Positions 1-64,000 are shown, numbered from the stretch's first letter. The stretch: DNA of 64,000 nucleotides from Candidatus Hydrogenedentota bacterium (GCA_045863295.1 BTWA01000001.1:1-64000); one strand, 5' to 3'. Numbers and translations are program-made. The notes: generated from the sequence alone by a model not told the origin.

Positions 1-369
1 CGCCTGGCCGAGGCCGAGGCCATTCACTCTGCTTTGATTAAGCGAGACTTGGGCCGTCCGATGACGCACGACCTCATCTGCAATTTACTGGCCGGATTGC
101 GCGGGAACTTGACTGCGGTCACCATCTATAAACTCGAAAACGAAACGTTTTACGCCCATCTGAACATCGAGCAACGCTCGGCCAGCGGACAGGTGGAGCA
201 GGTACTCCGGGTGGATAGCCGCCCAAGCGATGGAATTGCCATCGCGTGCCGAACGAACTCGCCCATCTTTGCCGCCGAAGAGGTGATGAATCAGGCCTCC
301 CAAGACGTTGCCATTCTGGGCGGGGGAGAAGAGGCAGACGACTCTGACGATGACACCGAGTTTGAGTAA
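1..369 (+). CDS. Bifunctional nuclease family protein (DUF151), 5'-truncated by the window edge
   Basis: Frame open from base 1; motifs EAEAI..RPMTHDL, TFYAHL and VDSRPSDGIAIA typical of DUF151. Confidence 0.85.
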   Translation, partial: RLAEAEAIHSALIKRDLGRPMTHDLICNLLAGLRGNLTAVTIYKLENETFYAHLNIEQRSASGQVEQVLRVDSRPSDGIAIACRTNSPIFAAEEVMNQASQDVAILGGGEEADDSDDDTEFE

Positions 370-407
370 GGGATTTCCGGCCACGTTTGTGTAGTCCGTA
401 AATGGAA

Positions 408-437
408 AACACCCCCGGGAAGGCCCCCGGGGGTGTT
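408..437. terminator. Hairpin between convergent genes, likely terminator
   Basis: Perfect 12-bp inverted repeat AACACCCCCGGG / CCCGGGGGTGTT with a 6-nt loop. Confidence 0.7.
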
Positions 438-460
438 GACATTTTCGAGTAATCGGCGAA

Positions 461-1720
461 TCAGACGCCGCCACCACCCTGATTCATGATGGAATCAAGG
501 GCAGTGATCAACGGCAGGAACAGGGCGAGGAACAAGCCCATGACCACGCCGCCAATGATAATCGTTAGCACCGGCTGAATGAGCTCGCCCAAGCCGGACA
601 CCGCGATATTCAGTTCTTCTTCATACACTTTCGAGACATGTTCGGCAATGTCATCCAGTTTACCGGACTCCTCGCCGGTTACCAGCATGTCAATGACAAC
701 CCCAGGAATGACGTGATCATTGCGCCGCAAGGGTTCTTCAATGCCTTCGCCCCGCTCCACGGAATCCCGTACGTCCTGAAGCACTTGCGCAACGCGCGAG
801 TTGTAAATTGCCGCGCGCGCAAGATCCAAGGCCGCCAACATGGAAAGGCCGCCTTTCAACAACATGGACAAGGTGCCCGTGAACTGTGCAACCGCACGCT
901 TCTGGACAATGCTCTTTCCAACGACTGGAATCTTCAAGCGCAGATAGTCCAAGCGGAGACGCCACAAGGGTGACCGCATTAGAACCGCATAAACCACGAC
1001 CAAACCAATGATGACACCGGCGAAAATAATGCCGGCCTGGGCTGAAGTGGCCATCTCCACGCCATCCATGATGGCCGTCGTGTACCAGGGAATGTTCACC
1101 GCTTCCAATTTGAGGAAGACTTCTTTGAACTGCGGCAGCACGATCTTGGCAATGAACAAGAGGACCGCGCCGCAGACCACGACCAGAATAACCGGGTAAA
1201 AGAGCGCTTGGCGCACTTTCTTCTTCAACATCTCCCGGCGTTCGCGGTACTCGACGAGTTGGCGCAACACCGACGCAAGCGTACCCGTGGCTTCACTGGC
1301 CTTAATCAGGCTGATTTCAACGGAGTTGAACGCGCGGTGCCGTTCAAACGCCTGCCACAACGTATTGCCGCTTTCCACATAGTGGGCTATGTCCGCCACC
1401 ATGCTGCGCACAGGTGCTTTCTCGCCTCGCAATGCCAAGGTGTGCAGCGATCGCAATATGGGCGTGCCCGCTTCGAGCAGCATAATGAGCTGCCGCATGA
1501 AATCGTTCACGTCGCTCGCGCGCACACGGCCCAAACTGCCCAAGCCGCTGGTAAAAGCGCTGACGCTGACCGGGGACGGCGCCGCTTCTGTGGCGGCGGC
1601 CTCCGCCATCTCGTTCAGATCGATTGGCTTGTCAGCCTTGCGCGTCACCGAGACTCCGGCTTTGCGCTTGGTGCGGCTGACGCGCTTGACCCCGCCGGCG
1701 TTGTCGGCTTTCATAGCCAT
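461..1720 (-). CDS. Type II secretion / type IV pilus inner-membrane platform protein (GspF/PilC family)
   Basis: FMRQLIMLLEAGTPILRSL, LIKASEATGTL, ALFYP, MLVTGEESGKL, LIQP; ATG at 1720 follows GGAGG. Confidence 0.92.
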   Translation of the reverse strand: MAMKADNAGGVKRVSRTKRKAGVSVTRKADKPIDLNEMAEAAATEAAPSPVSVSAFTSGLGSLGRVRASDVNDFMRQLIMLLEAGTPILRSLHTLALRGEKAPVRSMVADIAHYVESGNTLWQAFERHRAFNSVEISLIKASEATGTLASVLRQLVEYRERREMLKKKVRQALFYPVILVVVCGAVLLFIAKIVLPQFKEVFLKLEAVNIPWYTTAIMDGVEMATSAQAGIIFAGVIIGLVVVYAVLMRSPLWRLRLDYLRLKIPVVGKSIVQKRAVAQFTGTLSMLLKGGLSMLAALDLARAAIYNSRVAQVLQDVRDSVERGEGIEEPLRRNDHVIPGVVIDMLVTGEESGKLDDIAEHVSKVYEEELNIAVSGLGELIQPVLTIIIGGVVMGLFLALFLPLITALDSIMNQGGGGV

Positions 1721-1783
1721 GATGAGGTATCCTCCCTTTCCATCCGCAGCGCCCACGGCGCCATCTCGCAAAGCGTATCGGCT

Positions 1784-2860
1784 TCACACACCTACTGGTG
1801 GAGTTTCTTCGGAAGCAGCTTCCGGGGCAGTCGCATCGGGCGATTCCACGGCAGGCGCTTCGTTTTCGGGTGCAGCCACGTTCTGGCGGGCCGTCGCATT
1901 CCAATACATGATGCGCGGCGCCGAGCCTTCCGGAAGCAACACAACCGCTTCGACGGTGACCGCACCCAGGGTCGAGGCCGTGCCGTCCAAGTCGATACTG
2001 TTAAACACACCTTCACTTCGAATGCGGTAGCAGCGAGAAGTAAGCGATAGCGCGCGTGGCATCGCACCCGGCGTATCGTTTTCCATGCGAACCCCAAACG
2101 TCGACGGATCCTTGCCGGCCAACGCGGCCAGTTGCTCCAACGACGTCAAGGGCCGGGCGGCCATGACGCGTGTTGCCGTCTCGCTGGGCACATCCAGAAC
2201 CGCTTCCAACACTTCGCGCGAAGCACTGTTTACATTGATGTATCCTTGCGGCGCGGCGGTATCGGCGGCTGTGTAAACGGTCAACAGATCGGGATTGATC
2301 TTTTCAAAGGATGGACCGTCGATCAGATTGCGCGTCAACAACTCATCCACGTGACTGAGCCAGAGGCCTTCTCCAGCCGCATCTGGAAGTGCTCGCCGAA
2401 TTTGACGAGCAGTCTCGCCGCTCACATTCAAAATTCGGCTCAACACGGCCGGCGGCGCAAAATTGAGATTGATGCGCGCCGATTCGTCCAAGATGGAAAC
2501 GGACGCAACCGCCGACCGCGATTCGTCGACTACCGGGGGGGCGTCGGTTCCGTCCGCGGCACGATAAATCGATATGGGATACTCGCGTGTAGCGGTCAAG
2601 AGGCCATCGGCCGATCCGCCGTTCGCAAGGGCCGCCTGGAGATCCGCAATCGCGCCCTGCACTCCAGATTCCGCTATGTGGCGCGCCTGAACGCGGTCAA
2701 GACGCAACTTGGACTCGTCACTGTCAATGAGCGCAAACCGCACCCACGCCGTGCCAAGCAGGGAGAAAAGGCCCACCATGGCCAATGCGACCAACAGGGC
2801 CGCGCCACGACGGGAAGCGGTGTAGGTTCTTGCTTTGTTCATGGCAGTGCTATTCCACAT
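1784..2860 (-). CDS. GspK-like minor pseudopilin
   Basis: RRGAALLVAL N-terminus, DESARINLNFA, ININSASREVL-type helix-hairpin-helix segment; start may be 2842. Confidence 0.8.
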   Translation of the reverse strand: MWNSTAMNKARTYTASRRGAALLVALAMVGLFSLLGTAWVRFALIDSDESKLRLDRVQARHIAESGVQGAIADLQAALANGGSADGLLTATREYPISIYRAADGTDAPPVVDESRSAVASVSILDESARINLNFAPPAVLSRILNVSGETARQIRRALPDAAGEGLWLSHVDELLTRNLIDGPSFEKINPDLLTVYTAADTAAPQGYINVNSASREVLEAVLDVPSETATRVMAARPLTSLEQLAALAGKDPSTFGVRMENDTPGAMPRALSLTSRCYRIRSEGVFNSIDLDGTASTLGAVTVEAVVLLPEGSAPRIMYWNATARQNVAAPENEAPAVESPDATAPEAASEETPPVGV

Positions 2861-3494
2861 GAATCGGGAGCACGGCTTTGCGTGCTACCACTTCGGACAT
2901 GGGACTATTCGGGTCTGTAACAGTAAGACTCACCAACACAGCGGCCGGCAAGCCAGGTTGTTTCCATTCCGATTGCCAGCCCCCGCCGCCAGCCGCGGCA
3001 TATTGGATATCGAGTTGAAGCACACCGGCCAAGACATCGGTCTTCTGTTCTTCAGAAGGTTCGGCGGTCCGTTCGGACGCAGCCCGTACAAGGGTACCGA
3101 TGCCTGTCTCCGGCGCGCGATCAAGACGGTACGTTACGCGCTGGGATAGCGCCCGGTTGCTTTCGCCGGCCGGCGCCTGAATGACGGCGGTCAATTGATC
3201 GTTCGCAAGAGGTATGCGATAAAAAAGCTCATCCGCCTGAGCTTCGCCGTTCAGTCCCTGTACGCCAAGGCTCGCCAGCGGGGATGCGACCACCGCTGCA
3301 AGGTCCGTCTGGATGGCGTTGAATGCATTGTCCGCGGTGCGATGCAGTTGCGACTTGCGCTGGACCGCCGACCAATAGGAAGTCATTTTGTAAAACGACG
3401 TGACGCCAATACTCGTGACCACAGACAGGACACCGATCACCACCACCAGCTCAAAGAGCGTGTATCCCGAAACGCGAGTGTGTCTCATGGTCAA
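2850..3494 (-). CDS. Prepilin-type protein, GspJ-like
   Basis: GYTLFELVVV cleavage/methylation motif; C-terminal W..EW...GLPAAVLVSL typical of GspJ. Confidence 0.8.
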   Translation of the reverse strand: MTMRHTRVSGYTLFELVVVIGVLSVVTSIGVTSFYKMTSYWSAVQRKSQLHRTADNAFNAIQTDLAAVVASPLASLGVQGLNGEAQADELFYRIPLANDQLTAVIQAPAGESNRALSQRVTYRLDRAPETGIGTLVRAASERTAEPSEEQKTDVLAGVLQLDIQYAAAGGGGWQSEWKQPGLPAAVLVSLTVTDPNSPMSEVVARKAVLPIHVE

Positions 3495-3982
3495 GCACCC
3501 CCTTTGGCGGGGCCGCCGGAATACAGGGACGTCAAAGCAAAGGATTGGGGGCGGCCTTCATCCAGCCATAGGATTTGAACTGTTAATTCCAGGTAGGGGG
3601 TTTCAGGCTCGGGCCGGCGAACAAACGCCTTCCACCGGAAACGGCTATACGCAACCTTAATGGACTCTTCCATGCGGGGGACCGGTGGAAGCGTCGGCGG
3701 TTCCATCAAGGGATACCCTTCCGGTGCGGATTCCGAGCCGGAAGGAACGATCGCTCCAATTTCGGCGTTGGCAAGTGCATCCGAGGCAGGCCAAGTATAT
3801 TGATCGGGATGAAGACGAATCTCAGCGAGCCGCTCTTCCGCCAGGGCGGCGGCAACCAGACGGTGCGCATTGCGCGACTCAATATCAATGCTTCCGCGGA
3901 AGAGGGAAATGATGATCAGAGTGGCCACCCCAATCACACCGAGCGACACAATCATTTCAAGGAGCGTAAAGCCCCGCCGCAT
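3491..3982 (-). CDS. Prepilin-type protein, GspI/PilV-like
   Basis: MRRGFTLLEMIVSL motif; start could be upstream at 4057. Confidence 0.75.
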   Translation of the reverse strand: MRRGFTLLEMIVSLGVIGVATLIIISLFRGSIDIESRNAHRLVAAALAEERLAEIRLHPDQYTWPASDALANAEIGAIVPSGSESAPEGYPLMEPPTLPPVPRMEESIKVAYSRFRWKAFVRRPEPETPYLELTVQILWLDEGRPQSFALTSLYSGGPAKGGA

Positions 3983-4475
3983 CCGAGCCCGGCCCGATGG
4001 CCTGGCAAGCGAGGACACAGCAGCGAAACAGCACCCCTTCCGAGCAGTTTCTGGCATGAAAAGTACCCCGGCTTCTAACGGCGCACACCTCGCGCCCCTC
4101 CGCGCTGCAGGTTCCACTTGCGCCGCTGACTTGCCCCTGATGGATGCCTATCGTACAGCGAGTTGCAGGGCAAGTCAAGAGCAGTGAAAAATGCGCTAAA
4201 TAGAAAGGATGAACCTTCGGGGACAGTCTTTGAAGTCGGTGAAATGGGGTTCTTAATGCAGTGATGGACATTATGTTAGCTTGGATATTGCACGAACACA
4301 GACGGTTCGCTAAGTCACGCCGCAAAGGTGTATGCTGAAGGAACGCGCCGGTGTTTCATTCGGGCGGCACGTAATGTTTTCACTTACAACAGGTCGTGTG
4401 GTTTCGGTATAGTGTGCCGTTTACGCAGTGCCGCTTCGCAGCAGTACCATCCCCAATTCAGATGAGATCATTCCG

Positions 4476-5129
4476 ATGGAGTTTTTGAAAAGCGCGATTG
4501 ATCTGTTTTTACACCTGGACAAGCACCTAACGGCGATCATCTCGCAATACGGCGCGTTCACACACGTGATCCTGTTCGTAATTGTCTTTTGCGAAACCGG
4601 GCTTGTTGTCACGCCGTTTCTCCCCGGAGACTCCCTTTTATTTGCAGCCGGAGTCTTTGTAGCCGGGGGGTCACTGAACATCTGGATTCTACTCGTTTCA
4701 TTGACCATCGCGGCTATCATTGGAGACAGCGTGAATTACAAACTGGGCCAAGTGTTTGGTGAGCATGCCCGATTTATCAACCGAAAGCATATCGAACGCA
4801 CGCATGAATTCTACGAGCGCTACGGCCCTTCCACCATCATCATTGCCCGTTTCGTCCCCATCGTGCGCACATTCGCCCCGTTTGTCGCCGGCGTGGGGAA
4901 AATGAGTTATCCCAAGTTTCTGACCTATAACATTGCAGGCGGCATACTGTGGGTCTTTCTGTTGACTCTCGGCGGATATTTTTTCGCCAACGTCCCTATC
5001 GTAAAAGAGAATTTTTCTATCGTGGTGGTGGTAATCATTGTCATTTCCGTGTTGCCGGCGGTGGTCGAATTTGCGCGCGTCTGGCTTGCCAAGCGAAAGG
5101 CCCGTTTATCGGACGGCAAGTCGCACTAA
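4476..5129 (+). CDS. dedA: DedA family membrane protein
   Basis: FCETGLVVTPFLPGDSLLFAAG and ARFVPIVRTFAPFVAG signatures. Confidence 0.93.
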   Translation: MEFLKSAIDLFLHLDKHLTAIISQYGAFTHVILFVIVFCETGLVVTPFLPGDSLLFAAGVFVAGGSLNIWILLVSLTIAAIIGDSVNYKLGQVFGEHARFINRKHIERTHEFYERYGPSTIIIARFVPIVRTFAPFVAGVGKMSYPKFLTYNIAGGILWVFLLTLGGYFFANVPIVKENFSIVVVVIIVISVLPAVVEFARVWLAKRKARLSDGKSH

Positions 5130-5194
5130 CCCGTCGCCGATTCGGTTGAACCGATAAGCTATCCTCCCAAGCCCCTTTCCGATTGGATGAAAGG

Positions 5195-5224
5195 TTGACA
5201 CACAACACGTTAAGTCAATAGAAT
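5195..5224 (+). promoter_or_regulatory. Sigma70-type promoter of the tRNA
   Basis: TTGACA-N18-TAGAAT ending 12 nt before the tRNA. Confidence 0.65.
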
Positions 5225-5236
5225 TATGGGCTTTGT

Positions 5237-5326
<90 letters not shown>

Positions 5327-5426
5327 TCATTCTTTCATGAACTCTAGTGTGTATAACATTCTGCCCACCAATAAGTTACACTCGCTGTCGGCGGCCTTGC
5401 TTGGATATGTTCATGAGATCTCCGGC

Positions 5427-5564
5427 TTAGTGGCCGTGTGTGTGGGGCGAGTTATCTTGCTTGGAATCTGAAAACTGATTGACACCGACTACGTAATAGG
5501 TTGCCATCAGTATCCCAAGTAGGAGTACGGTTCCGACAATCCATTGAATAGCTGCTCTTTTCAT
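5427..5564 (-). CDS. 45-aa single-TM protein with His-rich tail (not in ORF track)
   Basis: MKRAAIQWIVGTVLLLGILMATYYVVGVNQFSDSKQDNSPHTHGH; ATGA overlap with the upstream stop and AAAGAGG RBS. Confidence 0.7.
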   Translation of the reverse strand: MKRAAIQWIVGTVLLLGILMATYYVVGVNQFSDSKQDNSPHTHGH

Positions 5565-7135
5565 GTCGCCTCTTTCCGTTTCTGCTGCGCTTCGATCTTG
5601 GATAGCAATACAGGTTTCCCGTCAGCTATGACCCAAATCGCAGGGTAGGGCTGAAAATTCCCGCTGCCTGGCATTTTGGTGACTGTGCCTGCCGCACTTG
5701 GGTATTCGGTCAGGGCTTGAATGTGCGACGTTACGCCCTCCGGACTTTCAAATCCCTGGACTAGTATATTGAGCGCATCAAAGGCAAAGGGCATCATGTG
5801 GGTGGCGAAATGGGTGTCGGGGTATCTCGCCTCAAACCTCTCCCGGAATCCTTCGTCGACGAGGTTGGTGTCAACGTACCAAGTCCCTTCGAACAACTCG
5901 GGTTTTGCGCTGAAGGAGGGAGCGACGAACGACGAGATGTTGTGAATGCCCGCATCCCACATCTGTTGCCTCAGGACGTCAAGCGCGGGATTGGCCGCCT
6001 CGATGAAATAGACGTCCGGTGAGGCTGCCCTGGCCGCTTGAATCCTGTCGCTGAAGTCCGTTGTTGTAATTTCGTATTTGGTCTCGTATACAACATCCAT
6101 CCCCTTCTTGTCTGCGGCGGACTTTACGGCTGCCACATGGCCGTTGATGCTGTCATGCTCCATGGTTAGTAGCGCGATGGTTTTGATGCCTCGGCGCTCT
6201 GCCTCGGTTGTCCAGAGTTCCGCGTCATCCTCCGGGGTTCCTATGAGCGTGAAGTTGTACTCGCCGTCTCCTATGTCGAGTATTGAGCACACGCATATAT
6301 GAGGAATCTGCGCGTGAGTGATGTAGGGTTTGATGATCTTGCCCGAGGCGGAGATTCCCCCAATGACGGCGTTGACTCGGTCTACCGAGATAAGTTTCTG
6401 GATGGCTGCCTTGGTCTGAAGCGGGTTGCTGGTGCTGCTGCGCGCTACAACAAGTTCATACCGGTGCTTCGTGTCTTTTGCCGCAATGTCTTCCTTGGCA
6501 ACTTCAATCGCTTTGAGAAAGGACTCTCCAATGACAGCGGTCGGGCCGCCCGCTGGAATCAGGACACCAATCCGCACGACACCGTCTTCGGGAACCGTTG
6601 TGCCGGCGCTGATGGTTCTCTGAGAGGTAAACTGGAGGAATGCCAGAGAGAGGATAATCGTCGTTGTCACGGGAACCCACACTACGCTCCACGCCTTTCT
6701 GTGGATGCGTAGTTCGGCCATTGCGGAGTGATGGAGGCGAATTAGGTAGTAGGCAGCGAAGATGCTGGCGATCAAGGATAGAACACCCGTAGCTTCAAGT
6801 GGAAAGTCTCCAACCGGCTGCCACGAGAAATACTGACCATACCTGGCCAACAAGAAATTGCCCAGGAACAGTTTGGCCGCGCCGTCCCAACCTCCGTCGA
6901 TAAATCCGAATCCAAGAATGATCCAGCCGCTGATGAGGCCATAGCCAAACAGAGCGACAGGTCGTCCCGATTTTCTGAACCAAATCACTGCCAGAATCGG
7001 CAATCCTATTAGAATGAGCCCAAGTAGTGCGGCGGGCCATCCAAGACGATAGAGGTGGCGAAAAGTCTCCAGCACCGAGACCGCGAGCGTGGTCGTAAGG
7101 GAAAGGCGCGTGTAGGAGTGTGTGTTGTTCTGCAT
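5561..7135 (-). CDS. Multi-TM N-terminal domain fused to a type-1 (LivJ-like) periplasmic solute-binding domain
   Basis: About 170 hydrophobic N-terminal residues, then VRIGVLIP..G, KLISVDRVNAVIGG, TTDFSDRI...PDVYF, FAFDALNIL. Confidence 0.8.
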   Translation of the reverse strand: MQNNTHSYTRLSLTTTLAVSVLETFRHLYRLGWPAALLGLILIGLPILAVIWFRKSGRPVALFGYGLISGWIILGFGFIDGGWDGAAKLFLGNFLLARYGQYFSWQPVGDFPLEATGVLSLIASIFAAYYLIRLHHSAMAELRIHRKAWSVVWVPVTTTIILSLAFLQFTSQRTISAGTTVPEDGVVRIGVLIPAGGPTAVIGESFLKAIEVAKEDIAAKDTKHRYELVVARSSTSNPLQTKAAIQKLISVDRVNAVIGGISASGKIIKPYITHAQIPHICVCSILDIGDGEYNFTLIGTPEDDAELWTTEAERRGIKTIALLTMEHDSINGHVAAVKSAADKKGMDVVYETKYEITTTDFSDRIQAARAASPDVYFIEAANPALDVLRQQMWDAGIHNISSFVAPSFSAKPELFEGTWYVDTNLVDEGFRERFEARYPDTHFATHMMPFAFDALNILVQGFESPEGVTSHIQALTEYPSAAGTVTKMPGSGNFQPYPAIWVIADGKPVLLSKIEAQQKRKEAT

Positions 7136-7145
7136 CTGGGGACTC

Positions 7146-7697
7146 TCAGTGGGTTTTAAGTTGCTTGTAGTCTCGTATGACCTCGTCGCACCAGGCGCAG
7201 AGGGTTGTAAGGGTCATGCGGTACTGCTTGACTATGGCCCGGTTGGAAAAGGGCAAGCGATCGTATTCCTCTTTCTCATGCTCTTTGATCCAGTCGCGAA
7301 ACGCCAAGAGTTCTTCCTGGAGCGATTGCAACATCTTCAGTCCCTCTCGCGAGCTGAGTTTTTCAAGGTGATAGAGAAATGCATTGCAATTGAGATGGAA
7401 AGGTTCGAAGTTGGACGAAAAATGGGTCATGAGTTCGTAGAACCGATCCCGGCCCCTCTTGTTGATGGAGTAAATCGTCTTTTCGGGCTGCGCGCCTGTT
7501 TTCGAAGTCTTGGCGAAAAGAAGCCCTTCGGCATAGAGTCGCTTGCAGCACTTGTAGACAGCCGGCGTACTAATTTTGACAAGCTTGCTGGCGTGTTTGT
7601 GTTCTATGAGTTGAGCAAGCTCGTAAGCGCTCATGGGTTTCTGGCAGAGGAATCCGATGATGATGAGATCGACCGTGGATGGCGTTTGTGAAATCAT
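7146..7697 (-). CDS. PadR family transcriptional regulator
   Basis: IIGFLCQKPMSAYEL...AVYKCCKRLYAEGL...PEKTIYSINKRG winged HTH. Confidence 0.88.
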   Translation of the reverse strand: MISQTPSTVDLIIIGFLCQKPMSAYELAQLIEHKHASKLVKISTPAVYKCCKRLYAEGLLFAKTSKTGAQPEKTIYSINKRGRDRFYELMTHFSSNFEPFHLNCNAFLYHLEKLSSREGLKMLQSLQEELLAFRDWIKEHEKEEYDRLPFSNRAIVKQYRMTLTTLCAWCDEVIRDYKQLKTH

Positions 7698-7733
7698 ACT
7701 ATACAGTATAGCAGTATCGCGTATAGTGTGCAA
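7698..7733 (-). promoter_or_regulatory. Leaderless sigma70 promoter with overlapping palindromic operator
   Basis: Minus strand TTGCAC-N17-TATACT (preceded by TGC)-N7-ATG; palindrome CTATAC-T-GTATAG spans the -10. Confidence 0.7.
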
Positions 7734-8001
7734 GGCCATCGTGAGCTCGAACAGGTTCCGGTGGCAAACCCAAGTTGAGGCGTCAGCCCGTCGGGTTTGG
7801 GCGAACGTGCGCGCTTCTTAAACCCTGCGGTGGATTTCAAATCGGGTTCGAGTCTTGTATACTGGCTGCTGAAAATTTTGCCCCCGGGAGGAATTCGAGA
7901 TCGAGTCGGGTTCTCGAGGCGAAGCGAATTTTGTCGCGTTGAGCCGCCTCCCCACATCGCGCTCTCCTGCTGCGCGAAGGTAGATGGATTGAGGCATAGC
8001 C

Positions 8002-9045
8002 GTGCGGACCGGTAAACCCCGAATTCTGATCGTGCGGCTGAGTGCCATCGGCGATGTCATTCGAACGTTGCCGGCGCTTCATGTCATCCGCGAGGCGCAG
8101 CCTGAGGCCCGAATCGACTGGGCCGTGGAACCGAAGTCTGCTTCCATTCTTGAAGGCCACCCCGCCTTGGACGAAGTCATTGTCTTTCCGCGAAGCAGCG
8201 GTTTCGCCGGAAACGCCAGTGCATTTTGGAAGTTTCTGAACCACATCCGCCGCAACCGGTACGACGTCGTACTGGACTTTCATGGCATCTTCAAGAGCGG
8301 ACTGTTGACCTGGTATTCCGGGGCGAAGGAACGATACGGATTCGCACCGCCACGATCTCAGGAAATGAGCTGGTACGGACTGAACCGGCGAATCAAGTTG
8401 CCGTCCCAAGACCTGAACCGCGTAGACGAGAATCTGCGGCTTTGTCAGGCCTTCGTAAAGGAGATCGCGTGGCCAAACACTTCCTTGTATGTACCCACGG
8501 ATGTTCAAGAGGAAGTGGACGATTTCTTTGACGCCACCTTCGACGGGGGTAAGTTGGTCGTGGCGATGCATGTCCCTGTGGATCGACCGGAAAAGCAGTG
8601 GCCTCTTGGACACTTTGCCGATCTGACGGACATGCTGCTCGCCGACGGCCGGTTTGAAGTGCTGTTGACATGGGGGCCAGGCCAGTTTGAGGTGGCGCAG
8701 GCGGTGTACGACCTCGCAAGACGTAAACCAATCATGGCGCCGCATACACCCGACTTGAAGCACTACGCTTGGCTCGTACACCGGGCCGCTATGTACTTCG
8801 GGTCGGATACCGGGAACATGCACGTCGCCGCTTCGATGGGAGTTCCTGTGGTTGCGCTATTCGGCCCCACGGATCCGGCAAAGCACGCACCCTACCGGCA
8901 TCCACACCGCGCCCTTCGTGGAGACAATTCGGGCAACAGTTCGATGGACGCGATTTCCGTGGATTCAGCTTACGATGCCTGCATCGGGCTCTTGTTTGTC
9001 GACTGCGCCAAGAAACCGGCCAGCCCCAATTCTTCCCCCGCCTAA
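8002..9045 (+). CDS. GT9 LPS heptosyltransferase
   Basis: RILIVRLSAIGDV, YDVVLDFHGIFKS, EKQWP, GSDTGNMHVAA, VVALFGPT. Confidence 0.92.
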   Translation: MRTGKPRILIVRLSAIGDVIRTLPALHVIREAQPEARIDWAVEPKSASILEGHPALDEVIVFPRSSGFAGNASAFWKFLNHIRRNRYDVVLDFHGIFKSGLLTWYSGAKERYGFAPPRSQEMSWYGLNRRIKLPSQDLNRVDENLRLCQAFVKEIAWPNTSLYVPTDVQEEVDDFFDATFDGGKLVVAMHVPVDRPEKQWPLGHFADLTDMLLADGRFEVLLTWGPGQFEVAQAVYDLARRKPIMAPHTPDLKHYAWLVHRAAMYFGSDTGNMHVAASMGVPVVALFGPTDPAKHAPYRHPHRALRGDNSGNSSMDAISVDSAYDACIGLLFVDCAKKPASPNSSPA

Positions 9046-9575
9046 TTCGACTCACTCGTAAGTACTGCTCGGATTGCACTCTCTATTTCCTTGGGCATTC
9101 CTTCGTGATATCCCAACCATTTCTTCTTCGCGTTTCCTTCGCGGTCGAAGAGTAATGTGGTGGGGTATCCCCTTAGAGCGCCAACAGTGGGGAGGGCTTC
9201 GGATACCTCGGACGTGTGGCCGCCGACCAACAGGGGGAAGGCAATCGCGGAAGTCTGTGCGTAATCCCTCAGTGTTTGTTGGTAATCCTCAGTGGATCCA
9301 CCCGTGACCGCGAAATGCACACCGATAACAGCAAGGCCCTTGGATGCGTAAGCGGCATACAGGCGCTCGATTTCGGGCGAAAGTGCTTTGCAGGGCCCAC
9401 ACCAAACCCCGAAAGCGTATAGGAGGATAGGCCTTCCTTGGAGCGGAGGCTCAGTGGGGGTATACATGATGCCGTTGGCATCGGGCAGAGTGAATGCAAG
9501 CGGCTCTGAAGTCCATGGCGCTCCGCACGCAACCAAAACCGTCAGGGCAAGAAGAAGCAATGAGTGGCGATTCAT
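9042..9575 (-). CDS. TlpA-like thiol:disulfide oxidoreductase, probable lipoprotein
   Basis: LVAC lipobox, WCGPC active site, GYPTTLLFDREG. Confidence 0.88.
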   Translation of the reverse strand: MNRHSLLLLALTVLVACGAPWTSEPLAFTLPDANGIMYTPTEPPLQGRPILLYAFGVWCGPCKALSPEIERLYAAYASKGLAVIGVHFAVTGGSTEDYQQTLRDYAQTSAIAFPLLVGGHTSEVSEALPTVGALRGYPTTLLFDREGNAKKKWLGYHEGMPKEIESAIRAVLTSESN

Positions 9576-9584
9576 GAGTATTGA

Positions 9585-10277
9585 TTACTCCGGGTGTGAG
9601 GGGTCGGCTGCACGCCAGACCCGCCAGAGCCGGCCTCTGCGTAAGTTTGCGTCCGACCAGGCATCCTGAACAGGTTCCACGTGGAACCTTCGGCCGCGAA
9701 TGCTCCCAATCCCCGTGGAAGGTTCCACGTGGAACCTTTCACCCAACAATTCGCCCGGATGGCCCATCTGATTGAACCAAATCGCGCCCTCGGGCAAATA
9801 CTCCAGAATGGAATAAGTCACCTTGTCCGGTTTTTCCACGGCCCTCGCCGTGACCCAACGCGCGCGAACCGGTGCGAACCCGCGCGGAAAGTCGACCTCG
9901 GCGATCGAGACGTTCTGAAGGCCCAGTGCCCCAACCACCTTCTGCAGAAATCCAACGCGTTTGGTTTGACGTTCCACCATCACCACTTCCAACTCGGGCA
10001 GAGCTACCTTCAAGGGTATCGCGGGAAACCCGGCCCCGGTTCCAATGTCCAACAGAAGCCCTTCGCGTGGACCACACTCCAGGATCATGGGAGCAAGACT
10101 CAATGCGTCCACCACATGTACTTGCTCCAGCAATGCCAAGTCTCGCTGGGAGACCAACGAAAGTACCGGCTGGTAACGCCGTATCAAGGAAGCAAACTCC
10201 GAGAGTTGCTTGAATTGACTGTCGGTCAGAACCCAACCGGCAGCCGAGAGTAGTTCGCATGGAAGTGGATCGAGCAT
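9585..10277 (-). CDS. rsmG: 16S rRNA m7G527 methyltransferase RsmG (GidB)
   Basis: HVVDAL, LLDIGTGAGFPAIPL, VERQTKRVGFL, VTARAV. Confidence 0.88.
   Translation of the reverse strand: MLDPLPCELLSAAGWVLTDSQFKQLSEFASLIRRYQPVLSLVSQRDLALLEQVHVVDALSLAPMILECGPREGLLLDIGTGAGFPAIPLKVALPELEVVMVERQTKRVGFLQKVVGALGLQNVSIAEVDFPRGFAPVRARWVTARAVEKPDKVTYSILEYLPEGAIWFNQMGHPGELLGERFHVEPSTGIGSIRGRRFHVEPVQDAWSDANLRRGRLWRVWRAADPSHPE
9672..9689. promoter_or_regulatory. parS-like centromere site 1
   Basis: Perfect palindrome AGGTTCCACGTGGAACCT; core matches parS consensus GTTNCACGTGNAAC. Confidence 0.8.
9719..9738. promoter_or_regulatory. parS-like centromere site 2
   Basis: Perfect 20-bp palindrome AAGGTTCCACGTGGAACCTT, centred 48 bp from site 1. 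Confidence 0.8.
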
Positions 10278-10445
10278 GGCACAATCTTACAGTAAAGAGC
10301 CGGGTGGGCAACAGTCTACCGGGGAGAAGATGTGTCAATCGGGTTTGGGCAAACCAGCCGCAATTGCAGCCCTGTCCTTGACTTACATTGCGTCCTTTGT
10401 TATCTTCGCCTCCATAGTGGGATTTAGTCCCCGGGGAGACTTCCG

Positions 10446-11678
10446 TTGAAATTCTTGATCCTGGTTGGCGACGGCATGGCCGATTTCCCATTGGACGAAT
10501 TGAACGGAAAGACCCCGATAGAAGCCGCCAATACGCCTGCCATGGACGAACTGGCCTCACTGGGTATGTGCGCCCTTTTTTGTCCCATCCCCGAAGGCCT
10601 GCCTCCCGGCAGCGACATTGGAAATCTATCCCTGTTTGGCTACGACCCGCGCTCTGTGTTTACTGGGCGCGCTCCCATGGAGGCCGCGAATCAGGGGATT
10701 GAATTGGCCCAGGATCAGGTGGCCTTCCGCTGCAACTTAGTGTGCATCGATGATGGCAGGATGAAGAGCTTCACAGCGGGCCATATTACAACCGAAGAAG
10801 CGGACGCCATCATCAAGGACTTGAACTACCTCTTCGACGGATCCGGGATGGATCTGCATACGGGGGTAAGCTATCGTCACTTGGGCATCGTCAAAACGCC
10901 GCGTGCTACGGTGGAACAGCTTGTATCGGTTGCGACCACTCCACCCCACAACATTACGGACCAAGAGGTCGACCCCTATCTACCGGATGGGGAAGGCAAT
11001 GAAGTGCTCTTGGAATGGATGGAACGGGCAAAAGGCGTGTTGAATGACCATCCAATCAATCGGAAACGGATCGCGGACGGAAAACTGCCCGCAACTTCGA
11101 TCTGGCTGTGGGGCCAGGGGCGGGCGCCAAAGATAGAGCCATATCCCCAGAAATTTGCCCTGTACGGGGCGGTCGTTTCCGCTGTGGATTTGGTAAACGG
11201 AATTGGTAAGTTGGCGGGCCTTGAAGTTTTGAAAGTCCCTGGCCTGACCGGATACTTGGATACCAATTACGAAGGCAAGGTAGAGGCGAGTCTTAAAGCA
11301 TTGGAGCGTTTAGACTTCGCCTATTTGCACGTGGAAGCGCCCGACGAGACCTCCCACGAGGGCCGAACCGATTTGAAGATTCAGGCCATTGAGGATTTCG
11401 ACCGGCGCGTCGTTCGCCCCTGCCTCGACTGGGCGAAGGCCCGCGGCGATGTGCGCGTGCTCGTCTGCCCCGATCATATCACGGCTATTTCAACCAAGAC
11501 TCACGCAGGCGGCCCGGTACCCTTTGCGCTGTTTGGCCCCGGCGTGGAGCAGGACCGAAACACCACGTACTCCGAAACCGCAGGCGCCCAGACCGGCCTG
11601 TTGTTTCCGTACGGCCACGAGCTGATTGATACCATGCTTCGGGCCCGGGTAGTTTCCAGTTCTCTAGTTGTATCATAA
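10446..11678 (+). CDS. apgM: Cofactor-independent phosphoglycerate mutase (ApgM family)
   Basis: ILVGDGMAD, KTPIEAANTP, PGSDIGNLSLFGYDP, HVEAPDETSHEG, PDHIT...KTH. Confidence 0.92.
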   Translation: MKFLILVGDGMADFPLDELNGKTPIEAANTPAMDELASLGMCALFCPIPEGLPPGSDIGNLSLFGYDPRSVFTGRAPMEAANQGIELAQDQVAFRCNLVCIDDGRMKSFTAGHITTEEADAIIKDLNYLFDGSGMDLHTGVSYRHLGIVKTPRATVEQLVSVATTPPHNITDQEVDPYLPDGEGNEVLLEWMERAKGVLNDHPINRKRIADGKLPATSIWLWGQGRAPKIEPYPQKFALYGAVVSAVDLVNGIGKLAGLEVLKVPGLTGYLDTNYEGKVEASLKALERLDFAYLHVEAPDETSHEGRTDLKIQAIEDFDRRVVRPCLDWAKARGDVRVLVCPDHITAISTKTHAGGPVPFALFGPGVEQDRNTTYSETAGAQTGLLFPYGHELIDTMLRARVVSSSLVVS

Positions 11679-11707
11679 TACCATGGAACCAGAATAGCCG
11701 ATTCCAT

Positions 11708-13372
11708 TTAGGGCGGACCCAAGATCACCATTACCGCGTAGACGATTGCTGCTGCGAATGCGACTGCAAACCGGGTGCGGAAAGTACGGCTCTTGGTGGG
11801 GGATACCTGAAATACTTCGTCCATGGCGACCGTTCCGAGGGCGCGCTCAGCTTCGGTACAATTGCCCCGAAGAAACCAGTCCATTGCCAATGCACAAGCC
11901 TTTTCCACATCTTGTTCGCTTTGCTCGATGGCACCTTCATCCACTCCGCCAGCATTCATGAGCCACCGTGCGTCCGACTCACTTAACCGTGCATGACGCG
12001 TTCCGTCGTAGGAAAACAGAACTGATGAGGTGAGCCAGTGCCAACGAAGCGGCACGCCAATTCCTTCTTGCGGCAACGGCAACCACAGTTCCAAACCATC
12101 CCGACGCCAAGTCCAATCCGCCGCAATCTGGCGGTCGCCGCAGAAGCGCGCGAAGGCCCACAGTTCTTTCGCCGTCATCGCTCGGGAAGTCGGGCACCCC
12201 TCCACGGCAAGAAGCCCTGCCGCGTGCCGCAGAAAGAGATTGCCATCGTGACGCACGATGCCGTGTCGCTCCGCGTAAAACTGCAGCATGACCAAACCAG
12301 GCCACAACACAAAGAGGGCACTGCCCGCTTGTCCAAATAGGCCCATACACACGATGGCCGCAAAGTAGAAAGTGATGCTAATCACCTGAACACGGCGATA
12401 GTACGTTCGATCGATCACCAAACGTCGCGCGGACGCCAACACGAACACGCCGCAAAGCACGCTTAACACCAAGACTGCACGCGCGAATCCAAACCACCAT
12501 GAACCGGCGAAGAACAGGAACATGAACCATACGGCGCAAAGCGTCCTCCAACGCAGCGAATCCTCATGGGCTTTGGCGCGTAGTTGACCCGCCCGACCGG
12601 GTACAAAATTGCCGGCCTCCCGCTTGTGGAGCCACCAGCCTGTCCATAGCCCTGCCAGCAGGCCCGACACGGGTACAAGGAAAAAGGCGGCACAGGCTAA
12701 CGCCTTTCCCGCCGCGCTAGTCAAAATCGATGTCCCCGATCCAAGAATCCCCAAGGTCGCAGGCTCCAAGGGAATCGCAGCCATAACCTGACCAGGGAAA
12801 TTCGCGCGCGGACGCAAATCTCCCAACGCTTCGTCCAACCGGCGCTCCATACGGCCTCGGATCACGCCACGCGCACGATGCAGGCGCGTTCGCATCGTGG
12901 TTTCCTTGATTCCGAGAATCCGCGCCGCTTCTCGAATACTTTTTCCTTCCAAATAGAAGAGCACCAATGCCTCGCGCAATACATCGGGCATAGACGCCAT
13001 CGTATCCTGCAACAACTCATCCACGGACACATCGCGCACAGCATCAGAAACGTCCGATTCCGCGCCTGCATGCATGATCGCCCAACGGGCCTTGTCCCGC
13101 CGGATTCTACCCTGCTTTCTTCCCAGACTCGTGCTGACATTGCGAGCGATCGAGCCGATCCATGACCCAAAGCGACCGGGGTCCCGCAACGACCTGATTT
13201 GACAATATCCTTTCAAGAACGTCTCCTGGGTCGCTTCGTCGCAGAGATCAGGATCGCCCAGGCGGCTCCATGCGATGCCATAGACAAGGCGCTGGTAGCG
13301 AACGACAAGTTCTTCGAACCGGTCCCGATCCCCGCTGCATACTGCCCGAACAGCGTCTATATCCGCGCTCAT
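11708..13372 (-). CDS. ECF sigma factor with long C-terminal multi-TM extension
   Basis: Region 2 YQRLVYGIA..DEATQETFLKGY, region 4 REALVLFYLEGKSIREAARILGI..TMRTRLHRAR, then several hydrophobic helices. Confidence 0.85.
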   Translation of the reverse strand: MSADIDAVRAVCSGDRDRFEELVVRYQRLVYGIAWSRLGDPDLCDEATQETFLKGYCQIRSLRDPGRFGSWIGSIARNVSTSLGRKQGRIRRDKARWAIMHAGAESDVSDAVRDVSVDELLQDTMASMPDVLREALVLFYLEGKSIREAARILGIKETTMRTRLHRARGVIRGRMERRLDEALGDLRPRANFPGQVMAAIPLEPATLGILGSGTSILTSAAGKALACAAFFLVPVSGLLAGLWTGWWLHKREAGNFVPGRAGQLRAKAHEDSLRWRTLCAVWFMFLFFAGSWWFGFARAVLVLSVLCGVFVLASARRLVIDRTYYRRVQVISITFYFAAIVCMGLFGQAGSALFVLWPGLVMLQFYAERHGIVRHDGNLFLRHAAGLLAVEGCPTSRAMTAKELWAFARFCGDRQIAADWTWRRDGLELWLPLPQEGIGVPLRWHWLTSSVLFSYDGTRHARLSESDARWLMNAGGVDEGAIEQSEQDVEKACALAMDWFLRGNCTEAERALGTVAMDEVFQVSPTKSRTFRTRFAVAFAAAIVYAVMVILGPP

Positions 13373-13663
13373 ACTCTGTGCTCTCCAGAGCCCCTCGCTC
13401 CAAAGGAAAGGACGCAACCCAAGCCCAAAGGTTACCGAAAACCCAGCTCGTGAGTGAAAACCCGTCTGTAGGAACCAATCCGCACTTGCCGTCTCAGTAT
13501 CGGTAAAACCGGGTCGTTAAAGAGTGTAAATAATGCGCCAATTTGCCAACGTGCCTGCCCAATAGCATTTTTCTCAACTTCTACTCAAAAAAACGCACGT
13601 TAGAATTGGCTCAGGCGGTCGCGACACAGGGCCGCCGAACCCTAACCAAGGGAGAGTATCACC

Positions 13664-13837
13664 ATGCTGTACTGGGCAGTTGTCTTTCTCATCGTGGCCC
13701 TAGTGGCCGGCGTGCTTGGCTTTGGCGGCGTCATGAGCGCCGCGGTCGGCATCGCCCAGATTCTTTTCATTGTGTTCCTTGTGTTGTTCCTTGTCTCGTT
13801 GGTGGCGGGATTAAGTCGCCGACGGCCCGTGATCTGA
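13664..13837 (+). CDS. DUF1328 (YtjA-like) small membrane protein (not in ORF track)
   Basis: [55 protein letters not shown]. Confidence 0.9.
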
Positions 13838-13893
13838 GGCGCGGACCCACGGAGTGAGTCCACATTCGCCAACGCACACAAAGGAGGTGCGCC

Positions 13894-14046
13894 ATGAACA
13901 CCCTACGAACAGCCATCTGCATTGCTCTCCTGGGCGCTGTCGCCATGAGTTCACTGGTCGGGTGCAACACCATCCGCGGCGCGGGTCGCGACATCGAACA
14001 GGGCGGTGAGGCTATACAGGATGCCGCCACCGAGGCCCAACACTGA
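13894..14046 (+). CDS. Entericidin EcnA/B family lipoprotein (not in ORF track)
   Basis: ...LVGCNTIRGAGRDIEQGGEAIQDAA; AAGGAGG RBS. Confidence 0.9.
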   Translation: MNTLRTAICIALLGAVAMSSLVGCNTIRGAGRDIEQGGEAIQDAATEAQH

Positions 14047-14239
14047 CAAGCCCTGATGGCTTATCGCGGATGAGGAGTTCCAGGTATGAGTATTTTGCGC
14101 GGAGCCCTGTCGGCGCGGGTGCATGGAAGCTAGGCGGCGGCTGTTTCAGCACAATCGTAGTTTTCCTGCTGCTCTACTGGTTATTGGGGCAGATGGGTCT
14201 ATGACGAAAAGCGTGGGCATTCCACGAAGGAGTATTGCC

Positions 14240-14440
14240 ATGAACTGGGATCGAATCGAAGGCAATTGGAAAGTATTCAAAGGCCATGTGAAAGAACGCT
14301 GGGGGCGGTTGACCGACGACGACTTACAGGTGGTCGCAGGCAAACGGGACCAGCTTGCCGGTAAGATTCAGGAACGGTATGGCTACGCGAAAGATCGCGT
14401 GCAGGAAGAAATCGACGATTTCGAAGAAGCGCTCAAATAG
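14240..14440 (+). CDS. csbD: CsbD/YjbJ family stress protein
   Basis: MNWDRIEGNWKVFKGHVKERWGRLTDDDL...GKRDQLAGKIQERYG; AAGGAG RBS. Confidence 0.92.
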   Translation: MNWDRIEGNWKVFKGHVKERWGRLTDDDLQVVAGKRDQLAGKIQERYGYAKDRVQEEIDDFEEALK

Positions 14441-14462
14441 CGGCTGCCGCAACCCCGCTACA

Positions 14463-14618
14463 CCGGATTGCGCACCGCCCGCATGACCATGCCTGCCACG
14501 GGCATTTCCACGAGCGGTGCGGAATCCGGGGATACACACGACCTCCCTGGGCCTGGTACACAAACCGGGCCGGAACGTCTCTCGCCGCACGGCGACAGAA
14601 CTCCGGCCCGGTTTGTGT
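14463..14618. repeat. Two long tandem hairpins downstream of csbD
   Basis: IR 14463-14478/14514-14529 (15 of 16 match) and perfect 17-bp IR 14558-14574/14602-14618, each with an inner stem. Confidence 0.75.
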
Positions 14619-14650
14619 GTAATCGATACTAATTAATCCTGCGAGGGTTC

Positions 14651-14680
14651 TTGACGATTTTATTAGTTTCGTTGTAGCAT
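14651..14680 (+). promoter_or_regulatory. Putative sigma70 promoter of the fad operon
   Basis: TTGACG-N18-TAGCAT in an AT-rich patch. Confidence 0.45.
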
Positions 14681-14853
14681 TCGTGTTTCGCAGGGTTCAG
14701 AGATTTTCGAGGGAGACCAGACCGAATCCGAGGGTCGGGAGTTTGCCGGTGCGATTTCTGACCTACCGGTAGGTTTTAGCGAGGTGCGGGTCGCACGGGC
14801 GTCGTGCCTGGCACCCTGCAACAACAGCGGATTGCCACAGGAGTGCGGGAGAA

Positions 14854-17253
14854 ATGAGAAGCATCGACAAGGTGGCGGTATTGGGATCCGGCGTCATGGG
14901 AGGCGCGATTGCCGCGCACTTGGCGAACTGCGGCATCCCCAGCATCATGTTGGATATCGTGCCGCCTAACCTCCCAGAAGCCGAAAAGGGAAAGAAAGCC
15001 AAGCGCGACGCCATCGCCGCCGGGGCGAAAGCCAATCTGTTGAAAACGAAACCGTCGCCGGTCTATCTAAAATCCAACATTGCCCTCATTGAAGTCGGAA
15101 ACTTCGAAGACGACATGGGACGAATCGCGGAATGCGACTGGATCATCGAAGTCGTCAAGGAAGACCTGGCCATCAAACACCGGGTATACGGTGAAGTGGC
15201 GAAGCACCGCAAACCGGGCACGATTATCACGTCCAATACCAGCGGTCTTCCCATTGCGGCCATGGCCGAAGTCATGGACAAGGAAATGAGCCAACATTTC
15301 TTTGGTACGCACTTCTTCAATCCTCCCCGTTATTTGAAGCTACTTGAGATCATTCCAGGACCGGACACCAATCCCGACTTAATCCGGTTCATGGCGAACT
15401 TCTTCGAAAATGTCATGGGCAAGGGCGTGGTCTATGCAAAGGACACACCCAACTTTATAGCGAACCGCATCCTGACGTTCAGCGGACAATTCATCCTGCA
15501 TGAAATGGTTAAGGATGGCTTGTCCGTGGAGGAGGTGGACGCTCTTACAGGCCCGGCAGTGGGTCATGCGTCCTCCGCGACCTTTCGCACCTTTGATCTC
15601 GTGGGCCTCGACACCTACGCGCTTGTCGTAGGCAATGTCCGCAACGGCTGCCCAAACGATGAACGCCTCGATCTGATGACCCCGCCTGACTGGGTGAAGA
15701 AGATGATCGAGAAGGGACTTATCGGCGAGAAGTCCGGGTCGGGTTTTTACAAGAAGACCAATCAGAAGGACGAGAAGGGCAAGACCATTATTCAGGGAAT
15801 TGATCCAGAGACGCTGGAATACCGCGATCCCATCAAGCCCCGTTTCGAGTGCACAGGCGCGGTTCGAAACGCCGAGACCGTCGAAGACAAGATACGGATC
15901 ATGCACAACGGCACAGACAAAGGAGCGCAGTTTGCCTGGAAAGTATTTGCGAACTCCGCGATTTATGCCGGCAACCGTATCCCCGAGATTGCCGACGATA
16001 TCGTCAACATCGACAACGCCCTCAAATGGGGCTTTGCGTGGGACTTGGGACTCTTTGAAACGTGGGACGTGCTCGGTGTCAAAGACGTGTGCGATCGCAT
16101 GGAGCGCGACGGCCTCACGCCACCGCCGATTGCCAAGGCGCTGATAGCGAAGGGATACGGTTCCTTCTACAAATCCGATAAAGGCGTTCAGTACTACTTT
16201 GACCTCACCTCAAATGAGTACAAACCAGTTCCGTTGAACCCGAACATACTCATACTCAAGTCGGAAAAAGAACGAAGCAAAATAGTGAAGACCACGGAAA
16301 GCGCCAGCCTGATCGATATCGGGGATGGCGTTCTCTGCTGCGAATTTCACTCCAAGATGAATGCCATTGACGACGGCATTGGACTGATGTTGGCGACTGG
16401 CGCCGACCTGCTGAACGAGGGCCAGTTCTCCGGCATGGTGATCGCCAATCAGGCGCCGCACTTTTGCGTGGGTGCGAACATCTTTGTGTTGCTCGGCGAA
16501 GCGATGCAGGAAAACTGGGCCAAAGTTGACGAGATGGTCAACAGCTTTCAGCAAGTGAATCAGCGCGTACGTTTCTCGAAAGGCCCGGTGGTGGCCGCGC
16601 CGCACCATTACACGATGGGAGGCGGCGTGGAGATATGCCAGCACGCGGATCGCTGCGTGATCAGCGGCGAAACGTATGGCGGCCTGGTCGAAGTCGGGGT
16701 TGGCCTGATTCCCGGCGGCGGCGGATGCAAGGAAATGGTACGGCGCGCCTTTGACTATGTGCCCGCAAGCGTCACCGACGCGGACGTGGGCCCGTACATC
16801 CGGCGTGCCTTCGAAGACATCGCCACCGCAAAGGTCAGCACCAGCGGCGCGGAGATGATTGAACTCGGTTACCTGTCCGCAAACGACGTGGTCATCGCCA
16901 GCTTTGATCAGCAGGTGAAACGTGCCAAGGACATGTGCCTGGGCATGGTAAAGGCCGGTTACCGTGCGCCCCGCCCGGCCACCATGCAGGCTTTGGGCGA
17001 TGGAGCCAAGGCCCTGTTCCGGGTCGCGGTGTACGGCTTTCAACTCGGCGGGTTCGCGTCGGAGCACGACGCTTACATTGCGGAGAAAATCGCGCATATC
17101 CTCACGGGCGGCAACCGGACCGCGGGAACAGTCATCACCGAGCAGGATGTTCTGGATCTTGAAAGAGAAGCGTTCCTGAGTTTGGTTGGCACCGAGAAGA
17201 CACAACAGCGCATACAACATATGTTGACAACCGGCAAGCCGTTGCGCAACTGA
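14854..17253 (+). CDS. fadN: 3-hydroxyacyl-CoA dehydrogenase / enoyl-CoA hydratase (FadN-type architecture)
   Basis: VAVLGSGVMG, SNTSG, HFFNPPRY, KDTPNFIANR; C-terminal crotonase (GGGVE, GLVEVGVGLIPGGGG); ends GKPLRN. Confidence 0.92.
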   Translation: MRSIDKVAVLGSGVMGGAIAAHLANCGIPSIMLDIVPPNLPEAEKGKKAKRDAIAAGAKANLLKTKPSPVYLKSNIALIEVGNFEDDMGRIAECDWIIEVVKEDLAIKHRVYGEVAKHRKPGTIITSNTSGLPIAAMAEVMDKEMSQHFFGTHFFNPPRYLKLLEIIPGPDTNPDLIRFMANFFENVMGKGVVYAKDTPNFIANRILTFSGQFILHEMVKDGLSVEEVDALTGPAVGHASSATFRTFDLVGLDTYALVVGNVRNGCPNDERLDLMTPPDWVKKMIEKGLIGEKSGSGFYKKTNQKDEKGKTIIQGIDPETLEYRDPIKPRFECTGAVRNAETVEDKIRIMHNGTDKGAQFAWKVFANSAIYAGNRIPEIADDIVNIDNALKWGFAWDLGLFETWDVLGVKDVCDRMERDGLTPPPIAKALIAKGYGSFYKSDKGVQYYFDLTSNEYKPVPLNPNILILKSEKERSKIVKTTESASLIDIGDGVLCCEFHSKMNAIDDGIGLMLATGADLLNEGQFSGMVIANQAPHFCVGANIFVLLGEAMQENWAKVDEMVNSFQQVNQRVRFSKGPVVAAPHHYTMGGGVEICQHADRCVISGETYGGLVEVGVGLIPGGGGCKEMVRRAFDYVPASVTDADVGPYIRRAFEDIATAKVSTSGAEMIELGYLSANDVVIASFDQQVKRAKDMCLGMVKAGYRAPRPATMQALGDGAKALFRVAVYGFQLGGFASEHDAYIAEKIAHILTGGNRTAGTVITEQDVLDLEREAFLSLVGTEKTQQRIQHMLTTGKPLRN

Positions 17254-17378
17254 GGCAAACCGAGAGTCCCGCGTGGTTCCACAAGTACGTGCCTGTCCGG
17301 TTCGCGCGGAAACGGGACCGTTACCGGGCTGGCACGAAAGCGGCGGAAAGCCGCCTCTACTTCAGGGAGATTGCCCTT

Positions 17379-18539
17379 ATGGACAATGTATACATCGTAT
17401 CGGGCGTGCGCACCGCCGTGGGCAAGTCAGGCCGCGGCACCTTGAAAGACTACCGGCCCGATGACATGGCGGCCGTCTGCATCAAGGAAGCATTGAATCG
17501 CGCCAACCTGCCCGCCGAAGCCGTTCAGGACGTGGTATTGGGCTGCGCGATTCCTGAACAGGCGCAAGGCATGAACGTCGCCCGCATTGCCGTGTTGCGC
17601 GCCGGACTGCCCGAGACTACAAACGCCATGACCATCAACCGGTTTTGCTCGTCCGGGTTGGAAGCAATGGCCATTGCGGCTGCGAAAATCGAGGCTGGTC
17701 TGCTCAATTGTGCGATTGCCGGCGGCGCGGAATCCATGAGCCTGGTCTCCATGCCCGGCGCCAAGCCGTCGTTCAATCCCACCTTGTCCAAAGAGAAGCC
17801 GGAGACGTATATCGCCATGGGCAATGCGGGCGACAACGTGGCGCGCAAGTTTGGGTTCACCCGCGAGCAACTCGATCAGTGGGCGCTTGAGAGCAATCAA
17901 AAAGCCGTGGCGGCCATCGATCTCGGCAAGTTCAAAGATGAGATCGTGCCCTTGGAAGTGCCGGTCAACGGACACAGCGTGACATTTGACACGGACGAAG
18001 GACCGCGCCGCGATACCAACATGGAAGCCCTTGCTTCTCTGAAGCCCGCTTTTGCGGCCTCGCCGAAATTGGGCTTTCATACCGCCGGTAATTCCAGTCA
18101 AACAAGTGACGGCGCGGCGGCGGTTGTGCTTATGAGTGGCGACGAGGTCAAAAAGCGAGGCCTGAAACCGCTAGCCCGCTTTCGCTCCTACGCCGTGGCC
18201 GCCGACAGTCCGGCTTACCTTGGACCGGCCCAATTGGTGGCGATCCCCAAGGCGTGTGAAATGGCCGGCATTAAGGTGGAAGACGTCGACCTGTTTGAGA
18301 TCAACGAAGCCTTCGCGTCGGTGGCCATGTTGGTTACGCAGGAATTGAAACTCGACAAGAACAAGGTCAACGTCAACGGCGGTGCCATTGCGATGGGTCA
18401 TCCGCTTGGTTGCACCGGCGCCAAACTATCCGTGCAAATCATCAACGAATTAAAACGGCGAGGAAAGAAGTACGGCGTGGTCACCATGTGCATCGGCGGT
18501 GGCATGGGTGCGGCGGGCGTCATCGAAATGTGCAATTGA
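17379..18539 (+). CDS. fadA: Acetyl-CoA C-acyltransferase (thiolase)
   Basis: INRFCSSG, NEAFA, GHPLGCTG, MCIGGGMG. Confidence 0.95.
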   Translation: MDNVYIVSGVRTAVGKSGRGTLKDYRPDDMAAVCIKEALNRANLPAEAVQDVVLGCAIPEQAQGMNVARIAVLRAGLPETTNAMTINRFCSSGLEAMAIAAAKIEAGLLNCAIAGGAESMSLVSMPGAKPSFNPTLSKEKPETYIAMGNAGDNVARKFGFTREQLDQWALESNQKAVAAIDLGKFKDEIVPLEVPVNGHSVTFDTDEGPRRDTNMEALASLKPAFAASPKLGFHTAGNSSQTSDGAAAVVLMSGDEVKKRGLKPLARFRSYAVAADSPAYLGPAQLVAIPKACEMAGIKVEDVDLFEINEAFASVAMLVTQELKLDKNKVNVNGGAIAMGHPLGCTGAKLSVQIINELKRRGKKYGVVTMCIGGGMGAAGVIEMCN

Positions 18540-18553
18540 CCAAAGTCCTAACG

Positions 18554-18600
18554 AGCCCCGTCTGCGCAGAAGGCGATTGCGCAGGCGGGCTTTTCATTTT
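18554..18600 (+). terminator. Rho-independent terminator
   Basis: CCCGTCTGCGCA / TGCGCAGGCGGG stem followed by T-rich tail. Confidence 0.75.
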
Positions 18601-20347
18601 ACAGGTTGCATGCCCGCGCGATTCGGATCGCTTTCTGTGCGAGGGCCCGCGCCTGTTCGCGTTGCCCTGTTTCATTCAACATGGCAATGAGACGTTCGTA
18701 GGCATCGATCTCCATCGGTAAATCGGCAAGATGATCGCTCAGATAGGCACACGCTTCCTCGCGTCGGCCGGATGCCCACAACATTTCAGCCCGAAGCCGG
18801 ACACCGCCGGTGTTGCCGGCATCCAACGCTTGAACCTGGTCCAGATGCAATTCCGCCTCACCATGGTTTTCAAGGCGAGCATGCAGTGCGGCCAAACGAC
18901 GATGCGCTTCGGCATGGAGCATTTGCGGCGTCGCTGTCCGTTCGGCCATGGCACGATGCCATCGCATTCGAAATGGATCGCTCTGCGGCGCAACGATGAA
19001 CTCCCAACCCGTCACGCCATCGACCGCCAGCGCATCGTGCAGACACCGCGCCTCGTCCGCCTCCCGCCCACACGCGCGAAACGCCGCAGCCGCGTTCAGC
19101 GCGCACACGGCCGATTCCGGTGCAATCTGCTTCGCCTTCATGAATGCGCCGCAGAATCGGGTCCGCCGCTCCTCCTCGGACCCAGCCTGGCTGTAGGCGT
19201 TCGCCAAGTGCTGGCCCGCCCCTGTCCACGCGCGCGGATCGCAGGGCGCCAACTGAACAGCTTTCGCCACCCATCCCACTTCCATTGACTGATAGACGCG
19301 CCAGCGCGAGAAGCCGTACATCAGCAACGTCTGAATGGCCTGCTCCTCGACCGGAAATTGCAGGAAGAGCCTACCGCCTGATGGGAGGGAGGCGGTACGT
19401 TCAATCAATTCGGTAAACCGGTTCTCTCCCGCCCACGATTGGGCCCGCGCATGGGCTCTGGCGGCTATTGGCTTGCCAATGCCCTCCCAGTCGTCAAGGT
19501 AGCGATCAATCAACAGCTCAAGATTGCCCTCGTCGTACAGCACGATATCCTCGCCCGGAGTAAACCACTGACGGACCTCTACGTTGGACGATTCCAGGAA
19601 CGGGAGCGCCCCGCACGCCAGCGTCTCGAACACCCGCAGATTGAGCTCTCCCCGTATCGAATGGTTGAACACGATCTTGGCCCGGCTCAACAACTCGCCG
19701 TAGGCATCGTCGAACACGCCCGTGGTTATAACAACGCGCCGGGTATCCGACAGCTGAGCAATACGCTCCAGATACCGCGCTCTGTCCATGTGGGCCGTGT
19801 GGTTTAAGTTCCCCACAAACAACACATCGATATCCCGATCGACAGGTACCGCCCTGTGAATCGTGGAAATGTGGGAGTACAGTGGGAAAATGTGGACAGG
19901 CCTCACCTCTTCAGACGTGAGTGCTTGGACGCCTCGAGTATCGCAAACGACAGCGTCGTAACGCGCCAGATTGCGATGCAGCACGGGGTAAAAGACGTTC
20001 CAATCCGACACCAGAGCGACCGTGGGGATGGGGCAGTGCTCTATGCCAAGGGGAGGCGGGTGAACTTCCGGCATCCAGCACAACAGCAGATCGGCTTTCC
20101 AGTTTTCCGCAATTCGCGCAATAACCGCAGGTGCATCTTCTGTCAGAGGATTGTAACGAAAGTCCGCACCGTCCCAGTTTCCGAGGTAGCGCAGGTCGTG
20201 AGGCCCTGTGTACCGGCGCAGCGGTATCTCGTTGCAGAAGAAAGGGATGCCGTGTGATAGCACCTTCACGAGCCGCCGCCCAGATTCCGGCCACTCAAGG
20301 AGACCATTCGTAAAAGCGTCATCGTTCCCGATCCAGTTCGTTGACAA
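18599..20347 (-). CDS. Glycosyltransferase (CgeB/Glyco_trans_1_2-like) with C-terminal TPR-like region
   Basis: RDIDVLFVGNLN, YGELLSRAKIVFN, LNLRVFETLACG; helical Ala-rich C-terminus. Confidence 0.8.
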   Translation of the reverse strand: MSTNWIGNDDAFTNGLLEWPESGRRLVKVLSHGIPFFCNEIPLRRYTGPHDLRYLGNWDGADFRYNPLTEDAPAVIARIAENWKADLLLCWMPEVHPPPLGIEHCPIPTVALVSDWNVFYPVLHRNLARYDAVVCDTRGVQALTSEEVRPVHIFPLYSHISTIHRAVPVDRDIDVLFVGNLNHTAHMDRARYLERIAQLSDTRRVVITTGVFDDAYGELLSRAKIVFNHSIRGELNLRVFETLACGALPFLESSNVEVRQWFTPGEDIVLYDEGNLELLIDRYLDDWEGIGKPIAARAHARAQSWAGENRFTELIERTASLPSGGRLFLQFPVEEQAIQTLLMYGFSRWRVYQSMEVGWVAKAVQLAPCDPRAWTGAGQHLANAYSQAGSEEERRTRFCGAFMKAKQIAPESAVCALNAAAAFRACGREADEARCLHDALAVDGVTGWEFIVAPQSDPFRMRWHRAMAERTATPQMLHAEAHRRLAALHARLENHGEAELHLDQVQALDAGNTGGVRLRAEMLWASGRREEACAYLSDHLADLPMEIDAYERLIAMLNETGQREQARALAQKAIRIARACNL

Positions 20348-20443
20348 TCTGGTACAATTGACCTAGAGTAGTGAGTTGGGAAGAAGCACGGCACCGTGGG
20401 CTGACCAAGCGAAGGGCAACCTGTTCTGACGTGGAGGTGTATC

Positions 20444-21334
20444 GTGATAACTCCTGTCCTCTCCGGCGTTCGCGATCGGGTCTATGCCATTGACCAAATT
20501 GCGACGCTCCCCCAGACGTTGGTGCGCATCCTCGAGGTCGTTCAGGACGAGCATTCCAGCGCCCTCGATCTCGCCAATGAAATTGCCGCCGATCAGGCAC
20601 TGGCGATGCAAATCCTTCGCACGGTGAACTCAAGCTACTACGGTTTGCGCCGTCGTGTCCAGACCATTTCCGAATCCGTGGTTATCCTTGGATTCGAAGA
20701 AGTGGAACGGGTTGCCCTGAGTGTGAGCGTGGTCAACTTCTTCGGGACCGATCCCCACTCCTTGCGTCTGCTGAATACCTTGTGGCGGCACAGCGTTGCC
20801 TGTTCCATTATTGCGGGCAGCCTTGAGCGCCGGTACCTGGATTCTCAACCCGGCCTATCCGGCGCGCGGGTGGCAGGCCTGCTGCACGATATTGGAAAAG
20901 CGGTTATTGCCCAGCACTTTCCCGAAGCCGTGGGGCCCATCCGAAAACTTATGGAAGAACAGGACATGTCCAGCGTGGACGCGGAGAAAGCCGTGCTCGA
21001 CGGGTATTCCCATTGCGACATAGGGTCGTGGGTGGCCGAAACGTGGGGCCTTCCGGAAACGTTGGTGGAAAGCATTGCCCTGCACCATATGCCCCACCTC
21101 GTACCGGCCGATCACGGCCTCGTGCATCTTGCTCATTTGGCCGATCAAATTGCGACGTTGCTGGGATATCCGTCTGTGAAGCTCGACAGCGAAAAGCGCA
21201 CCGCGAAAATCACCTGCGACATACTCGGCATCGACGATAGCATGATCGCCAAGTTGGCCGAACGCCTTGAACAGCAGAAGGGCGCAATCGGCATGCTGGC
21301 GTGTGCCGGGCACATGCCGGCGTCGGGTACCTGA
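20444..21334 (+). CDS. HDOD domain protein
   Basis: LPQ...DQALAMQILRTVNSSYYG, LWRHS, GLLHDIGK, WGLP...HH. Confidence 0.92.
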   Translation: MITPVLSGVRDRVYAIDQIATLPQTLVRILEVVQDEHSSALDLANEIAADQALAMQILRTVNSSYYGLRRRVQTISESVVILGFEEVERVALSVSVVNFFGTDPHSLRLLNTLWRHSVACSIIAGSLERRYLDSQPGLSGARVAGLLHDIGKAVIAQHFPEAVGPIRKLMEEQDMSSVDAEKAVLDGYSHCDIGSWVAETWGLPETLVESIALHHMPHLVPADHGLVHLAHLADQIATLLGYPSVKLDSEKRTAKITCDILGIDDSMIAKLAERLEQQKGAIGMLACAGHMPASGT

Positions 21335-21409
21335 TACCACGTCAGGCAGCACCGCCGGATCGCCCGCTATTTTCCACGCGCTTGCGTTTCGTGCTACTGT
21401 GCATACTCT

Positions 21410-22432
21410 ATGCGCGCATCTGAACTGGACTACACCCTTCCTGACGACCTGATTGCGCAGCAACCGGCCCAAAAACGTGACGCGTCGCGCTTGCTGGTCG
21501 TAAACAGGGCCACCGGCACCCTGCATTCGGACGTGTATGCCAATGTGGCCAACCATCTTCGCGCCGGCGATTGCCTGGTGCTGAACAAGTCCAAGGTTAT
21601 CCGAGCCCGCCTGCACGGACGTAAAGAGACAGGCGGACGTGTCGAAATCTTTCTTCTGCGCGAATTGTCCCGCGGCGAATGGGAATGCCTGATGCGTCCC
21701 TCGGCGAAAATAAAAGAGGGCTCGGTCATTCATGTAAGCGAGACTGTAAAGGCGGTTGCCGGTACCGTCTTGTCTGAAGGCAAGCGCGTTGTGCGATTCG
21801 ACCCGCCCGATGTGTTGGCCGTACTCGAACGTGAAGGCGAAATGCCCCTGCCTCCGTATATTCGCCGAGATAGCCCGGACCCCACCGATTTGACCCGCTA
21901 TCAGACCATCTATGCTGAATCTCCGGGGAGTGTGGCGGCGCCAACCGCCGGGTTACACTTCACGCCGGAGGTATTTGCCGCCCTGGACACGGCCGGCATA
22001 CAGCGCACGGAATTGACGTTGCACGTCGGCTACGGTACGTTCAAGCCCATACAGGCCGAGGATCTACGCAATCACACACTGGATGGCGAGGACTACGAAT
22101 TCTCGCCGGAAGCGGCGGAACGGCTAAACCTTACCCGCACAAGGGGAGGCCGGGTAATTGCCGTGGGTACCACGGCGACACGTGTTCTCGAATCGCAATG
22201 CCAGAACGGCAGCTTCCACCCTGGCAACGGTACCACACGGCTCTTCATCTACCCTCCGTACACCTTTCAGGCCGTGGACGTACTGCAAACCAACTTCCAC
22301 CTGCCGCGATCGAGCCTGCTGGCGCTCGTGTGCGCGTTTGCCGGCACGGAACTGACCATGGAGGCATACCGGTACGCGGTGCGTGAGCGGTTCCGGTTCT
22401 ACTCCTACGGCGACGTAATGCTCATCCTGTGA
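21410..22432 (+). CDS. queA: SAM:tRNA ribosyltransferase-isomerase QueA
   Basis: DYTLP..LIAQ, PLPPYI, GSVAAPTAGLHF, TNFHLPRSSL, FRFYSYGD. Confidence 0.97.
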   Translation: MRASELDYTLPDDLIAQQPAQKRDASRLLVVNRATGTLHSDVYANVANHLRAGDCLVLNKSKVIRARLHGRKETGGRVEIFLLRELSRGEWECLMRPSAKIKEGSVIHVSETVKAVAGTVLSEGKRVVRFDPPDVLAVLEREGEMPLPPYIRRDSPDPTDLTRYQTIYAESPGSVAAPTAGLHFTPEVFAALDTAGIQRTELTLHVGYGTFKPIQAEDLRNHTLDGEDYEFSPEAAERLNLTRTRGGRVIAVGTTATRVLESQCQNGSFHPGNGTTRLFIYPPYTFQAVDVLQTNFHLPRSSLLALVCAFAGTELTMEAYRYAVRERFRFYSYGDVMLIL

Positions 22433-22451
22433 TGCGGCCGGCTGCTAACCC

Positions 22452-22540
22452 GCATTTTGCACCACGCTTAAATCGTGCGTGGAAGATTGAAGTACAGTCT
22501 CCATGGAAGACTGAAGTACAGTCTCCGTGGTGCAAAATGC
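22452..22540. repeat. 89-bp element with perfect 15-bp terminal inverted repeats and an internal 24-bp tandem repeat (MITE/REP-like)
   Basis: GCATTTTGCACCACG ... CGTGGTGCAAAATGC enclosing two copies of TGGAAGAYTGAAGTACAGTCTCC. Confidence 0.7.
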
Positions 22541-22671
22541 TCACACAGAATTCCTAAAGCTTGAAACGCTGAGGATATATCACGTGCACACTGTAAGTGC
22601 ATCAGTTTTGGCAACAGGCCGGTTGAATTGTTGGTACACAGTTAATTGGACAAAGTCGTGAAATATCCGGG

Positions 22672-23205
22672 CTAACGAACCTCCACGATCAATTCACCGT
22701 AGCCTCGCTCCAGTTCGAGTATGCCCTCAACATGGGTGGAGGCAGCCCAAAGTACCACGTTGTAGTACTGACCCGTTTCCGATTCGACAATTTCGTCCAA
22801 GCCGTTATGCACCAGTACGGCGTGGTGCATGTCCGGCGTGACATTGTCCATGCAGCGCGGAGTTACCGGAATCCCGGATACGGCATCCGGCGCGTTGGTG
22901 CGAACGATTTGCCGGCCTACCCCTACATTGCCCTTGAGATCGTTCGTAACCTCCATTTGAACGCGCACATCGGCAATGGCGCCCGCCGGCAATTCCAAGG
23001 GGCCAACACTATAGGCAACTATCTTCTCGCCCTTGGGCCCAACAGCGACACCGTCGATATTTTCCGATTTGTCACGGTGAATAACCCGGTGCGGCTGGGC
23101 CGACGCCTCCCGGCTCAACCCGGAATGGGCCAACCAACCCAGCACAATTCCCGTGAAGACGAGCGCCGCTGCCGGGAGACGCGCCGAAGCAATCGTTTTG
23201 AACAT
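22672..23205 (-). CDS. Hypothetical exported beta-rich protein
   Basis: Signal-like N-terminus ending ASA-Q; GGAGG RBS; no family recognised. Confidence 0.65.
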   Translation of the reverse strand: MFKTIASARLPAAALVFTGIVLGWLAHSGLSREASAQPHRVIHRDKSENIDGVAVGPKGEKIVAYSVGPLELPAGAIADVRVQMEVTNDLKGNVGVGRQIVRTNAPDAVSGIPVTPRCMDNVTPDMHHAVLVHNGLDEIVESETGQYYNVVLWAASTHVEGILELERGYGELIVEVR

Positions 23206-23342
23206 GTTCTGAACCTCCGCCCGGCAAGATACTCCAATATACGAGGCCATGGAAACCGCCCGCGTACAGCACCCATTATCTGCCTTGACTTGCATCCCGG
23301 TAGATCCTAGTGTGAATGCCGAAAACGCGAAGGACCATTACG

Positions 23343-24485
23343 GTGAATACAACCAGCTACGACGTGATAGTGTTGGGACTTGGCGCGATGGGCAGTGCGA
23401 CTCTATATCAACTCGCCAAGCGAGGGGTGCGTGTCCTTGGCATCGAGCAATTCGGTCTGGCGCACGATCAGGGAAGCGCCCACGGCATCGCCCGGATCTT
23501 TCGCAAAGCCTACTTTGAGCACCCGGGTTACGTTCCGCTGCTTCAGCGCGCGCACACGCTCTGGCACGAACTGGAGGCAGAATCCGGCAAGGATTTGTTG
23601 GTCGAATGCGGGATGGTAATTGCCGGTCCGCCGGGCACGGACGTCATGCGAGGGCTGGACCAATGTTACCACGACCACCCCTTGCCGCACGATCGCCTTA
23701 CTCCAGCCGAGGCGCGCAGCCGGTTTCCCGAATTCGCGTTTCACGAGGCCTGGGACACATTCTTCGATCCCGAGGCGGGGTATCTGCTCGTGGAATCGTG
23801 CGTGGAGCACCACGTCAAACTCGCCCAAGGGCTTGGGGCGGATGTGGCATTGCATGAACCGGTGCTGGGCTGGCAATCCGATGCGAACGGCATAACAGTA
23901 CGAACCACAAAACAGACCTATCAGGCCGCCAAACTGATTGTTGCCGCGGGGGCATGGGCCGTGCCGGCCGTCGCGGAACTGGGCGTACCACTGCAAATTC
24001 TTCGCAAAGTGCAGCTGTGGTACACAGGCGCGGGTCAGGAACGTTACGCGCGTCCGGGTTTTCCATGCTATGCCTTTGTCATGCCCTACGGATTCATTTA
24101 TGGATTTCCAGCACGCAATGAAGAAGGCGTCAAACTGGCCGAACACAGCGGGGGAACACCCACTCCGGAACCCGACCAACTGGATCGATCGCTTCATGCC
24201 GGAGACGAAGAACCGATTCGACGCTTCATGGGAGAGGTCATGCCGGAATTCGAACCACATCTAAGGCATTTCAGCGTGTGCATGTATACCATGACCCCGG
24301 ATGCCCACTTTATTCTGGATACCCATCCCGAATTTGGGAATGTAGTGTTGGGGGCGGGATTCTCGGGACATGGCTTCAAGTTTGCCTCCGTCGTCGGCGA
24401 AGTCTTGGCTGATCTGGCGGAGAAAGGATGCACCCAACACGAGATTGGCTTCTTGCGCCTGGAACGTTTCGCAAAACGCGCATGA
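23343..24485 (+). CDS. solA: N-methyl-L-tryptophan oxidase / monomeric sarcosine oxidase family
   Basis: VIVLGLGAMGS, GSAHGIARIFR.AY.E, CMYTMTPD, GFSGHGFKF; GTG start inferred. Confidence 0.9.
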   Translation: MNTTSYDVIVLGLGAMGSATLYQLAKRGVRVLGIEQFGLAHDQGSAHGIARIFRKAYFEHPGYVPLLQRAHTLWHELEAESGKDLLVECGMVIAGPPGTDVMRGLDQCYHDHPLPHDRLTPAEARSRFPEFAFHEAWDTFFDPEAGYLLVESCVEHHVKLAQGLGADVALHEPVLGWQSDANGITVRTTKQTYQAAKLIVAAGAWAVPAVAELGVPLQILRKVQLWYTGAGQERYARPGFPCYAFVMPYGFIYGFPARNEEGVKLAEHSGGTPTPEPDQLDRSLHAGDEEPIRRFMGEVMPEFEPHLRHFSVCMYTMTPDAHFILDTHPEFGNVVLGAGFSGHGFKFASVVGEVLADLAEKGCTQHEIGFLRLERFAKRA

Positions 24486-26032
24486 TGGACCTTCTTGAAA
24501 AAGACATACCCGTGGAAACACCCAATACGATTCCCGAGAACCGCGCGCCAAAATGGTTCTGGCCGGTTGTCTATGCCGCCGTCATCGGATTGGGCATTGC
24601 CCTTCGCGCGCGCGCCTATGCTGCGAACAAAGCATTATGGCTGGACGAAGCATACCTTGCCCTCAACATTCTGAAGCGCGACTACCACGAACTTCTTAAT
24701 CCCCTCGAGTACCTTCAGAAAGCGCCGTATTTGTTTCTCGCAACTACACGGTTGGCGACCGAATCCATTGACGCATCGGAATACGCCTTGAGGCTCGTCC
24801 CCTTTGCCGCCTCCGTACTTACCCTTCCACTCTTCTATGGAATTCTCCGGAGGCTGGCGACGCCGCCCGTGCGAGTATTTGCTCTTGTGCTTTTCGCGGT
24901 CGCATCGCCCCTCGTGTTTTACGCGGCGGAGACCAAACCATATTCGCTCGATCTGCTGATTGCCCTACTGATTGTGTTGCTGTTGTTGCCGGAACAATTT
25001 TCCTTCGGCCGTGCGACCGTAATTGCCGTTACCGGAGCGATTGCGGTTTGGGCTTCCTTCACGGCGGTCTTTGTCCTGGCCGGAGCAGGCGGCATCGCAT
25101 GGATTCGGCAATCCTGGCGCAAGCAAAGCGTCTCGCTTGCGCTACTTTCCGTGGCCTTAGGGGTCTCCGCGGCGAGCTTTCTGTTCTATTACCGGATAGC
25201 ATTGCACCAGTCTGTTGCGGATCAAACGGTCCGCTCCTGGTGGACCGAAACGTTCATGCCGCTTCCCCCTTCGCACCCGAGCGATCTGCTGTGGTTTGCG
25301 CGAACCGGCGTAGACGTTTTCAGGCATCCAATCGGACTTACCCTGCCGGGGCTGGGGATCTTTCTGTTTATTCTCGGGTGGATTGCGTTGTGGAAACGCG
25401 ACCGTTGGACGCTCGCCCTGATGTTCGCGCCGATGGTTATGGCGCTCGGGGCGAGCGGCTTGAAGCTGTACCCATTCCATGAGCGATTCCTGCTATTCGC
25501 TTCGTTTCCACTTTTCTGGCTCATGGCGGAAGGGGTGGCGCATCTGCGTGCCCATATGGTTCGGCCACTGGTGCCCGCCATCGCCGCAACCTTGCTCGCC
25601 GTACATCCCGTGTTGTATGCCGCCCGCGACTTTGCCAAGCCTCAACCTCGACAAGGCGTTCGCGGCGCCTATGAGCACCTGCTGCGAAGGTACAAGCAAG
25701 GCGATGCGCTCTATGTGCACCACTGGGCTTCCCCTCCGTTGCAGTATCTCTATCTCCGCGACGGAAACCCCATGCCGGAATTCACCGAAGGGGTCAGCGC
25801 CCGCCGCGAATGGCGCTACTACCTCACCGAGATTGATCGCTTGCGTGGCAAGCCTCGCGCCTGGTTCCTGTTCATCAATGAACCAAAGGAATTGATCGGA
25901 CAGGAAGAGCAATTCTTTCTTGCATACCTCGACGGCTTCGCCTATCGCGAAGAATCGCTTCTTACCAACCAGTCCAACCTTTACCTCTACGATTTAAGCG
26001 GACGCAGGCTTCCGCCAGACGTGGATGACTGA
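24482..26032 (+). CDS. GT-C fold membrane glycosyltransferase (PMT/GT39-like)
   Basis: LWLDEA after TM1, EYALRL, YAAETKPYS, many TM helices. Confidence 0.8.
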   Translation: MMDLLEKDIPVETPNTIPENRAPKWFWPVVYAAVIGLGIALRARAYAANKALWLDEAYLALNILKRDYHELLNPLEYLQKAPYLFLATTRLATESIDASEYALRLVPFAASVLTLPLFYGILRRLATPPVRVFALVLFAVASPLVFYAAETKPYSLDLLIALLIVLLLLPEQFSFGRATVIAVTGAIAVWASFTAVFVLAGAGGIAWIRQSWRKQSVSLALLSVALGVSAASFLFYYRIALHQSVADQTVRSWWTETFMPLPPSHPSDLLWFARTGVDVFRHPIGLTLPGLGIFLFILGWIALWKRDRWTLALMFAPMVMALGASGLKLYPFHERFLLFASFPLFWLMAEGVAHLRAHMVRPLVPAIAATLLAVHPVLYAARDFAKPQPRQGVRGAYEHLLRRYKQGDALYVHHWASPPLQYLYLRDGNPMPEFTEGVSARREWRYYLTEIDRLRGKPRAWFLFINEPKELIGQEEQFFLAYLDGFAYREESLLTNQSNLYLYDLSGRRLPPDVDD

Positions 26033-26643
26033 TGTACAGCGGAACGCGCGGACACGGTTTGCTGGAAGGGTTTCTTGCTCGAAGACGGTGCGCCATGGCC
26101 AATGCACTGGTTCCCACGCGCTCGCGCGAGGGAAGCGTGCTCGATATTGGCTGCGGGACATATCCGCTGTTTCTGACAAACACTCGATTCGCCCACAAGG
26201 CGGGAATCGATCGGGTCACTGACCCCTTCACGGTGGATCGATTGCGGGAACATGGAATTGACCTTCGCCACTTCGATCTCGCAGAACCGGCTTCGCTTCC
26301 CTTCGATTGCGCGTCGTTTGATGTAGTGACCATGCTCGCTGTTGTCGAACACATTACTCCGAACCGGCTCTCATTCATCATTTCAGAAGTACACCGCGTA
26401 TTAAAGCCCGGCGGGTTGCTGATAGCAACCACGCCGGCATGGTGGACCGACAGGCTGTTGCGTATGATGGCGCGTATGCGCCTTGTAAGTCCGGAAGAAA
26501 TCGAGGAGCATGCGTCCGCGTTTCGCCCCGGCGATCTCGTTTCGCTTGTGGCATCGGGCGGATTTGCGCGCGACTCCATTCGCAACGGCACTTTTGAGCT
26601 GGGCATGAATCTTTGGATTACCGCAACGAAGGAACTGGCATGA
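26032..26643 (+). CDS. Class I SAM-dependent methyltransferase
   Basis: VLDIGCG, LPF..ASFDVV, VVEH, RVLKPGG. Confidence 0.9.
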   Translation: MYSGTRGHGLLEGFLARRRCAMANALVPTRSREGSVLDIGCGTYPLFLTNTRFAHKAGIDRVTDPFTVDRLREHGIDLRHFDLAEPASLPFDCASFDVVTMLAVVEHITPNRLSFIISEVHRVLKPGGLLIATTPAWWTDRLLRMMARMRLVSPEEIEEHASAFRPGDLVSLVASGGFARDSIRNGTFELGMNLWITATKELA

Positions 26644-27188
26644 CAACCCCGCACGAAGAATGGATTCAGCGCGAAACCGTGTTTGACGGCCGTATAATCA
26701 AGGTACACACCGGCGAGGTGCGGCTCAGCGACGGCATGGTGGCGTACCGCGAAATGGTGGAGCACGGCGGCGGAGTGGCTGTCGTGCCCGTGCATGATGG
26801 CCAGGTGATCCTGGTGAGCCAATTTCGCGTGTGTGTAGGCAAGGCCGTGTTGGAATTGCCCGCGGGCCGGCTGGAACCGGGCGAAGCCCCGGAACACCGT
26901 GCCCTGATCGAACTCGAAGAAGAAATCGGGTACAAAGCCGACCAGTTGGTGCACGTAGCCTCGTGTTACTGCTCTCCAGGATTCACCAATGAACTGGATC
27001 ATATCTATCTCGCGTTTGAACTGATTCCCACACAACAACGATTGGAAGCCGATGAACGCGTCGAGATCGTGACGATTCCCCTGGAAGAGATTGACCAACG
27101 CCTGAACGCGAAAGAGTTTGTGGACGCAAAGACGATCATTGGCTTGCGAGAGTTGCAGTCGTATTGGATGGCGAATGGGGGACTGTAA
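26640..27188 (+). CDS. NUDIX hydrolase, ADP-ribose pyrophosphatase (NudF)-like
   Basis: REMVEHGGGV, QFR, LELPAG, ELEEEIG, SPGFTNE, DAKTIIGL. Confidence 0.88.
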   Translation: MTTPHEEWIQRETVFDGRIIKVHTGEVRLSDGMVAYREMVEHGGGVAVVPVHDGQVILVSQFRVCVGKAVLELPAGRLEPGEAPEHRALIELEEEIGYKADQLVHVASCYCSPGFTNELDHIYLAFELIPTQQRLEADERVEIVTIPLEEIDQRLNAKEFVDAKTIIGLRELQSYWMANGGL

Positions 27189-27269
27189 CCGAAGTCGCGC
27201 GGCCCGCTGAACCGCGAACGAAGTCGAATGGACGCGAATAGCGGTCGTTCTCAATCACGAGGAGCGAAG

Positions 27270-28604
27270 ATGAAGCAGTTATTCTTTATTGCGCTAGGGC
27301 TTCTCTGCGGCCTGTTCGCCCGCGCGGAGGTGCGCGTCACCGATCTTGATGTGGCGCCCGTGTGGGCCGGGCATCGCGTGGGGTTCTGTCTGCTCACCGC
27401 TCCGCCTCGCCAATACGTGGCGTATTACGACGCGAACCGCCAGATGACCGTCGCCATGCGCCTGCTGGACGAAACCACGTGGACCTATCACGTGTTGCCG
27501 GAACAGGTCGTGTGGGATAGCCACAACTACATCACCATGGTTCTTGACGACACGGGCCGGCTGCACCTCGCCGGCAATATGCACGTGCACCCGCTCAAGT
27601 ATTTCAGAACCCAGGAAGCCCACGACATCGCCACCTTCGAACGGATCGAACGCATGGTCGGAACCGAAGAAGATCGCTGCACCTATCCCGCCTTCCTGCG
27701 CGGCCCTTCCAACGAATTGATATTCACCTACCGCGACGGTAAAAGCGGATCGGGCAACCAGATATACAACGTCTACTCCGTGGAAACTCAGTCATGGTCG
27801 CGCCTCTTGGATGCACCGCTCGTGGACGGCAATGGCGAAGCAAACGCCTACTTCGACGGCCCCGTTCGCGGGCCGGACGGATACTTTCATCTGTGCTGGG
27901 TTTGGCGCGACACACCGGACTGCGCTACCAATCACGATCTCAGCTATGCGCGCAGCAAAGATCTCCGGCGTTGGGAAAACAGCCGCGGTGAGGCGCTGGA
28001 ACTGCCAATTCGTTTGGAAACGGCGGACATTGCAGATCCCGTACCTCCCGGTGGCGGTATCATTAATGGAAACGCACGAATCGGTTTCGATCTGCTCAAC
28101 CGGCCCGTCCTCTCCTATCACAAATACGACGAAGCAGGCACGACGCAAATCTACAACGCCCGTTTCGAGGAAGGCGCCTGGAAAATCTACCAGGCCACGC
28201 AATGGAATTACCGATGGGACTTCAGCGGTGGAGGATCCATCGTTTTCGAAGTGGGTGTGGGGCCGGTCGTTGCCGAGGGGGGGCAGCTCTACCAAAGTTG
28301 GAGCCAGGTAAAGGAAGGCAGTCAACGATGGCGGCTCGATCCTGAGAGCCTGAAGCCCGTCGAACCGGCACCTTCCAACAAGCTCAAACTGCCCGCTAAG
28401 TACACGTCGATTGCTTCCACGTTTCCCGGCATGGGCATTCAGACCGCGACCGATCGAGGTGACAGCGGCACCCCAGGAGTAACGTACCAGTTACGCTGGG
28501 AAACCCTCGGCCCCAATCGCGATAAGCCCCGCCCCGAGCCCTGGCCGGAACCAAGCATGCTGCGGGTGCTGCGGATTGAGACCTCCGGCCGGACTTCCCA
28601 ATAG
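27270..28604 (+). CDS. Secreted BNR-repeat (BNR_4-like) beta-propeller protein
   Basis: Signal peptide; WDSHNYI, LHLAGNMH, TYRDGKSG, YARSKDLRRW Asp-box-like motif. Confidence 0.8.
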   Translation: MKQLFFIALGLLCGLFARAEVRVTDLDVAPVWAGHRVGFCLLTAPPRQYVAYYDANRQMTVAMRLLDETTWTYHVLPEQVVWDSHNYITMVLDDTGRLHLAGNMHVHPLKYFRTQEAHDIATFERIERMVGTEEDRCTYPAFLRGPSNELIFTYRDGKSGSGNQIYNVYSVETQSWSRLLDAPLVDGNGEANAYFDGPVRGPDGYFHLCWVWRDTPDCATNHDLSYARSKDLRRWENSRGEALELPIRLETADIADPVPPGGGIINGNARIGFDLLNRPVLSYHKYDEAGTTQIYNARFEEGAWKIYQATQWNYRWDFSGGGSIVFEVGVGPVVAEGGQLYQSWSQVKEGSQRWRLDPESLKPVEPAPSNKLKLPAKYTSIASTFPGMGIQTATDRGDSGTPGVTYQLRWETLGPNRDKPRPEPWPEPSMLRVLRIETSGRTSQ

Positions 28605-28609
28605 TGGCC

Positions 28610-30022
28610 CTATTTCTCCACCGTATACAGCACCGCGCCGAATTCGTCGTGGAAGGTGAAACGCGCGGTTGGTTTGCCTTCTTTCTCTTCGACGTTTACC
28701 AGCAAAAAGCCACCGGAGGCCACCGTTTGTGTATAGGGCTGCTTGATCTTCGCATCGGGGTCCGTGGATTCGGGATCGCCCGGGCTACGGCCAATGCGCG
28801 CGTTGGCCGTGACTAACGCGCCACTGGAAAACTCTTCGAAGCCGTCGGGCCGGATGGAGTGGTATTGCCAGTGCCTGTCGCCGCAGAGAATGTAAAAACC
28901 CTTCTCCTGAAACCGGTTCTCGCCAAGCCACGCAAAAAAGGCTTCGCCTTCCGTGCGAAAGCCTTCGGGGTTCGTGTGGTTGTCTTTCTTGTAGGCGTCG
29001 TCCGGTCCGATGAGCGGCGTGGGTGACACGAGGAACTTGTACGGCGCATCGCTCGTAAGAAGTGTCTCTTTCAACCACGCCAGTTGTTCCGCGCCCCATA
29101 GCGTTTTCTCCGGACCATCGGGAGAGGCATTAGGGCTGCGGTAGTCACGGCCTTCGACGAACCAGATTTGCGCCAATTTGCTTAGGCGATGCGTCCGATA
29201 CGTCTTGCCGTTGGGGTCGTCGGGATAGAGCACCGGCATTTGCTCGACGAACGTCTTGATACCCAAATCCGACTGAGGCAACCGGTCGCCGGTCGTGTCG
29301 CAATCGTTAAAGCGATGGTCGTGGTCGTCTTTCTCCCAGTAGGTCGGCACAAAGGCAAACAGATCGCGGTACCGCTGTTGCACGAACTGCTCGTGCCACT
29401 TCTTGCGCAGTTGCGGCAGCGTTTCCGCGGCCCCTTCGCGCGGATGATCATAGTAGACATTGTCGCCCGTGCCCACAAAAAAATCGGGCATCAAGTTTCG
29501 CATGGTCCACAAGGCGGGATAGCCCAGCGGCTTGTCAGGGCCCGTATAGGCGTTCTCTTCGTTGTGAAACTTATTGTAGTTCATGCCCGTAACGACAACG
29601 AACCGGACAGGGCTGGGTACACTCGGATTAAGCGTCCGGAACCTGCCCGCATGGCTAAGTCGCGGAGCCTCCTTTGTCGCACCGTAAACGGCTCGGTAAT
29701 GGTACTCGGCACCCGGTTTCAAGTCGCGTGCGGGAACCCGCGCGATGAAATCGTTTTCCGCTACGGCCTCAACCCAAGGGGTTGCCGTTGCACGGGAGAA
29801 ATCGGGTGCCTCGCTGAGGTCGAACCGCACCCAACCCGGCGCGCCCGGTACGTCACCGTCGACGGGGCCATCGGACCCGGTCAAGCGTGTCTGCAACAAC
29901 GCGCTGTTGGCAGTCACCTCGCCAGACATGATGCCTTGTGCTAGAAAAGGCTGCGCGTACGCGGACCCGGAAGTAACCAAAGCGGCCAAAAACAATTGGC
30001 AGAAACACGTTCTCATCATCAT
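28610..30022 (-). CDS. phoD: Alkaline phosphatase D family protein
   Basis: SGEVT, GTGDNVYYD, DDHD, RDYRS, GAEQLAWLK, GDRH. Confidence 0.85.
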   Translation of the reverse strand: MMMRTCFCQLFLAALVTSGSAYAQPFLAQGIMSGEVTANSALLQTRLTGSDGPVDGDVPGAPGWVRFDLSEAPDFSRATATPWVEAVAENDFIARVPARDLKPGAEYHYRAVYGATKEAPRLSHAGRFRTLNPSVPSPVRFVVVTGMNYNKFHNEENAYTGPDKPLGYPALWTMRNLMPDFFVGTGDNVYYDHPREGAAETLPQLRKKWHEQFVQQRYRDLFAFVPTYWEKDDHDHRFNDCDTTGDRLPQSDLGIKTFVEQMPVLYPDDPNGKTYRTHRLSKLAQIWFVEGRDYRSPNASPDGPEKTLWGAEQLAWLKETLLTSDAPYKFLVSPTPLIGPDDAYKKDNHTNPEGFRTEGEAFFAWLGENRFQEKGFYILCGDRHWQYHSIRPDGFEEFSSGALVTANARIGRSPGDPESTDPDAKIKQPYTQTVASGGFLLVNVEEKEGKPTARFTFHDEFGAVLYTVEK

Positions 30023-30145
30023 GGAGCCCCTTCAAATTGCCACCAAGTGACGGCACTTTAACACAAACCAAACGTCTGCTGGACGACGTCGAGAATGCGC
30101 ATACACCTCCATGCTATAGTACTCACGCACACGAGAGGCGGGTAC

Positions 30146-30688
30146 ATGAAGTACTACTTCAGGTGTCCAAGTTGTCGACAGGATGAGATGTTCTACAAGG
30201 TCGCCGAGGAAGACGACGGGGCGGGGTGTCTCTTGCTGCTCTTTGCCGGACTCATCCCATACATGCTCTTTCACAGACGCCATGGGAGGCGCGTGCAGTG
30301 CGGCCTGTGCGGCTACATCTTTGCCATGCCACCCCTGCCGGGAGGCTTAGCGGCCAGCTTGGCCGTCGTTGGGTTGTTGCTTGGCCTGGCGGTGGCGGCA
30401 TTCTGGATAGTGGTCGTCCTCGTGCCGGAAATCGAGGGTATGCTGCCCAAGCATGAGCTGGCAATCGGAATTGCGCTTTTTGTTGAGCGTCATTCCCTTG
30501 CCTTCGCGTATTCCATCGGAATTTACTTCGTTTTGACCTTCTTCCTGTTTCTATTTGTAAACGCCCGGGCGAGCCACGAATACCGATCGCAGATGGAGAA
30601 GATATACAGGACCGAACCCCAAGCCGCGTTCCGGTCTGCGGAATCGTGCCCCCGTCCCGAGATCCCCGCCTCGAACCCGGACGAATGA
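30146..30688 (+). CDS. Hypothetical membrane protein with Zn-ribbon-like CxxC pairs
   Basis: CPSC...CGLC flanking a TM hairpin, plus two further TM segments. Confidence 0.65.
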   Translation: MKYYFRCPSCRQDEMFYKVAEEDDGAGCLLLLFAGLIPYMLFHRRHGRRVQCGLCGYIFAMPPLPGGLAASLAVVGLLLGLAVAAFWIVVVLVPEIEGMLPKHELAIGIALFVERHSLAFAYSIGIYFVLTFFLFLFVNARASHEYRSQMEKIYRTEPQAAFRSAESCPRPEIPASNPDE

Positions 30689-30921
30689 GGCTTCCGTAGC
30701 GCATTTGCTTTCCCTGCCCGCCATTGTGTACACTTCGTGCACTTAGTCGTTCTGCTTGGCAGGGGTTATTGGTCTTGTGATGGTCTTTCCCGCCTGCCGG
30801 ATGCTCATCATCTCACTTACCTGGGTGCCTTCCCTCGTGTAGTTTCCCTAGTTGTCGGCGCTGAGCATGCAGAATCAGCCCTACAACTGTTCTTGCGACG
30901 CGAGAACTTTGGGAGACGTAC

Positions 30922-32199
30922 ATGTCTTTTTCAGATTTGTCAATTGATGACCGGTGCCTTCGGGTGTTGAATGCCAAAGGCATTACCAACCCGACCCCCG
31001 TACAGGCCGAAACCATTCCCGCCGCCCTCGACGGCCGCGACGTGGTTTCCATTGCCCAGACCGGCACCGGCAAGACTTTGGCTTTCAGCCTGCCTGCCCT
31101 GACGAAACTGGCTCAGGAAGGGGGCAAAGGCCGCAACCGTATGCTGGTGCTCACGCCAACACGCGAACTCGCGCAGCAGGTGTGCGACGTACTGGAGCCG
31201 CTCGGCAAAGCCGTCGGCCTGCGCACGTGCTGCATCTACGGCGGCGTGGGTATGCAACCCCAGACCTATGCACTGCGCCGCGGCTGCGCCATTATCGTGG
31301 CCACGCCGGGACGCTTGCTGGACCACATGGAGCGCGGAAACATCCGCTGGGACGACCTGACCGTCCTCGTGCTGGATGAGGCCGACCGAATGCTGGACAT
31401 GGGTTTCATGCCGGATATTCAGCGCATCCTCAAGGCCCTCCCCGAAGAGCGCCAGACCATGCTGTTTTCCGCCACTTTCCCCGACGAAATCAAACGGCTG
31501 GCCAACCAATTGCAGAATGACCCGGTTCGCATCACGATTGGCCGGATATCCAAGCCGGCCGACGCGGTTCGCCAGGGCGTTTACACGGTGCACCCCGACG
31601 CGAAACTAACCTTGCTCTCGAAAATACTTCGGGAACACGATGTGCAATCCGCACTGGTCTTCGTGCGCACCAAACACCGTACGGACCGTATCGCCAAGGC
31701 GCTCTCGAAAGAAGGCGTCCGAGCAGAGGCCATTCACGGTGGCCGCACCCAATCCCAGCGCCAACGGGCCATAGACGGATTCCGCCGAGGCAAGTTTAAT
31801 GTGCTGGTGGCTACCGACGTCGCATCGCGCGGCCTGGACGTGCAGGGCATCACCCACGTGTTCAACTTCGACATGCCCAACAACCACGAAGACTACATCC
31901 ATCGAATTGGCAGGACCGCCCGCGCCAGCGCCGAGGGCGATGCCATTTCCTTTGTAAGTCCGGAAGACGCCTTCGTGCTCGGATCCATCGAGCGCGCCCT
32001 GGGAAAAGCCATTCCACGGACCGAGTGGGAAGGCGCAGTTCACATTCCAACCCGTGGCCACGGCGGCGGCCGCGAGTTTAACGGCGGTAGCCAAGCCGGC
32101 GGGTATCGTCGTCGCACCAGCGGCGGCGGCTATCGCGGCGGCAACCCCGGCGGAGGCAACGGCCAGGGCGGCGGACAACGCCGTTGGCGCCAGCGCTAA
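30922..32199 (+). CDS. DEAD-box RNA helicase (RhlE-like)
   Basis: Q motif, AQTGTGKT, PTRELA, DEAD, SAT, HRIGRTAR, Gly/Arg-rich tail. Confidence 0.95.
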   Translation: MSFSDLSIDDRCLRVLNAKGITNPTPVQAETIPAALDGRDVVSIAQTGTGKTLAFSLPALTKLAQEGGKGRNRMLVLTPTRELAQQVCDVLEPLGKAVGLRTCCIYGGVGMQPQTYALRRGCAIIVATPGRLLDHMERGNIRWDDLTVLVLDEADRMLDMGFMPDIQRILKALPEERQTMLFSATFPDEIKRLANQLQNDPVRITIGRISKPADAVRQGVYTVHPDAKLTLLSKILREHDVQSALVFVRTKHRTDRIAKALSKEGVRAEAIHGGRTQSQRQRAIDGFRRGKFNVLVATDVASRGLDVQGITHVFNFDMPNNHEDYIHRIGRTARASAEGDAISFVSPEDAFVLGSIERALGKAIPRTEWEGAVHIPTRGHGGGREFNGGSQAGGYRRRTSGGGYRGGNPGGGNGQGGGQRRWRQR

Positions 32200-32227
32200 T
32201 CGCAATTCTACTACCGACACTGATATC

Positions 32228-32265
32228 CCCCCGATCCGCTCACGCGGGCCGGGGGTTCTTCTTTT
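32228..32265 (+). terminator. Rho-independent terminator
   Basis: CCCCCG.. / ..CGGGGG GC stem followed by TTCTTCTTTT. Confidence 0.7.
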
Positions 32266-32279
32266 GCTCACTCTCCGCG

Positions 32280-32308
32280 TTGACAATTTCTGTACTTTCA
32301 GATATTAT
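32280..32308 (+). promoter_or_regulatory. Sigma70 promoter with palindromic operator in the spacer
   Basis: TTGACA-N17-TATTAT; ATTTCTG-N6-CAGATAT at 32286-32305. Confidence 0.7.
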
Positions 32309-32326
32309 CGTAACAGGAGAAGTTTG

Positions 32327-32851
32327 ATGCAGTTGACCCCTTCCATGAAGAAGTTCATCCTTCACTGGGGCGAAATGGGCGCCCGCTGGGGGGTGACGCG
32401 CACAGTCGCTCAAGTGCATGCCCTGCTTTATGTTACCGCAAAACCTCTCCCAGCGGATGAAATCGCCGAAACCCTTTCCATTGCCCGCTCCAATGTCAGC
32501 ACCACCTTGAAAGAACTTCAAGGCTGGGGCATTGTCCGGGTCAGCCATGTGATGGGGGATCGAAGAGAACACTTCGAGACGGTCGCAGGCGTTTGGGAAA
32601 TGTTTATGACCATCCTCGACGAGCGCAAACACCGCGAAATGGACCCCACTATCCAGATTCTCCGAGAATCCATCGAGTTTGCACGTAATGAAGGGAACTA
32701 TCAGGAATACGAACGGTTAAGCGAACTTTTGGAATTCTTTGAAACCATGTCCCGGTGGTATGGCCAAATTCGCCGGATGCCTACCCCGATGTTACGCAAA
32801 CTGGCCTCTATGGGCGACAAGATGGCAGGGTTGGCGGAGAAGCTGTCATGA
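32327..32851 (+). CDS. GbsR/MarR-family transcriptional regulator
   Basis: FILHWGEMGARWGVTRTVAQVHALL, ARSNVS...KELQGWG, GDRREHF. Confidence 0.9.
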   Translation: MQLTPSMKKFILHWGEMGARWGVTRTVAQVHALLYVTAKPLPADEIAETLSIARSNVSTTLKELQGWGIVRVSHVMGDRREHFETVAGVWEMFMTILDERKHREMDPTIQILRESIEFARNEGNYQEYERLSELLEFFETMSRWYGQIRRMPTPMLRKLASMGDKMAGLAEKLS

Positions 32852-33115
32852 AAAGGACGGTATTTTTTTGCCCAGACTATTCCCCTATTTCAGAAATTCC
32901 CGAAACAAGAGACGGGTGCAGCAATTCTATTGAACGCCAAAACAACCCTACCCGAGAACGCGAGATGACCCGTCATTTGTCGTGCACGGAGTCGCTACTC
33001 CGACTCGTCGCGTTACTCCTGCGCAGACCCAGCCTGGAAGAACCAGGTCTTCATCGGTAGCAGATGCCAATCCCAACTCCGGGCAGCCTCACAACGAGAG
33101 CCCGTCACTTTCGGT

Positions 33116-35584
33116 CTAGAACACACCCAAGCGGCGTTGCGGGTTTGGCGCGACCTTCTCGCTCTCCAGCCGCTTCTTCTGAATGAGCCACACTTCCGCG
33201 ATTTGCGTGCCACGTCCAGAACTGCCCCTACCCGGAGTCTGATCCCATTTGAGGGTGAGCGTGCCGTCCTGGGTCGCTTCGACCGGAATGTCGAATTCGA
33301 CCGGCGCGATGGGATCGGGCTTGTCCATGAAATCATGCACTTGCACGTCGTCCGCAAAGAGGCGCATCTGCGTATCCCACTTATCGCCGGCGTACACGGC
33401 GCGAACAATGTACTCGGCACCAGGATCGAGGTTCTCATACTTCATGTACAGCGGCGCCTCGAACCGCGTCTCTGCATCGTTGAACCACGACCTGCGCCGA
33501 TCCACCGGCCGCGGGTAATACCCCAGCAACGGATTGGTCCGGTTCTCGGGATCGAATTCATCCGTCACATTGCGCACTAGGTGCGGCTGATTCAAGGGAT
33601 CGCCCAAGTCGTCATAGAACCCGCCCGGGCCAGGGTTGGTCCAGTTCACGATAGCGTGAATCGCCAGAATGCGGTCTTCTTCGGATTCCATCTTCCGCAA
33701 TTCAGCAAACCGGGCAGCAAGCCATGGCAGGTTGTTCAACGGACGGTCAACGAGATCAAAATTCGCGCCGCGCCCAATCGACACCGCTTGGTATCGCGGC
33801 ACACTATGCTGCATACGAATACTCTGGAAAAGCGCCTCGGCCATATCGCTAACCCGGCTGCGCAACTCCTGCGCCGCGGGATTGATTAGCGCGTCATTGA
33901 GAATCCTCTCCGCCTCCTCCACGGCGCGCAGACTACCCACTACGTCCGCACGCTGGAGCACGGCCAGGGCCGTTTGCTCGGCATGAGATTCGTGAATGAG
34001 ACGACGCCGTACAAAGGCGTCGTAATACGCGCGGTATACGATCTGCTGGAAGCGCCAACTTGACCGCACAAAAGGATTCGCGGTGCGCTCCAACTCCTGC
34101 ACCTGTAACAGCGTGGTGTCCACTGACACATTCGCGGCCAACGGTCCGGTCCAATTCCGCTCCAAGCCAAAAATTATCTCGGCGACCCCATACTCGAATT
34201 CCGTTCCAATGAAATACCGCGCATACTCGACCGCAACCTGATGCGGATCCGTGTCCGGATCCCATCCGAGCATGCTCCACAGGACCTTATTAAAATCGTC
34301 GTTCACACCCTCAGAGTAGGTGATGAATCCACCGTCGCAATACGGCGCACTCCACCGGTAAATCTCCGTGAACGCACGGGGGCGCGGATTAATCACTTCG
34401 CGATCCTGCGTGAGCGGGAACGCAACGTCCCAGTCCTGCACGGGATACTGACAGGAGTAGGAATGCGTGATATCCGGATAATGGCGAATAGGGTACTGCG
34501 CGGGGATCTCTTTGCGCATCACCGGCAGGCTCAGGCGATTCTGCGGCGCAAACACGACTCCGGAGAGCCATTTCGGTTGCACATTCTTCATGTACTCCAG
34601 AAATTCATTCATCCAATCCAGCGTGAACCCCTGCGGCGACATCCACATCTCCGCATCCGGGTGGGTCTTGTGCAACACGTCCGTCTGCTTTTCGAGTAGG
34701 GCCATCAAGTGCTCGGGCTTGGTATGGCCGGGATCGCCGCCGGGCACAAACACCACATCGATGCGCGGCAGCTCCTTGAAAACGTCGCCCCACTCTTTAA
34801 GTGCCGCATTGACTGTCGCTGGGTCGCCGTAGTTCTTGTCCATGGCCGGGTACCAAATCCACACTTCCAATCCGTACTCATCGCACACCCGGGACATTTC
34901 GGCCATCATCTCGATCTGCGGCAAGGGGAAGAGCGGGCTATCCGGTTCGTCATCGCTGCGCGGAGGAATGAGTTCGACCGCATTTGTGCCGAACACGACC
35001 ATGTCGCGCACGTACTGCTCCCACATGGGGACGGTCCATCCATCGTACGTGTTCACTTTCGGCCGGAACCCAACCTGATGGCCGCGACGGGCCGTATGCG
35101 GGGCCGTGTTGATCGACAACTCCGCGGGCAGCATAGCCTCGTCCCGGCGTAATCGGAGTTCGCGAAGCAGCCGCCCAGTCCCGAACAAAACGCCCCGCGG
35201 CGAGTTCGCCACCACGCTGACTACCGTCCGCTCGCCCTGCTTACGGGAGGAAAGGACATACCCTTCGTCGCCCTCCGGCTTCACATTCGTCAGGGCCGTG
35301 CCCAGCGGCGTGTCAAGCGTGCTTAATGCTTCCAGAGTGCCCAACACAATCACGGTATCCGTACCTTCGGGCCATGTGTGGACCGAATCCCATCGAAGCC
35401 GGCTACGCTTTTCCACCTCTTCGCGTAACATGGCCACTGCCTTCTGCACCGTCACCGGAGCTTCGGCCGGAGAAACGATAGACGCCGTACCTACTGCAGT
35501 AAAGGCAGTTTGCGCGTCGGCCACCGAAACCATCCATGCCACCGCCAAAGTCCATCCGAACCAAGCCTTGATCGCGCACCTCAT
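33116..35584 (-). CDS. Secreted putative glycoside hydrolase (GH67/GH20-like N-terminal domain, unassigned catalytic barrel)
   Basis: Signal peptide; EGYVL...SPRGVLFGTGRLLR..APHTARRGHQ pattern; C-terminal beta-sandwich. Confidence 0.65.
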   Translation of the reverse strand: MRCAIKAWFGWTLAVAWMVSVADAQTAFTAVGTASIVSPAEAPVTVQKAVAMLREEVEKRSRLRWDSVHTWPEGTDTVIVLGTLEALSTLDTPLGTALTNVKPEGDEGYVLSSRKQGERTVVSVVANSPRGVLFGTGRLLRELRLRRDEAMLPAELSINTAPHTARRGHQVGFRPKVNTYDGWTVPMWEQYVRDMVVFGTNAVELIPPRSDDEPDSPLFPLPQIEMMAEMSRVCDEYGLEVWIWYPAMDKNYGDPATVNAALKEWGDVFKELPRIDVVFVPGGDPGHTKPEHLMALLEKQTDVLHKTHPDAEMWMSPQGFTLDWMNEFLEYMKNVQPKWLSGVVFAPQNRLSLPVMRKEIPAQYPIRHYPDITHSYSCQYPVQDWDVAFPLTQDREVINPRPRAFTEIYRWSAPYCDGGFITYSEGVNDDFNKVLWSMLGWDPDTDPHQVAVEYARYFIGTEFEYGVAEIIFGLERNWTGPLAANVSVDTTLLQVQELERTANPFVRSSWRFQQIVYRAYYDAFVRRRLIHESHAEQTALAVLQRADVVGSLRAVEEAERILNDALINPAAQELRSRVSDMAEALFQSIRMQHSVPRYQAVSIGRGANFDLVDRPLNNLPWLAARFAELRKMESEEDRILAIHAIVNWTNPGPGGFYDDLGDPLNQPHLVRNVTDEFDPENRTNPLLGYYPRPVDRRRSWFNDAETRFEAPLYMKYENLDPGAEYIVRAVYAGDKWDTQMRLFADDVQVHDFMDKPDPIAPVEFDIPVEATQDGTLTLKWDQTPGRGSSGRGTQIAEVWLIQKKRLESEKVAPNPQRRLGVF

Positions 35585-35771
35585 TCCACGTATCTCCTCC
35601 ACCTTGAATACTGCCCGTTGCGTCAGTCGTCCAGGCAGGATACACATTGAACAGGGCAAGTTGAAACCACATAGCGGCGCAATTCCGCTCCAATGCCGCC
35701 GCGCTCGCCACCGGCACGCTTTGGCCCGCCAACCATTATTTGCTAAGGTGTACGCTTCACAGGAGAGTGCC

Positions 35772-36491
35772 ATGGGCGAGTTGATATTGGTGCGTCACGG
35801 GCAAGCCTCGTTTCACGACGAGAATTACGACAAACTGTCGCCATTGGGCGAAGATCAGGCGCGTTTGCTGGGCCGGTATTGGGCGCGCATTGGGTTCATT
35901 CCCAACCACCTGTTCAGTGGCCCCCTCGCACGTCAGCGCCGCTCGGCCGAACTGATTGCCGAAGGCTTTCGCGAGGCCGGCTTGCACGTGCCCGACCTCC
36001 GGATTGTGGATGACCTCGCGGAGATGCCGGTGGAAGAAATTGGTAAGCGCTTTCTTCCGCAGCTTTGCATGCAGGATCCCGAAATGATGGAAACGATGAT
36101 GCAGTTCTCCAATGCCGAGGATCGCATGGAAAAGGAAAGGCTGTTTCAACGCGTCTTTGAAAAAGTAGTGGCCATGTGGGGTGACGGTGCCTTCGCCGAG
36201 GCAGATGTTGAAACATGGGAGACCTTCGTGGGCCGGATTGGCCGCGCCATCGATCATGTTCTGAGCCACAACGGCGGAGGCGAACGCCTTGTCGTAGTTA
36301 CGTCGGGCGGTCCGACCGGAGTGACCGTGCAACGCGCGCTGGGGCTGGACGCGCCGACGACCATGAATCTCATGTGGCGTATTCGCAACGCGTCGATCAC
36401 GGAATTCTTGTTTACCGAGGGGCGCATGACGATGTCCTCCTTCAACGCCGTACCTCATTTGGAAGACCCGGACTTCTGGACGTACCGGTAG
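35772..36491 (+). CDS. Histidine phosphatase family protein
   Basis: LVRHGQAS, YDKLS..G..QA, VVTSGG, SFN..PHL; AGGAG RBS. Confidence 0.9.
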   Translation: MGELILVRHGQASFHDENYDKLSPLGEDQARLLGRYWARIGFIPNHLFSGPLARQRRSAELIAEGFREAGLHVPDLRIVDDLAEMPVEEIGKRFLPQLCMQDPEMMETMMQFSNAEDRMEKERLFQRVFEKVVAMWGDGAFAEADVETWETFVGRIGRAIDHVLSHNGGGERLVVVTSGGPTGVTVQRALGLDAPTTMNLMWRIRNASITEFLFTEGRMTMSSFNAVPHLEDPDFWTYR

Positions 36492-36648
36492 TTGAACGTG
36501 AATTGAATGCGACGCACCATGCCTGGATTTTCTCCGTTGCCAGTTGGGTTTGTGCGGGGCGCGATGACTCTTCTCTCTTTCTAGGGAGAGGTTGGGCGAG
36601 CGGGAAAAATGTGTCCCTGGGAATTGCACATTAATAGGGAGTGCACCG

Positions 36649-37866
36649 ATGGATTTCTCCATGCCTGAGCGACTGAAGGACTTGCTGCCGGAAGTGCGGC
36701 AATTTGTCGACGACGAATTGATACCCATCGAGTCCGGTCTTTTGGAAGGCGGCTTTCGCGCGATGCTACCGGAATTGGATCGGGTGCGTGAACGAGTCAA
36801 GGCCAACGGCTGGTGGACCCCCCAAATGTCCGCCCACCTCGGAGGAATGGGATTATCATTGGTGGAGCATGGGCTGCTCACAGCGGAGTTGGGGCGCACA
36901 CCCATCGGCCACTACTGCTTCAACTGCCAAGCGCCGGACGCAGGCAATATGGAACTCCTGCATTTGCACGGCAGTGACGCGCAGGTAGAGCGGTACTTGA
37001 AACCGCTCGTTCGCGGCGAAATTCGAAGTTGTTTTGGTATGACCGAGCCGGAGCACGCGGGATCGAATCCGGTATGGATGAGCACGACCGCCGTGAAAGA
37101 CGGTAACGACTACGTGATCAATGGGCACAAGTGGTTTGCCTCGTCGGCGGAAGGCGCAGCGTTTGCCATCGTCATGGCGGTGACTGATCCGACGGCCGCG
37201 CCCCACTTTCGGGCAAGCATGATCCTCGTGCCCACAAATACGCCGGGCTACCAATTCGTTCGCAATATTCCGATTATGGGTGATGTCGGAGAAGACTGGG
37301 CGAGTCACGCGGAACTGCGATTCGACAATTGCCGTGTGCCGCAATCGAACCTGCTCGGTCCGGAAGGCGCGGGCTTCATGTTGGCCCAGGAACGCCTTGG
37401 GCCCGGACGGATCCATCACTGCATGCGCTGGCTGGGCATGTGCGAGCGCAGTTTCGAGCTGATGTGCGACTATGCAGCCAAACGCGAAATCGCGCCCGGA
37501 AAACCGCTCGGCTCCCGCCAGTTCATTCAAGGGTGGATCGCGGAAAGCCGAGCGGAAATAAACGCGGCCCGACTCGCCGTACTGCATGCCGCATGGATGA
37601 TCGAAAAACTGGGACCCAAAGAGGCACGGGAAGAAATATCGTTGATCAAGTTTCACGTGGCCGGCGTGCTGCAACGTGTCGTGGATCGCGCTATTCAGGT
37701 GCACGGTGGCCTCGGGGTAACCGACTACACCCCGCTCTCGTATTTCTTCCGCCATGAACGCGCCGCTCGCATTTATGATGGCGCGGACGAAGTGCATAAA
37801 CTTTCGGTCGCCAAGCGCATCTTGAAACAGTACGGCATTGCCGTGGAGTCCGGAGCCCGGCAATGA
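36649..37866 (+). CDS. Acyl-CoA dehydrogenase (ACAD10/11, FadE2/LvaC-like)
   Basis: FNCQAPDAGNME, MTEP, AQERLGPGRIHHCMR, RIYDGADEVH. Confidence 0.92.
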   Translation: MDFSMPERLKDLLPEVRQFVDDELIPIESGLLEGGFRAMLPELDRVRERVKANGWWTPQMSAHLGGMGLSLVEHGLLTAELGRTPIGHYCFNCQAPDAGNMELLHLHGSDAQVERYLKPLVRGEIRSCFGMTEPEHAGSNPVWMSTTAVKDGNDYVINGHKWFASSAEGAAFAIVMAVTDPTAAPHFRASMILVPTNTPGYQFVRNIPIMGDVGEDWASHAELRFDNCRVPQSNLLGPEGAGFMLAQERLGPGRIHHCMRWLGMCERSFELMCDYAAKREIAPGKPLGSRQFIQGWIAESRAEINAARLAVLHAAWMIEKLGPKEAREEISLIKFHVAGVLQRVVDRAIQVHGGLGVTDYTPLSYFFRHERAARIYDGADEVHKLSVAKRILKQYGIAVESGARQ

Positions 37867-38930
37867 TTGGCGTCGACGGCACCGCGCCTGTTCGCCACGG
37901 CGAGGAGCTCAACATCTCCGCGCTGGAATCGTATCTCCACAGGACCGTGCCGGAAACCAGCGGATCCCTGGTTATCGAACAATTCCCGAGCGGGCATTCG
38001 AACCTGACCTATTTGATTCGACTGGGCGAGCGGGAGTGGGTGTTGCGCCGCCCTCCGTTCGGCAGCAAGGTGAAAGGCGCGCACGACATGAAGCGCGAAT
38101 ACACCGTGCTGGAAAGATTGCATCCCGTGTACGCGCCCGCGCCCAAGCCGGTGGTCTTCTGCGACGATCATTCTGTCATCGGTTCCGACTTCTATGTGAT
38201 GGAGCGCATCCAAGGCGTGATCATGCGCCACAAAAAGCCATCCGATTTTCCGGCCGTTTCACCCGAACTCGCATCGGCATGCTGTCGTGGCTTTGTCAAG
38301 AATCTCGCCACCTTGCATGGCCTCGACTACAAGGCCATCGGGCTGGACGCATTGTACAAGGGCGACGGATACGTCCTGCGCCAAGCGGAAGGTTGGGCCA
38401 AGCGATACGAAGGGTCGAAAACCGACGACATCGCGGAAATCGATCGGGTCATCGCCTGGCTCAAGGACCACGTGCCCATGGATACCGGAGCGGTCCTGAT
38501 TCATAACGACTACAAGTTCGACAACGTGGTGGTCGCTCCCGAAGACCTGACTCGAATAATCGGCGTGCTGGATTGGGAGATGTGCACCATCGGCGATCCA
38601 CTCGCGGACTTGGGCACCTCGCTCAGCTATTGGATGGAACCCGCGGACGCAGACGCGTTCAAAACGGTTCAGTGTTTCATGACCACATTGCCCGGCGCGA
38701 TGACCCGGCAGGAAGTAGCCAACACATACGCGGAAATCACCGGACGCGATCTGTCGAACATTCTCTATTACTACATACTCGCGCTGTTCAAGCTTGCGGT
38801 CATTGTGCAGCAGATCTACTACCGCTACAAGCAGGGCCTGACCCAGGACGAGCGGTTCGCGTCCATGATTGTCATGGTGCACTTGCTCGGGCGCAAGGCA
38901 GTCGAGAGCATCGAGACTGGACGGATGTAG
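37863..38930 (+). CDS. APH-family phosphotransferase (ACAD10/11 kinase-domain-like)
   Basis: QFPSGHSNLTY, LRRPP, AHDMKRE, HNDYKFDN, VLDWEM..IGDPLADLG. Confidence 0.92.
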   Translation: MIGVDGTAPVRHGEELNISALESYLHRTVPETSGSLVIEQFPSGHSNLTYLIRLGEREWVLRRPPFGSKVKGAHDMKREYTVLERLHPVYAPAPKPVVFCDDHSVIGSDFYVMERIQGVIMRHKKPSDFPAVSPELASACCRGFVKNLATLHGLDYKAIGLDALYKGDGYVLRQAEGWAKRYEGSKTDDIAEIDRVIAWLKDHVPMDTGAVLIHNDYKFDNVVVAPEDLTRIIGVLDWEMCTIGDPLADLGTSLSYWMEPADADAFKTVQCFMTTLPGAMTRQEVANTYAEITGRDLSNILYYYILALFKLAVIVQQIYYRYKQGLTQDERFASMIVMVHLLGRKAVESIETGRM

Positions 38931-39195
38931 AAACCGGAGCGTTTTGTGCCTGGCAAGCGCGCTAGCCTACGGGCTCGGATTTCGCGATGAATCAAGCCGC
39001 TGGTTCTTCTGCAACGCGGCCGCCATACGACGTCGCGCCATCAGGAAGTGGCCCGGACCGCTTAATCCCGCTGAATGTGCATGACTGCGCGAACGGGACT
39101 CCAACCTCACGGGAATAACCACCGGGAATTCGATCCGGCGGACGGCCAATTGGTACGATCCCGAGACAGGAAAGTACGTCACAAGGAACAACGAC

Positions 39196-39600
39196 GTGAA
39201 CACAAACGAACTCATCAAGCAGTACTACGCTGCGTTTAATGCCGGCGACATGAACACATTTCTGGGCTTGCTGACCGAGGATGTCGTGCACGACATCAAC
39301 CAGGGTGGGCGGCAAATTGGCCGAGAGGCGTTTAGAACCTTCATGGACCGCATGAACGCCTCGTACAAAGAGGAGCTCGTGGACATCCTGATCATGACAA
39401 GCGATGACGGATCGCGCGCCGCGGCCGAGTTTACGGTACTGGGCAAGTATCTGAAAACCGACGAAGGCCTGCCCCCGGCCAAGGGCCAGACGTACCGCTT
39501 GCCCGCGGGCGCTTTCTTTGAGATTCGCGATGGCAAAGTCTCACGCGTAACCAACTACTATAACCTGCAAGACTGGCTTGCCCAGGTGAAGGAAGCCTGA
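39196..39600 (+). CDS. Ketosteroid isomerase-related (NTF2/SnoaL-like) protein
   Basis: YYAAFNAGD, DVVHDINQG, RAAAEF.V.G.Y..TDEGLP, RVTNYYN. Confidence 0.88.
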   Translation: MNTNELIKQYYAAFNAGDMNTFLGLLTEDVVHDINQGGRQIGREAFRTFMDRMNASYKEELVDILIMTSDDGSRAAAEFTVLGKYLKTDEGLPPAKGQTYRLPAGAFFEIRDGKVSRVTNYYNLQDWLAQVKEA

Positions 39601-40205
39601 TGTCCACGGAAGGCATAACCATCCGCACCTTGACCGGCAGAGCCATGCAGCCGTACTTGCCTGACTTGGCCCGCCTGCGAATCGCTGTCTTCCGGGATTT
39701 TCCTTACTTGTACGACGGCACCGTGGAATACGAAGAGAAATATCTGCAGACCTATCTCGAAACGTCTGAGAGCATCATCGTACTGGCACTGGAAGGCGAA
39801 AAAGTCATCGGCGCCTCCACCGGCTTGCCGCTGGACTGCGAAATCGATGATTTCATTAAGCCGGTGGCTGCGAACGGATACGACCCATCGCGCGTGTTCT
39901 ACTGCGGCGAGTCCGTCCTGCTCAAACCCTACCGCGGCCGAGGCCTATACAAATTCTTCTTTCAGGGCCGGGAAGATCACGCGCGCGCACTGGGCCGTTT
40001 TGAGTACACGGCCTTCTGCGGCGTGCAGCGCCCGATCGATCATCCACTTAGCCCACCCGACTACGAACCCCTCGATCCCATCTGGGAAAAGTTCGGCTAT
40101 GTAAAGCAACCGCACCTCATTGCGCGTTATGTCTGGAAAGACGTGGACAAAGACTCTGAAACGGCAAAGCCGATGGTCTTCTGGATGAAAAAGATCGTCC
40201 GTTAA
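39600..40205 (+). CDS. GNAT family acetyltransferase
   Basis: LARLRI.VFRDFPYLYDG, FYCGESVLLKPYRGRG; coupled to the upstream gene (TGATG). Confidence 0.88.
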   Translation: MSTEGITIRTLTGRAMQPYLPDLARLRIAVFRDFPYLYDGTVEYEEKYLQTYLETSESIIVLALEGEKVIGASTGLPLDCEIDDFIKPVAANGYDPSRVFYCGESVLLKPYRGRGLYKFFFQGREDHARALGRFEYTAFCGVQRPIDHPLSPPDYEPLDPIWEKFGYVKQPHLIARYVWKDVDKDSETAKPMVFWMKKIVR

Positions 40206-40280
40206 CGCGACTAGCCCGCATGTAGCGCCAAGCGCGCTTTTAGCATGGCGAGAAGCGCGGCAGCCCCGGGGAGAATACCG

Positions 40281-41708
40281 ATGCGTACCATGCCACTTCT
40301 GTTGGCGATTTGTCTGGTAAAGGCCATGAGTGCCTACGCCGAAGCCCCCTCCGGAGACGAGGCGCGCCAAGCCCTGAAACGCGCCGCCGTTTTCTTCAAT
40401 GAGACCGTGACCGTGGAAGGCGGCTACCTTTGGCGCTACAGCGCGGACCTGGCGCAGCGCGAAGGCGAGGTTAAGGCAACCGCAACGGAATCGTGGGTGC
40501 AACCGCCGGGAACGCCCACCGTCGGCGAAGCGTATCTCGCCGCGTACGAAGCGACCGGCGATCCGTACTACCTGGAAGCGGCTCGAAAATCCGCGCGCGC
40601 ACTCGTGCACGGCCAGTTGCAGTCTGGAGGCTGGGAGTACCGGCTCGAAGCCGGCACGGAGAAACGCAAAGCGTATGCGTTTCGCGCCGACAACAACGAA
40701 AGCGGCAAGAACGTATCCACGCTGGACGACAATACGACGCAAGCAGCTCTGCAATTCCTGATGAAGTTTGACAAGGCCGTTCAATTCAAGGATCCGTCTG
40801 TTCACGAGGCCGTCGAATATGCGCTTGCCAAGTTGATGGAGGTACAGTTTCCAAACGGTGCATGGCCGCAGCGCTTCAGCGGTCCCCTCGACCCCGCAGA
40901 GCACCCGGTCATTAAGGCAAGCTATCCAGAGTCCTGGTCAAGAGACTATGTGCAACGTTCATACTACGGCCACTATACATTCAATGACGGCGGAATTAGC
41001 GATACCATCGACACGATGCTGCTGGCACACGACATCTATGATATCACCGCCTACCGGGACTCTGCCATCAAAGCCGGCGATTTCATTTTGTTGGCCCAGA
41101 TGCCCGATCCCCAACCCGGATGGGCTCAACAGTACGATGCGAACATGCATCCCGCGTGGGCACGCAAGTTCGAGCCACCCGCAATTACCGGGGGAGAGTC
41201 CCAAGGCGTCATGCGTACTTTGATCCAGCTTTCTCTCAGAACCGGCGAGAGACGCTTTCTCGAACCGATTCCGCGCGCGCTGGCCTACTACCGCGCGTCC
41301 GTTCTGCCGGATGGCCGATTGGCCCGATTCTACGAACTGCAAACCAACCGGCCCCTATTTTTCACCAAGGACTATCAGCTTACCTACAGCAGCGATGACA
41401 TGCCCACACACTATTCGTTCATCACGTCGAACAGTCTCGACAGCATTCAAGACGAGTATGAAGTAGCTGTTCGCACGTTGGATGAAAAAGAGGGATCAAA
41501 AAAATCGGTACGCGTGCCACGCGCGGTGCCCGCCGATCCAGTCGCGGTGCGCGAAGCCATCGACGGTCTCGACGCACGAGGTGCCTGGGTAACCACCGGG
41601 CGTCTCCGGAGCGAAGGCGAGGACGGCGACACGCGGCAAATCATCGATAGCAGCGTGTTCTGCACCAACATTCGAATCTTGACTGCGTACATACGTGCCA
41701 GGCAATAG
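40281..41708 (+). CDS. Secreted pectate lyase-like protein (PL10-related)
   Basis: STLDDNTTQ, QFPNGAWPQ, TFNDG, GWAQQYD...PAWARKFEP, ARFYEL. Confidence 0.8.
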   Translation: MRTMPLLLAICLVKAMSAYAEAPSGDEARQALKRAAVFFNETVTVEGGYLWRYSADLAQREGEVKATATESWVQPPGTPTVGEAYLAAYEATGDPYYLEAARKSARALVHGQLQSGGWEYRLEAGTEKRKAYAFRADNNESGKNVSTLDDNTTQAALQFLMKFDKAVQFKDPSVHEAVEYALAKLMEVQFPNGAWPQRFSGPLDPAEHPVIKASYPESWSRDYVQRSYYGHYTFNDGGISDTIDTMLLAHDIYDITAYRDSAIKAGDFILLAQMPDPQPGWAQQYDANMHPAWARKFEPPAITGGESQGVMRTLIQLSLRTGERRFLEPIPRALAYYRASVLPDGRLARFYELQTNRPLFFTKDYQLTYSSDDMPTHYSFITSNSLDSIQDEYEVAVRTLDEKEGSKKSVRVPRAVPADPVAVREAIDGLDARGAWVTTGRLRSEGEDGDTRQIIDSSVFCTNIRILTAYIRARQ

Positions 41709-42007
41709 CGGCCAACCACGGATTTCACGAACAAAACTTAATGTCTCGGGGCCAAATTCCCGGAACACTCAGACGTGGCTGCAAACCGTCGCTTGTGCGT
41801 CACGCACCCTTTGGAATTGGCGAGCGTTGCATTCCAAACGTATTTGCCAATCCTCATAGAATGGAATGTCCCATTCGTGGAATTCGTGTTAACTCGGGGC
41901 TGAATTGTACCGCGTAAACTTGCTATACTCCCTCCGATTTTGTCCCCCTGGGGTACTCGATTCGCACTAAATACGCGGCTTTCCACGCCGTGACAAGGGG
42001 CTTTGCC

Positions 42008-43900
42008 ATGAGTTTTCCCATTCCAGTGAACGATTATGAGCCGCTGGTACTCGACCCGTCCCAACCGGCGCTGACGCCGGACCAGTTGGCCCACCTGCAA
42101 GGAAACGTGCAGCTCGTCCGCGACGTCATCATCTTCTACACCGCGATTGCCGGCATCAAAGGGCTCGCCGGCCACACCGGCGGCGCCTACAGCATCGTAC
42201 CGGAAGTGCTGATCGCCGATGCCTTCATGCGCGGAAGCGACAAGGTCTACCCCGCATTCTTCGACGAAGCAGGCCACCGCGTCGCGATTCAGTACGCCAT
42301 GGCGGCCTTCAACGGCCACATGCCCTTTGAAAAACTCTACCACTACCGCGAATACGGCCACGGCCTCTTTGGCCACCCGGAGTTGGAACCGGAAGAAGGC
42401 ATCATGTTCAGCTCTGGACGTCTCGGCCACCTGTGGCCGTTTGTCAATGGCGTGGCGTTGGCCCACCCCGGCAAAACCGTCTTCCTGTTCGGCAGCGACG
42501 GATCTCAAATGGAAGGCGACGACGCGGAAGCGGCCCGGCTTGCCGTAGCGCAGAAGCTGAATGTGAAACTCTGCATCGACGACAACAACGTGACCATTTC
42601 CGGTCATCCCAAGGATTATCTGCCGGGATACGACATCGGCAAGACACTCGCCGGCCACGGCCTCACCGTGGACGCGCACGACGCCGAAGATCTGGCCGCG
42701 CTTTACCAACGCATGCAAAAAGCAATGGCGACCGACGGGCCCGTCGCGCTGATTAACAAGCGCGTCATGGCGCCCGGCGTGCCCGGCATCGAAAACAACC
42801 ATGCTGGCCACGACGTGATCAAGAAAGACCACGCGGTCGCCTACCTCACCGCTCGAGGCCATACAGCGGCCGTGGACTATCTGAACAACGTCAAGGTGGA
42901 GAAGACGTCACAAACCTACCTGGGATCGTCCAAGGAAACTGCAGGCAACCGCGTGGAATTCGGCACCTACGTAAACGAAATCCTCGCGAAGATGACTCCC
43001 GAAGAGCGCAAGAGCAGCGTGATCGTCATTGACTCCGACCTCGAAGGCTCCACCGGGCTCAAAGCCATTCGCACCGCGCACCCCGATGTATGCATCAACG
43101 GCGGCGTGCAGGAACGCGGCAACTTCAGCGCGGCGGCGGGCTTCGGCTTTACGCCCGGCAAACAAGGCATCTTCAGCACCTTCTCGGCTTTCCTCGAAAT
43201 GATCGTGTCCGAGGCCACCATGGCGCGGTTGAACAAAGCCACTGCCATTTGCCACTTCTCCCATGCCGGCGTGGATGAAATCGCGGACAACACCTGCCAC
43301 TTTGGCATCAACGTATTCTTCGCCGATGCAGGTCTGGAAGACGACGACACAAAACTCTACTTCCCCGGCGATGCACTACAACTGAAAGCCCTGCTGTACA
43401 AAATCTGGAACGACCGTGGGCTTCGCTACGTGTTCACGAACCGCTCGAAGATTCCGTTTATCCTCAACGAAGACGGATCGAAATTCTACGACGGCAATTA
43501 CACATTTACTCCCGGGAAAGACGAGATCATTCGCAAAGGCACGGCGGGCTACGTCGTGTCCTATGGCGAATTGCTGTACCGGGCATTGGACGCCGTCGAG
43601 CAGGCGCGCAAAGCCGGCATCGACGTCGGCCTTATCAACAAACCGACCCTGAACGTGGTGGACGAAGAGACCACGGCCATCGCGGGCAAATCCCCGTTTG
43701 TACTCGTTGTTGAAGGACAGAATCTCAAGACCGGCCTCGGCGCGCGCTACGGCACATGGCTCATCGAACGCGGTCTCACGCCCAAGTTCGCGCGCATGGG
43801 CGTTACCAAACCCGGCTGCGGCGGTATCGAAGAACAAGTCCCCTTCCAGGGACTCGCGCCGTATGACATTCTCGAAAAGATCAAAGCGATGGGCGCGTAA
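42008..43900 (+). CDS. Single-chain transketolase-like ThDP enzyme
   Basis: GHTGGA, LFGHPE, SGRLGH, variant ThDP motif SDG...DDNN, GVQE, STFSAF, SHAG. Confidence 0.85.
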   Translation: MSFPIPVNDYEPLVLDPSQPALTPDQLAHLQGNVQLVRDVIIFYTAIAGIKGLAGHTGGAYSIVPEVLIADAFMRGSDKVYPAFFDEAGHRVAIQYAMAAFNGHMPFEKLYHYREYGHGLFGHPELEPEEGIMFSSGRLGHLWPFVNGVALAHPGKTVFLFGSDGSQMEGDDAEAARLAVAQKLNVKLCIDDNNVTISGHPKDYLPGYDIGKTLAGHGLTVDAHDAEDLAALYQRMQKAMATDGPVALINKRVMAPGVPGIENNHAGHDVIKKDHAVAYLTARGHTAAVDYLNNVKVEKTSQTYLGSSKETAGNRVEFGTYVNEILAKMTPEERKSSVIVIDSDLEGSTGLKAIRTAHPDVCINGGVQERGNFSAAAGFGFTPGKQGIFSTFSAFLEMIVSEATMARLNKATAICHFSHAGVDEIADNTCHFGINVFFADAGLEDDDTKLYFPGDALQLKALLYKIWNDRGLRYVFTNRSKIPFILNEDGSKFYDGNYTFTPGKDEIIRKGTAGYVVSYGELLYRALDAVEQARKAGIDVGLINKPTLNVVDEETTAIAGKSPFVLVVEGQNLKTGLGARYGTWLIERGLTPKFARMGVTKPGCGGIEEQVPFQGLAPYDILEKIKAMGA

Positions 43901-43958
43901 GTCAACGCGAGAGCCGTATAGCAAGTATACGAGTGAGACACTTTCACCGTCACGTACG

Positions 43959-43988
43959 TCCCCTCCCGACAGGGAGGGGATTTTTTTT
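43959..43988 (+). terminator. Rho-independent terminator
   Basis: TCCCCTCCC-GACA-GGGAGGGGA followed by T8. Confidence 0.9.
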
Positions 43989-44056
43989 GGTAAGGCCGTT
44001 TTGACGACCCCATCTCGCTGAACAGATAAATCGAAGCCGGTTGTGGCCTTGCCTCA

Positions 44057-44222
44057 CGAGCATGCCATTGCGCCCGACCGGGAGGTTTCCCTGTTCTTGC
44101 CGCTTTCGTCCGATGCAAAGAGGAGGTCGCACATTGCCCCATACTGTCCTCTTCATTGTCGCCACGGCGGGCTTCGAAACCGCAAGCGAGCTTGCTTGGG
44201 TAAGGCGGCAGCAAGCTACCGC
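44057..44222 (+). repeat. 166-bp direct repeat, left copy
   Basis: CGAGCATGCCATTGCG...CAAGCTACCGC; about 7 mismatches to 49851-50016 by manual alignment. Confidence 0.95.
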
Positions 44223-44692
44223 GGTCCAAAAAAAGCGCAGACTTGATGTGAGGATTGCCGCGTTGGCTTGATTCCATTCTGGTTGACTTCGCATCCTTTT
44301 TTGGCCGTTCCCTACCTTTATGTCCCGCTTGTTGCAGTTTGCAGGAGGATGTACCGAGTGGATTGGCTCGGTACGTCGGATTCAAACGAGGGGTTACAAA
44401 AATGTACACCGGCAATAACGTAAGCATTGACAATGAGTTTGGGTGTTGCTCCACGGTTGCGAGTCTGATCTTATCCGATCTTTGAGGGACTCGATTTGCG
44501 TACGCTCTAACGTTGGAAACAAAAGAAGCACATCGGTTAAACCGACTTGCGGGAAGAAATCGTACGTCAAGGCATCGGACAATTGGGGCTGCAGTAAGCT
44601 GGAATACCGATGAGAGCAAATTGATTGCAGGTTTAGACCTACGACAAAATCTACGTATACTACCTGGCTAGGCAAAAGGGGCAACTCCACAG

Positions 44693-47600
44693 ATGCAGTT
44701 TCTGAAGAATGGACCAGACGTTCCTGATCGACTGCTTCAAGATCACGAAGAAGGAAGAGTCGTCTTTTTCTGTGGTGCTGGAATTTCCTACCCGGCCGGA
44801 CTGCGAGGATTTAATTGGCTTGTTGACGAAGTGTATGGCCATTTCAACATCGTGCCCAACTCAGTTCAGGAGGCCGCAAGAAAATCGGGTAGATTCGATA
44901 TGGCAATTGGCTTATTGGAGTCGGAAGTACCTGGGGGCAGGTTAGCGGTACGGGAGGCTATCAGAAATTTCCTATTGCCAAAGTCGCTTAATCGGAAAGC
45001 CACTGAGACTCACCAAGCGCTGCTCACTTTGAGCAAGAACCGCGGCGGTGAATATCGGTTGATCACTACGAATTTCGACCGACTCTTCGAGGAATCAGCT
45101 TCACGGGATGGCCTAGAATTCGAGCGATTCGCGGCTCCAATGTTACCTATACCCAAACAAAAAAGAATCAACGGCCTAGTTTACCTTCACGGTTTGTTAC
45201 CAGCGACATCAGACACAAATGCGCTACAAAGACTGGTCATTTCGAGTGGAGATTTTGGGCTTGCGTACTTAACTGAACGTTGGGCCGCCCGGTTTGTTGG
45301 CGAGATTTTTCGTAATTTCACCGTTTGTTTTGTGGGATACAGCATAAATGATCCAGTACTTCGCTATATGATGGATGCTCTGGCCGCGGACAAGCTATTA
45401 GGCGAGGCGTCGCCTGAATTTTTCGCATTCGGCGAATATAAGATAGGTCACAGAGAAAAGGCGGAAAGCGAGTGGAAAGCGAAGAATGTTACCCCAATTC
45501 TCTATAAGTTGAATAAGGCACACTCGCTACTTCACAAAACGTTAAGCGAGTGGGCGCGTACGTATCGAGACGGGGTTCAGGGCAAGGAAAGAATTGTCTC
45601 ACAATATGCGTTGGCGATGCCGACATCCAGTACGGAGCAGGACGACTTTGTGGGGAGGATGTTGTGGGCAATAAGCGACCTGAGCGGCTCTCCTGCCAAG
45701 CATTTTGCCGAGTTTAAGCCTGCCCCGCCTCTGGATTGGCTTGAGTACTTCTATTTCAAGAGATATAGGCATGCTGATTTAATTAGATTTGGAGTTCGGC
45801 CTAATAATGACGTGGATGACAAATTAACCTTTAGCGTTGCGGAAAGACCTTGTCCATATGCTCTAGCGCCGTGGATGCGATTGCTAGGATCTGGCACTTC
45901 CGGCGCAAGTTGGGACAATATCCAACAAAACTTGGCGCGATGGCTTTCAAGGCATCTGGGAGACCCTCGATTGATTCTGTGGCTCACCAAGTATGGTGGC
46001 CACATACATCAAGAACTGGCGCGCACAATTCAGGCGGAACTTTCCAGGATTCAGAGGCTTCAGCAGAACGCGAACAGCGCTTCACTCCAGCAAATCTTGG
46101 ACGCATCTCCAAACGGAGTACCTGATGACCGTTTGTACTCAATTTGGAGAATGGTCTTGGACGGCCAAACAGCAGCCAACGGCAATCAGTTTGGTCTCTA
46201 CGATTGGTTTGGAAAATTGGCGCACAGTGGTTTGACTGCCAGCCTCCGTGTAGAGCTACGGAGGCTTCTGGCGCCGCGCGTGATGTTCAGGGCCGCATTT
46301 CATGTACCTGACAACAGTAACGCAACTCAAGGGAGGCCAGAAAAGGAAGAAATTGAATGGGACCTAGTACTGGCAACGAGACATGTTCATTCCACAATCA
46401 GTGACCATGGGAACGATGCGGCTTGGCTCAAAGTTATAGGTAACATTTATCCGGATATTTTTCCGCTACTACGAGACGCACTGGACTTGATGCGTGATCT
46501 TGGGGGGGCCGACGACAAATTCGACAGATCCTATATCGACCACCCTTCAATACCGAATCACCCTCAGAACCACAATTTTCATGATTGGACGGTATTGATA
46601 GTTCTTCTCCGAGACTCTTGGTGCGCCATTGCAAAGCAAGACATTGTACGAGCACGACGTTATGCCGAGGACTGGTTTGAAATGCCTTATCCACTATTTA
46701 AGCGACTCGCATTTTTTGCAGCGAGAAGCGAGAATGTAATTGAGAAAGAACAGGCTGTCGCGTGGATACTTTCTGACAACGGTTGGTGGCTCTGGTCAAC
46801 AGCTACTCAAAGAGAGGTTATTCGCTTACTGGCTTGGATTGGCGTCAGGCTTGAGCGGTCGGAATTGAAAAATCTGGAAAATGCGATATTGGCTGGACCC
46901 CCGAGGGAAATGTTCAAAGACGACCTTTCCGTTGAGGATTGGAATAGAATAATTGATAGGATAATTTGGCTGCGGTTAGCGAAGTTGGTAGACGCAGGAA
47001 CTCAACTTGGAACTGAAGCATTAGCCAAGTATAGAGAAATATCTGAAAGAAGATCTGAGTGGAGAATAGCTGAGGATGAACGTGACGAGTTTCCCTTTTG
47101 GCTAGGTGACGGTGATGACGGGCGAAGCTACACAGCTACTCCAATTCATCGACGAGAACTTGTGGAATGGCTAAAGCTAAATCAAACCGAAGACCATTGG
47201 GATGAAGACAATTGGCAAGAAAGGTGCAGACGAGAGTTCGGCACGACATTCTGTGCTCTCTATTCACTCTCTTGCGAAAGCCTTTGGATTGTTGATCGTT
47301 GGCGGCAGGCCATTAATGCTTGGTCAGAAGAGAGTCTGGCTTACCGGCGTTGGAGATGGGTTGGCCCCGTGCTGTGGAACGCTCCAGACGATATCCTGAT
47401 TTCGCTATCACCCGGTCTTAGTAGGTGGTTGAATCTTGTCGCAAAGAAAGGTGAGGGCGCGTCGGTTCCCTTGCTGGCCTTTTTAGCCAGAATGCTGCAT
47501 TTAGATTACGAAGAGAAAGGCGTACACAAAGATTACGTTACCCACGCCTTGAACCATCCACTCGGAAGGACAGTAGACGCGGTCATCAAGATGTGGTACC

Positions 47601-48481
47601 GCCAGGGGTTGCAAGATGACCAGTCCTTGACAAGTCCGTACCGCGAATGGTTCACAGAGATATGTGATACAAGCAACATTGCTTTTCGCAATGGCCGCGT
47701 ACATTTAGCCGTTCACACAATGACGCTTTTCCGAGTCGACGAGGATTGGTGTAAGAGCCGCTTCTTGCCTTTGTTTGACTGGAACGTAAACGAATTGGAG
47801 GCTACCGCTGTTTGGCAGGGGTTTCTTTGGTCTCCACGCATTCATCACCCATTACTGGAGGCATTTAAGCAGTCGTTCTTGGCATGTTCTCATCATTACA
47901 CGGAACTCGGAGACTTTGGTAGTCAATACGCAAGATTCCTTACCTATGTTGCCCTTGATTCGGCGGATGTGTTCTCAGAAGGCGATCTGCGTCTAGCATT
48001 TCGAGCTTTGCCGCCGCACGCAATTGCCATAGTTGCCGATACATTAGCGGAATCGCTTAAGAGTGCTGGTCCGCAAAAAGAACAACATTGGTCCAATCGA
48101 GTGTCGCCGTTCTTGAAGTCGGTTTGGCCGCAGGGAAACGAATACGCTACGAAGGACATCGTGGAGAGTTTAGCCGAACTCTGTATCGTAAGTGGTAAAA
48201 GTTTCCCCGAGGCTTTTGACCAGTTAAGGCACTGGCTGAAACCAATCAAGAATCTTCATGTTATCTGCGTGCTGCTCGTCAAGTCAGAATTGTGCAGTCG
48301 CCATCCTGCGGAGGCGTTGCAATTCTTGGCAAAGATTGTGGATCTAGAGGCTGACTGGCCACCTCAAGAGCTTGAGCAATGCCTCAATGAAATCGTGTCC
48401 GCGTCGCCAGAACTTCTTGATGCGCCCTCAGTTCGGCAAATTAGAGAGTATCTTCACCGGATGCGTGGCAGGCTCGCATAG
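44693..48481 (+). CDS. dsr1: Anti-phage defence-associated sirtuin, Dsr1-type (SIR2 NADase plus long helical C-terminus)
   Basis: MQF..NGPD.P..LLQ.HEEGRVVFFCGAGIS, TTNFD, YLHG, SSGDFGLAYLTERWAARFV, FVGYSINDP; 1262 aa; visibly lower GC. Confidence 0.88.
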   Translation: MQFLKNGPDVPDRLLQDHEEGRVVFFCGAGISYPAGLRGFNWLVDEVYGHFNIVPNSVQEAARKSGRFDMAIGLLESEVPGGRLAVREAIRNFLLPKSLNRKATETHQALLTLSKNRGGEYRLITTNFDRLFEESASRDGLEFERFAAPMLPIPKQKRINGLVYLHGLLPATSDTNALQRLVISSGDFGLAYLTERWAARFVGEIFRNFTVCFVGYSINDPVLRYMMDALAADKLLGEASPEFFAFGEYKIGHREKAESEWKAKNVTPILYKLNKAHSLLHKTLSEWARTYRDGVQGKERIVSQYALAMPTSSTEQDDFVGRMLWAISDLSGSPAKHFAEFKPAPPLDWLEYFYFKRYRHADLIRFGVRPNNDVDDKLTFSVAERPCPYALAPWMRLLGSGTSGASWDNIQQNLARWLSRHLGDPRLILWLTKYGGHIHQELARTIQAELSRIQRLQQNANSASLQQILDASPNGVPDDRLYSIWRMVLDGQTAANGNQFGLYDWFGKLAHSGLTASLRVELRRLLAPRVMFRAAFHVPDNSNATQGRPEKEEIEWDLVLATRHVHSTISDHGNDAAWLKVIGNIYPDIFPLLRDALDLMRDLGGADDKFDRSYIDHPSIPNHPQNHNFHDWTVLIVLLRDSWCAIAKQDIVRARRYAEDWFEMPYPLFKRLAFFAARSENVIEKEQAVAWILSDNGWWLWSTATQREVIRLLAWIGVRLERSELKNLENAILAGPPREMFKDDLSVEDWNRIIDRIIWLRLAKLVDAGTQLGTEALAKYREISERRSEWRIAEDERDEFPFWLGDGDDGRSYTATPIHRRELVEWLKLNQTEDHWDEDNWQERCRREFGTTFCALYSLSCESLWIVDRWRQAINAWSEESLAYRRWRWVGPVLWNAPDDILISLSPGLSRWLNLVAKKGEGASVPLLAFLARMLHLDYEEKGVHKDYVTHALNHPLGRTVDAVIKMWYRQGLQDDQSLTSPYREWFTEICDTSNIAFRNGRVHLAVHTMTLFRVDEDWCKSRFLPLFDWNVNELEATAVWQGFLWSPRIHHPLLEAFKQSFLACSHHYTELGDFGSQYARFLTYVALDSADVFSEGDLRLAFRALPPHAIAIVADTLAESLKSAGPQKEQHWSNRVSPFLKSVWPQGNEYATKDIVESLAELCIVSGKSFPEAFDQLRHWLKPIKNLHVICVLLVKSELCSRHPAEALQFLAKIVDLEADWPPQELEQCLNEIVSASPELLDAPSVRQIREYLHRMRGRLA

Positions 48482-48557
48482 AGACTGACAGCGCACTATC
48501 CGCTAGCTGTTTTCACCTTTCCCATTGTGCAATTCCCGCCTATCACTTGCCTTTCGT

Positions 48558-48602
48558 CCAAAGCGGTGTCGCCGCTTGTCAGCTTTGCCACCGCACTCCA
48601 TA
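48558..48602. repeat. REP-like palindrome downstream of dsr1
   Basis: CCAAAGCGGTGTC...TGCCACCGCACTCCA hairpin; same GCGG..CCGC..TCCA frame as the 3' end of the 166-bp repeats. Confidence 0.55.
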
Positions 48603-48732
48603 CCAGTGGCTGGCTTCCGTGGTGGTTGGTTTCGCTTGGGTGCCGCTATTGGGCTGATGTGGGAGGAGTGGTGTGTCGCCTCATGTGCCTTCAGTGCAAC
48701 ACGCCGGGCTTGTTAATAGGAGGATAATTCCT

Positions 48733-49743
48733 ATGCCTAGCAAGCCGGAGTCGGCGTTTGATGTTTTGAAGGGGGCTTATTTGGCGGTGGAGCCGCATGT
48801 GAAGGCGCATTTGGATGCGGTGTGTGAGGCGCGGGGGAAGGAGTCTGTGCGGGTGACGCCGTTGGGTTCGCCTTGTTCGCGGGCATGGGATGACGAGTGG
48901 GTTGCGGTGGTGGAGGCGAAGGAGGCGGAACTGGCGCGGCGGATCTGCGGGGCGCGGTCGGTGTCGGGTGGGCCGTGCGAGTTGTCGCCTGACCATGCGA
49001 ATGGGCGTTGCCGGTTTCATGGCGGGTTTGATTTGTCGGGGGGGCAGCGGGGGAACCGGAATGCGGTGGTGCATGGGTTGTATGCGCGGCGGTTGATGGT
49101 ATGCGGGCCGCAGTGCGGGATGTGGGGGTCGTGTCCGGTGGCGTGTCCGGAAATCGAGGCAATGGCTCCGAAGGATCGGCCGGTGTGTCCGTTTGAGTTG
49201 GCGGAGTATAACGCGGCGTTGACGGATGGGTTGGCGGTTGCGGATGGCCGGGATATGACGAGTCCGTTGCATCAGCAGACGGCGCATGCGCTGGCGTTGC
49301 TGCAGGTGATGATGTCGCGGGCGATGGCTACGATGTCGCGGAACGGGTTGTCGCCTTTTTCGGGTGAACAGGGGGAGCAGGCAAACAACGCGATGCGTGC
49401 GTTGATGCGGATTTTTTGGGAGTACCGTCAGTTGCGGGGTTTGTTTCCGCCGTTGGGGGAGGACGAGGCGCCTAGCGAGACGAGCGCGGTGCAGCAGGCG
49501 ATGCGGATGGCGGTGGATACGGATTTGACGCCGGAAGGGCAGGGGGATTTGCAGTTTCCGGCGAATCCGCGCGCGGTGTTGCGGACGGGATTTATCAACC
49601 TGGATCCTGGGGCGGCGCTTCGCGGGCCGCGGCCGGATATGCAGGCAGTGATGCCGCGCTGGTCAAAGCAGCGGAAGGTGGAGGCTGAGAACGTGGACGA
49701 GGACGAGGCCGAGCGCGAGGAAGAGGAATTTGACCACGAATGA
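48733..49743 (+). CDS. HGGxSTG-like domain protein with extra Cys cluster
   Basis: CGARSVSGGPC...NGRCRFHGG...GNRNAVVHGLY, then CGPQC...CPVAC...CPFE; AGGAGG RBS. Confidence 0.7.
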   Translation: MPSKPESAFDVLKGAYLAVEPHVKAHLDAVCEARGKESVRVTPLGSPCSRAWDDEWVAVVEAKEAELARRICGARSVSGGPCELSPDHANGRCRFHGGFDLSGGQRGNRNAVVHGLYARRLMVCGPQCGMWGSCPVACPEIEAMAPKDRPVCPFELAEYNAALTDGLAVADGRDMTSPLHQQTAHALALLQVMMSRAMATMSRNGLSPFSGEQGEQANNAMRALMRIFWEYRQLRGLFPPLGEDEAPSETSAVQQAMRMAVDTDLTPEGQGDLQFPANPRAVLRTGFINLDPGAALRGPRPDMQAVMPRWSKQRKVEAENVDEDEAEREEEEFDHE

Positions 49744-49850
49744 GCACGAATGGTCCAACCCGGATATTTCACGACGTTGTCCCATTTATTGTGTACCAAC
49801 AGATCCATAGAACTATTGTCGAATGCGATGTGTTGGTTGTTGCGGGGCCG

Positions 49851-50016
49851 CGAGCATGCCATTGCGCCCGACTGGGAGGTTTCCCTGTTCTTGCCGCTTT
49901 CGTCCGATGCAAAGAGGAGGTCGCACATTGCCCCATACGGTCTTCTTCATTGTCGCCACGGCGGGCTTCGAAACCGCAATCGAGCTTGCTTGGCTAGGGC
50001 GGCAACAAGCTACCGC
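49851..50016 (+). repeat. 166-bp direct repeat, right copy
   Basis: Near-identical to 44057-44222; ends 11 bp from the xerD stop. Confidence 0.95.
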
Positions 50017-50027
50017 AGGCCAGAGAA

Positions 50028-50939
50028 TTATCCCCTCGGATGAAACGCTTTGTGGGCTTTGCTCAATCGATCCGTGCTGACGTGCGTGTAGATTTGCGTG
50101 GTGGCAATGTCGGCGTGGCCGAGCATTTCCTGCACGGCGCGCAAGTCGGCGCCGTTGTCGACGAGGTGCGTGGCGAACGAATGCCGCAGTGTGTGCGGCG
50201 TGACATTGCCGCGGACGTTCGCCTGTCGCGCGTAGCGTTTGACTACGCGCCATGCGCTCGTGCGGCCCATTGGCCCTTTGCGTTTCATGGAAAGAAAGAC
50301 CGTGTCGGCGCGCGTATCCATCTTCGTGCGTTGGCGGATCCAGGCGTTCAATGCTTTTACCGCCTCTTCTCCCAACGGCACGATGCGCGTCTTGGAGCCT
50401 TTTCCCGTGACGCGAACCGAACTCTCTTCCACCGATACATCGCGCAGGCGCAACGTGATGAGTTCGCTGATGCGGAGTCCGCACGAATAAAACAGTTCCA
50501 GCATTGCCGCATCGCGAACGCCTTCGGGAGTCGATCGATCCGGTGCGGCGATCATGCGATCCACTTCGCGGGTCGTCATGACATCGGGCAGGCCTTTCGT
50601 GATGCGCGGCGACTCGAACCCTTCGGTGGGGTCGCCTTTGGCGAGTCCCTCGTCGCGGACAAAGCGGTGAAACCGCCGGATAGCGCTCAAGTGCCGCATG
50701 GCCGAACGCGCGGACAAGCCCTCCTTACGCAGTGCGATGAGATGATCCAGCAAACGTTCGCGGGTTACCTGTCCGAGGTCGGTCACTCCGGCTTCGGCCA
50801 AGTGATTGAGATAGCGCTGTAAGTCGGCGGCATATGCGGCGAGTGTTTTTTCGGCCAGACCGGATTCGAAGACGGCGGCCTGCATAAACCGATCGAGGTA
50901 CGGCCCGAACGGGCTGGTGTTTTGGACATCCTTATCCAT
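50028..50939 (-). CDS. xerD: Site-specific tyrosine recombinase XerD
   Basis: TLAAYAADL, RDAAMLELFYSCGLRISEL, GKGSKTR, HTLRHSFATHL..GADLRAVQEMLGHADIATTQIYTHV. Confidence 0.9.
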   Translation of the reverse strand: MDKDVQNTSPFGPYLDRFMQAAVFESGLAEKTLAAYAADLQRYLNHLAEAGVTDLGQVTRERLLDHLIALRKEGLSARSAMRHLSAIRRFHRFVRDEGLAKGDPTEGFESPRITKGLPDVMTTREVDRMIAAPDRSTPEGVRDAAMLELFYSCGLRISELITLRLRDVSVEESSVRVTGKGSKTRIVPLGEEAVKALNAWIRQRTKMDTRADTVFLSMKRKGPMGRTSAWRVVKRYARQANVRGNVTPHTLRHSFATHLVDNGADLRAVQEMLGHADIATTQIYTHVSTDRLSKAHKAFHPRG

Positions 50940-51083
50940 GGGTGTATTGTACCAGATGTGTCAAGAATTTAGTATCGCCTCGTCTGGCAACCCTAATGAT
51001 TGAGTGTAATGCCCGACTCCCCGCTGGGTAAGGTGAATTGTCAGGAGTTTACGGCGCAACGAAGCGCATGGAGTAGCGACGGC

Positions 51084-51257
51084 ATGAGCAAGCCGAAAAC
51101 AATTTCAAAACCCAAGTCACTTTTTATCAAGGAGTTGGAAACGCCGCCCGCGTTGGCGGTGACTCAGGTCACGACTTTGGCGTTGGGCGAAGAGGGCGAT
51201 TCCAGTTTTCCCATTTCGCTGCCGGTGTTGGAGTATTTGAAGGGCAAAGCTGTTTAA
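51084..51257 (+). CDS. Graspetide (plesiocin-type omega-ester peptide) precursor
   Basis: MSKPKTISKPKSLFIKELETPPALAVTQVTTLALGEEGDSSFPISLPVLEYLKGKAV: LFIxxL leader plus TTxxxxEE core; GGAG upstream; 12 bp before the ATP-grasp gene. Confidence 0.82.
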   Translation: MSKPKTISKPKSLFIKELETPPALAVTQVTTLALGEEGDSSFPISLPVLEYLKGKAV

Positions 51258-51269
51258 CGGCGGCCACGG

Positions 51270-52178
51270 ATGGCGGCTGTACTGATACTGGGTTCGGAGA
51301 CGGACCCGCAAGTTGAACGGGCACGGAACGGCATACGGGCGCATGGCGGTCGGTCCTACTTGTGCGATACAACCACCCTTTCGGACCATACCTGCCTATC
51401 GATTCGCGATAACCGGGTTTATCTCGGATCGCGGACCATTCCCCCCATACAGTCCGTGTATTTGCGTGGGTTGGGCGTCAGCCCGCTTGCGCCTGAATGC
51501 CGTGACGATATGCGCAGGCGGCCTTACGGCCTCCTGGCTCAGGTAGACGAGCGCCGATCCCTGTTGGGGTCGGCGCTCAAGCTTTTGGAAGCGCGAGGGG
51601 TCCGAATCGTCAATACGATCGAGGCCAATGGGCTGCATGCGTTCAAACCGTACCAGCTTGCACGGATTGCTCAGGCCGGCGTGCCGGTGCCCCCCACACT
51701 GGCCAGCGCGGATCCCGGGCTGGTCCGGCAATTCGCGCATGCTCATGGGCGCGTGGTGTATAAACCCATTGGCGGAGGCGCATTGGTGCAACCGCTGACC
51801 GCGGCGGATCTTTCGCCCGAGCGGATCGAAGCGCTTGCGTTGGCGCCGGTGCTGTTTCAGAAATGGTGCGATGGCATTTCCCTCCGCGTATATGTGGCCG
51901 GACGCAAAGCCATTGCGGCGGCCGCGATTCACTCGACCGAACTCGACTACCGGCGCAAAGAAGACGCGGTGACTCCAATTCGCCTGACGGCGGATGAACG
52001 CCGCGCCGCCATTGCCGCCGCCAAGGCCTGCGGCATGCCCTTCACGGGGGTTGACCTGATCCGAATGAAGCGCGGCTTTGTCGTGCTGGAGTGCAACCCT
52101 TCGCCCATGTTCGCCGCGTTTGAAGACAAGACCGGCTTGGATGTTTCCGGGCCGTTGGCGCGTCTTCTGCTGGCCTGA
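51270..52178 (+). CDS. RimK-like ATP-grasp ligase, graspetide synthetase (PsnB-like)
   Basis: KPYQL, GVPVPPTL, VVYKPIGGG, PVLFQ, ELDYR, GVDL, VLECNPSP. Confidence 0.88.
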   Translation: MAAVLILGSETDPQVERARNGIRAHGGRSYLCDTTTLSDHTCLSIRDNRVYLGSRTIPPIQSVYLRGLGVSPLAPECRDDMRRRPYGLLAQVDERRSLLGSALKLLEARGVRIVNTIEANGLHAFKPYQLARIAQAGVPVPPTLASADPGLVRQFAHAHGRVVYKPIGGGALVQPLTAADLSPERIEALALAPVLFQKWCDGISLRVYVAGRKAIAAAAIHSTELDYRRKEDAVTPIRLTADERRAAIAAAKACGMPFTGVDLIRMKRGFVVLECNPSPMFAAFEDKTGLDVSGPLARLLLA

Positions 52179-52218
52179 GACGGGGTCCATGTGGTATTCT
52201 CGCGGTGGTTCAGTTACC

Positions 52219-52259
52219 CCGGACGAGACGCGCCGTACCCGGTCAAGACAAGACGACGC
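52219..52259 (+). ncRNA. Guanidine-III (ykkC-III) riboswitch
   Basis: CCGGACGAGACGCGCCGTACCCGGTCAAGACAAGACGACGC closely matches the ykkC-III pseudoknot pattern, directly upstream of an SMR/Gdx gene. Confidence 0.88.
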
Positions 52260-52290
52260 ACCTTAGACCCATGTGTTAAGGAGCGTTCTC

Positions 52291-52611
52291 ATGGCTTGGC
52301 TTATTTTGTTTTTGGCGGGTTTGTTGGAAACGGTCTGGGCGATTGGACTGAAATACACGCACGGGTTTACCCGTTTCTGGCCTAGCGTTTTCACCATTGC
52401 CGCAATCGCCGCCAGCATGTACCTGCTCGCTGTTGCGTCGCGATCGTTGCCGATCGGCACCGCCTACGCCGTGTGGGTCGGCATCGGCGCGGCAGGTACG
52501 GTTGTTCTCGGCGCATTCCTCTTGGGCGAGCCTTTGAACCTGCCCCGGGTGTTCTTTCTCGCGCTGCTGGGCATTTCCATCGCCGGACTGAAGCTAACCG
52601 CGGCTCACTAG
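52291..52611 (+). CDS. gdx: Guanidinium exporter Gdx (SugE), SMR family
   Basis: MAWLILFLAGLLETVWAIGLKY..GFTR, LPIGTAYAVWVGIG, GLKL. Confidence 0.93.
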   Translation: MAWLILFLAGLLETVWAIGLKYTHGFTRFWPSVFTIAAIAASMYLLAVASRSLPIGTAYAVWVGIGAAGTVVLGAFLLGEPLNLPRVFFLALLGISIAGLKLTAAH

Positions 52612-54125
52612 GCCGAAAGTGCCGCCTCGAACCGGTGTATCAAATCTTCGATGGGCTCCAAACCCACGGAGACCCGCACGAGATACGGTGACACGCCCAC
52701 AGACTCCACCCATTCGAGTTCCTGGTAATGGGCCAGCAGCGTGTATGGACAAGCCAGCGTAAACACCGTGCCCAAGCTGGGCCCTTTGGAGACGCGCAAC
52801 GCATCGTAAAACCGTGGCGCCGTGTTGGGTGCATCGTGCAACAAGAGAGAAAACAGGCCGCCGTACCCTGCCCCGTCCCGCATAACGGCCGCGTAGTTTT
52901 CCGGCGTGTCGTACTTCGGGTAGTAGATGCGCTGCACCTTGGGGTGTTTTCGGAGATGGTCGCACAGTGCTTCCGCGTTGGCGTTGATTTGCCGCATGCG
53001 ATCAGGAAAATCCCGCGAATTGGATTCCAAGGTGACGGCATCCTCCCACCAGAGCCGGTCTTCGTATTCGACGGCGTGGGCAGTCTTCAACTCATTGTAG
53101 AACGGCGAATTCGAGTTCAGTATCAACGCGCCGCCCATGACATCGATCGATCCCGAGAAGTACTTGGTCAGGCTGGTGATGATCACGTCCGCGTAAGGCA
53201 ACAAGTCCGCGTTAATATACGAGGCGACGGTCTCATCCACGACCAGCGGCACGCCTCGCTCACGCAATGCTCTCGACAGGCGCGGCAGTTCCGCGCATTG
53301 CAGCAACGGATTGGCTGCGTGCTCGCAAAACAGCGCGCCAAAGGATTCGTTGGCGAGCAGCCATTCCACCGATTCATGGCTCTTTGCACCAAAATCAGGG
53401 AAAAACTCACGGGAAGGACCCCATTTCGTTTGAATATGCAGAAGATCCACATACGGAAAGCCGAGCTGAATCGTACGGGCGCCAGGCCGGCGTTCCCTCG
53501 CGGTTATCAGCGCACCGTTCAAAGCGGCCATACCGGAAGGATATAGAAACACATTGTCCGCGACTTCACCCGTCAACGTGGCAATGCGTTCCCGCACAGT
53601 CTGCTTGGCTTCGCGGCCTTCCCCCCGATCCGCCCGTTCTTCCAGGGTGGCGAGGGCGAGCCGGGAACTGACGATGTCGCCGTAATGCTGCCAGAACTTC
53701 TTGGCCAAACCGACAGCCTCGGCCGGAAAGATGGCCACGAACACATGGTTAAGTCCATACGGCTCAATCCGGGCCTGAACACCCTGGGTTTCCGCCATGA
53801 ATTGCCTGCACCGGGTGGCAACGCGCTCGGACGGCAAAGCAATGCACAGTTCGTTGGGATTGGCAAACCGCTCCCTGCACCGGTAGAACAGGTCGTTGAC
53901 GATAGGGTTAAACACGAACCGGGGATAGCCGCAGGACAAAGCCTCCAACAGAATGGGGTCATTTTCCTCGTACCTGACGACATGTTCCCACCGTGGCAGG
54001 GCGACAGATACCGCGTGAGGCGAGTCCGGAATGGGTTTGCCCAAATCCGCTTCTCGCCAGAGGGGGGCCTTCCATAACTTGTTCACGGGGGTAAGGAACT
54101 CCTTGTATGGTCGCGTAGGGCGCAA
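52608..54125 (-). CDS. PLP-dependent Cys/Met metabolism enzyme, long cystathionine gamma-synthase type
   Basis: LGKPIPDSPHAVSVALPRW, GYPRF, YPSGMAA, VVDET, SLTKYFSG, KGPSLGT.FTLACPY, VRVSVGLE; start uncertain. Confidence 0.85.
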   Translation of the reverse strand: MRPTRPYKEFLTPVNKLWKAPLWREADLGKPIPDSPHAVSVALPRWEHVVRYEENDPILLEALSCGYPRFVFNPIVNDLFYRCRERFANPNELCIALPSERVATRCRQFMAETQGVQARIEPYGLNHVFVAIFPAEAVGLAKKFWQHYGDIVSSRLALATLEERADRGEGREAKQTVRERIATLTGEVADNVFLYPSGMAALNGALITARERRPGARTIQLGFPYVDLLHIQTKWGPSREFFPDFGAKSHESVEWLLANESFGALFCEHAANPLLQCAELPRLSRALRERGVPLVVDETVASYINADLLPYADVIITSLTKYFSGSIDVMGGALILNSNSPFYNELKTAHAVEYEDRLWWEDAVTLESNSRDFPDRMRQINANAEALCDHLRKHPKVQRIYYPKYDTPENYAAVMRDGAGYGGLFSLLLHDAPNTAPRFYDALRVSKGPSLGTVFTLACPYTLLAHYQELEWVESVGVSPYLVRVSVGLEPIEDLIHRFEAALSA

Positions 54126-54364
54126 AACCTTCGCCCTAGAGACATTTACGCCGCATTATACTCTCGAGGCCTCTACATATGAATGCACTATGCACGATCC
54201 GTCTCCTCAACCCGCTGTTGGCCAGCCGGTTGCCGCTCTTTCCACCGTCAACGGACAGGCACTTAACGGGTAGGGCACCGCTTGTGTTCCCAGGTCTGCC
54301 TCGGTACAGTGATGCTTGGGCCTGGTCTACCTGCTGCGGCAGCGAGTGGGACATATCCATGACG

Positions 54365-56095
54365 ATGCAACGATTGGCAAAACTCATGTGCCTTTTTGCG
54401 CTTGCCGCGTACAGCGTGGGCTGCGGCGAGTTCAAGGTGCCGCTGGCATGGGTCCTGCCGAACAAAGCCGGCGACAATCCCCCAAACAATCCTCCGGATG
54501 ACAACGACGACGGGGGCGAGACTCCCGACGATGGATCCGGCGGTGGCGGCGATGATGGGGGCGACGATGGTGATGATGGCGGCGGCGGGTCTGGAGGAGG
54601 TGGCCAAGTCGATACCCGGTTCAGCGGCACATGGATAGCCGCCTACGGCGACGATCTGCCGGCCGGGCTGGGACGGCGCCAGCACGTGGTACAACTGACA
54701 TTGTCGCAGTCGAACGCGACGGTGACGGGGTCGGGCCAGATGGCGCGATTCTACAATACGGGTCCTGTTGCATTCGACACGAATCCGTTTCTCCTGGATG
54801 TCAACGGAACTGTGAGTGGCAGCGACGCTACGCTCAATCTCAGCGCCGTCAGTGGATCGCCTTTCACCTTCAATCCGCAGTGGATCGTCCGATACGGCGG
54901 CAATACCTTGGTAGGCGTGTTTGCCGAGAAAGACCCGAACAACGGGTCGCTCGCGAACGGCGGCCGCATGGGTGGCGCGCAGTGGCACCGCGTGACCTCC
55001 CTCAATCCGACGGGGGATTGGGTTGCCTCGTATGCGGATGCGTTTGGCGGGGGCGCATTTCAGCCCCGAGACCGCACCGCCCAGCTTTCGCTCACCCGAA
55101 ATCCCGACAGCACCGTAACGGGACTCGGATCTTTTGTCGAGTTTGGGACGGCGGGCGGGCCTTTTCCCTTCAGCTTTGACCTGGTTGACGGGGGATCTCA
55201 GTTACGGCAAGTTCGGTTCACGTTGGGCAATTTTCAGCCGCTGGATGGCACCGAAGACTGGTACACACTCCAAACAGGGGACGTCTTGGTGGGCGGATAC
55301 AGCCGGTTTAATGACAACGATGCCGCGGTTCGCTCCGGTCATGCGACGTGGCGGCGATCGGGGGCGGTGCAATCGAATGATTACGTGCGCGAATGGGTGA
55401 CCGCGTTCGGCGACACGCAGCCTACCGGCGACGACGGATCGGATTTTCTGATCGCGTTCGAGAGCATCGTACTCAACGGCAATGCGGTAACCGGATCCGC
55501 GCGCGTGTGGGACGAAAGCGAATCGAGCCCGGCATTCCGTTCGTTCACCATCGAAAATGGGACCGTGGTGGGGACCAATCTCGTGCTCGATCTGGTTTTC
55601 GGCAACAGGCGGTTTTCGTGGGACATGCGAATCGCCAACGGTACGCTGGCGGGATCCTACCGCCGCACCGGCATCAATGATTCGTTTCAGGGACGCGGTC
55701 ATGCTGAATGGGGATTTGGTTCGCGCTCGAATCTCGCAGGTACGTGGGCCGCATCCTTTTTTGACACGTACAGCGCCAACCTCGACGCCAATCAAGTTGA
55801 CGATCGGGCCAGCCAACTTGCCGTCATGACGATTTCCAGTGTGGACGGCAATGGCGCGGTTAGTGGTACCGGCTTCCTGCGTCTGGCGAACGAAACCACG
55901 CGCCGTAACTTTACCATCACAGGTCAAGTCGTCGCGGAAGGTGTGGAAATCGTTTGGTCGGGTGCCGACTTGTTTGGCCAGACCTTGTGGCAGACCCAGA
56001 AAGCGGGCAGCCGGTTGTTTGGCACCTATACTAACCTCAATGATCAAAACGGCGTTGAACAACAAGGTCACGCCACATTTCTTCGAATGAACTGA
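54365..56095 (+). CDS. Putative lipoprotein with Gly/Asp linker and four tandem ~120-aa beta-rich repeats
   Basis: SVGC lipobox; repeats start SGTWIAAYGD, TGDWVASYAD, VREWVTAFGD, AGTWAASFFD and end in G[HG]AxW/F; start may be 54359. Confidence 0.75.
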   Translation: MQRLAKLMCLFALAAYSVGCGEFKVPLAWVLPNKAGDNPPNNPPDDNDDGGETPDDGSGGGGDDGGDDGDDGGGGSGGGGQVDTRFSGTWIAAYGDDLPAGLGRRQHVVQLTLSQSNATVTGSGQMARFYNTGPVAFDTNPFLLDVNGTVSGSDATLNLSAVSGSPFTFNPQWIVRYGGNTLVGVFAEKDPNNGSLANGGRMGGAQWHRVTSLNPTGDWVASYADAFGGGAFQPRDRTAQLSLTRNPDSTVTGLGSFVEFGTAGGPFPFSFDLVDGGSQLRQVRFTLGNFQPLDGTEDWYTLQTGDVLVGGYSRFNDNDAAVRSGHATWRRSGAVQSNDYVREWVTAFGDTQPTGDDGSDFLIAFESIVLNGNAVTGSARVWDESESSPAFRSFTIENGTVVGTNLVLDLVFGNRRFSWDMRIANGTLAGSYRRTGINDSFQGRGHAEWGFGSRSNLAGTWAASFFDTYSANLDANQVDDRASQLAVMTISSVDGNGAVSGTGFLRLANETTRRNFTITGQVVAEGVEIVWSGADLFGQTLWQTQKAGSRLFGTYTNLNDQNGVEQQGHATFLRMN

Positions 56096-56113
56096 CCTTC
56101 CAGGGGAGAACTC

Positions 56114-57808
56114 ATGCTAGGGATTGGATTCTGGGACTGGGCCGCCATTCTGGTCTATCTGTTTGGCATCACCGCCATCGGCGTTTGGACCGTCACCCGT
56201 ATCAAAGACAGCGCCGACTTTTTCATGGGCGGCCGCATGCACAACAAATGGTTCATGATGTTCTTTGCATTTGGATCGGGCACCAGTGGCAACGACGCCG
56301 TGGGCGTCTCGGCGAAAACGTACACAAGCGGCATGTCGGGCATCTGGTACCAATGGCTATGGTTGTTTGCCACGCCGTTTTATTGGCTCATCGCCCCCGC
56401 CATGCGCCGAATGCGTTGCATCACAACAGGCGATTACTTTGAGCAGCGGTACGACTCCAGTGTGGCCGGGCTGTACAGTCTGGTCGGTGTGCTCCAACTG
56501 ACCTTCAACATAGGCATTTTGCTACTGGGTTGCGGCACCATGATAGACGCCGTCACCCAGGGCGCCATCGACAAAAATTTCGCCATCGTAGGCATGACCG
56601 TGATGTTCGTGCTGTACGGCGTTGCCGGCGGATTGACCGCGGCCATCATCACCGATTTCATCCAAGGCATTCTCACTGTGGTCCTGTCATTCATGTTGTT
56701 GCCGGTCGCCTTGAAACACGTTGGCGGAATGTCTGGACTGCGCGAAGCGATTGGCGATCCACACATGTTCACGATTGTCTCGCCCGGGGAGATCAATCTC
56801 TTCCACATTATCATGTCGTGTACGTTGGCGTTGGCGGGCATTGCGACGCAGCCCCATATTATGGGCGTATGCGCCGCCGGCAAGACTGAATTTGAAGGGC
56901 GATTCGGCTTTGCTTCCGGTAACCTTTTGAAGCGGTTCTGCACTATCCCCTGGATGTTGGTGGGGTTGTGTGGGGTGGCCATGTATCCGGGGCTTACGGG
57001 AAGCGAAACGGATCAGATCTATGGACGCGTTGCGCGCGACCTGTTGCCGGGCGTTATGCCTGGACTGGTCGGCATATTCCTTGCCGCATTGCTGGCGTCC
57101 GTCATGTCGTCTTGCGATGCCTTCATGGTGTCCTGTTCGGGCCTGTTCACACAGAATTTTTACCGTCGCTTTATTGGCAAGAACCGGACCGAAGGGCACT
57201 ATGTATTCGTGGGGCGCATTGTTTCGGTGTTTATTGTAGTGATAGGGCTGATGTTCGCGTACACCGTATCCAATGTACCGCGCGGCCTTGAGCTGTTCTT
57301 TCAGTTCCAGGCGCTAATGGCCGCCGCGTTCTGGCTGGGTTTGTTCTGGCGGCGCACGACGGTGGCCGGAGCGTGGGCGGGCACACTGGTCTGCCTTGGT
57401 GTCTGGGCCGTTACCAGTTTGCCCCCATTGCAGGGCTGGTATGCTCAAAACCTGCCCGAATTCATGATTTGGAATGACCGCCTGCGGTATTCATACAGTT
57501 CCTTCTTTTACCTGAGCGCCGGCTTTGCCACCGCGGTGGTGGTCAGCCTTTTCACGAAACGGGTGGCCCAGGAAAAGCTGGATCGCCTGTACACATGCCT
57601 GCGCACCCCCATCCAGGAGAACGAACCCCATCAGGCGCCATTTACCGTGCCGGCGGGATCATCGCCGACTGTGAGAAAATTGGTTGCCCACCCCGATTTC
57701 GAGATCTATGTGCCGTCGGCGCAGTCGCTCGCGGGTTTTGGGGTGTTCTGGGCCTTTGTGGTGGGTCTGATTGGTTTTGTCTACTGGCTGACGGGACTTG
57801 GACAGTAA
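56114..57808 (+). CDS. Sodium:solute symporter family protein
   Basis: DFFMGGR, YFEQRYD, GGLTAAIITDFIQG, GLVGIFLAALLASVMSS; many TMs. Confidence 0.92.
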   Translation: MLGIGFWDWAAILVYLFGITAIGVWTVTRIKDSADFFMGGRMHNKWFMMFFAFGSGTSGNDAVGVSAKTYTSGMSGIWYQWLWLFATPFYWLIAPAMRRMRCITTGDYFEQRYDSSVAGLYSLVGVLQLTFNIGILLLGCGTMIDAVTQGAIDKNFAIVGMTVMFVLYGVAGGLTAAIITDFIQGILTVVLSFMLLPVALKHVGGMSGLREAIGDPHMFTIVSPGEINLFHIIMSCTLALAGIATQPHIMGVCAAGKTEFEGRFGFASGNLLKRFCTIPWMLVGLCGVAMYPGLTGSETDQIYGRVARDLLPGVMPGLVGIFLAALLASVMSSCDAFMVSCSGLFTQNFYRRFIGKNRTEGHYVFVGRIVSVFIVVIGLMFAYTVSNVPRGLELFFQFQALMAAAFWLGLFWRRTTVAGAWAGTLVCLGVWAVTSLPPLQGWYAQNLPEFMIWNDRLRYSYSSFFYLSAGFATAVVVSLFTKRVAQEKLDRLYTCLRTPIQENEPHQAPFTVPAGSSPTVRKLVAHPDFEIYVPSAQSLAGFGVFWAFVVGLIGFVYWLTGLGQ

Positions 57809-57931
57809 GCGGCCAGCCGACTTTGATCGCTTGTGTCCCGATCCTTTCCGGGGTAGTATGTAGCAATACCGAATTTGCACTTACTTGGGGCTGGCGCGTG
57901 CAATCCGCATGCGAGGGGCAAGGAGAGAATC

Positions 57932-58294
57932 ATGGCGCCATCAGGCGACGAACGACGCCGTTATCCGCGCAGCCGGCGGGGCTTTGCCGCGCTGGAGGAC
58001 AAAGGCGGACCGGGTGTTTTAAATCATGTGGACAACATCAGCGCGAACGGCGTGCTGTGTCATACCGTGAAACCTATTCCGCTCATGACAAAGATGAGCA
58101 TCGTGTTGGAGCTTCCCACGGATCCCGTGCAACGCGTGGAAGCCGAAGGCATTGTCGTCCGGTGCGATCCGCATGAACTGGGCGACGACCATTTCAAGGT
58201 GGCCATTATCTACACCAAGATTGGCGATGAAGATCTCGATGCGATCCACAATTTTGTGGAGGCCGATCTAGCCGCGTCCACCACCGAAGACTGA
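57932..58294 (+). CDS. PilZ domain protein
   Basis: ERRRYPR and NISANG c-di-GMP motifs; AGGAG RBS. Confidence 0.88.
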   Translation: MAPSGDERRRYPRSRRGFAALEDKGGPGVLNHVDNISANGVLCHTVKPIPLMTKMSIVLELPTDPVQRVEAEGIVVRCDPHELGDDHFKVAIIYTKIGDEDLDAIHNFVEADLAASTTED

Positions 58295-58300
58295 GGCATT

Positions 58301-59920
58301 GTGACCACGCCACGCCGCCGCGACGCCCGCATCCGGGACCGCGCGGCGTTTTTGTTTTGCGCTGCCGTCCTGGGAATGGTCGTGGTTTACCCCGTCGCGC
58401 GGCTGATTGGGCAGGCCGTGGCCGGTTGGGACATGACCGCAATCACGGAACCGGTAGGCGTCCGGGCGATCCGCAATACCGTCGTGATGTCACTGCTCAC
58501 AGTGCTCTTCTCGGGGGTATTCGGTACAGCGTTGGCGGTGTGGTTTAGCCGGTACACGTTTCCTGGGCGAGACTGGGCCGCGGCGCTTGCCTATATGCCA
58601 TTTACGTTACCGCCTCTGGTCGGGGTGCTGAGCTTCTATTACCTCATTGGCCGCGACGGATTTGTACCGCGTGCCCTGGAGCGGTACCTTGGTTTCGAAG
58701 ACGTCTACCTGGAAGGGCCGTGGGCTATCCTGGCTATTCACACGTACTCCTTTTTCGTTTTCTTTTACGCGATGGTGTCTGCCTCCCTGGACTCCATGGA
58801 TCGGTCGCTGGTGGAGGCCGCGCGAAGCCTCGGTGCAACTCCACTGCGCGCGTTCTTCAAAGTGACTCTGCCGTTGCTGCGCCCTGCATTGTTGGGTGCG
58901 GCCACGCTTACGTTCATGTCGTCCGGCGCGTCGTTCAGCGCGCCCCTCATCTTTGGCAATCAGTATCCGATGTTAAGTGTCCGCATTTTCGAGGAACGCG
59001 AACAGCACCACGACGCAGCCGCGGTAACGCTGACCGTGGCGCTGGCCGCTGTTTCCCTGCTGGCGCTGCTTCTCTTTCGATCGCGATCCCGGCCCGTGTC
59101 CGGCGCGTCGAAAGGCGTGCGCGTTCCCATTCGCACGGCGGGGGCGCGCCTGATCGCGGCATTGCTATCCTGGGGCATTGCACTGGTTCTCATTGTACCC
59201 CACTTAACGATACTGCTCATGTCAATTGTCGATCATCGCTCCTGGCACGACGAAGTTTTTCCCGTTCGTTATACTTTTGAAAACTACGCGGGCCTTGTTC
59301 GCGAACCGGGCATGTTTGCGCCGATACGCAACAGCTTCTGGATGAGTGCGATTGCGGCGGCTATCACGCTGGCGGTGGCCGCTCCCGCCTCGTATCTCAT
59401 TGGCCGGCGCCGCCGAGGCGGATCAATTATCAATTTGATTGCCATGACCCCTTGGGCACTGCCCGGCACTGTTATCGCCGTGAGTCTGATTGTGGCGTTC
59501 AACGAGGCATGGATGCCGCTAGCAGGGACCATCTGGCTTATTCCCATCGCTTACGTAATCCGAGGTATACCTTTGGTCACCCGTATGACGACCGCATCCG
59601 TGGAAGTTTTCGACGGCACGCTCATGGAGGCGGGCCGGACTCTGGGAGGGTCTCCGTGGTACTGTTTCCGGCGAGTGGCCGTGCCCTTGCTTCTCCCGGC
59701 CATTGCCGCGGCCATGGCACTTTCATTCGCTACAAACCTTGGTGAGTTTGTGGCCTCCATTTTGTTGTGGGTTCCGTCCAATACACCCATCTCGGTGCAG
59801 ATCAACATGGTCTGGCGCGGATCCGGGATTGGCATGGCGTTCGCCTACAGTGTGCTGCTGATGATTTTCGCCGTGGTTACGTTTGTCGCGTCACGGCGAT
59901 TTGCATCCCCGTTGCGGTGA
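58301..59920 (+). CDS. ABC transporter permease, Fe3+/FbpB-like with two TM domains
   Basis: Two EAA loops (LVEAARSLGA, LMEAGRTLGG), RYTFPGR, LPGTVIA. Confidence 0.9.
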   Translation: MTTPRRRDARIRDRAAFLFCAAVLGMVVVYPVARLIGQAVAGWDMTAITEPVGVRAIRNTVVMSLLTVLFSGVFGTALAVWFSRYTFPGRDWAAALAYMPFTLPPLVGVLSFYYLIGRDGFVPRALERYLGFEDVYLEGPWAILAIHTYSFFVFFYAMVSASLDSMDRSLVEAARSLGATPLRAFFKVTLPLLRPALLGAATLTFMSSGASFSAPLIFGNQYPMLSVRIFEEREQHHDAAAVTLTVALAAVSLLALLLFRSRSRPVSGASKGVRVPIRTAGARLIAALLSWGIALVLIVPHLTILLMSIVDHRSWHDEVFPVRYTFENYAGLVREPGMFAPIRNSFWMSAIAAAITLAVAAPASYLIGRRRRGGSIINLIAMTPWALPGTVIAVSLIVAFNEAWMPLAGTIWLIPIAYVIRGIPLVTRMTTASVEVFDGTLMEAGRTLGGSPWYCFRRVAVPLLLPAIAAAMALSFATNLGEFVASILLWVPSNTPISVQINMVWRGSGIGMAFAYSVLLMIFAVVTFVASRRFASPLR

Positions 59921-59954
59921 ATGCCATGCTCACGTCAGGTATGGATTCGCACGC

Positions 59955-60683
59955 ATGAAAATCATCTTATTCGGCGCCGAGGCTCACGAGTTGCAGGATC
60001 CCGTTTCCCGGCACGGTCAATTTGAAGTAGTGGAAACCGATCCCGATGTGGTTGTTTGTTTTGGGGGCGACGGCACGTTGTTGTCAGCGGAACATCGATG
60101 GCCGGGTATACCCAAAGTGCCGATACGAAACAGCCGGCGAGGCGTGCGTTGCATTTCGTTCCCGCCTGAAGACGTATTGGAAAGGCTCGCGGCGAATCAA
60201 CTGCACCGAAGCGAGTTTTTGAAACTTCAATGCCTTGTTCGGAACGGCGTTCGGAGCGGGGAAATCCACACGGCCATGAACGAATTCAACGTTCACATGG
60301 GCCATATCAATTCCGCCGTGCGATTTCAGTTGTGGCTAAACGGCGAAGCGTTTGCCGGCGGCACGGAAATCATTGGCGACGGATTGGTCATCAGCACGCC
60401 ATTCGGCAGTACGGCCTATTACAATCAAATCACCCGAGGCATTTTCTTCTCGGGTCTTGGCATCGCGTTCAAGAATACATTGGACTTGACGAACCACGTG
60501 GTGACCTACGAAACAACCGAAGTGCGCGTATTGATTACGCGCGGCCCCGCTATCCTTGGCTACGACAATGCGCCAGAATACAGACCTCTCACGCAAGGCG
60601 ACGAACTCATCGTATGCAAACATCCCCAACCCGCGGTCATTCTCACATGGGAAGCACTGACGCACCCCTCCGACAATTTTTAA
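59955..60683 (+). CDS. NAD(+)/NADH kinase family protein
   Basis: GGDGT, MNE, GDGLVISTPFGSTAY. Confidence 0.85.
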   Translation: MKIILFGAEAHELQDPVSRHGQFEVVETDPDVVVCFGGDGTLLSAEHRWPGIPKVPIRNSRRGVRCISFPPEDVLERLAANQLHRSEFLKLQCLVRNGVRSGEIHTAMNEFNVHMGHINSAVRFQLWLNGEAFAGGTEIIGDGLVISTPFGSTAYYNQITRGIFFSGLGIAFKNTLDLTNHVVTYETTEVRVLITRGPAILGYDNAPEYRPLTQGDELIVCKHPQPAVILTWEALTHPSDNF

Positions 60684-60726
60684 TGAAGACAGCGAATTCA
60701 GGGGCGCCGAGTGTGCAAGCAGTTTC

Positions 60727-61773
60727 TCAGACGAATCTTTGCCGGATATAAAATCCCGCGACCAGCAACAATGCGGCACACCCTGTAAAGAAGGCAACCC
60801 GCACGAGGTGGGATCGCGGCGCGTCTCCGGACATGGCCACTGTGGTTTCGGCCGCCTGTGCGATCGGCCCGCTTGACTCCATTGCGGTGGCTTGCGTTTC
60901 TCTCGTTTCAACCGCCATAGTCGCATTTGCCGCGACTGCCGGTTTCGGCACTTCAGGTTGGGCCACATCATCGACCGGCGCCAAGTCCTGGTTCTCAATC
61001 GTTTCGCGAAATTGTTCGACCAGTTCCCTGTGGCGCGCCATCAATTCCGGATACTTTTCCATCATTTTCTCCAGCGCGGCCATTCGTCCTTCGCGGGTGG
61101 TCTCCTTGCGGATGGCCTCGCCCATAAGCGAGGCGGCTGCCGCATCTTGCAAGTTGATCGCGTTGCTGCCTTCGCCGTAGTAGCCGGAAGGATTCCTCGG
61201 ACGGTATTTCAACATCTGCTCATACAGATCGCGGGCAGTGTCCGTGTCCCCATTCAGTTCCGCCAGTTTCGCCAAGCCCTGTAGCCCTTCGAGTTGCATT
61301 GAGTCATCGTCGGGATACTGCGTCATCATTCGTTCATATAACGATCGCGCGTTCTCTGGATCGAGCGAAAGCGCGCGGTTGGCCGCCAGGCTAAAGACTT
61401 TCTTCATATAGTCATTGGAAGGGTCGTAGCGGTCAATCACGCCGAGGTACGTCTCGTACGCGGCCTGAAGATCGGGCGGTTGACCGGCCTCTGTGAGGTC
61501 CCACTCGTGAATTACGCCAATTTGCGTGGCCAATTGCACCGTTTTCGCCAAGTCGGGGTACTGGGCGATCAGGTTTTCGTATTGGGCGATCAGGGCGTCT
61601 TTACCTTCGGCGAGGGCTATTTCCCGGCCTTGCTCCCCCAGGAATTCGACCGTCTCGAAAAACGGCCCTTGGTCCACGGGCAGATCCTGAGCGAGAGTAT
61701 GCGGCACACGCACGCACACATACAGCGCCACGATCGCGAAGCGCAACCGCCGTTTGGAAAATAAGATGACCAT
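60727..61773 (-). CDS. Exported TPR-like protein with C-terminal membrane anchor
   Basis: Signal peptide, repeated A..LYE.M...YP helices, C-terminal TM followed by RQR. Confidence 0.65.
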   Translation of the reverse strand: MVILFSKRRLRFAIVALYVCVRVPHTLAQDLPVDQGPFFETVEFLGEQGREIALAEGKDALIAQYENLIAQYPDLAKTVQLATQIGVIHEWDLTEAGQPPDLQAAYETYLGVIDRYDPSNDYMKKVFSLAANRALSLDPENARSLYERMMTQYPDDDSMQLEGLQGLAKLAELNGDTDTARDLYEQMLKYRPRNPSGYYGEGSNAINLQDAAAASLMGEAIRKETTREGRMAALEKMMEKYPELMARHRELVEQFRETIENQDLAPVDDVAQPEVPKPAVAANATMAVETRETQATAMESSGPIAQAAETTVAMSGDAPRSHLVRVAFFTGCAALLLVAGFYIRQRFV

Positions 61774-61922
61774 AGCCGGTATAATAGAGAGTCCTGCTCT
61801 CCTGATAAATACCCGGTCCTTGGACAAACGTTTCGCCGTTGTCCCTGCTTGGAATTGCGGTCACCGCTTCACCGGCGGTTCAAAAGTTGGTAGACTGGGC
61901 TGAACCATGGGGGATTGAATCC

Positions 61923-62555
61923 ATGTTACATGAGTTGGACGGCGCGGGCGAGCGGCTGCGCGATCGAAACGCCGGCTGGGTCGCCCGGCGCGACAGCGCC
62001 GAATTCCTTGGAGCAGTGGCGGTCCGCTCCCTGACCATCCTGGCAGAATTCCGGGAAGAGATGGATGTGGACGTCCGGCGATCCGTCGAAAAAGTCATGG
62101 GCGAGGCTAGTGCGGCGCTGGCGGGCATTGAGCCGAAACCCATTGACAAACACTTCACCGTAGAGGAACTGGCCCAAGCATGCGCTAAAGGCGAAGAGCG
62201 CGTGGTGAATGCAATGGAAAGCGGCTATGAAGTGCAGGTTCATCTGAAGAGTGGTCGCAATCAACGTGTCTACATTGAGCAGGACGATGGCAAGGACGGC
62301 ATCAAAATCATACGGGTATTCACCCGGTGCGGGCCGCCCCGAGAGGATGCATTTGTGTGGGCTCTGCGCGCCAACTCGAAGTTGGTGCATAGCGCCCTCG
62401 CCCTCGAGAAGGGCGAAAACGGGCCGACGCTGATCCTTGTGAAGTGCTTTCTGGAAGGCGAGGTGACGCCGCGCGAAATGCGGTCCGCCGTAAAAGAGAT
62501 TGCTTATTATGGCGACTGGGTCGAGTCGAAGATGACCGGTCTGGACGAACTGTAG
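61923..62555 (+). CDS. Hypothetical protein: N-terminal HEAT-like helices plus YbjN/CesT-like C-terminal domain
   Basis: WVARRDSAE.LG...DVDVR; GRNQRVYI, ALRAN, KEIAYYGDWVESKMTGLD. Confidence 0.6.
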   Translation: MLHELDGAGERLRDRNAGWVARRDSAEFLGAVAVRSLTILAEFREEMDVDVRRSVEKVMGEASAALAGIEPKPIDKHFTVEELAQACAKGEERVVNAMESGYEVQVHLKSGRNQRVYIEQDDGKDGIKIIRVFTRCGPPREDAFVWALRANSKLVHSALALEKGENGPTLILVKCFLEGEVTPREMRSAVKEIAYYGDWVESKMTGLDEL

Positions 62556-62597
62556 CGGAACCCATGCGAAGACTATGCAAACCTCGGATCCATCCCC

Positions 62598-63275
62598 ATG
62601 AAGCGCGCTGTACTGGCCGTGTTGTTTTGCCTGGTCGCGATAGCGGCGCTGGCATTCACAATGGCGGACATTCAACTTGGAGCTGTGGAAGCCCAGAGCA
62701 GCACGGAGTTCACCCGGGCCAGCAATTTCAATGAGGATCTTTCCGACAGGGGCGACATTCACCGTATTTTCATGCATGTGGACAAGCAAACACCCCTCGC
62801 CAGCGCCTTTGCCTGGGAGTTGCGCCAAGCGTTGCAAAGCGAGGGCAACTTCACTGTGATTCAATTGGGCAGTCCCCCCGGCCCGGATGACTTCCCCGTG
62901 CTTCTCGCCCGGATACCGCAGGCCGACACATTCTGGACCCCGTTTTATTGCGGTGGTTCGGCGCGAATCGAAGCAAAGTATGCGTCATTTACCTCCAAGA
63001 TCTCGCTGGAGGACCGCGCCGGCATTGTGTTTGACGGCAATCCCGAGTTGGGGCGCCTGCCGATTCGAACGACTATGGACGTCACAACGAAAATCAGCGC
63101 AACCGGATTGTTGTCCCTCCCTGCCTACCGGCGCATCGTTACGCGCGAGGCCGCGCGAGCCATGGCTGAGTACCTTCGCACTAGCATCGACGAAATCACG
63201 CAAGAAGCCGCCGATTCGGTTCGAAAAGGGGATAATCCCGCGGTAGTCCGATCCGGCCAGACGACACCCCCCTGA
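62598..63275 (+). CDS. Hypothetical exported or membrane-anchored protein
   Basis: MKR plus hydrophobic N-terminus; tight operon spacing. Confidence 0.65.
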   Translation: MKRAVLAVLFCLVAIAALAFTMADIQLGAVEAQSSTEFTRASNFNEDLSDRGDIHRIFMHVDKQTPLASAFAWELRQALQSEGNFTVIQLGSPPGPDDFPVLLARIPQADTFWTPFYCGGSARIEAKYASFTSKISLEDRAGIVFDGNPELGRLPIRTTMDVTTKISATGLLSLPAYRRIVTREAARAMAEYLRTSIDEITQEAADSVRKGDNPAVVRSGQTTPP

Positions 63276-63276
63276 T

Positions 63277-63813
63277 ATGGACCCATCCCGGCTGTCGTCT
63301 TACACGATTCAACTGGCCGAACCCCACCATATTCCCGCGCTTCAGGCCGTGGAGCGTGCCGCGGCGTCCATCATCCCGTCCAAGTACCTGCCCGAGGCCA
63401 TTCGGGGCGACACGGTCGAGCCGGAACTTCACCTGCAGGGGCAGAAAGCAGGTACGCTTTGGGTCGCCTTGGAGCGTCAAGGGAATCCGGTCGGATTCCT
63501 GCTACTTCTAGAACTGGATGGCGACGCGTTCATCCGCGAGGTGGATGTGCATCCCGATTTCGGTCGACGGGGGATCGGCACGGCCCTTATTCATACTGCG
63601 GAAGCGTGGGCACGGGAACAGGGCTATACCGGCATGGTTTTAACAACGTATCGGGACATACCATGGAACGCTCCTTTTTACGCGAAACTTGGCTTTGAGA
63701 TCGTGGCTCCCATCGCTTTCACCCCCGCCATGAGCCGTCAATTTGAAGAGGAAGCCCGGTGGGGTCTGAACCTTTCCCTGCGGGTCTTCATGTGCAAACG
63801 CCTGATGGTCTAA
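63277..63813 (+). CDS. GNAT family acetyltransferase
   Basis: EVDVHPDFGRRGIG, LTTYRDIPWNAPFYAKLGF. Confidence 0.9.
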   Translation: MDPSRLSSYTIQLAEPHHIPALQAVERAAASIIPSKYLPEAIRGDTVEPELHLQGQKAGTLWVALERQGNPVGFLLLLELDGDAFIREVDVHPDFGRRGIGTALIHTAEAWAREQGYTGMVLTTYRDIPWNAPFYAKLGFEIVAPIAFTPAMSRQFEEEARWGLNLSLRVFMCKRLMV

Positions 63814-64000
63814 GGCAACGTCGTTTAATGGCTCTTCCGAATTTGTTATAATAGTCGGTTAAGAGACGTAGTCAAATTCATGTAAATCATGATGGCGAAA
63901 GAAGTTGCGACGACCGATGCATGTCGGCCGGGCGTACTCTTGCGCCCGAGGGTAGGGTGACGTTTGTTATGAGCCGATTGAACGTGAGTCCGGAAGGACT

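Follow-up and report, generated by a model that had tools for sequence, protein, structure and literature searches.

A Dsr1 defence islet between direct repeats beside xerD in a Hydrogenedentota bacterium, and foreign cargo 5' of HGGxSTG genes

A single-copy chromosomal islet from a Hydrogenedentota bacterium occupies positions 44035-50027 of a 64-kb window (the window being the whole stretch of DNA analysed, 64,000 nt). It holds three kinds of DNA: a foreign dsr1 cassette, a lineage-native HGGxSTG gene, and a MITE truncated at the right junction. Two direct copies of a repeat, R, bracket the islet. Recurrent docking of defence cargo in related genomes goes with the 5' flank of HGGxSTG genes and not with R. 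The dsr1 cargo is tentatively read as having docked 5' of the HGGxSTG gene, with the repeats as the scar of a homology-driven event that was followed by deletion, a history that is favoured here and falls just short of probable.

Layout and contents of the islet

The islet lies between a transketolase-like gene at its left and the housekeeping gene xerD at its right, with the following features:

41990..43900, plus strand: transketolase-like TPP enzyme gene, left core neighbour (Pfam Transketolase_N, Transket_pyr, Transketolase_C)
43958..43990, plus strand: intrinsic terminator of the transketolase-like (tkt-like) gene, a 10-pair G+C-rich stem (43958-43981) followed by a T run
44035..44233, no strand: left copy of repeat R, conserved core 44057-44228
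44172..44228, no strand: REP-like double-palindrome hairpin, the 3' third of R, with 14 other genome matches
44234..44692, plus strand: low-GC leader of the foreign cassette, GC 0.48, promoter-like site at 44632-44661
44693..48481, plus strand: dsr1, predicted defence-associated sirtuin, single-gene anti-phage system (NF041818, PADLOC Dsr1)
48558..48602, no strand: short dispersed repeat between dsr1 and the HGGxSTG gene, 6 other copies at 83-88% identity
48733..49743, plus strand: HGGxSTG zinc-ribbon gene with a TerS-like N-terminal motif, lineage-native and multi-copy (NF041373)
49757..49830, no strand: first ~75 nt (5') of a MITE of ~130 nt, truncated at 49830, from a family with 45 BLAST matches in the genome
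49831..50027, no strand: right copy of R with its core at 49851-50022, next to the stop codon of xerD
50028..50939, minus strand: xerD, tyrosine recombinase with a housekeeping role, core neighbour to the right of the islet and not part of it (TIGR02225)

The GC content is 0.47-0.51 from 44250 to ~48500, compared with 0.55-0.63 in the flanks, and then 0.61-0.65 across the HGGxSTG gene. Immediately beyond the left repeat copy the GC content drops, and the leader that begins there carries the promoter-like sequence TTTAGA-18-TATACT (44632-44661) and small ORFs without a Pfam match. The lower-GC Dsr1-type gene of the preliminary description is a full-length dsr1, the product of which scores 1705.2 bits on NF041818 (cut-off 1400; residues 1-1254 on model positions 1-1262) and 1496 bits on the PADLOC Dsr1 profile, and possesses an N-terminal SIR2 domain (PF13289 SIR2_2, residues 123-269, E=2.5e-20). 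The gene is present once in the genome and is foreign, having been acquired horizontally, given that, of 133 genomes of the order, a single one has a Dsr1 over the cut-off and that the nearest homologues, mostly proteobacterial among those listed, are only 50-52% identical. A search of a collection of genome contigs returned no close Dsr1 loci. In the available part of the source (Garb et al., bioRxiv 10.1101/2021.12.14.472415), Dsr1 is described as an anti-phage system of one gene that acts by depleting NAD+. The islet protein resembles this system in being full length over the NCBIfam equivalog cut-off, in its N-terminal SIR2 domain, in its length of ~1260 aa and in standing alone, whereas it differs in its identity of at most 52% to the homologues listed and in its Hydrogenedentota host. 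It is a predicted anti-phage sirtuin, to which NADase activity and phage protection are ascribed by family membership.

The left neighbour scores 214 bits against an NCBIfam transketolase cut-off of 575 and is therefore called transketolase-like; it has DNA matches of 68-73% in relatives. XerD scores 349.6 bits on TIGR02225 (cut-off 329.6) and has full-length counterparts, 58-65% identical, in four of the six relatives inspected, where they lie in unrelated contexts; a second Xer paralogue is present on contig C7 of the genome. The transketolase-like gene and xerD are not neighbours in any of the 40 relatives compared, a family-level set without a same-genus genome, and the surroundings of both genes vary even from one of those relatives to another.

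As reported in the preliminary description, the interval lacks an integrase or transposase, with no recombinase or transposase Pfam domain in the two islet genes and 10 small ORFs in and around it. No replication gene was found in the 5.8-kb unit (two genes and small ORFs), no satellite core genes (int, alpA, primase/replicase) in the islet or its flanks, and no tRNA in the islet or repeat, the sole tRNA of the window being at 5237-5326. The earlier picture of an acquired cassette between the repeats holds for dsr1, but the interval as a whole combines native with foreign DNA as a mosaic and is not one cassette.

The repeat pair R

A repeat search of the window gave a long direct pair at 44057-44233 and 49851-50027 (177 nt, 94%, spacing 5794), which BLAST aligns over 172 nt at 94.8%, and weaker similarity adds ~22 nt on the left side, from 44035 and 49831 onwards. 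The pair enclosing dsr1 and the HGGxSTG gene is thus real, although longer than the 166 bp first given, and the copies differ at 9 positions rather than about 7, with 3 mismatches in the first 115 nt of 44057-44228 and 6 in the last 57 nt. The left copy follows the tkt-like terminator, as had been noticed, with a gap of 66 nt; the right copy adjoins xerD, ending 0-5 nt before the stop codon (50028-50030) and not 11 bp away.

R is intergenic, spans 172-195 nt and consists of 115 nt that are unique in the genome, its better-conserved section, and a REP-like hairpin. Only two copies of the full unit exist in the whole 6.3-Mb genome, so R is no high-copy dispersed element, a doubt that the preliminary description had raised. 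Neither the full unit nor the 115-nt part was found in the 40 relatives. Two 21-mer matches to the 115-nt core in JGI metagenome contigs share nothing further with the window and were taken as chance. A search of Rfam at E<=1 for an RNA gene in R gave one sub-threshold match, on the tkt-like terminator only, and neither copy folds better than its shuffles (z +1.5 and +1.2). No pseudo-ends of xerD or the tkt-like gene were found, nor was homology past R.

REP and REPIN elements are mobilised by RAYT (Y1) transposases, and R recalls them in its ~57-nt palindromic hairpin, in the intergenic dispersal, inverted pairs and tandem arrays of that hairpin, and in the presence of Y1_Tnp genes (five matches in the genome). 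The hairpin has at least 14 other copies, the closest of which stand as inverted pairs ~100 nt apart, and it is carried by tandem arrays of 161-166-nt units, at 93-95% identity, on five contigs. The repeats may accordingly be neighbouring copies of a rare REP/REPIN-type unit, unrelated to the entry of the cargo, between which foreign DNA gathered; other loci with an HGGxSTG gene and cargo also do without a bracketing repeat. R as a whole, with its unique part, has two copies only and is therefore not a typical amplified REPIN, and the 115-nt part is absent elsewhere in the genome and the relatives, yet is better conserved than the hairpin. Furthermore, the left copy ends exactly where the low-GC DNA starts, and the MITE stops at the point where the right homology sets in; both coincidences would need explaining if the insertion had occurred between pre-existing units. 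Such an origin is possible, but on balance doubtful.

Direct repeats around a compositionally foreign segment could also represent attL and attR of a decayed integrative element that has lost its integrase gene. Among the features of an integrase-type island, flanking direct repeats are present, whereas an island integrase and a tRNA, tmRNA or protein-gene end are absent. Neither the ORFs nor the small ORFs contain an integrase remnant, the repeat includes no tRNA, tmRNA or gene 3' end, and the HGGxSTG gene and the MITE are native to the lineage rather than imported; decay of an integrative element is unlikely.

Only the position of xerD, with its stop codon 0-5 nt from the right repeat, speaks for a Xer-mediated insertion, of the IMEX or dif-module type, by the neighbouring enzyme. 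Xer enzymes act at dif, not next to their own gene, and full-length xerD of relatives is found in unrelated contexts. Against a dif core sequence, the best match in either repeat has 8 mismatches in 19 positions, compared with 2 for the best candidate of the genome, on contig C6. Given that R has no dif-like site, tRNA or gene end, nothing implicates XerD. The involvement of XerD, raised as speculative in the preliminary description, is thus not borne out: the enzyme is a housekeeping orthologue and a bystander, and a Xer insertion is extremely improbable.

Logan contigs of the source run break off within each repeat; one of 5748 nt spans exactly 44156-49903, and a shared 106-nt piece connects all four arms, so the graph alone permits either resolution. 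The 5.8-kb unit might then be a separate circle, or derive from elsewhere, and have been joined to the chromosome through the shared repeat during assembly. However, contig depth is equal across the locus (left flank 12.8, islet 12.2, right flank 12.9), the 9 differences between the copies are phased consistently in the assembly, and the unit is without a replication gene, which makes an artefact very improbable. Two runs from other studies (X2 and X6) contain pieces of dsr1 and of the flanks that are 100% identical, and a joint across the islet is present in none of four runs, at the level of contigs that break inside the repeats; nor do such contigs show an empty site, a circular junction or a tandem junction. 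Run X3 contains a strain diverged by 1-3%, the contigs of which cover the transketolase side to 44163 and the HGGxSTG gene to 49830; dsr1 is almost uncovered, which at a depth of 3-5 and with contigs only has no bearing on its presence. One X3 contig continues past 49830, the cut point of the MITE, for 114 nt unlike the window, which is at most a hint of strain variation.

HGGxSTG genes and their 5' flank

The HGGxSTG-like gene noticed between the repeats matches NF041373 over the cut-off (31.9 against 29), and its paralogues in the genome lie on contigs C26, C10, C20 and C23. HGGxSTG paralogues cluster by genome on a quick tree, and the four of this genome form one clade (99% SH-aLRT), which marks the gene as native. 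It has a GC content of 0.64 and a GC skew of +0.37, rising to +0.74 at third codon positions, and genes of the family show extreme strand skew, with third-position GC skew of up to +/-0.8. A mitochondrion-like keto/amino asymmetry between the strands covers the gene and ~400 nt upstream. Such a bias would suggest frequent single-strandedness of one strand, a state that could make the site recombinogenic; alternatively, the gene could have spread through a single-stranded or cDNA intermediate. A third option is that the protein is possibly a packaging-interference defence gene product whose gene travels in defence islands. Beside the cargo on C23 and L080 there is another gene of extreme skew, which proved unrelated to the HGGxSTG gene. 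A larger mobile unit around HGGxSTG genes was rejected, as the DNA shared by the loci of recent paralogues ends within the ORF or at its edge.

Phage TerS and the HGGxSTG family have in common the zinc-ribbon motif C..G.PC...GRCR.HGG..(S/T)G...GN.NA..HG.Y. The motif occurs at 35 viral loci, and all seven examined have a TerS PHROG ORF followed by a TerL ORF. The islet protein matches the phrog_9231 TerS at E=6.1e-5 over residues 83-120 only (~40 residues), and by sequence similarity appears related to the DNA-binding N-terminus of phage small terminases. Its AF2 model (pLDDT 74.6) has a helical body and no fold match at E<=0.001 in PDB or BFVD, and the name HGGxSTG gave no literature match. 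Phage TerS proteins with this type of zinc ribbon (phrog_9231, phrog_1889) comprise 174-250 aa and are encoded directly before TerL (7/7), whereas members of the bacterial family comprise 316-500 aa, and no terminase domain was found among the two nearest ORFs on each side of 37 HGGxSTG loci. The nearest Atlas clusters of the protein include viral and terminase clusters, a lead only.

The motif, its viral loci and the Atlas lead would be in keeping with a minimal phage satellite in which the HGGxSTG gene is the small terminase, the repeats are the ends, and a helper phage spreads Dsr1; known satellites carry defence cargo, according to the available part of PMC10803314. In contrast, the islet has none of the satellite core genes (int, alpA, primase or others), and neither do the four ORFs closest to the HGGxSTG gene at the 37 loci. 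The terminase match is confined to ~40 residues, with no fold match for the rest of the model, the paralogues cluster by genome, and the other loci have no terminal repeats. A satellite is quite unlikely.

The flanks of HGGxSTG genes were surveyed at 37 loci from 12 related genomes, ~60% of the loci found, with a flank scored as low-GC when its 2.3 kb lay at least 0.04 below the locus GC. The upstream flank is low-GC at 16 of 37 loci (43%) and the downstream flank at 1 of 32 (Fisher p=1.4e-4), and upstream GC is below downstream GC at 25 of 32. Among 1718 control genes, drawn from this genome only, the proportion is 1.6%. Specific defence or toxin genes are found in the two nearest upstream ORFs at 8/37 loci and downstream at 0/33 (p=0.006), and the upstream cargo comprises Dsr1, Thoeris, Hachiman, BstA, TIR, ABC-3C, RES and BrnT genes. 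The loci have no other gene in common. Bracketing repeats were at background level only in the 33 other loci tested, three more having flanks too short, so the repeat and the docking site may be unrelated. The repeat had been suggested as a possible landing pad for defence cargo, but R occurs only here and gives no indication of repeated use as one, and docking goes with the HGGxSTG 5' flank.

HGGxSTG genes of Hydrogenedentota may conceivably mark an undescribed docking site, with housekeeping genes 3' and variable low-GC, often anti-phage, cargo 5', although this remains speculative. The islet itself is a small defence islet of familiar look, and the flank pattern could be of greater importance: within a phylum that is uncultured, foreign and anti-phage genes are predicted 5' of a solitary multi-copy gene that encodes a phage small-terminase zinc ribbon (43% of loci, compared with 1.6% of controls). 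If true, the gene would be a practical marker for new defence systems among unannotated low-GC neighbours and would point to an integrase-free route to defence-island building, and the unexplained strand asymmetry offers a testable mechanistic handle.

A possible history and comparison with known systems

The anatomy of the islet, the copy numbers, the foreign origin of dsr1 and the asymmetric HGGxSTG flanks are observed; in the favoured history, we infer both the order of events and the recombination mechanism. The Dsr1 cargo would have docked upstream (5') of the HGGxSTG gene, the position that foreign and defence genes occupy at other family copies, and a homology-driven event, either single cross-over insertion of a circular intermediate or unequal/ectopic exchange, would have left the repeat pair. 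At least one later deletion would then have cut the MITE. Full MITE copies run on into a second inverted terminal repeat, which is absent at 49830, and the truncation falls exactly at the start of the repeat homology, indicating an extra rearrangement. Given the lack of a recombinase domain, tRNA, Rfam family, pseudo-end or dif-like site, nothing suggests a site-specific system, and today the repeats would serve RecA-type recombination alone, which could delete the 5.8-kb unit or amplify it in tandem. The repeat pair could also predate the cargo, REP-like units of similar size standing in tandem elsewhere at 93-95% identity, which is a point against this history.

The island e14 in icd has direct repeats after Campbell-type integration. 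The islet resembles such islands in its direct repeats around foreign DNA, but is unlike them in having no integrase, a purely intergenic repeat without a duplicated gene end, and a mosaic of native and foreign DNA. A likeness in cargo is offered by P4 and P2 hotspots and PICMI, which, as described in the available parts of PMC10803314 and PMC13586616, carry variable, locus-specific defence cargo at a fixed position by a conserved gene, as HGGxSTG loci do. Set against the available part of PMC10803314, HGGxSTG loci differ in that their conserved gene is a solitary TerS-like zinc-ribbon gene, and in being without integrase, AlpA, primase, Psu or fis, without short att repeats and without any other common gene.

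Layout of the islet

The window contains a single long direct repeat pair, at 44057-44233 and 49851-50027 (177 nt, 94% identity, spacing 5794 nt), which BLAST aligns over 172 nt at 94.8% identity. Direct repeats around a Dsr1 gene and an HGGxSTG gene beside xerD, as noted in the preliminary description, are thereby confirmed, with nine mismatches that are unevenly spread over 44057-44228 (three in the first 115 nt and six in the last 57 nt). Fainter similarity extends about 22 nt leftward of the pair, reaching 44035 and 49831. The genes of the islet and its borders are as follows.

Left neighbour: transketolase-like gene (tkt), Pfam transketolase domains present, far under NCBIfam cut-offs
43958-43981: clear tkt terminator
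44693-48481: dsr1, 1262 aa, full-length, NF041818 1705 bits (cut-off 1400), PADLOC Dsr1 1496 bits, SIR2_2 domain
48733-49743: HGGxSTG zinc-ribbon gene (HGG gene), 336 aa, HGGxSTG domain 31.9 bits (cut-off 29)
Right neighbour, opposite strand: xerD, 349.6 bits (cut-off 329.6)

The xerD stop codon (50028-50030) abuts the right repeat, and the neighbours within 8 kb on either side are metabolic or transport genes. The earlier observation that the islet carries no transposase or integrase held: a domain search of both genes and 10 small ORFs gave no recombinase domain. GC content is 0.47-0.51 at about 44250-48500, against 0.55-0.63 in the flanks; the low-GC DNA starts immediately to the right of the left repeat, stops just past dsr1 and includes a promoter-like site at 44632-44661.

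Read evidence was taken from the Logan contigs of four sequencing runs. In X1, the probable source run, one contig ends at 44109, the next contig after the islet begins at 49950, a 5748-nt contig covers exactly 44156-49903, and a 106-nt piece of depth 19 is common to both repeat copies; such breaks are the usual product of a k-mer graph at a repeat with a 65-nt identical stretch. By itself this contig graph would fit an islet in the chromosome as well as a circular molecule alongside an empty site. An assembly artefact is nevertheless very unlikely, since depth is equal across the region (left flank 12.8, islet 12.2, right flank 12.9), the nine repeat differences are phased consistently in the assembly, and the islet unit has no replication gene. 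Pieces of dsr1 and the flanks are present at 100% identity in X2 and X6, from two other studies, and no junction across the islet was reported in the Logan contigs of the four runs. Run X3, a sludge metagenome from another study, holds a strain diverged by 1-3% that matches window positions 43533-44163 and 49279-49830, and one of its contigs leaves the window sequence exactly at 49830, the truncation point of the MITE described below.

A mosaic interior and a composite repeat

The preliminary description treated the DNA between the repeats as a single cassette, a view that was not borne out: the interior is a mosaic of a foreign dsr1, a native HGG gene and a truncated MITE. Dsr1 is foreign to the host lineage; it scores above cut-off in one of 133 genomes of the order, with one more genome carrying a Dsr1 split across two contig ends, and the best of its 3858 homologues are 50-52% identical, the named ones being chiefly proteobacterial. 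The HGG gene (GC 0.64) is native to the lineage and has paralogues on host contigs C26, C10 and C20 (46-55% identical), with a further, less similar one on C23; the four closer host copies form a single clade in a quick IQ-TREE run (SH-aLRT 99%). Directly behind the HGG gene, 49757-49830 comprises the opening ~75 nt of a MITE that is ~130 nt long when complete and has 45 BLAST matches in the genome; this family, with inverted ends (GGATATTTCACG ... CGTGAAATATCC), occupies the window site and 44 other host sites. Full copies extend to the second inverted terminal repeat, whereas the window copy ends at 49830, which is also the start of similarity to the left repeat region. The cut MITE, dsr1 and the break at 49830 therefore require at least three events: dsr1 had to arrive, the MITE to insert, and the DNA to break or be deleted at 49830.

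A check of repeat copy number across the 6.3-Mb host genome gave two full copies, both here. The last ~57 nt belong to a dispersed hairpin family with 14 more matches in the genome, the most similar of which are inverted pairs about 100 nt apart; tandem arrays with the hairpin occur on five contigs (units of 161-166 nt, 93-95% identity), and one of the five Y1-transposase matches in the genome lies 2 kb from a hairpin copy. These features lead us to read this 3' part as REP-like, REP/REPIN elements with their RAYT transposases being what we take to be the appropriate comparison. The arrays (C29:5300-5900, C61:2200-3000, C59:1-900, C56:1-900 and C37:57200-57800) are G+T-rich and have near-identical left flanks on the five contigs, and two lie at contig ends. 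Although the hairpin part would suit pre-existing REP-type units unconnected to cargo entry, this explanation is rather unlikely, the first 115 nt being found nowhere else in the genome and in none of 40 relatives. A 21-mer from this part gave two matches in JGI metagenome contigs, both due to chance.

The repeats could also be att sites left by an integrative element that has decayed, an arrangement that a pair of copies flanking a foreign gene would resemble. This is improbable: the repeat contains no tRNA or Rfam family, and no pseudo-end of xerD or tkt lies beyond it. In folding, the repeat shows no more structure than shuffled sequence. Involvement of XerD, raised earlier as speculation, is not supported beyond adjacency, and Xer-mediated insertion is scarcely credible; nothing connects XerD to the repeat, which has no dif-like site (best match 8/19 mismatches to a dif core). 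The window xerD is a housekeeping orthologue, with a second Xer paralogue on C7 (38% identical), counterparts 58-65% identical in four of six relatives inspected, all in different contexts, and DNA matches in many further relatives. The neighbours of tkt and xerD are not kept at family distance, which leaves the ancestral arrangement beyond reconstruction. Elsewhere in the genome, C6:33433-33463 is the best dif-like sequence, with a palindromic ATAATATATATTAT core and two mismatches to the dif core, and is a candidate chromosomal dif site.

The HGGxSTG family and its strand skew

Among the family's 54 genomes, 18 (from 10 of its 31 genera) encode relatives of the 336-aa HGG protein, and a genome can have as many as six copies. 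Database homologues are all unnamed or hypothetical, the organism, where stated, being Hydrogenedentes, and no paper was found in the literature under the name 'HGGxSTG'. Common to the protein family is a Cys/His-rich core (W..W, CGAR, PC, GRC, HGG, GNRNA..HGLY and more Cys pairs), and the HGG motif is, as judged from sequence, that of the phage small terminase N-terminus. The motif occurs at 35 viral loci, and in all seven examined the motif ORF matches TerS PHROGs and the ORF that follows it matches TerL. The window protein itself matches phrog_9231 weakly (E=6e-5, residues 83-120), its AF2 model (pLDDT 74.6) gave no fold match, and its nearest ESM Atlas clusters include viral and terminase ones, as a lead only. 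A minimal phage satellite with the HGG protein as TerS would account for the motif, but is quite improbable. HGG paralogues group by genome, and DNA homology between such loci ends at or inside the ORF, which fits ORF-only copying or gene conversion.

Extreme keto/amino strand skew is restricted to HGG genes and ~400 nt upstream, at window positions 48500-49750 and 36 other loci (L073-L084 and L145-L164 in relatives, and host contigs C10, C20, C23 and C26). Mean |GC skew| is 0.26 in the gene and 0.45 at third codon positions, where single genes reach +/-0.8, against 0.07-0.08 in the flanks. In 22 of the 37 genes |GC skew| is at least 0.2 (19 negative, three positive), the sign varying between paralogues and the window copy being the most positive (GC skew +0.37 in the gene and +0.74 at third positions, where AT skew is -0.62). 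GC skew falls as AT skew rises (r=-0.85), which sets a G+T-rich strand against an A+C-rich one. We read this as what deamination of C and A on an often-exposed strand would produce, comparable to vertebrate mitochondrial DNA. Across 1-kb windows of the host genome the 99th percentile of skew is 0.225, and 30 regions reach 0.28 or more, including HGG loci and REP-like arrays.

Foreign cargo on the 5' side of HGG genes

HGG flanks were surveyed at 37 of ~60 loci, picked on flank length before composition was looked at; these come from 12 genomes, including the host, and have no flanking genes in common. The upstream 2.3 kb lies at least 0.04 below locus GC at 16/37 loci and the downstream 2.3 kb at 1/32 (Fisher p=1.4e-4), and upstream GC is lower than downstream GC at 25/32 (Wilcoxon p=2e-4). 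The same upstream measure was positive for 1.6% of 1718 long ORFs in a control confined to the host genome. For gene content we took, on either side of each HGG gene, the two closest ORFs that were 100 aa or longer. Eight of the 37 loci have a specific defence or toxin gene among them upstream, and none of 33 does downstream (p=0.006).

Table. Content of HGG gene flanks.
Upstream, defence or toxin: Dsr1 (window); BstA (1.7e-111); HamA (7.6e-126); ThsA (2.8e-172) + ThsB TIR gene; TIR protein (PDC-S66); PDC-M68A/ABC-3C CTD10; RES; BrnT
Upstream, generic: radical SAM, methyltransferase, HTH, GHKL ATPase
Upstream, one gene beyond the nearest two: FRG/PDC-S15 gene; dCTP-deaminase-like gene
Downstream: transporters, glycosidases, CTP synthase, Mur ligase and similar
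Downstream PADLOC matches, all generic: protein kinase, ABC ATPase, two methyltransferases

In relatives, the genes immediately upstream include Thoeris (ThsA and ThsB, L162 5847-7812), Hachiman HamA (L149 5220-6074), BstA (L145 4477-5721), the TIR protein (L164 6456-7502) and an ABC-3C-type gene (L155 10058-10996). Several family-less low-GC neighbours at these five loci may be unknown defence genes.

A long bracketing repeat is unique to the window locus, 33 other HGG loci being at background and three having flanks too short, and hence foreign cargo docking goes with the HGG 5' side and not with the 172-nt repeat. The proposal that the repeat may be a landing pad for defence cargo was thus misplaced. 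Two further host loci have arrangements of their own. On C20, a 281-nt direct repeat (93941-94221 and 95285-95565, i.e. L039 7942-8222 and 9286-9566; 93.6%) surrounds an HGG paralogue; its unit comprises the promoter region and initial codons of the HGG gene, and beyond the downstream copy lies a truncated piece of the gene's 5' part. On C23, a low-GC (0.47) trio including a dCTP-deaminase-like gene (18797-22115; L040 8798-12116) sits between an HGG-like gene and a second extreme-skew gene without a known family, a relative of which adjoins FRG-domain cargo in L080.

We tentatively favour, at somewhat less than even odds, a history in which Dsr1 cargo docked 5' of a native terminase-like HGG gene. 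A homology-driven insertion or exchange would have left the repeat pair as a scar, deletion would have followed, and all that the pair would now support is RecA-type deletion or amplification.

As first described, the islet adds one more example to a familiar type. What is new to us is the pattern of the HGG flanks and the strand skew. Known satellite defence hotspots rely on integrase-bearing elements (PMC10803314).

Follow-up and report, generated by a model that had tools for sequence, protein, structure and literature searches.

The window (the whole 64,000-nucleotide stretch of Candidatus Hydrogenedentota DNA that we analysed) contains two neighbouring plus-strand genes, a small open reading frame (ORF) whose full 57-residue product is MSKPKTISKPKSLFIKELETPPALAVTQVTTLALGEEGDSSFPISLPVLEYLKGKAV and, beginning 12 bp beyond its stop codon, a gene for an ATP-grasp enzyme of 302 residues; their features are collected in table 1. 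The small protein is laid out as MSKPKTISKPKS-LFIKELE-TPPALAVTQV-TTLALGEE-GDSSFPISLPVLEYLKGKAV, and a GGAG sequence lies about 10 nt 5' of its ATG. In A1, a 23-sequence precursor alignment made with MAFFT, residues L13, I15, L18, E19 and P21 of the leader region are invariant, as are T30, T31, E36 and E37 of the core, and G35 is nearly so; the window precursor has one copy of this core only. The elements from which the first-pass annotation had started, a 57-residue ORF with LFIKEL and then TTLALGEE, placed at that distance upstream of an ATP-grasp gene with an ELDYR motif (E224-L225-D226-Y227-R228), are all in place. Ligase and precursor are each single-copy in the window genome, and the GC content of the pair is that of the background. 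A promoter and terminator scan of 50800–52700 returned one promoter-like and three terminator-like sites, no excess over shuffled sequences.

Table 1. Features of the precursor–ligase pair, in window coordinates.
Feature	Position	Strand	Evidence and remarks
Precursor gene	51084..51257	+	57 aa + stop (ATG at 51084, TAA at 51255-51257); ORF list and raw sequence; homologues in 34/35 ligase-bearing genomes of the phylum
Leader recognition motif L13-F14-I15-K16-E17-L18-E19, then conserved P21 and A24	51120..51140	+	Alignment A1
Single canonical core T30-T31-L32-A33-L34-G35-E36-E37 (TTxxxxEE)	51171..51194	+	Alignment A1
20-aa tail GDSSFPISLPVLEYLKGKAV	51195..51254	+	Unique in word search; end LKGKAV aligns with C-termini of relatives
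Putative decayed second core I44-S45-L46-P47-V48-L49-E50-Y51	51213..51236	+	MAFFT placement; weak evidence
PsnB-like ATP-grasp macrocyclase gene	51270..52178	+	302 aa + stop; PDB 7DRM, E 1.5e-46, 162 bits
R206, equivalent of PsnB Arg213	51885..51887	+	7DRM alignment; invariant in ligase alignment A2
D226-Y227-R228, equivalent of PsnB DFR233-235 loop	51945..51953	+	D226 and R228 invariant, Y227 nearly so, in A2

The region is matched at 99% or better by contigs from two sequencing runs, which belong to two further studies and are labelled as sludge metagenomes. The X3 contig covers 50950–51294 with 0 differences, and other contigs cover 50950–51176 and 51192–51449 with a single difference, 51428 A>G, which by our hand reading of the codon turns GGA into GGG and is synonymous. 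An assembly artefact is ruled out, because contigs from two independent studies agree with the sequence in this way. Two RNA-library contigs, also from two studies, cover 51357–51548 inside the ligase gene and give a weak hint that it is transcribed, DNA carry-over being possible; no RNA-library contig lies over the precursor gene.

The solved structure closest to the ligase is 7DRM, one of the PsnB structures 7DRM–7DRP, which aligns with residues 3–302 of 302; the next matches are an MvdD-like protein and RimK (48 bits each), LysX (39), MdnC (22) and MdnB (20). Pfam RimK (PF08443) matches the C-terminal half at 47–48 bits. The top NCBIfam match is TIGR04187, a model of ATP-grasp ribosomal peptide maturases (GRASP_SAV_5884 maturase subfamily), at 91.8 bits, far below its cut-off of 350, and rimK_fam reaches 76.4 bits, below its cut-off of 143.4. 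The same genome encodes a separate true RimK that scores 193 bits against PF08443, versus 48 for the graspetide ligase. We placed the window ligase, 73 relatives and the genome's RimK in a quick maximum-likelihood tree (LG+G4, SH-aLRT support only), the relatives being those of 80 loci whose match covered more than 250 query residues, with 7 partial matches dropped. The genome's RimK sits on a branch of length 3.4 outside all 74 ligases, and the window ligase belongs to a Hydrogenedentota clade of 27 rows (SH-aLRT 98), inside which it falls in an 8-row subclade (98). Its nearest relative among 5.8 billion proteins is 58% identical. The affinity to PsnB rather than to RimK or LysX (162 bits versus less than 50) that the first-pass annotation had proposed is borne out by both scores and tree.

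PsnB-like ligases also occur in haloarchaeal records (L065–L071 and L074; 39–46% identity by best segment), six of which form one clade in the ligase tree with SH-aLRT 100; at these loci no ORF within up to 2.5 kb of flank on each side unites a leader-like motif with TTxxxxEE.

We mapped the residues of PsnB by hand on the 7DRM alignment, in which chain numbering is native numbering plus 20, an offset by which PsnB R213 and DFR233–235 coincide precisely with an R and a DFR of the chain. According to Song et al. (bioRxiv 10.1101/2021.03.09.434688), Arg213 brings the ring-forming Glu to ATP, the DFR loop is essential in PsnB, and Arg213, Arg72 and a D(F/W)R loop are conserved in graspetide ligases. 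The window ligase has R206 and D226-Y227-R228 at the corresponding places, and R66, nearly invariant in A2, at that of Arg72. The same authors describe Phe15 of the PsnA2 leader as sitting in a pocket of PsnB; the pocket residues Y171, I193, L196, V201 and F203 fall on Y164, I186, L189, V194 and F196, identical at 5 of 5 positions, and PsnB Arg192 falls on R185 and Arg181 on Q174. PsnB Arg101, which is described as contacting the outer-ring Glu and as conserved solely in Group 2a (Song et al., bioRxiv 10.1101/2021.03.09.434688), is replaced by Asp93; across Hydrogenedentota ligases this position is occupied by D, C, E or A, with an R or K two residues later. The ligase's handling of the outer ring may thus differ from that of PsnB. 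We call the enzyme PsnB-like on the strength of its sequence and, since Asp stands where Group 2a has Arg101, do not assert its membership of that subgroup.

We next consider how widely the two genes occur together. Of 135 genomes that the titles of their records assign to the phylum Hydrogenedentota, 35 carry a ligase homologue at E <= 1e-20, and a precursor is present in 34 of these, adjacent to the ligase in 30 and on another contig in 4. At 26 of the first 30 loci, the window's own included, the ORF directly upstream combines an L[FY]IxxLE leader with one or more TTxxxxEE cores; the remaining loci (L024, L026, L027 and L032) have no adjacent precursor, and a precursor profile found one on another contig in each of these genomes. 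Four of the other five genomes (G106, G072, G075 and G001) have the precursor next to the ligase, and in the fifth (G118, 96% complete) the ligase is present and the profile search detected no precursor. Chance does not account for the small ORF, since a homologous one lies directly upstream of the ligase in 30 of 35 related genomes. The 55 flanking ORFs in 15 related loci encode sulfatases, solute-binding proteins, hydrolases, regulators and others, with no recurring family among them in a Pfam scan; because the surroundings of the ligase vary among loci in this way, the two-gene pair is a conserved unit. The full-length likeness to PsnB, the retained key residues and the conserved pairing all uphold the earlier reading of the locus as a plesiocin-type (Group 2) graspetide precursor with its macrocyclase, and the co-occurrence in related genomes that this reading predicts is found.

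Several records in this survey deserve separate mention. In genomes G111, G015, G033 and G099 (L034–L037) one precursor gene is on another contig, unlinked to the ligase, which has none beside it, and RiPP mining limited to the enzyme's surroundings would overlook such precursors. At L033 (G106:C10, ligase at about 373687–374585) the ligase frame shifts twice within about 100 nt (APVLFQELIEG / SVRVYVVGG / IHSTELDYRR) downstream of an intact two-core precursor, so that the gene is either a pseudogene or carries assembly indel errors. The ligases and precursors of L040, L049, L053, L056, L058 and L059, from records titled Nitrospiraceae, nest inside the Hydrogenedentota clade, and L049 is nearly identical to the Hydrogenedentota record L051; the submitters' taxon labels on these records are probably wrong.

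The first-pass annotation regarded the locus as atypical on several counts, of which the 20-residue tail stands, being unique to this precursor, whereas the single core, the missing double-Gly site and the minimal cluster are normal for the clade. Canonical cores number two in 26 of the phylum's 34 precursors and one in the other 8, and single-core entries are already in the published dataset. No relative in the clade has a double-Gly site; a conserved ELE-x-P-A-x-A stretch follows the leader motif instead (A1). In three cyanobacterial relatives (L090, L110 and L118) the leader ends in Gly-Gly (PFDL...EA..V.GG) and is followed by 3–5 TTLALGEEGG repeats; the double-Gly leader type therefore exists in the family, not in the window's clade.

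The earlier remark that no peptidase or ABC exporter adjoins the pair was accurate, a scan of 22 ORFs from 37.8 to 63.8 kb having found neither, and the locus has no gene for either leader removal or export. Transport genes in this neighbourhood are limited to an SMR/SugE gene, which lies 95 nt downstream, and genes for a sodium:solute symporter and for an ABC permease-type importer component. We considered the SugE gene as a part of the module and rejected it, as no SMR transporter is present among the 55 flanking ORFs of the 15 related loci. Group 2 graspetides often co-occur with NHLM-type transporters, a frequent and not a defining trait according to PMC13097080; an NHLM-type peptidase-transporter is absent both from the 22 window ORFs and from those 55. 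Downstream on the minus strand (52608–54125) lies a gene for a 505-residue PLP enzyme of the Cys/Met-metabolism family. Because its best NCBIfam match, BesB, reaches only 198 bits against a cut-off of 800, we regard it from its sequence as a distant relative of BesB (terminal-alkyne amino-acid pathway) and assign it no specificity; it is not conserved beside the ligase in other genomes. Upstream, a plus-strand gene at 44693–48481 encodes a 1262-residue protein that matches PADLOC Dsr1 (defence-associated sirtuin) along its full length, with a score of 1496 bits, and also matches Pfam SIR2_2. The gene is set in DNA of 48–50% GC, against about 58–62% in the surroundings, and its neighbours are a 356-residue ORF with no family match (48673–49743) and XerD (50028–50939, minus strand); the region looks like a defence island.

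The tail is the one feature of the precursor that sets it apart, and a word search of 5.8 billion proteins with the window precursor returned only the precursor itself. The end of the tail, LKGKAV, falls on the xKGx/xKAV C-termini of relatives in A1, and MAFFT places I44, S45, L46, P47, V48, L49 and E50 on the T, T, L, A, I, G and E columns of the second core of two-core relatives. In the 8-row ligase subclade to which the window belongs, the precursors of the seven remaining members all have two cores. At the DNA level the putative remnant matches core 1 at 11 of 24 bases, where 6.3 ± 2.2 are expected by chance and 3.5% of offsets do as well; its sixth position has Leu for the nearly invariant Gly. 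A simple core score applied to 125 precursors did not pick ISLPVLEY and picked an artefactual tail 8-mer instead. Since the tail occupies the position of the second core and is bracketed phylogenetically by two-core relatives, with weak sequence similarity, it is most likely the decayed second core of an ancestor of this lineage rather than a new cross-linking module. A frameshift origin was rejected, the other two forward frames of 51150–51275 being without a TTxxxxEE remnant. The suggestion that Ser, Lys, Asp and Glu residues of the tail form extra links finds no support apart from the pair S45–E50, to which we return below.

Taken together, these findings make it highly probable that the locus is a two-gene plesiocin-type (Group 2) graspetide module with a bicyclic product and a decayed second core in the tail. 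We model the route to this product on PsnB, for which Song et al. (bioRxiv 10.1101/2021.03.09.434688) report that the inner ring, T32–E37, forms before the outer one, T31–E38. The ribosome would produce the 57-residue precursor, and Phe14 of LFIKEL would dock the leader in the hydrophobic pocket of the ligase (Y164, I186, L189, V194 and F196, with R185). R206 would then present Glu36 to ATP for conversion into an acyl phosphate, which the hydroxyl of Thr31 would attack to close the inner lactone T31–E36, and Glu37 and Thr30 would subsequently form the outer lactone T30–E37. The result would be one hairpin-like bicyclic unit that has lost two waters (-36 Da).

By analogy, the predicted product is probably a serine-protease inhibitor, as had been suggested for this locus. 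Plesiocin inhibits elastase and chymotrypsin with Ki values of 16 nM and 7.5 nM, and its variant Psn-LLLR also gains trypsin inhibition (PMC10125368). From the name of that variant we infer that the third core residue, here Leu32, would set the specificity. Because inhibitors with more cyclised motifs are reported to be more potent (PMC13097080), a product with one core may be a weaker inhibitor.

How cores vary and decay elsewhere in the family bears on whether the tail could still be a substrate. The best 120 of 612 profile matches have two canonical cores in 109 cases, one in 8, three in 2 and five in 1, and 125 unique Hydrogenedentota-type precursors contain 240 TT..EE cores, 6 TS..EE and 1 IT..ED. 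Among 245 precursor-like proteins (P0112–P0356) with 1128 canonical cores, we collected variant cores, defined as keeping Gly6, missing exactly one ring residue and having a canonical core no more than 30 residues away. An outer residue (position 1 or 8) is lost in 41 distinct 8-mers (26 + 15) from 30 proteins and an inner residue (position 2 or 7) in 4 (1 + 3) from 4 proteins, so that, across the family, losses from the outer ring outnumber those from the inner ring about tenfold; binomial p values are 9e-9 for 8-mers and 6e-6 for proteins, both overstated by the non-independence of related sequences and repeats. The degenerate cores ITFKEGED, VTEALGEF and VITLAKGEE of the window's clade show the same outer-loss pattern. 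These counts hint at natural units with an inner ring only, that is, monocyclic ones; a literature search apparently yields no paper on natural monocyclic plesiocin-type cores, judging by titles and the starts of abstracts.

Acidobacteriota offer a further variation, in which tandem short single-core precursors (L087, L100, L111, L114 and L079) carry TTxxxxEE in a Cys-rich sequence, for example CKCC-x-P-TTMACCEE-x-C-x-x-CC; such sequences suggest that esters may be combined with disulfides or metal binding.

The strongest alternative to the preferred reading is that the tail is still processed, with S45 and E50 closed into a single lactone, which would give three esters (-54 Da) in one bicyclic and one monocyclic unit; we consider this possible but unlikely. 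S45 and E50 stand at core positions 2 and 7, the pair of the ring that PsnB is reported to make first, and Ser is natural at position 2 in six related precursors (TSLSIGEE, TSFSLGEE), although PMC10496146 is silent on the tolerance of Ser. The preferential loss of outer residues, by 41 distinct 8-mers to 4 and again in the three degenerate cores of the clade, would fit a surviving inner ring. Those counts, however, concern cores that have lost one residue and were required to keep Gly6, so that they exclude cores like ISLPVLEY, from which both outer residues are gone, in which Leu replaces the nearly invariant Gly of position 6 and Pro occupies position 4, and their p values are inflated by kinship. 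In another graspetide group with another core motif, one enzyme reportedly makes both monocyclic and bicyclic units, which would be a precedent for a three-ester product. The wider proposition, that the inner pair in the tail forms a lactone and that plesiocin-type precursors across phyla repeatedly evolve inner-ring-only cores, we hold to be similarly doubtful; if it were true, monocyclic units would be a design favoured by selection in nature rather than an intermediate.

It is still less probable that the whole module is decaying, having lost one core and now lacking a functional product. The second core is indeed unrecognisable, the end branch of the window ligase is rather long (0.59 versus a median of 0.27), and elsewhere in the clade the G106 ligase is broken by frame shifts and G118 has no detectable precursor. 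On the other hand, the reading frame of the window ligase is unbroken and retains all the key residues that we mapped, the precursor has a canonical leader and a canonical core 1, the one difference observed between populations is synonymous, and precursors with a single core and nothing else are known both from several relatives and from the published dataset. That the ATP-grasp gene encodes an amino-acid ligase of the RimK/LysX type and has no connection with the small ORF, as the Pfam domain name RimK and a rimK_fam score of 76 bits might suggest, can be dismissed, given that this score falls short of the 143-bit cut-off, that the match to PsnB reaches 162 bits and those to RimK structures 48, that the genome has its own RimK far outside the ligase clade, and that the small ORF accompanies the ligase in 34 of 35 genomes.

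We thus return to the reading of the locus as a plesiocin-type module with one canonical core and, most likely, a decayed second one. Little about it is new, as the enzyme type, the core chemistry and examples from the phylum are already catalogued. Such a very small two-gene, one-core system should nonetheless be practical for studies of PsnB-type enzymes, and with its natural tail one could learn whether a degenerate core is tolerated, or used, by enzymes of this type. The survey of related loci, with co-occurrence in 34 of 35 genomes, the precursor being on another contig in 4 of them, and a roughly tenfold excess of outer-ring loss, offers a rule that can be tested and applied when such precursors are engineered or interpreted.

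Among known systems, RimK and LysX, which are alpha-L-glutamate ligases, have in common with the window enzyme the ATP-grasp fold and a C-terminal half that matches Pfam RimK, at 39–48 bits only; to our knowledge neither has a precursor peptide partner. MdnB and MdnC (Group 1) belong to the same enzyme superfamily and likewise carry out leader-guided side-chain cyclisation, but they match at only 20–22 bits, and microviridin has the core TxRxPSDxDE, another topology and two ligases. The close counterpart is PsnA2/PsnB of Plesiocystis pacifica, which shares a full-length homologous ATP-grasp enzyme (162 bits), an LFIxxL-type leader with the key Phe, a TTxxxxEE core, Arg213, Arg72, the D(F/W)R loop (with Tyr for Phe/Trp here) and the leader pocket. 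The window pair differs from it in having one canonical core where plesiocin has four, the clade's ELExP-A-x-A stretch in place of Gly-Gly after the leader, Asp93 for Arg101, and the 20-residue tail; its ligase is about 32–36% identical to those of myxobacterial relatives. A further counterpart is the set of Hydrogenedentota entries, at least 18 of them, filed as graspetide Group 2 in a 2026 RODEO survey (PMC13097080); our literature search found no paper on graspetides in Hydrogenedentes. These entries belong to the same clade and have a K/R-rich N-terminus, an L[FY]IEELERP leader and the same cores; two of the survey's precursors are identical to those of L009 and L013, and single-core Group 2 entries among those listed are MBM3289736.1 and MCC6142581.1. 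The strings of the window precursor are not among the entries listed in supplementary file 2 of that survey, and none of the 18 Group 2 Hydrogenedentota entries listed in it has a comparable tail. The window pair is an ordinary further example of a catalogued plesiocin type, and the tail is its sole singular feature.
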